Positions 1 through 21,403 of a stretch of 21,403 nt of DNA are shown piece after piece (position 1 is the first letter of the stretch; every line of letters begins with the position of its first letter). Source of the stretch: Candidatus Aenigmatarchaeota archaeon (GTDB lineage Archaea; Aenigmatarchaeota; Aenigmatarchaeia; GW2011-AR5; JAGGXF01); the NCBI GenBank assembly GCA_029932645.1, contig JAOZPR010000001.1, forward strand, positions 21,444-42,846, in the 5' to 3' direction. The notes under the pieces are model-generated. The model did no database searches and was not told where the DNA came from. It was given only the letters and a program-made list of their open reading frames with translations. Made by a program: the position numbers and the translations under genes.

Positions 1-19
1 TTTATCATGGTGTGCTATC

Positions 20-1384
20 ATGTCAATGTTTGGTTCTGCTGGTATAAGAGGCCTGGTCCCAAAAGAGATAGATGAAAATTTTGCCAGAAAAATCGGACTC
101 GCTATGAGTGATTATATTGACAAGTATACAGAAGGACATCCAGAATATGAAAAGGAAAGTGTCTGTATAGCGACTGACACGAGACTCAGCAACCAGCTAC
201 TAAGGCGTGCGCTTATATCCGGACTTACGTCTATAGCAAACATCAAAGACTTTGGTATAGTTCCAACGCCATGCTTAGCATTGATGGCCAAAAAATTCAG
301 AACATTCGGCATAATGATAACGGCATCACACAATCCACCTGAGTATAATGGATTCAAATTCTTCAATCCAGAAGGCATATCTTTCTATGGTAAAGAAGAA
401 AAAGAATTTGAAGAAGCATTCGAATCACTGAAAACATCGCGAAAAGGAACGCCGAAAAAAGAAAAACCAAATATAGAAAAGATAAACGGCATTGAAATAT
501 ATTCGAAAGAAATAAAAAAAACGATTCCAAAGCTGCCTGGCTACAAGATAGTTCTTGACATGACCAATGGGGCAGCAACACGGTTGTCAGACCTTTATAA
601 AGAGCTCGGCTTTGATGTCGTAGAACTGAATGAAAGACCAGATGGTTCCTTTCCTGGTCGTTCGCCAGAGCCGGTCGAAGCAACGCTCCAGAAAACAATA
701 GCACTTGTGAAAGATACGCATGCGGACTTTGGCATAGCTTATGACGGAGACGGCGACAGGATAGCACTTATCGACCAGAATGGTTTTGTCCCACTGAACG
801 AGTTTTGCGCATTCTTTGCGTGGAAGCGCTGCAAAATCCTGAGCAATAAAAAGGTCTCCACTAATATAGACGCTTCGAAAATAATAGACATAATGGTTGA
901 AGATGCCAACGGCCAGCTATTCAAGACAAAAGTAGGCGACGTGTCCATAACATACGAGATGCTGAAGCAGGATGGACAGACAGCAGTAGAACAATGTGGT
1001 CATTTGTTCTCCAGAGAAATGTTGCCAGGACCATCACCAACATATTCCTTCTTTTGGCTCCTTAGTAAGATGGCTGATACCAATGAAATAAGACAAACAG
1101 TCAGAAAATTTCCGAAATTCCACCTCAGAAAAGGGAAAGTCAGCGTAACAAATAAATCAGCAGCCATGGATAAAATCAAGCCACTGCTCACGAAAAAATA
1201 TCCAAGTGCTACGATGAACGAGCTGGACGGCGTCCGACTGGACTGGAAAGACTCATTTATATTAATAAGACCCAGTGGAACAGAACACATCATACGTGTA
1301 ACATGTGAATCAACAAACGAGAAAAAAGCAGAAGAGCTCCTGAGCACAGGCATGAAAATAATAGAATCGGTTGCAACGTCTTAA
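20..1384 (+). CDS. Alpha-D-phosphohexomutase (phosphomannomutase/phosphoglucomutase/GlmM family)
   Basis: N-terminal FGSAGIRG, phosphoserine motif TASHNP, metal loop DGDGDR, C-terminal RPSGTE. GGTG SD-like sequence upstream. Substrate specificity cannot be resolved by eye. Confidence 0.93.
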   Translation: MSMFGSAGIRGLVPKEIDENFARKIGLAMSDYIDKYTEGHPEYEKESVCIATDTRLSNQLLRRALISGLTSIANIKDFGIVPTPCLALMAKKFRTFGIMITASHNPPEYNGFKFFNPEGISFYGKEEKEFEEAFESLKTSRKGTPKKEKPNIEKINGIEIYSKEIKKTIPKLPGYKIVLDMTNGAATRLSDLYKELGFDVVELNERPDGSFPGRSPEPVEATLQKTIALVKDTHADFGIAYDGDGDRIALIDQNGFVPLNEFCAFFAWKRCKILSNKKVSTNIDASKIIDIMVEDANGQLFKTKVGDVSITYEMLKQDGQTAVEQCGHLFSREMLPGPSPTYSFFWLLSKMADTNEIRQTVRKFPKFHLRKGKVSVTNKSAAMDKIKPLLTKKYPSATMNELDGVRLDWKDSFILIRPSGTEHIIRVTCESTNEKKAEELLSTGMKIIESVATS

Positions 1385-1433
1385 CTTGGCCGCACTTTTA
1401 ACTGCGCTTAATAACCGCTGTACTTAATAAACG

Positions 1434-3098
1434 TTAACCCCGACCTTTTTGCTGTTCATAAAGTCTTTTTATACGTTCAAGTGTGTCTGCATCTTCCGGA
1501 GCCTTGTCCTCAGGTTCCCGGATGCGCAACATGCGTGGAAATCGCAGTGCAAACCCGGATTCGTATTTCGGGCTCTTTTGTATCTCTTCATACGCGACCT
1601 CTATGACAACCTTTGGCTTTAGTCTAACCTGACCTGCCTTCTCCTCTATAACAAGTTTCTTCAGCCTTTTTGTCATGCTTCTAAACTGTTCATCTGACAG
1701 ACCTGTACCTAGCTTGCCAATAGGCACGAATCTACCGGCGTGCCGAGCACCAAGCAGAAGAGAGCCAAACCATCCTGCGCGCTTACCAGTACCCCACTCA
1801 GCGCCCATTATCACCAAATCCAATGGTTCCATTGTTGGTTTGACCTTGAGCCAATATCCGACCCGCTTGCCCGGCTGATAAGCGGCGTCGAGATTTTTAA
1901 CCATTATGCCTTCTTCTCCCATTGCCAACGATTTTTTGTAAAACTTCTTTGCCTTTTTATAATCCTTGGTTTCGATGTGTTCCACAAGAATAAACCTTTC
2001 TTTTAGTTCTTTAACAGTACTTTTGAGCTTTGTCCATCTCTTTTTCAGCGGCTCGTCCATATAATTTTTATTATCCAAATAAATCAAATCAAATAAATTT
2101 ATTTGCACGGGTGTTTCTTTTACCATTCTTTCTATATCATACTTTCTTTGTATACGCCTTGATAGGCGCTGGAACGGTAGTGGTTTTCCTGTCTTCGGGC
2201 TTATTGCAAGAGTCTCGCCCTCAACTATACAAATATCCGCACAAAGATGCCCCTGCGCCCACTCAACAAGCTCAGGGAACTGCCTCGTAACATCATCCAT
2301 TCTTCGGGAGAATATCCAAATCTTATCGCCCTTTTTATGAATTTGCACTCGGAACCCGTCTAACTTGATTTCCAGTGCTGGGTTTTTAAACTTTTCCAGC
2401 GCTGTTTTAAGATCTGGTGCCTTCTCAGCAAGCATGACCCGTATAGGCCTCCCTATCTCTACTCCCAAGCCTCCGAGTTTGTTGTCAGCAGCCATCTCTG
2501 CGACAAGACCGTAATCATTCAGGAGATTATACGCGTGTTCCACTGCAGTTGCGTCAATACCAAAACACTTGGCTATACTGTCTCTGATAATGCCCTCGGC
2601 AACACCTATTCTCATTTCGCCGAGAATTGTCCTCACCAAATATGAGGCCTCGTCAGAACCTGCACATGCCAAGAGCTCTGACACTAGGGATATCTTTCTA
2701 TCCTGGCTTCCGGCGCCCTCTATTGTGGGTAACTTCCTGAGGTTCGTAACGACCTTTTCCACGGTGAGCTCTTTTTTGCCGAGGGCCTGTTGCCTCTTGT
2801 TTTTCAAAAGCTCCTTTGCACTGAGGCCCATGTCTCCTGTTCTCCTGTAAACCTTATTGAACTCGGTTCTATTGACACCGGCAACCTTCTGCACTATCCT
2901 TTTCATCATTTTCAAAGCGATGCCCAGGTCTTTCTGTTCTGCCTTTGGAAAAACAAGTCCGGCTGACAAAAGAACGACATCCCTCAGCTCGTCTTTGTTA
3001 ACCTTGGAAAAGAATTTGCTAAGAATCTGCGTTTTCTCTAGTTTTTTTGTTGTGGATTCCAGCTGCTCATAAACCACAGCAAGTTCTTTATATAACAT
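1434..3098 (-). CDS. lig: ATP-dependent DNA ligase
   Basis: Adenylation motif EIKLDGFR, plus VEGE, FDLIY, EGIMVK, WLKVK and OB-fold LRFPR. ATG at 3098 preferred over the TTG at 3104. Confidence 0.97.
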   Translation of the reverse strand: MLYKELAVVYEQLESTTKKLEKTQILSKFFSKVNKDELRDVVLLSAGLVFPKAEQKDLGIALKMMKRIVQKVAGVNRTEFNKVYRRTGDMGLSAKELLKNKRQQALGKKELTVEKVVTNLRKLPTIEGAGSQDRKISLVSELLACAGSDEASYLVRTILGEMRIGVAEGIIRDSIAKCFGIDATAVEHAYNLLNDYGLVAEMAADNKLGGLGVEIGRPIRVMLAEKAPDLKTALEKFKNPALEIKLDGFRVQIHKKGDKIWIFSRRMDDVTRQFPELVEWAQGHLCADICIVEGETLAISPKTGKPLPFQRLSRRIQRKYDIERMVKETPVQINLFDLIYLDNKNYMDEPLKKRWTKLKSTVKELKERFILVEHIETKDYKKAKKFYKKSLAMGEEGIMVKNLDAAYQPGKRVGYWLKVKPTMEPLDLVIMGAEWGTGKRAGWFGSLLLGARHAGRFVPIGKLGTGLSDEQFRSMTKRLKKLVIEEKAGQVRLKPKVVIEVAYEEIQKSPKYESGFALRFPRMLRIREPEDKAPEDADTLERIKRLYEQQKGRG

Positions 3099-3168
3099 AA
3101 ACAATAGTTATATAGGAAATTAAATAAAGTTTAATGACGATAATAAAAAAAGCAAAAGATGGTCTAAG

Positions 3169-4008
3169 ATGAGAGAACCTGTTGCTGTCGGGTTTTATCC
3201 GGCTAACAAAGAACTGCTGCAGAGAAACCTGCAGGACATGTTTGATATCAAGGTTAAAAGATATCAGAATGTCAAAGCTGTCATTGTGCCCCATGCCGGT
3301 TATGTCTATTCCGGTTCTGTTACTGCCAAGACTCTTTTAGCAGCCGAAAAATCACTCAAAGGCTCTGTTGTTTTGATGGGGCCAAACCATACGGGCATTG
3401 GTTATCCGGTTGCTCTCAGTAAACAAACTTGGATAACACCAATGGGCGAAATAAAAACAGATTCTGAGAGCATAGAAAAACTCTGTGAAAAGTTTGCTAT
3501 ACGTGTTGATGAAGCTGCGCACAGCCAGGAACATTCGATAGAGGTTGAGTTGCCGTTTCTTCAATACCTGTCAAAAAAGCTTTCCATCGACTTAAAGATT
3601 ATTCCATTGTGTATGCAATTGGTTCCATACTCAACACTGGAAAAGGTCGCTGAACAGTTCGTAGCTGTTTGCAGGCATTGCTTTTTTGTCGTCTCCTCTG
3701 ATTTTACACATTTTGGACCAATGTATGGTTATCAGCCAGTAAAGGGCGAACCCGCCAACTGTCTGCGGTTTGTTAAAAAAGCAGACAAAGAACTGATAGA
3801 GTTCATATGTAAAATAAAGCCCCAGAAATTTTGGGACACTGTCCAGGAAAAAGGCTATACAGTCTGCGGGGCAGTGCCAATAACCCTGCTATTGCTGATA
3901 ATGAAGAAGCTTCGCGCGAAGCAAGGTAAGCTTATTACATATAAAACGAGTTTCGATGTCAGCCCATCTGATTCTTTTGTCAGCTACGCCGGAATTATAA
4001 TACAATGA
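3169..4008 (+). CDS. MEMO1-family protein (AmmeMemoRadiSam system protein B)
   Basis: MREPVAVGFYP start, PHAGYVYSG, GPNHTG, EHSIEVELPFLQ, SSDFTH, VCG, VSYA. Confidence 0.93.
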   Translation: MREPVAVGFYPANKELLQRNLQDMFDIKVKRYQNVKAVIVPHAGYVYSGSVTAKTLLAAEKSLKGSVVLMGPNHTGIGYPVALSKQTWITPMGEIKTDSESIEKLCEKFAIRVDEAAHSQEHSIEVELPFLQYLSKKLSIDLKIIPLCMQLVPYSTLEKVAEQFVAVCRHCFFVVSSDFTHFGPMYGYQPVKGEPANCLRFVKKADKELIEFICKIKPQKFWDTVQEKGYTVCGAVPITLLLLIMKKLRAKQGKLITYKTSFDVSPSDSFVSYAGIIIQ

Positions 4009-4087
4009 AGAATACAACAAAGACTGTGTATTGCAGATTAAAAATCAGAAATATAACCTGTTGCTGCTGTTCGTTCTTTGTATGTAT

Positions 4088-4300
4088 CTATTCAAAGGAT
4101 ATGCTCCCTGCCTTGCCGTCTTCGCCAAGGACAAACTTAATCACTTTTCTGTCCAGCTCATTTTGCTTCGCAGAAAAGGACTCGCCACAGTCAGCACATT
4201 GTATGTCCTGCTCCAAATCAGAGAACCAGGAAGGCTCTATTATTACATTACCGCACTTAGGACACTTAAGAAAAACCACCTCTAAGAAGGCCTGTTTCAT
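4088..4300 (-). CDS. Small putative Zn-ribbon protein, function unknown
   Basis: 70 aa with CPKC and CADC pairs; starts 13 bp after the uL16 stop; AAGTGA upstream of the ATG. Confidence 0.75.
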   Translation of the reverse strand: MKQAFLEVVFLKCPKCGNVIIEPSWFSDLEQDIQCADCGESFSAKQNELDRKVIKFVLGEDGKAGSISFE

Positions 4301-4313
4301 TCCATCACTTCTT

Positions 4314-4841
4314 TTATTTTTTGAGCGATTCTATCACAATTCTGGAGGTCATCGGCATCTTATGAGAAGCAATTTTTAGAGCATCTTTTGCAATAGCCAA
4401 ACTGGGCTTATTTACACGAATCTCAAATATTTTTTGGTTAGGCTTAACTATTGCAGCAGTGCCTATGGGTCTGCCAAAAGACAGTCGCATACCTTGCTGA
4501 AACCTGTCGGCCCCCGCACCTGTTGCTAGTGGGTTTTCACGCAAAACCTGATGAGGATATGGCCTAACCTTAAAAAAATATGTTTTTCCCTTTCCAAGTC
4601 TTTTTGTCATGTGCTGTGTAACAGACATCCTGGCAGCTTCAAGCGCGTTGTGCCTTATCTGCACAGCTTGCTTTGATATAAGATACAACACAACGTCATA
4701 GTCTGCTTTAGTACCCATCTCAAACTGATGAATCTTGGAACCAGGCACACCCTTGACATAGCCTTTTCTAGGCTTTCTTCTAGACACCCTGGTATAAGCA
4801 CGGTGAACCTTCTTGTAACATCTCGCTGGTCTCAATGCCAT
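4314..4841 (-). CDS. rpl10e: 50S ribosomal protein uL16 (L10e)
   Basis: MALRPARCY, QIRHNALEAAR, YPHQVLRENP, GADRFQQGMR. True start is the ATG at 4841; the ORF-track extension to 4964 runs into the tRNA-Ser gene. Confidence 0.96.
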   Translation of the reverse strand: MALRPARCYKKVHRAYTRVSRRKPRKGYVKGVPGSKIHQFEMGTKADYDVVLYLISKQAVQIRHNALEAARMSVTQHMTKRLGKGKTYFFKVRPYPHQVLRENPLATGAGADRFQQGMRLSFGRPIGTAAIVKPNQKIFEIRVNKPSLAIAKDALKIASHKMPMTSRIVIESLKK

Positions 4842-4884
4842 TCGTAACAACCTCGATTCATTAAGATTTTGCGCAAAGCTTTTT

Positions 4885-4906
4885 AAATCTTTCAAAAATC
4901 TTTCAA
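4885..4906. repeat. Tandem duplication 2 x AAATCTTTCAA
   Basis: Perfect 11-bp unit abutting the tRNA-Ser 3' end. Confidence 0.85.
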
Positions 4907-5106
4907 CGCTGGGAATGGGATTTTCACAAACCCTTCCTCGTTTGAGTTTCTTTGGAACATCCAAAGACCTTTCCCGCAGACCGACGCACGAAGTGCGTCA
5001 ATTCGTTTCGAAAGGGATTTGGTTTGAACCCATGCGAGCCGAAGCTCACCAGCTATTTGTTCTTGACTCCAAGCTGGCGCCTTGGACCTAACTTGGCTAT
5101 CCCAGC
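4907..5106 (-). tRNA. tRNA-Ser(GGA) with two introns: 12 nt at 37/38 (5055-5066) and 102 nt at 59/60 (4921-5022)
   Basis: Spliced sequence: GCTGGGA TA GCC AAGTTAGGTCCAA GGC G CCAGC TTGGAG|A GCTGG TGAGCTTCGGCTCGC ATGGG TTCAAA|T CCCAT TCCCAGC G. All stems pair, long variable arm, G discriminator, CCA not encoded. The T-loop intron has a strict BHB (TTCA/TGAA helix, AAC and AAT bulges); the anticodon intron has a relaxed motif. Confidence 0.92.
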
Positions 5107-5119
5107 ATCTGACAGCATT

Positions 5120-5284
5120 CTAAAACGCTTCTGCATTCTCTAGCAGCATATCTGGTATATCGTCTTTTATTTTAAATTTTAGTCTGCACCTGTGACATAT
5201 TACCTTGTTTTCTTTTTTATCGTAGTCTATGCCCTGCTTGCATTTCGGGCAGGCCAATATATCAAGCAGTTTCTTCGATATCAT
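5120..5284 (-). CDS. trm112: Trm112/YcaR-family methyltransferase activator (54 aa; not in ORF track)
   Basis: Hand translation MISKKLLDILACPKCKQGIDYDKKENKVICHRCRLKFKIKDDIPDMLLENAEAF, with the LLDILACP..C and IKDDIP.ML signatures. Confidence 0.9.
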   Translation of the reverse strand: MISKKLLDILACPKCKQGIDYDKKENKVICHRCRLKFKIKDDIPDMLLENAEAF

Positions 5285-5323
5285 ATAAAATCATTGATAA
5301 TAAGAAATTTATTGTTTAAATTT

Positions 5324-6283
5324 TTATTCTCTCCCGATATTTCTTGGGTATGTTCCTTGGTTCATTATAACCCTGTCTGTCTTTACCAGAATCCCCTTCG
5401 TCTTCTTTGCGTCTTCCGCATTTGCGGTGGCAATACCAAGTGCTACAAGCTCGCCCTTACCTGTAACTATGGCAACGAGCCCGTCTTTCTTGATAGTGTC
5501 TTCAAGTTTGCAAACACCGCCGATATAAAGCGGGGAACCATTACAAACAGAGAAAACAGCAGAATCCTTTATCACCAGTTTTGGTATGTGGTCAACAGCA
5601 GCCTCAACAGGCAAAACAAGCTGCCTGAGCTTCTCTTCTGCTCCTTGCACACCGGCCTTGTAAAATTCAAACGCGTCTTTAAGGTCCTGAAATGTGTGCG
5701 CCTGCTGCTCTTTGTATGGGCCTACTGCTATACGTCGCAGCTCGACCATGTGCGCACCACCTATCTTCTGACCGATTTGGTGCACGAGTTTCCTGATGTA
5801 TGTTCCTGCTTCGCAGCAAACATCCAAAACGACATCCCTGCCTGCAATATCGACTATATTCAATGAATACACAACACGCTTGCGCTTGACGCGCCTAACA
5901 GCAGACCTGACCGGCGGCTTCTGCGTAATTGTTCCAACAAACTGCTCGCAAACCTCTTTTAGGTTTTTCTTGCCGACTTCCTTGTGCAGGCGCACCACAG
6001 CTATGTATCGTTTGCTCAAGCCTTGCAGTGCTGGCATAACTTTTGTAGCCTTATCAAGCGCGACAGGCAGGACGCCAGTAACGCGCGGGTCCAGAGTGCC
6101 AGAATGGCCGGCCTTTGCAACACCGAGAATCTTTTTAACCCACGACACGCACTCGCGGGACGTGGGACCACACGGCTTATCCAGAACAAACAAACCATTG
6201 TGTATAAGTTCCTCTACAGCCCTTGAACCAGGATACCCACCAAAGGCGGGGTCAGATACCTCCTCACGCAGCGTTATCCACAT
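5324..6283 (-). CDS. cbf5: H/ACA pseudouridine synthase Cbf5
   Basis: LDKPCGPTS, catalytic GHSGTLDP, QKPPVRSAV, GTYIRKL, C-terminal PUA domain. Confidence 0.96.
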   Translation of the reverse strand: MWITLREEVSDPAFGGYPGSRAVEELIHNGLFVLDKPCGPTSRECVSWVKKILGVAKAGHSGTLDPRVTGVLPVALDKATKVMPALQGLSKRYIAVVRLHKEVGKKNLKEVCEQFVGTITQKPPVRSAVRRVKRKRVVYSLNIVDIAGRDVVLDVCCEAGTYIRKLVHQIGQKIGGAHMVELRRIAVGPYKEQQAHTFQDLKDAFEFYKAGVQGAEEKLRQLVLPVEAAVDHIPKLVIKDSAVFSVCNGSPLYIGGVCKLEDTIKKDGLVAIVTGKGELVALGIATANAEDAKKTKGILVKTDRVIMNQGTYPRNIGRE

Positions 6284-6325
6284 ATCTAAAGAATTGCCAC
6301 AAAGAATTAAATGGTTATTCTTGTG

Positions 6326-6994
6326 CTAAATCGCAATGCCCATAATCTTCTTCAGCACTAATATGATTGGCATGCTCACCATAAAATAAAACAGAAGCCA
6401 GCCAATATCATCGCCTATCAGAGGCAGCCGAGTGGGAAGATATGTAATGACCTGTTGCATTAGCAGCCTTTGGTCTGAGAGCAGGACATTCCACTGCCTT
6501 CCAGCAAACTCTTGGTTCCTGGCAACAGCTAGGCTTGTCGTGTTACCGTTCTCAGTATCCAGAATAGTGATATTGCCTCCTTCTCTAGAAAGAGTCAGAT
6601 TATAGCCCTTGCCAATAAAATCGAAACTTCCCGTATTGTTTTGCAATGTTACAGATATGTCACCGTAGTCTGCACGCAACCAGGGTATTACCAAGATAAA
6701 AATAGCAAAGGAAATTATCAGCGGCTTAAACGTCATCTTCATTATCTGATGATTCAACTTCATGGCCTCACTCATGTACTCGTTTGCCTTCTCAATGTTC
6801 CCGTCTTTCTGAACCTCCTTCATCTTCTTGCTCAGTTCCTTTTGTCTGCCCTTTAGGTGTTTGACTTTATCTTGGTCAACAAGAAACTTGTAAGGCAGCT
6901 GTGTTATGAATAGGACGGCCAGAGCAAAGATAAAGATAGAAAGTGCTGGAGGATATGCCCCGAATATTGACGATAAAAAATGATTGAAAAACAT
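6326..6994 (-). CDS. DUF106 / EMC3-TMCO1 (Oxa1 superfamily) membrane protein
   Basis: TM helix, coiled coil, KPLIIS TM, extracellular insertion and C-terminal GWLLFYFMVS TM; conventional position after adk. Start uncertain (6994, 7003 or 7018). Confidence 0.88.
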   Translation of the reverse strand: MFFNHFLSSIFGAYPPALSIFIFALAVLFITQLPYKFLVDQDKVKHLKGRQKELSKKMKEVQKDGNIEKANEYMSEAMKLNHQIMKMTFKPLIISFAIFILVIPWLRADYGDISVTLQNNTGSFDFIGKGYNLTLSREGGNITILDTENGNTTSLAVARNQEFAGRQWNVLLSDQRLLMQQVITYLPTRLPLIGDDIGWLLFYFMVSMPIILVLKKIMGIAI

Positions 6995-7021
6995 TTTATT
7001 CATTCCTGTATTATTCACTTA

Positions 7022-7049
7022 TTTTATTTATTCAGTTTTATTTATTCAG
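7022..7049. repeat. Tandem duplication 2 x TTTTATTTATTCAG
   Basis: Perfect 14-bp unit in the adk/DUF106 spacer. Confidence 0.85.
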
Positions 7050-7068
7050 TTATTTTCTCTGCCTGCCA

Positions 7069-7671
7069 TTATAGAGAATTTTTTAAATCATCCCAAAGCT
7101 GCTTTGCCGCTTGCTTTGCGTGACCAAGGTGCTCTGTTTCTTCTCCCTTTGCTTCTACGATTTTAACAGCGCCCGCGACAAAAGCTGCATACGCAGTAGC
7201 ATACATCCTATTAATTCTCTGGTGCAAATCGATTTCTTCTACAGTTTCTTTATCTCTTGCACCGAGCTTTTCTCTTTCCTTGTCACCCTCGCGTTTTTCT
7301 AGGATTATCTTAGGGTCTTTTTCCAAGACAACTATAATATCTGGGTTCATAAGCTTCAGTATCTGCTCGGGTAGCCCTGCCCAGTAACCAAACTTGGTTT
7401 TGATGGAAGCGTGTGTATCTATAATAACGTTGCCTTTCAGCTCGCCAAGCTTTTTTGCAGCAGCCAGCTGCAGCTCTTCCTGCACATGCTTTGGCAACGG
7501 GCGCATGCCGTCCCTGTGTTCAGCAAGGCCACGCTTTTTGGCCTCTTCAAACATATAGTCACCGAAGTTTGCAAAGACTATGTCCTTTTTGTCCTCTTCT
7601 GCGTGTTTTTTCAAAAAATTAAGGACAGTCGTTTTTCCGCAACCAGGAACAGCCGTGATAATAATCTTCAT
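7069..7671 (-). CDS. adkA: Archaeal adenylate kinase
   Basis: P-loop AVPGCGKTT, NFGDYM, HRDGMR, IDTHA, GYWAGLP; GAGGTG SD. Confidence 0.94.
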   Translation of the reverse strand: MKIIITAVPGCGKTTVLNFLKKHAEEDKKDIVFANFGDYMFEEAKKRGLAEHRDGMRPLPKHVQEELQLAAAKKLGELKGNVIIDTHASIKTKFGYWAGLPEQILKLMNPDIIVVLEKDPKIILEKREGDKEREKLGARDKETVEEIDLHQRINRMYATAYAAFVAGAVKIVEAKGEETEHLGHAKQAAKQLWDDLKNSL

Positions 7672-7760
7672 TCCATACCACCTCTAATAGAACATCCTTC
7701 ACAGGACGCCCTTTGATAATTCCATGATATAAATATAAGCATATAAGCCAAACGAGATAA

Positions 7761-8045
7761 TTACGCCTTCTGCAACTCGAACTTCTTGACCCTGAACCCG
7801 CGGCCAATCGGTTGTAATTTGCCGCATTCCTTACATCTGAATCTGAGGTCCACCTTTCTTGTAGGCTTTTCCCTTCCCTTTGGGTTTTCCTTTGGGAAAG
7901 AACCATAGCCCTTTAACTTACGCTTGAACCGTCTTTGGCTCTTAGAGTTCTGCTTCCTTGGCCTTCTTTTGGCTAGCTCTACTGTCTGCTCTGTGTGCTT
8001 TTTACAATATCTACAATACCTTCTCTGGGTTTTGGGTACCTTCAT
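7761..8045 (-). CDS. rpl44e: 50S ribosomal protein eL42 (L44e)
   Basis: [33 protein letters not shown]. Alternative ATGs at 8048 and 8054. Confidence 0.95.
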
Positions 8046-8076
8046 CATAATCATCTATGTGCTCTGTATTTAGCCT

Positions 8077-8688
8077 TTAGTCGATAGCCTCTGCAAGGCC
8101 TTTTTTAATCAGCAGCTTTTCAATCTTTTCATCAACAGATATTATATCATTTTTCTTTAACGAATAACTTTTTAAATCTGTTCCCACAAACTCTGGGATG
8201 TCTTGTAATATTTTAATCTTTCTTTCTTTCTGTGTTTGAGTTCTTTCAGGCACTTTTGTGTCTTCTTCTCTTGGTTCTGGACTTTCTTTCTTTTTGCTGT
8301 TCTCGTCCTTTTCCTTACCAAATTGTATCATAGCGGCCGGCTGCCCGAGTTTGTCTAAAAAGTCTTCTCGGAATGTCTTTAAAACACTGACAACATTATA
8401 GAAGAGCTTTTCTTCCTCTTTTGTAAGATTTTCTACTGGCATACCTGTCCTGACAGAGTAGAGCGCGAGGTTCAGTATCTTGCGCTCTCTACACTCGAAA
8501 AGGTCTTTCACTGTGTTCTTTATGTTTTCCAGCTCATAGATATCCGTACTTGTTTTTTGCTTAATCCGCTGCTTTCGCTCGACATATTCGGCAGTCTCCT
8601 GCATTATATTGTCTGGCAGTTTCTCTAGCTTTTTCGACTCCTTTTCAGCGCGATGTATATCCCTGATTTTCTCGAATGTAAGCACCAT
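8077..8688 (-). CDS. DNA replication GINS subunit (Gins51/Gins15 type)
   Basis: Helical A domain (ELENIK..RERKILNLA, NLTKEE), charged linker, C-terminal B domain (IPEFVGTDLKSYSL, LLIKKGLA); lies next to L44e as in the conserved archaeal cluster. Confidence 0.88.
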   Translation of the reverse strand: MVLTFEKIRDIHRAEKESKKLEKLPDNIMQETAEYVERKQRIKQKTSTDIYELENIKNTVKDLFECRERKILNLALYSVRTGMPVENLTKEEEKLFYNVVSVLKTFREDFLDKLGQPAAMIQFGKEKDENSKKKESPEPREEDTKVPERTQTQKERKIKILQDIPEFVGTDLKSYSLKKNDIISVDEKIEKLLIKKGLAEAID

Positions 8689-8815
8689 CTAAAAGCACCT
8701 TTTTTATACCTTTTTTATAACATGATAGCGTCTTTTTGAGCGACGGCTAGATAAACTATTGATAAAAAAGATTTAAAAGAATAGATGCGTGTTGACGTGG
8801 TTTTGGTGTAATGTT

Positions 8816-9268
8816 TCATTGTTTGGTGTGGGCCTTGTACACAGAATAAGCAGCTTTAATCTCTCCCTTCAATCCTGGTATGAATTCAAGCTCAGCTAGC
8901 TTATCTATTGCCAAGAATTTCCACTCGGTGTGCTCCTTGCTTATCTGCGGCTCTTTTCCATTAACAAACCCGATGACTTTGCAGGCGAACCTGAGGCCTG
9001 GTATTTTCTTTTGTTCCGAGTCCGGCGTCAAAATTTCATATGTGCCAAAAGATGCTATTGGCTCTATGATTACACCGAGCTCTTCTTTGAGTTGTCTCTT
9101 GACCGCTTCTTCAAAGTTCTCTCCTGTTTCAACTTGCCCACCACCGCATGCCCAAAGACCAGGATAAAGTTCTCTTGTTGCGGCCCGCTTGGCGATGAGA
9201 ACCTTGTCATCCATAAAGCATATGCCAGCAACGTGAACCTCTATTTTATGTATTTTTTCTTCTCTCAT
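8816..9268 (-). CDS. Nudix hydrolase with variant Nudix box
   Basis: GGQVETGENFEEAVKRQLKEELG fits GX5EX7REUXEEXG except for RQ in place of RE; GGTGA SD. Confidence 0.88.
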   Translation of the reverse strand: MREEKIHKIEVHVAGICFMDDKVLIAKRAATRELYPGLWACGGGQVETGENFEEAVKRQLKEELGVIIEPIASFGTYEILTPDSEQKKIPGLRFACKVIGFVNGKEPQISKEHTEWKFLAIDKLAELEFIPGLKGEIKAAYSVYKAHTKQ

Positions 9269-9309
9269 TAGCTCACCATAATATTTAATTATATGAAATT
9301 TAATATATA

Positions 9310-9357
9310 TAACATTTAAATACTTATGTTAATATTATATTAATACGGTGTTAATAT
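9310..9357 (+). promoter_or_regulatory. Candidate promoter/operator of the toxin-antitoxin operon
   Basis: TTTAAATA TATA-like box overlapping the inverted repeat TAACAT(9310-9315)/ATGTTA(9326-9331); palindrome TTAATAT-T-ATATTAA (9329-9343); direct repeat TGTTAATAT at 9327 and 9349. Confidence 0.45.
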
Positions 9358-9589
9358 GGTGAAAGCAATAATTGATATAACCCAAAGAGCCAACAGAGTA
9401 ATCAACATAGTTAAAGCAAAATATGATTTGAGAGACAAGTCAGAAGCCATAAATAGGATGGCTAAAGAGTTCGAGGCGTTTATTCTAGAACCGGGTTTAA
9501 GTCCTGAATTCATTAAAAAGATGGAAAAAGTGAAAACCGAAAAAACTATCAGAGTAAAAAACTTTGCTAAGAGATACGGAATTGATTAA
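9356..9589 (+). CDS. Putative antitoxin (DUF2683-like, ribbon-helix-helix-like)
   Basis: 77 aa; N-terminal MVKAIIDI..ANRVINIVKAKYDL..KSEAIN; ends 2 bp upstream of a RelE-like gene. Confidence 0.75.
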   Translation: MVKAIIDITQRANRVINIVKAKYDLRDKSEAINRMAKEFEAFILEPGLSPEFIKKMEKVKTEKTIRVKNFAKRYGID

Positions 9590-9591
9590 AG

Positions 9592-9858
9592 ATGTACTCT
9601 TTGGCGATTAAAAAACACGTTGATAGTATTTTTTCCAAACTTTCTAGGAAAAAATCAAGACAACTTATTATAATCAATAAAAAAATCTGTCAGATTCTGA
9701 AAAATCCGTATCATTTTAAGCCTCTAAGGGCTCCGCTACAACATCTAAGAAGAGTTCATGTTGATAAATCATTTGTGCTGGTTTATGCTATTGATGAGAA
9801 AAGAAAAACTGTTATCATCTGGGACTATAAACATCATGATAAAATTTATAAGAAATGA
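9592..9858 (+). CDS. RelE/ParE-superfamily (YafQ/RelE-like) toxin
   Basis: 88 aa, basic; KPLRAPLQHLRRVHV, FVLVY, HHDKIY C-terminus. Confidence 0.85.
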   Translation: MYSLAIKKHVDSIFSKLSRKKSRQLIIINKKICQILKNPYHFKPLRAPLQHLRRVHVDKSFVLVYAIDEKRKTVIIWDYKHHDKIYKK

Positions 9859-9874
9859 TTTCACTTTACTGGCA

Positions 9875-11233
9875 TCACTTTTTCTTTATAACTCCTTTTT
9901 TAATTGTTTTTCCGATTCTCGGTGGCGTGTCTTTTTTCTTTCTGGGTTTTTTGCGCGTTGTCTTCTTTCTTCCGATTCCCAGCTTTTTCATCTTGCGGAA
10001 TGGATACGTAACCGGGTTCTTAATATTTTTGCACAGGTCGTCTTTATTGCAACAGAACCCGTAGAATTGTTCGTTGGTGCAGTTCGCGGGCAGGCGCTGC
10101 TTTTGCTGCTGGTTCCACCGCAACTGACCAATAATTATATTATCGGGCAACGGCGGATTGTTTTTCTTGTTCCACTCCCAGAGCCTTTGCTCTATGTCAG
10201 ACCAGGACCAGTTCATCATTCTCATAAAGCTTATTAGTGTGAATAAGGATCTCTTGCGTCCGTCTGGCAGGCCGCTAAGAATGAATTTTATGCACGGCGG
10301 AAACAGCTTTTCGCCAACCTTCCTCTCCCAATTAATTCTCTGTTTCTTCTCCGGCTTCTTTTCCTCTTTTTTCTGCGATGCATACCAGTCCAGCGCCTCT
10401 GTTAGCAGGTCCAGAGCTTCGTTTTCTTCAGCTGGCTTGATAAATGTTTTTTTCCTGCGCTTCAAGACCGCTGACGGTGTGGCATCGTCTGGCTTGAACT
10501 GGTCAAGCTCGCCTTCGCTCAGTGGCACAGAAACCAGCCAAGTCTTGTCATTGAAAGAATACGGCATCCTGAAAAGGTGGCGTGCACCCCAGTCCTTTTC
10601 AACCTCAACAAAATAATATGGACTCATTTGCACAGGCGGCTCCTCAAGTACCTCCAGAAGCTGCTTTGCTCCCTTACTTTTGATAAGCTCTCTCATGAGT
10701 CCGTCTGCTATGCTCTCTCTAATGAATAAAGCAATAATCCTCGGGTAAAGCGGATACTGCTTGCTAACGCGTTGAAAGTTTATCTCCTTTGGGAAGGCCT
10801 CCCATGGGACACATATATGGAATCCACGGCGGCCAGAAAACTTCAGACCATAGTTCTTTATACCATACCTTCTCAAAAACTTGCATATCGCCTTTGCAGT
10901 CAGGCGCGCCTCGTCTATTCCGACCTTTGAATCTATGTCCAGAACAAAATCCCAGCCGACACGCAGTCTATCTTGATTGTCTTGACTTATACTCATCGGG
11001 CTAGACCATCGCTCAACAGAAGCGTGAAAAGAGACAACACCCTTTCTTACCATCTGCTTGATGTCATCCTGATACTGAAGTATGTTTGGCCTTCTGTCAT
11101 AAGAACCGTCATGAAAAGCGCCCACAACCTCTCTGCCTTCGGCTACAGCTAGCAATTGTTCCAGAACCTCAGGATTAGAATAATAAAGTAAAATATCTAC
11201 TTTGCTCAGCTGCTTGTAGTTCATGTTATTCAT
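9875..11233 (-). CDS. Fused PriS-PriL DNA primase
   Basis: AEP motifs WDFVLDID, FSGRRGFH and RHLFRMPYS, followed by a PriL C-terminal-like Cys domain (FPPCI..GRKR..PANC..CC..C..NPVTY) and a basic tail. Start 11233 or 11224. Confidence 0.9.
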   Translation of the reverse strand: MNNMNYKQLSKVDILLYYSNPEVLEQLLAVAEGREVVGAFHDGSYDRRPNILQYQDDIKQMVRKGVVSFHASVERWSSPMSISQDNQDRLRVGWDFVLDIDSKVGIDEARLTAKAICKFLRRYGIKNYGLKFSGRRGFHICVPWEAFPKEINFQRVSKQYPLYPRIIALFIRESIADGLMRELIKSKGAKQLLEVLEEPPVQMSPYYFVEVEKDWGARHLFRMPYSFNDKTWLVSVPLSEGELDQFKPDDATPSAVLKRRKKTFIKPAEENEALDLLTEALDWYASQKKEEKKPEKKQRINWERKVGEKLFPPCIKFILSGLPDGRKRSLFTLISFMRMMNWSWSDIEQRLWEWNKKNNPPLPDNIIIGQLRWNQQQKQRLPANCTNEQFYGFCCNKDDLCKNIKNPVTYPFRKMKKLGIGRKKTTRKKPRKKKDTPPRIGKTIKKGVIKKK

Positions 11234-11307
11234 AGGTATAGAAATGTTTTTATTTAATCAAAAGGGTGAATAAATGCTTGGGAATAAATACTTGGGACAG
11301 AAAAGGT

Positions 11308-11898
11308 TTAAATCGTTTCGAAATCTTCGAGTTTTAGTTTGGCAGCATCTACATCCTGCCCGCGCTCTTTGAGAACCTGCTTTGCAAGGATGTAATATAT
11401 CAGCCCAAGTGATTTCTTACCCTTGTTGTTGCAAGGTATTACAAGATCTATGAAAGATGTCTGGTTGAATGTATCGCATAAAGCTACTATTGGTATTCTA
11501 ATCTTAACCGCTTCTCTCATCGCCTGCTTATCCACAGCAGGATCTGTGACAATGATTATATCTGGTTCGAAAAAGTTCTTAAAATTCGGGTTTGTTAGAG
11601 AGCCCGGCATAAACCTTCCTATAATAGCACGGCCACCCACAGCCTTTACAAAGGCTTCGACAGGTTTTTTTCCGTTCTCTTTTCTGGAAACAGCTAAAAT
11701 CTTTTTTGACCTAGCAAGCATATTAGCAGCTGCGTGCACGTGCTTGTCCAGAAGACCAATATTCAGCACCGCAAGGCCGTTAGGCCTTATTTTGTAGATA
11801 AAACGTCGCATATCTGCCGTCTTGAATGTCATACCTATATGTGCGCCTGCCTTCAGGTATTGTTCCCTTGGCATCATCATATCTTTTTCTTTTGTCAT
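11308..11898 (-). CDS. rps2: 30S ribosomal protein uS2
   Basis: YLKAGAHIG, GRFMPGSLTNP, DLVIPCNNKG. Confidence 0.96.
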   Translation of the reverse strand: MTKEKDMMMPREQYLKAGAHIGMTFKTADMRRFIYKIRPNGLAVLNIGLLDKHVHAAANMLARSKKILAVSRKENGKKPVEAFVKAVGGRAIIGRFMPGSLTNPNFKNFFEPDIIIVTDPAVDKQAMREAVKIRIPIVALCDTFNQTSFIDLVIPCNNKGKKSLGLIYYILAKQVLKERGQDVDAAKLKLEDFETI

Positions 11899-11995
11899 AC
11901 AATCATGTCCATAAGTTACCTAACTTGACATTTAACACGTTTAACTCAAATGAATTTATTAGAAATCTTTTTAAACATTCTTCTGTCTGAAAACA

Positions 11996-13120
11996 CTATC
12001 TGAAAACAATCTCGGGGTTTTTTGCCTTGTCCCACAAACGCAGGAACTCATTGAGCTTTGATAATCTCATGCCGGCCGTGCCAAACTTTGCCAGAGGCAC
12101 GAACTGGGCGAGCTTTGACACAACGCCGCAGCATGTCTCGCCACTCCTGTGCGAGACAACAGGTGTTATGTTGTTTTTCTTGGCCATTTCTATTAGTTGC
12201 AGGCAGTCTGTCACCGTACCTATCTGGTTCGGCTTTACAATGACACCACTCATCGCTTTTTGTTTTATAGCCTTTTCCAGTCGTTTGGGATTAGACGCTA
12301 TTATATCGTCTCCTGTTATTATAACATGTTTCAGTTTTTTTGTTACCTCTGCAAAACCATCAAAATCTGTCTGCTCGAACGGGTCCTCTATGAAATAAAG
12401 GTTATATTTCTTGGCGAGCTCCACAACATACTCCACCTGCTCCCCTGAACTCAGCTGCTTGTCATAGTAAATATATTTTCCGCTTTTTTCATCCCAGAAT
12501 GAGGTTGCTGCCATGTCCAGACCAACCAATGCGCGGTCGCCGACAACATCTGTTATTATATCCAGCGCCTGCTCATCTGTAACCTCAGCAGACCAGCCAG
12601 ATTCATAATCAAGGCCGACATGACCGATTTTCATAAGCCTCTGCTTTACCTCTTTCCATATATCAAAATTAGACTTCAGAACATCCCACATAGTTTCTGC
12701 CCCAGGAGTCACTCTGGTTGTTATTAAAAATTCCTGTATCGCTGTTTTCTTGGCGCCGGCATGTTCTCCGCCGCCAATAAGCTTTGCAAGTATGTTTGGG
12801 AACGTGTTTCTGACCGGGCTAGATGAAAAAAACGCAAGCGATATAGCTGTTGTGGCTTGTGCGCCGAGCTCTGCCATATGCTTATTGAGAATTTCATCTA
12901 AGCTGGCCTGTGTAAAATCACCCAGAAACTCATTTTTTATGCCAGAGAAGTTTTTTATCGCAGCATCCGGTGACACCGCACCCTGAGCAAATTTGCTAAC
13001 ACTTGTGCCACCAGCAGCACTCGCTCTGTAAACTTTTTGGTCGCTAAAAACAGTTGCCTCTATAGTCTCATGACCCACAGAATCGAATATCTTTATGAGT
13101 TTAATATCTTGGATTAACAT
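11996..13120 (-). CDS. eno: Enolase (compact, divergent)
   Basis: GGEHA, IQEF, LDMAA, IEDPF, GDD, VKPNQIG, SHRSGET; usual position between rpoK and rps2. Confidence 0.88.
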   Translation of the reverse strand: MLIQDIKLIKIFDSVGHETIEATVFSDQKVYRASAAGGTSVSKFAQGAVSPDAAIKNFSGIKNEFLGDFTQASLDEILNKHMAELGAQATTAISLAFFSSSPVRNTFPNILAKLIGGGEHAGAKKTAIQEFLITTRVTPGAETMWDVLKSNFDIWKEVKQRLMKIGHVGLDYESGWSAEVTDEQALDIITDVVGDRALVGLDMAATSFWDEKSGKYIYYDKQLSSGEQVEYVVELAKKYNLYFIEDPFEQTDFDGFAEVTKKLKHVIITGDDIIASNPKRLEKAIKQKAMSGVIVKPNQIGTVTDCLQLIEMAKKNNITPVVSHRSGETCCGVVSKLAQFVPLAKFGTAGMRLSKLNEFLRLWDKAKNPEIVFR

Positions 13121-13259
13121 AGAATAACTATATCTAAGCAGGCATATAAAATTAACTCAAAGAAAAAAAGAAATAAAGCCACAGTTAACTCGGTCAGGAC
13201 AACGACACTTCTTATGCTCTTTTGTGTTTTTAGATCCTGTCTCTATTATCGAACTCGTC

Positions 13260-13376
13260 TTATTCTTCAAATTCGTCTTCATCTTCTAAGTCGTCTTCGT
13301 CGAAGTCGTCTTCATCCTCGAAATCTTCATCGTCTTCTATTTTAATATCATCAATATCATCAAAATCTTCAGCCAT
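13260..13376 (-). CDS. Hyperacidic microprotein (38 aa; not in ORF track)
   Basis: MAEDFDDIDDIKIEDDEDFEDEDDFDEDDLEDEDEFEE; GGTGGT SD a few nt before the ATG; mixed synonymous codons (GAT/GAC, GAA/GAG, TTT/TTC). Confidence 0.72.
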   Translation of the reverse strand: MAEDFDDIDDIKIEDDEDFEDEDDFDEDDLEDEDEFEE

Positions 13377-13528
13377 CCAAACCACCAAAAACCATCAGCT
13401 GCTTGATTAGCATTTAAAAGAGGAAAAAGTATTAATAGTTATCGTTAGAGCCAACTACAGCCCTTATAACAAAACTAAGAACAAAATTAAGAAGCAAATT
13501 AAGAAAATACACTCAAGAAACTGCAAAA

Positions 13529-13720
13529 TTAACGCTTTTCTGGCATACGCCTTCTGACAGTTATTGGAAGCACACCCTTTTCAAACTCTAGTTTGGATAT
13601 TTCGGCCGGGTCGCCTATCTTTGTTTTAACCAGTATGGGCGCGCCCATGGCTATTTGAAGAGCCCGCGCAGAAATAATCCGCGTCCGTTCGAATCTTGTG
13701 TAGTCCTCTTGATTGACCAT
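13529..13720 (-). CDS. rpo6: RNA polymerase subunit Rpo6 (RpoK)
   Basis: [32 protein letters not shown] at 13720 preferred. Confidence 0.95.
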
Positions 13721-13872
13721 ATCATCGCCAGGAATATCCAATCTTATACATCCAAGTTTATTACAGATGTCTAGAGTATAATAGATTACAATAGAAATAT
13801 TTAAAAGTGTTTATCTACCAGCATGCACGACCGTCTCTCTGATGCATAGCCATTTTTTACTAAGACCACAGT

Positions 13873-14655
13873 CTATCCAATGTATTGTGTCTGCGTTTTC
13901 TGCTGCTTTTTTCCGATTATTTGTGAAAGCATCTTTCTGTGTATTTCCTCTGTCTTCTTTATTGACTTCTCCATCTCTTTGACGCTTTTCTCCAGCCTCA
14001 CCATATTCACCTTGACACCTATTATCTTAGTAACGATACGCAAAACAGCCTCTGCCGCCTTTGGGTCAGTGAGCAGGAATGGAAATCCTACTGTCTCGCC
14101 CATAAGACAAAGACCGTCTATATCTTCTGCTCTACCCAAGCCGAGCAAAAGACCACTGGCGCCAACGATTGTTCCTATATTGTGTTTTCCAGAAAAGTCT
14201 ATGTCATATTTTTTATACTTCTCTATAAGTTCGGGCGAACTGACAGCACCAACAACCCTTGGTTTTTCAGGGGATTTACCAGAGGCGAACCCGCCAAGCG
14301 TTATAATCTCCTTGATTTTCAGCTCCTGGCAAAGTTTTATTACTTCACCGCAGACTTCATAGTGGCCATGCGGCGTTATGCTCTGGCTGTCTCCTGTTAA
14401 AATCACTATGTCCCTTGTCTTGCCCTTGTAAAGATAAAACTCCATGTTCAGCATATGCACAAGCGAGTCTGGCTGAAGAACGACCAGAGGAAGAAAATCT
14501 GGAGAATAGAGCGTTGCAAATTTTTTCGCCTTGAGCTCGTAAATCAGGTAACCGGCAGCAACACGACCAACATTACCAACACCCGGCAAACCCTCTATCA
14601 AAATCGGCTTCCGCAACTTTGGCTTCTTAGCCATTTTAATTTTCGTCTGATGCAA
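13873..14655 (-). CDS. PAC2-family proteasome assembly chaperone homolog
   Basis: LIEGLPGVGNVG, ITLGG, IVGASGLLLG, CLMGET, DPKAA; TTG start after AGGTGA; usual position after nop10. Confidence 0.92.
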   Translation of the reverse strand: MHQTKIKMAKKPKLRKPILIEGLPGVGNVGRVAAGYLIYELKAKKFATLYSPDFLPLVVLQPDSLVHMLNMEFYLYKGKTRDIVILTGDSQSITPHGHYEVCGEVIKLCQELKIKEIITLGGFASGKSPEKPRVVGAVSSPELIEKYKKYDIDFSGKHNIGTIVGASGLLLGLGRAEDIDGLCLMGETVGFPFLLTDPKAAEAVLRIVTKIIGVKVNMVRLEKSVKEMEKSIKKTEEIHRKMLSQIIGKKQQKTQTQYIG

Positions 14656-14762
14656 ATTATCACCTATAATAAGATAGCGGCACTGGTATATAAAAATTAT
14701 TGTCCTCTTGGGAAGCGGGGAGACTCGGCTGGTAATATATATTATTTAAATAAATTATTTAA

Positions 14763-14921
14763 TCATGTTTCGCGTCCCATCTTCGCCTTCTGGCGGTATT
14801 TGGCGTACTTATCAACTATTGAGAACTTAGGCGGATGCGGCGTGCGTGTTTCAGAGCCACATTTCTTACACTTGTCGCGCAAAGAATAAGAACCGCATCT
14901 GGGGCATTTTCTGAGTATCAT
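14763..14921 (-). CDS. nop10: H/ACA RNP protein Nop10 (52 aa; not in ORF track)
   Basis: MILRKCPRCGSYSLRDKCKKCGSETRTPHPPKFSIVDKYAKYRQKAKMGRET; GGTGA SD 9 nt upstream. Confidence 0.93.
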   Translation of the reverse strand: MILRKCPRCGSYSLRDKCKKCGSETRTPHPPKFSIVDKYAKYRQKAKMGRET

Positions 14922-14950
14922 TTTCCCATATCACCGCTTTGTTAAGGCAT

Positions 14951-15724
14951 TTACTTAATCCGCTCGAAGCTGACTGCCGCATTAACGCTCTTTCCGAAAT
15001 CACTGACTTTTTCTAAGTTTTCCTGGAAGTCCTTTTCTCCTTTTTTTGCGTCTTTCGTTGTGTATTTGACAAGATACGTTGGTGACGAGATGTAGGAAAC
15101 CGACATGCCCAGATCTTCTGCTTTTTTTAGCGTCTGCTTGACAGCGCCCAAACCGTCTGTGCCGTAGCTCGTGACATCGAGCTTTGCTTTGAATTCAAAT
15201 TCTTTCTGTGTAATATTCTTTTCAGCAACATCTGTTATTGCCTTGACCCATTCGTCTGGTATACCACGTGCCTTTAATTTGTCCGGATTCTTCAGCGCCT
15301 CTTTGAAAGCAGCAAAAAGTGTTCCTAACTCGTCCCTGAGCTTCTGCCCTATTTCTTTATACGCCTGCTCAATGTTCTTTCCAAGCTCCTTGGCAGCAAA
15401 TTCAAGCATTTTCATGGCGCGCTGCTCCAGTTTTTGCTCTCTGAGCTTGTCATGTTCTTGTTTTTTACCAACCCGCTTCAGAGATAAAGAAATATGCCCG
15501 TTCTCCTCGTTAACACGCAAAACCTTTGCAACCACGGTATCTCCAGTTTTAACATATCGTCTGATATCCCTGACCCATCCGCTGGAAACCTCTGATATAT
15601 GTATCATGCCCGTGTGCTCATAATCTTCCAGCTCAGCAAATGCAGAATACGGCCCAACATTGACAACCTTAGCTATAACTAGTTCGCCCTGCCTCGGGAA
15701 GCCCGGCTGTTTTGGCATTTTCAT
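14951..15724 (-). CDS. eif2a: Translation initiation factor aIF2 alpha
   Basis: FPRQGELVIAKV, S1 domain HISEVSSGWVRDIR, ISLSLKRV, YISSPTY. Start 15724 or 15718. Confidence 0.95.
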   Translation of the reverse strand: MKMPKQPGFPRQGELVIAKVVNVGPYSAFAELEDYEHTGMIHISEVSSGWVRDIRRYVKTGDTVVAKVLRVNEENGHISLSLKRVGKKQEHDKLREQKLEQRAMKMLEFAAKELGKNIEQAYKEIGQKLRDELGTLFAAFKEALKNPDKLKARGIPDEWVKAITDVAEKNITQKEFEFKAKLDVTSYGTDGLGAVKQTLKKAEDLGMSVSYISSPTYLVKYTTKDAKKGEKDFQENLEKVSDFGKSVNAAVSFERIK

Positions 15725-15743
15725 TTGGCTCGCCTTTTTACAA

Positions 15744-15914
15744 TTAGTCAAGAACTTCAAGTATGCTGGTCTTTATCTTAGACTTGCCGCCTCTCGTCTC
15801 CAAAAGCTCAGAGTCGCATACGAGACATTTTACAGGCGTTGAAGCCTTGTTAAAGACAATCTGTTCATTCTTGCACTTTTTACATTTGACCTTGAGGAAT
15901 TTACTCGCTTCCAT
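15744..15914 (-). CDS. rps27e: 30S ribosomal protein eS27
   Basis: SKFLKVKCKKCKNEQIVF..VKCLVC..GGK; ATG at 15914 after GGTG. Confidence 0.95.
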   Translation of the reverse strand: MEASKFLKVKCKKCKNEQIVFNKASTPVKCLVCDSELLETRGGKSKIKTSILEVLD

Positions 15915-16102
15915 ATTAAACACCACGTGGTTGTAATCTTGATTATAACCTTTAAAGATTCAAACAAGATTTGAACGATTTAAACAAAAACACGCTAAGC
16001 GTGCTTTAGCATATCTAAATAAAAGGATTAGAATTTAAATACTTTTAGACAGTATTAAATACCGATATTCGTACGTTAAGAAACAAACAAGAGGTGAATA
16101 GC

Positions 16103-16423
16103 ATGGCAGATGAAAAAGTTGAAAAAACTTTGGAAGCTATTGAAATAGCACGAGAGACCGGAAAGATACGCAAAGGTATTAACGAGGTTACAAAAGCTGC
16201 AGAGCGCGGCCTGGCAAAACTCGTGGTTGTTGCTAAAGATGTTGACCCGCCAGAAATAGTAATGCACTTGAAACCGCTTTGTGAGGAAAAAAAGATACCA
16301 CTAGTAGAGGTTCCTAACAAAAGCGAAATCGGCAGGGCAGTGGGCATCGAAGTTTCCTGTGCAGCTGTGGCGATAACAGAACCGGGCGGAAGCCAGAAGA
16401 TAATCAAGGAACTTACTGCATAA
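16103..16423 (+). CDS. rpl7ae: Ribosomal protein L7Ae (eL8)
   Basis: [34 protein letters not shown] before the ATG at 16103. Confidence 0.96.
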
Positions 16424-16443
16424 GCATCTGTACGAGCGACGTG

Positions 16444-16492
16444 GTTTATAAAAAAGTTTATAAAAAATATAAAAAACTATAAAAAAACTATA
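16444..16492. repeat. Degenerate tandem array of TATAAAAAA units
   Basis: 2 x GTTTATAAAAAA followed by TATAAAAAAC and TATAAAAAAAC. Confidence 0.8.
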
Positions 16493-16601
16493 CTCAGCCT
16501 ATAGATAAGAATAAAAGACAGAAATAAAACCATATCTGAAGACTTAGAATATAATAATTATAATAATTAGATATTAGAGATGAGAAAAAGAAGGTGAAAA
16601 A

Positions 16602-16811
16602 ATGGCAGAAGGTGTTCCTGCTGAAGTCATCCAAGTTCTGGGAAGGACCGGAAATCGTGGAGTTATTAAAGCCAGATGCAAGGTCCTAGAAGGAAGAGAT
16701 GTAGGAAAAATATTAATCAGAAATATTATGGGCCCATTAAAAATCGGGGACATACTGATGTTGATGGAAACGGAAATAGAGTCAGTGGGCGGCTTTGGTA
16801 AGAGAAGGTAG
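16602..16811 (+). CDS. rps28e: 30S ribosomal protein eS28
   Basis: [35 protein letters not shown]. Confidence 0.95.
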
Positions 16812-16828
16812 GTAAGAAGGTAGATCAT

Positions 16829-17014
16829 ATGCCTGTTTGTTCGTTTTGTGGTAAAAAATTTGAAAGGGGTACAGGAAAACTGCTAGTTCTGAATACTGGA
16901 AAGATGTTATGGTTTTGTTCATCAAAATGCGAGAAAAATATGATGAAATTGAAGAGAGACCCAAAGGCGGTCAAATGGACCGAAAGTTCACGAACATTTA
17001 AAAAGAAAAAATAA
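16829..17014 (+). CDS. rpl24e: 50S ribosomal protein eL24
   Basis: CSFCG..GTG..FCSSKCEKN..KWT. Confidence 0.95.
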   Translation: MPVCSFCGKKFERGTGKLLVLNTGKMLWFCSSKCEKNMMKLKRDPKAVKWTESSRTFKKKK

Positions 17015-17038
17015 ATAATAGATTATAAATAATAGATT
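17011..17038. repeat. Tandem duplication 2 x ATAAATAATAGATT
   Basis: Perfect 14-bp unit overlapping the rpl24e stop codon. Confidence 0.85.
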
Positions 17039-17103
17039 AATAGGTTGCGTGCTTGATAGTAGACTGTGTGCTTAATGGCTTGTCTGCCTGCTGAACACGG
17101 GAT

Positions 17104-17466
17104 ATGCACGGTGCTTTGATGAAAAAAATCAAGGGTAAAAAGAAGATACCATATAAGATTAAGCCCAGTTTTTTCGCAGGCTTCCTAATCTTTAACTTTT
17201 TATTGTTGTTGTCTGTCATTGTATCCTTTCTTCTCTATGGAATTGGCAACAACTTGTTTTTTAGCGTGTCTATAGCAATACTTGTTGTGAACTCATTATT
17301 TATCTTAATTAGTGCAAAAGAAATCAGGCTGTTGTTCTGCGCTTTTCTGGTCGTACTGATCTTTTTTGTTAATATCGCACTGAGAGACCTCAATATAAGC
17401 ATATTCCTGGTCGGTATTCTGACAATGATTTTCAGTCTGGCTATTATATTCCAAGAAAGAGGATGA
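17104..17466 (+). CDS. Hypothetical membrane protein (about 4 TM helices)
   Basis: Basic N-terminus followed by four hydrophobic stretches; fills the gap up to the convergent CBS gene. Start may be 17119. Confidence 0.6.
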   Translation: MHGALMKKIKGKKKIPYKIKPSFFAGFLIFNFLLLLSVIVSFLLYGIGNNLFFSVSIAILVVNSLFILISAKEIRLLFCAFLVVLIFFVNIALRDLNISIFLVGILTMIFSLAIIFQERG

Positions 17467-17467
17467 G

Positions 17468-17944
17468 CTATTTTTCCACATCTTTTTCCAGTGCATCAAT
17501 TATATCAGATCTGGCTATAACACCCACTAATTTCTTGTCCTTGACAACCGGTACTAGGTTAATCTTATATTTGTTCATGATTCTCAACGCTTCATATACA
17601 TCATCATTTAGAGAAACCGTTCTTATGGTTTTTGTCATAAATTCTGATACCGGAACTGTCAAAATTTTTTTCAGACTGTCTTCAAGTGCCTCAAAGTGTT
17701 CTTTGCCTTTTAGCAAACCTATAACAACCGGAAATGTTTTTGATGTAGATTCTTGTATTTTCGAGTGTATGTCTGCAACTCTTAGAACATCACTATGAGA
17801 AACGATACCCATAATCTCCTTTTTTGCGTTAAGGACGGGGCAGGCCTCTATCTTATGCTCTGAAAAAATCTCCAGAACATCCTTTAGATTGTTGTTTGGC
17901 TTGAGTGTGACTGGTTTTTTGGTCATGATTTCGCTAACTTCCAT
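17468..17944 (-). CDS. CBS-domain pair protein
   Basis: VSEIMTKKPVT..CPVL..GIVSHSDV and VSEFMTK..VPVV..GVIARSDII. Confidence 0.92.
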   Translation of the reverse strand: MEVSEIMTKKPVTLKPNNNLKDVLEIFSEHKIEACPVLNAKKEIMGIVSHSDVLRVADIHSKIQESTSKTFPVVIGLLKGKEHFEALEDSLKKILTVPVSEFMTKTIRTVSLNDDVYEALRIMNKYKINLVPVVKDKKLVGVIARSDIIDALEKDVEK

Positions 17945-18019
17945 AATTTAGTTTTATATACCCTCTGGTTTAAATTGATTTTTGCCTGAAACAAAGGTTT
18001 AAAAACCTTTTCTCTAATA

Positions 18020-18047
18020 AAATAACAAAGTCGAAATAACAAAGTCG
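18020..18047. repeat. Tandem duplication 2 x AAATAACAAAGTCG
   Basis: Perfect 14-bp unit upstream of the S13 leader. Confidence 0.85.
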
Positions 18048-18150
18048 GTCAAAACAATCTTCGCTGAAGCGAAGTGCCGGCGGTTATGCTGTTCGACAAA
18101 GAACCATAACCTAAAATGTTCCAAGAGACATTAAATGTTTCTGGTGGAGC
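18044..18150 (+). ncRNA. Candidate structured leader or ncRNA (three consecutive hairpins) upstream of rps13
   Basis: GTCGGT/GCCGGC enclosing CTTCGC-TGAA-GCGAAG; GGTTATG..GTTC/GAAC-CATAACC; GTTCCA-AGAGACAT/ATGTTTCT..TGGAGC. The G-U pairs favour the + strand. Confidence 0.45.
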
Positions 18151-18232
18151 GATTTCACAATCAGTCACAATCGTATAATTATGTAGACTGTGTAAACTTA
18201 CTATAAATCATGACTGATTATAGTTGATTATT

Positions 18233-18685
18233 ATGGCAGAAACCAAAAAAATTGTAAGGTTGATTAATACAGACCTTGATGGTGAACTTAGCATAGGAAG
18301 GGCTCTGAAAGAGATAAAGGGCATCGGTCCTTCGATAGCAAAAGCCATATGTATAAATGCGAAAATAGATAGCAGAGCCAAGCTTGGCGATCTCAAAGAA
18401 GATGATATCGATCGCATAGAGGATATTATAAAAAATTCTGCCTTTCCAAGCTGGACAACTAATCTCAGAACGCCCGAAAAGAAAATGCATAACGTTTCAG
18501 CTAGAATAGACTTTGAATTAAGAAAGAACATAAATATATTGAGACGAATACGAGCCTATCGCGGGATCAGACATGAACAAAACCTACCAGTGCGTGGGCA
18601 AAGAACAAGAGGCTGCTTTAGACACAATAAAACAGTAGGTGTTCAGAAAAAAAAGGCATTGCAGGCCAAACGTGCAAAAAAGTGA
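18233..18685 (+). CDS. rps13: 30S ribosomal protein uS13
   Basis: IVRLINTDLDG, IKGIG, YRGIRH..LPVRGQRT. Confidence 0.96.
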   Translation: MAETKKIVRLINTDLDGELSIGRALKEIKGIGPSIAKAICINAKIDSRAKLGDLKEDDIDRIEDIIKNSAFPSWTTNLRTPEKKMHNVSARIDFELRKNINILRRIRAYRGIRHEQNLPVRGQRTRGCFRHNKTVGVQKKKALQAKRAKK

Positions 18686-18695
18686 AGTGATGTAA

Positions 18696-19193
18696 ATGGG
18701 GCACCCAAAAAAACAAAAAAGAAAATACGAGAAACCGAAAAGACCTTATGATAAGAACCGAATAGCTGAAGAAAAAAAACTAATGAGCGAATTCGGCCTG
18801 AGAAGAAAAAAAGAGATATGGAAAGCGGAGAGTGTTTTAAGAGATTTCAGAGAAAGGGCCAGAGCGTTGCAAGGAAAAAGAAATGAAGAAAGCGAAAAAG
18901 AACTTATAACCAAACTTCATAAAATAGGCTTGATAAAAGAAGATGCACAACTTGATGATGTACTTGAGCTTACAGTCTATGATATACTTTCTAGAAGATT
19001 GCAGAGCATAATACTCAACAAGAAATTTGCCAACAGTCCGAAGCATGCAAGGCAACTGGTTGTTCATGGCCACGTCCTAATAAACAAAAGAAAAATCAGG
19101 TGGCCAGGCTTTTTGGTGCCGACAAAACTAGAAAATAAAATAAGCTTGAATCCAAAAATAAAGATGCAAATCTTGGCTGGTGAGAAAGAATGA
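18696..19193 (+). CDS. rps4: 30S ribosomal protein uS4
   Basis: [31 protein letters not shown]. Confidence 0.96.
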
Positions 19194-19588
19194 GAAAAAA
19201 AGAAAAACTCAGGTGGGGAATAGCAAATATATTTTCATCAGTCAACAATACGATTGTCCATATAACAGATATAACCGGCTCGGAAACCGTGGCCAGATAC
19301 TCAGGAGGTATGATTACTAATCAGGACAGGCTCAAGGGAAACCCATTTCCTGCGCTGAAAGCGGCCCAAAAAGCTGCAGAGGATGCTCTGGGGCATGATA
19401 TTGATGCTGTTCATATTCGTGTTAGAGCACCCGGAGGACATATGTCAAAAATTCCGGGGCAGGGCGCGCAACCCGCTATAAGAGCGCTCGCGCGTTCGGG
19501 GCTAAAGATAGGAAGAATAGAAGATGTCACGCCCATACCGCACGACTCGACAAAAAAGAAAGGCGGAAGAAGGGGAAGAAGGGTATAG
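19190..19588 (+). CDS. rps11: 30S ribosomal protein uS11
   Basis: [46 protein letters not shown] overlap with rps4. Confidence 0.97.
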
Positions 19589-19682
19589 TATTAGTTATGA
19601 TAAACTATACTGTTGGATATGATATTGATTATGAGAACTATAATGGGCTTGAAAAATAGAGTGTAAAAACATGGTGTAAAAT

Positions 19683-20477
19683 ATGAATGTAAAAATCTTG
19701 GAAAAAAACCCCAAACATGTGAAATTCGTATTAGAAAAAGCTACACCTGCATTTGCAAACGCATTGAGACAGATTATGGTAGCAGAAATTCCTATTATGG
19801 CCATTGATTATGCAGACATAGAGAAAAACTCAACAGGCCTGTTCGATGAGCTGCTCGCACACAGGCTCGGTCTGATTCCGTTGAAGTTCAACCCAAAACT
19901 TTTCAATCTCAGAGAGGAGTGTAAATGTGGTGGACGCGGATGCAGCAGATGTGAGGTTGTGTTTAGCTTAGAGGGAACCGGACCATGCACGCTTCATTCG
20001 GGTGACCTAAAGAGCAATGACGAATCTGTGAAGCCGGCAGATCCGAATATACCGATAGTTGAGTTACTTGAAGGCCGAACACTTAAACTACAAGCCGTTG
20101 CTTCACTTGGTCTTGGAAAAAATCACACAAAATATCAGGCCGCTGTTGTAGGCTACAGATATATGCCACAGATAAGAATAAACAAAGACAAGTGTAATGT
20201 GTGTGGGAAATGTGTGGAAAAATGTCCAGAGCACATCCTACAGAAGAAAAGTGGGAAGATAACGGTGGTTAATAGCATCGAATGTCCGCTATGTATGTAT
20301 TGCGTGGATAATTGTGAAAAGGATGCCATAGCCGTGACCGGAGACAGTAAAAATATAATTTTCACGGTCGAATCAACATGCGGGTTATCAACACAAGATG
20401 TGATAAGACAGGCTTTGGATATCTTGGATAAAAAATTACTCGACTTCAGAGACGAGCTTGAAAAGGTAGTCAAGTGA
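19683..20477 (+). CDS. rpo3: RNA polymerase subunit Rpo3 (RpoD) with ferredoxin-like domain
   Basis: FANALRQIM, DELLAHRLGLIP, CKC..CSRC, and two CxxCxxCxxxC motifs. Confidence 0.96.
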   Translation: MNVKILEKNPKHVKFVLEKATPAFANALRQIMVAEIPIMAIDYADIEKNSTGLFDELLAHRLGLIPLKFNPKLFNLREECKCGGRGCSRCEVVFSLEGTGPCTLHSGDLKSNDESVKPADPNIPIVELLEGRTLKLQAVASLGLGKNHTKYQAAVVGYRYMPQIRINKDKCNVCGKCVEKCPEHILQKKSGKITVVNSIECPLCMYCVDNCEKDAIAVTGDSKNIIFTVESTCGLSTQDVIRQALDILDKKLLDFRDELEKVVK

Positions 20478-20529
20478 CCCCCTTTATAACACTTAGCATA
20501 GAGTTAGCATGAGCATAATACTGATAAAT

Positions 20530-20675
20530 GCTGGGGTACCCAAGTCATGGTTCGCAGAAGAACCACTTGAATGGCCAAAGGGGCAGGTTCATTTGACTCC
20601 TAATGTGGTCAAATGATGTCATACTTAAGATCCTGTGACTTAGTGTCTGCGTGGGTTCGAATCCCATCCCCAGCA
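20530..20675 (+). tRNA. tRNA-Leu(TAA) with two non-canonical introns: 25 nt in the D-loop (20547-20571) and 35 nt at 30/31 (20588-20622)
   Basis: Spliced sequence: GCTGGGG TA CCC AAGTC|TGGCCAAA GGG G CAGG|A CTTAAGA TCCTG TGACTTAGTGTCTGC GTGGG TTCGAAT CCCAT CCCCAGC A. Both introns form BHB motifs; usual position between rpoD and rpl18e. Confidence 0.94.
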
Positions 20676-20830
20676 TGAGAAGCACTAAAAACCCGACAAC
20701 AGTAAAAAAACGGCACAACAGAAATGAAATAAAAGAAAACACAGGTGTGAATGAAATAATAGGTATAAAAGAGGTATGAAAACACAAATATGAACAAAAT
20801 AAGACATATGAACAACAGAGATGGTAAAAA

Positions 20831-21160
20831 ATGGCTGCAACAGATAAAAATCTGAGAGAACTTATCAAAAAGCTGAAAAAACATAAGGAGAAGTTTTACA
20901 AAGTCTTGGTCAGGTCGCTGTCTTCAGCAAGAAGAAAGCGTGTCGCTGTTAATCTGACAAAGATAGATAAGATTGGGAAAGACGGGGAAGTTATTATCGT
21001 TCCAGGAAAGGTTCTGGGAAACGGCAGACTGACAAAAAATCTGAGTGTTTGTGCGTGGTCCTTTTCAAAGGCTGCCGAAAAGAAAATAAAAGAAAGCGGC
21101 AAGATTGTGTCTTGGAATGAAATAATCGAAAAGAAGATTAAGGGAAGGATTGTTGTATAA
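20831..21160 (+). CDS. rpl18e: 50S ribosomal protein eL18
   Basis: VAVNLTKI, VPGKVLGNG, AWSFSKAAEKKI. Confidence 0.95.
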   Translation: MAATDKNLRELIKKLKKHKEKFYKVLVRSLSSARRKRVAVNLTKIDKIGKDGEVIIVPGKVLGNGRLTKNLSVCAWSFSKAAEKKIKESGKIVSWNEIIEKKIKGRIVV

Positions 21161-21240
21161 GGCATGATAATCGCATAGTAAAAATTATAGGGGCCAAAAC
21201 AATTATAGGCCAAAAGAATTATAATAACATGGTGTGAAAA

Positions 21241-21403
21241 ATGATTATAGATGCAAAAGATGCCATACTTGGTAGGCTTTCAGCATACGTAGCAAAAAGG
21301 CTTTTGAAAGGCGAAAGTATTCTTATAGTCAATGGGGAGAAAGCCATAATAACAGGAGACCGCAAGAAAATTTTCGAAAGATATCTCCAAAGAAAACAGC
21401 GCA
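21241..21403 (+). CDS. rpl13: 50S ribosomal protein uL13 (5' part, truncated by window end)
   Basis: [45 protein letters not shown]. Confidence 0.93.

Follow-up and report, generated by a model that had tools for sequence, protein, structure and literature searches.

A T-loop intron of an archaeal tRNA-Ser(GGA) gene and the two dispersed repeats in its body

The tRNA-Ser(GGA) gene and its T-loop intron

The window analysed here, a stretch of 21,403 nt from the genome of a Candidatus Aenigmatarchaeota archaeon (GCA_029932645.1), carries a tRNA-Ser(GGA) gene with two introns on its minus strand (positions 4907–5106; anticodon at 5070–5068, read from the sequence). Upstream lies an ORF for a Trm112-like protein of 54 amino acids (5120–5284, minus strand; PF03966, E 2.9e-11) and downstream the gene for ribosomal protein L10e/L16 (4314–4841, minus strand; PF00252, E 4.4e-31); in G001, one of two relatives from the same family, tRNA-Ser(GGA) likewise sits between a Trm112-like ORF and rpl10e. 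The gene is called by neither ARAGORN nor Rfam. After excision of 5066–5055 and 5022–4921, the mature tRNA is 86 nt long and of type II, with discriminator base G; CCA is not encoded. The smaller intron (12 nt, 5055–5066, minus strand, also read from the sequence) is a canonical 37/38 intron with a relaxed motif, in which three of the four central pairs are present. EndA (PF01974, E 3.9e-28) and RtcB (PF01139, E 1.1e-173) are both encoded in the genome. Elsewhere in the window, a tRNA-Leu(TAA) gene on the plus strand (20529–20675) contains introns of 24 and 35 nt and is missed by ARAGORN at default settings, and a weak match to the PreQ1 riboswitch (3032–3083, minus strand; 24.5 bits, E 0.37), inside a DNA ligase frame, is likely due to chance.

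The larger intron (102 nt, 4921–5022, minus strand) interrupts the T-loop at position 59/60, which is listed among the sites of non-canonical BHB introns in the available text of PMC4090602. Its coordinates and sequence are as an earlier, sequence-only reading of this DNA had given them. A motif scan of the T arm and intron found exactly one strict hBHBh' motif, with the central helix TTCA/TGAA, an inner helix of 7 bp and an outer helix of 5 bp. The 4-bp central helix, the two 3-nt bulges and the flanking helices are those of an archaeal non-canonical BHB intron, and excision at the bulges restores a 7-nt T-loop and a 5-bp T-stem. The 3' strand of the central helix (4926–4923) and two bulge bases make up positions 4921–4926; the adjoining closing arm (4927–4937) is the complement of the left end of the intron and provides the 3' strand of the inner helix. 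Contigs from three runs in three studies (X2, X3 and X6, of which X2 may itself be the source) span the intron, and since not one letter differs between them, the intron is not an assembly error.

Both hairpins named in the earlier reading, as well as the alternative CCTTTC/GAAAGG pairing, are present in the intron, which folds with a z-score of −2.81 (1 of 200 shuffles was equally stable). Nearest-neighbour folding predicts that the second hairpin forms in this RNA (p 0.76–1.0) and gives the BHB central helix a p of about 0.3–0.45 without protein. The intron had also been described as unusually long, 3–8 times longer than the other introns. This is true within the window, where the others measure 12, 24 and 35 nt, but not across the genome, where a scan (with one extra match that fell outside a tRNA, and with anticodons read by eye) found that tRNA genes for Gln, Gly, Arg and Asp hold six further 59/60 introns, with lengths of 78, 84, 84, 84, 91 and 91 nt. 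Over 91 nt, no base separates the intron of Gly(TCC) from that of Asp(GTC); between the introns of Gln(CTG) and Arg(CCT), 2 of 84 nt are different. Most of the tRNA genes seen in this genome (G000) have one to three introns, many of them composed of related hairpin repeats. The anticodon intron of tRNA-Ser(TGA) (G000:C10:21676-21939) has box C/D-like motifs in common with the second family relative, G002 (3' end of L033).

Two dispersed repeats, E and M

A gene-based search of relatives returned many matches that cover pieces of the intron alone, and these define two repeats, E and M. The elements of E, which is about 45 nt long, are in order C(A/C)AAT; part I, a tract of pyrimidines; a short loop; part II, a tract of purines; TCTT(T/G)G; a spacer of 8 nt; and part III, a tract rich in A. 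In the 102-nt intron, on the minus strand, the left end of E and part I occupy 5010–5022 and include the 5' strand of the BHB inner helix; part II and the basal arm follow at 4961–4973; and part III (4947–4956), the predicted third strand, is the mirror of part II at the spacing of 8 nt seen in the family. The short loop of E is replaced by the 36-nt module M (4974–5009; core hairpin 4999–4983). M has the form of a GAC...GTC hairpin, and its flank is conserved. A K-turn in M was considered and rejected by eye: the core resembles a C/D stem but one sheared G-A pair is missing.

Across the order, E gave 128 matches and the control none: 87 in a three-A form, spread over 26 of 70 genomes, and 41 in a four-A form, over 19 of 70, with zero control matches to either form. 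M gave 69 matches in 28 of the 70 genomes (control 1), located in introns, intergenic regions and reading frames. In a sample of the phylum, E was present in 20 of 251 genomes, 15 of which belong to the same order, and among the 80 E-bearing records listed, 38 are Aenigmatarchaeota. Single true copies occur in one Micrarchaeia record and one Woesearchaeota record; the bacterial matches, and the one match among viral contigs, are without part III, and the phage records searched gave no match. In this genome, the profile search located all clear copies of E and M in tRNA introns, with M once antisense, and found no free copy of either repeat above control level. One relative has up to 19 copies of E, many of them outside introns. 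The composite of E and M recurs in relatives: in G041 it is intergenic, and in G005, G024, G038 and G060 it lies within tRNA introns. An earlier suggestion that the intron might be a small mobile insert is thereby supported, its interior consisting of two dispersed repeats that occur in other tRNA introns and outside introns. In the D-loop intron of a tRNA-Val gene of G038 (L013), E carries one M-type hairpin nested inside another.

Where does E sit? By automatic classing of 125 distinct copies (127 less two that were mis-parsed), sense copies are found in T-loop introns (21), in D-loop introns (33), in anticodon or other tRNA introns (11) and in 5S rRNA introns (2). Of the remainder, one lies antisense within a tRNA, 6 come directly after a tRNA, 36 abut an opposite-strand ATG and 15 were left unclassed. 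Orientation within structural RNA genes is thus 67 sense to 1 antisense, with 15 copies unclassed and with an antisense test that was narrower than the sense test. In the two 5S rRNA genes (L047, G033:C36; L166, G010:C10), an insert of the E type breaks a conserved loop; its ends resemble a BHB, which makes these inserts candidate EndA-spliced introns.

Conserved pairing and the triplex pattern of E

E has a basal helix, in which the arm on the 3' side of part II pairs with the bases on the 5' side of part I. Its two variable positions hold Watson-Crick pairs in 123 and 120 of 124 copies, against shuffle maxima of 89 and 70, and the copy in the 102-nt intron obeys the rule by way of a rare C-G pair (nearest-neighbour folding of this single RNA does not predict the basal helix). 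Among 118 parsed copies, the number of A residues in part III tracks that of the first two tracts in 116; it does not track the arm with which part III would pair in the second hairpin of the earlier reading (Fisher p 0.51). The spacer before part III is 8 nt in 112 of the 118. Part III also matches part I in the same direction, and this match reaches into the loop, with 66 and 59 agreements in 106 copies at the first two loop positions, where shuffles reach at most 50 and 45; at the third loop position (43, shuffle maximum 46) it is not significant. Since the copies of E are kin, these shuffle controls overstate the significance. With that qualification, covariation across the family supports a putative long hairpin with a mirror third strand. 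It does not support the second hairpin of the sequence-only reading.

This pattern is the signature of an intrastrand triple helix, the triplex itself being predicted. At the level of the family, the tracts covary as base triples would; canonical triples do not run along the whole stem, and the loops are not uniformly short, for CCC precedes part III in 93 of 114 copies, where a standard triplex wants G, and the first loop of the present copy holds 36 nt. The intron strand of E has the order of a purine-motif triplex and the opposite strand that of a pyrimidine-motif one, with tandem G-A in place of the U-C mismatches. Because purine-motif triplexes cannot form in RNA, according to the available text of PMC4666352, the fold probably belongs to DNA or to the other strand. 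The prediction is thus that the three-part symmetry of E forms a triple helix within one strand, and that this strand is more likely the one opposite to the intron RNA.

A published parallel in arrangement is the bacterial repeat group BoxC / PIT / TM-ECO (Holder et al. 2015), described in the available text of PMC4666352 as having pyrimidine, purine and third mirror tracts on one strand, with variable loops and no associated transposase found. E differs in being A/T-rich, in its extra basal helix and in the CCC of its third tract, and here the triplex is predicted. Where E favours one strand, both within the introns of tRNA and 5S genes and ahead of start codons, TM-ECO is described in that text as intergenic and without strand bias, and the 36-nt insert in the first loop of the present copy is a further departure from what is described there.

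Turnover and origin of the intron

The site of the intron is variable among orthologous genes. A pattern search of the 70 genomes of the order gave 17 matches, of which four were dropped, one because it lacked a T arm and three because they lay in coding DNA; with one gene added from the gene-based search (L011), the Ser(GGA) set numbers 14. Seven of these genes have no T-loop insert, and the inserts in the others measure 11, 37, 50, 54, 102, 239 and 359 nt, those of 11, 37, 239 and 359 nt having been compared by eye alone. The 50-nt intron, from the same genus, has an unrelated interior (z 0.9), and the 54-nt intron, from the same family, shows a slight likeness (z 3.1). A comparison with orthologues had been proposed as a check on the intron, and it reveals no conservation at the site. 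The best relative of the 102-nt intron, which has no near-identical twin in its own assembly, is instead an 89-nt intron in tRNA-Ser(CGA) of G002 (z 7.4, among 14 other distinct T-loop introns, 13 of them scored). By eye, this intron has lost part II, with 13–17 nt gone and a GGTCT repeat at the bounds; in the same genome, the Leu(TAG) intron is without about 40 nt between two copies of AACTT. The Asp intron of G001, in alignment, shares its ends with the 102-nt intron and is missing module M. Among related introns, then, conservation is confined to the ends and does not extend to the interior. Two of the large Ser(GGA) inserts (L064 in G022, 359 nt; L065 in G032, 239 nt) are rich in A and T and have a relaxed BHB as well as a long inverted repeat at their termini, and the 11-nt insert (L066 in G030) comes from the same genus as these two.

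Does the excised intron have a function of its own? It had been proposed as a conserved functional circular RNA, and a stable circle acting as a guide, decoy or protein scaffold would fit the stable fold, the nearly uniform orientation of E copies in RNA genes and the observation of archaeal tRNA introns as circles, one of which, from the tRNA-Trp of Sulfolobus, is stable despite lacking consensus C/D boxes (available text of PMC3326292). The same text, however, describes most such circles as relatively unstable, and the variation among orthologues, a lack of conservation that the earlier reading had itself named as refuting its proposal, speaks against a conserved RNA at this locus, together with the loss of large parts of the interior in close family members. 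Nor does the intron look like a known guide. As the earlier reading had noted, the C/D boxes are lacking (CTGA is absent, and box C occurs only with two mismatches), ACA is absent from both the linear and the circular sequence, whereas a box H/ACA guide would carry it 3' of a hairpin, and Rfam, which had been suggested as a check, has no match over the intron. A genome search for copies and antisense targets did find one, and the 22-nt match on contig C14 turned out to be M again, there within the D-loop intron of a tRNA, rather than a partner for pairing; in this assembly, which is without 16S and 23S rRNA, nothing else was beyond chance. An endless ORF on the 102-nt circle was also rejected: one sense frame with an ATG is free of stops, but so it is in 17.7% of shuffles, and the closest relative, of 89 nt, has none, so the frame is attributed to chance. 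A circle with its own function is accordingly very improbable. Equally part of the earlier reading was a nesting of introns. On this view, M would be a second intron removed beforehand by its own BHB. Five weak BHB-like registers with flanking helices of 2 bp do occur inside the intron (shuffle mean 0.9), and one of them brackets M; this register, however, has two G-U pairs in its central helix and would break five Watson-Crick pairs of predicted p 0.85, no strict internal motif with flanking helices of at least 3 bp is present, and the same motif was not seen by eye in other composites of E and M. That M is an intron in its own right is thus very improbable.

How, then, did the intron arrive? 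One route would lead through RNA, with an intron cut out by EndA being re-ligated or reverse-spliced into the T-loop of another tRNA and then written back to DNA. A preponderance of sense copies of E, as seen within the introns of tRNA and 5S genes, is what such a route would leave behind, and so are whole introns, ends included, that are identical in different tRNA genes, and the few free copies of E with flanking direct repeats of 10–21 bp. On the other hand, most free copies are without the closing arm and are found beside start codons, on the other strand, M is found in both orientations within the introns of this genome, and selection after insertion can by itself produce a bias in orientation. 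Arrival by way of RNA is therefore considered improbable. The likely reading is that the 102-nt sequence is a strict BHB intron at 59/60, consisting of E with M in its loop, which was probably copied into this gene recently and is probably kept only since its ends allow excision by EndA. Because its body is made of two repeats common to other tRNA introns and to intergenic sites of related genomes, it is likely a disposable passenger and not a dedicated circular RNA. The observations behind this reading are the BHB motif, the EndA and RtcB genes, the repeat make-up, introns of the same family in different types of tRNA and the turnover at the site. Counting against it are the absence of free copies of E and M above control level in this genome, the absence of a Y1/HUH transposase from this genome and its two family relatives, the rarity of flanking direct repeats around E, the CCC before part III, the folding predicted for this RNA, with its second hairpin and weak BHB central helix, and the sense bias of E, which would also fit the RNA route or a role at the RNA level.

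The passenger reading suggests a course of events. At the DNA level, E would be copied from the T-loop of one tRNA gene, a conserved region, into that of another; insertion of M would then enlarge the resulting introns, and deletions between short direct repeats would shorten them. EndA would make the cuts, and RtcB would join the exons and probably circularise the intron, the circle being a by-product. Families of related BHB introns in different types of tRNA are known from the Thermoproteales (Fujishima et al. 2010, as summarised in PMC4090602 and bioRxiv 10.64898/2026.10.13.758758), where the mechanism is given as unknown and thought to act on DNA. These families, as summarised, have closely related introns across tRNA types and at non-canonical positions, 59/60 included, and the sister introns of the present genome (91 of 91 and 82 of 84 nt identical) are alike in this. 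The composite body, the presence of the repeats outside introns as well, the nesting and the three-part mirror pattern set the present case apart from those summaries. The tRNA-Trp box C/D intron of euryarchaea is likewise long (about 100 nt) and internally structured, as described in the available text of PMC4090602 and PMC3326292; unlike it, the 102-nt intron has neither box C nor box D, lies at 59/60 rather than 37/38 and is not conserved in orthologues of its gene. Non-canonical BHB introns and transposed intron families are thus already known; a search of literature available without subscription returned no paper on E, M or an intron body that is at once built of repeats, nested and patterned like a triplex.

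In the preprint cited above (10.64898/2026.10.13.758758), as far as its available text goes, the arrival of introns in archaeal tRNA genes is treated as an open question, with no general route found in Asgard archaea. Here, the parts of an intron lead back to repeats that occur outside introns as well, and close relatives have variants with insertions and deletions; this makes the question testable. The intron is in that sense a clue to how such introns likely spread. It also carries a warning, that long and well-folded tRNA introns in these genomes are not thereby functional RNAs.

A broader reading, which is possible but doubtful, is that E is a non-autonomous mobile element whose triple-helix fold serves as the copying signal. 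Such an element would seed introns, spliced by EndA, in tRNA and 5S genes, would provide start codons on the opposite strand with purine-rich leaders and would take up cargo such as M, and the 102-nt intron would be a snapshot of a general route of intron gain and enlargement in archaeal tRNA genes. A general target-site duplication for E was rejected, as direct repeats of at least 10 bp flank only 5 of 119 copies (control 1). Four free copies (L144, L181, L114 and L273) do have flanking direct repeats of 10–21 bp, some of which duplicate the end of a tRNA, and these may be target-site duplications.

Among known repeats of this kind are the REP and BIME elements with RAYT transposases, short palindromic repeats that combine into mosaics. 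E and M are like them in being short repeats that form mosaics, and unlike them in the preference of their copies for introns of RNA genes and in the distribution of the transposase. A Y1/HUH transposase (PF01797) was not found in the present genome or its two family relatives (G000–G002), although it is present in 24 of 70 genomes; it is carried by 14 of 29 genomes with E as opposed to 10 of 41 without, and no E lies within or beside the eight Y1 loci that were read. As a mobiliser of E, the Y1 transposase was rejected, given these eight loci and its absence from E-rich genomes such as G005, G010, G024, G040 and G067. (REP and BIME are described in the introduction of PMC4666352.)

The 36 of 125 copies directly before start codons on the opposite strand (for instance L097, L098 and L106) have a purine-rich tract resembling an RBS inside the predicted triple helix, and E in this position could affect translation. 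The ATGs beside E open real frames in 34 of 35 cases, compared with 6 of 70 for other frames, and the closing arm is present in 5 of 44 E copies with CAT just upstream.
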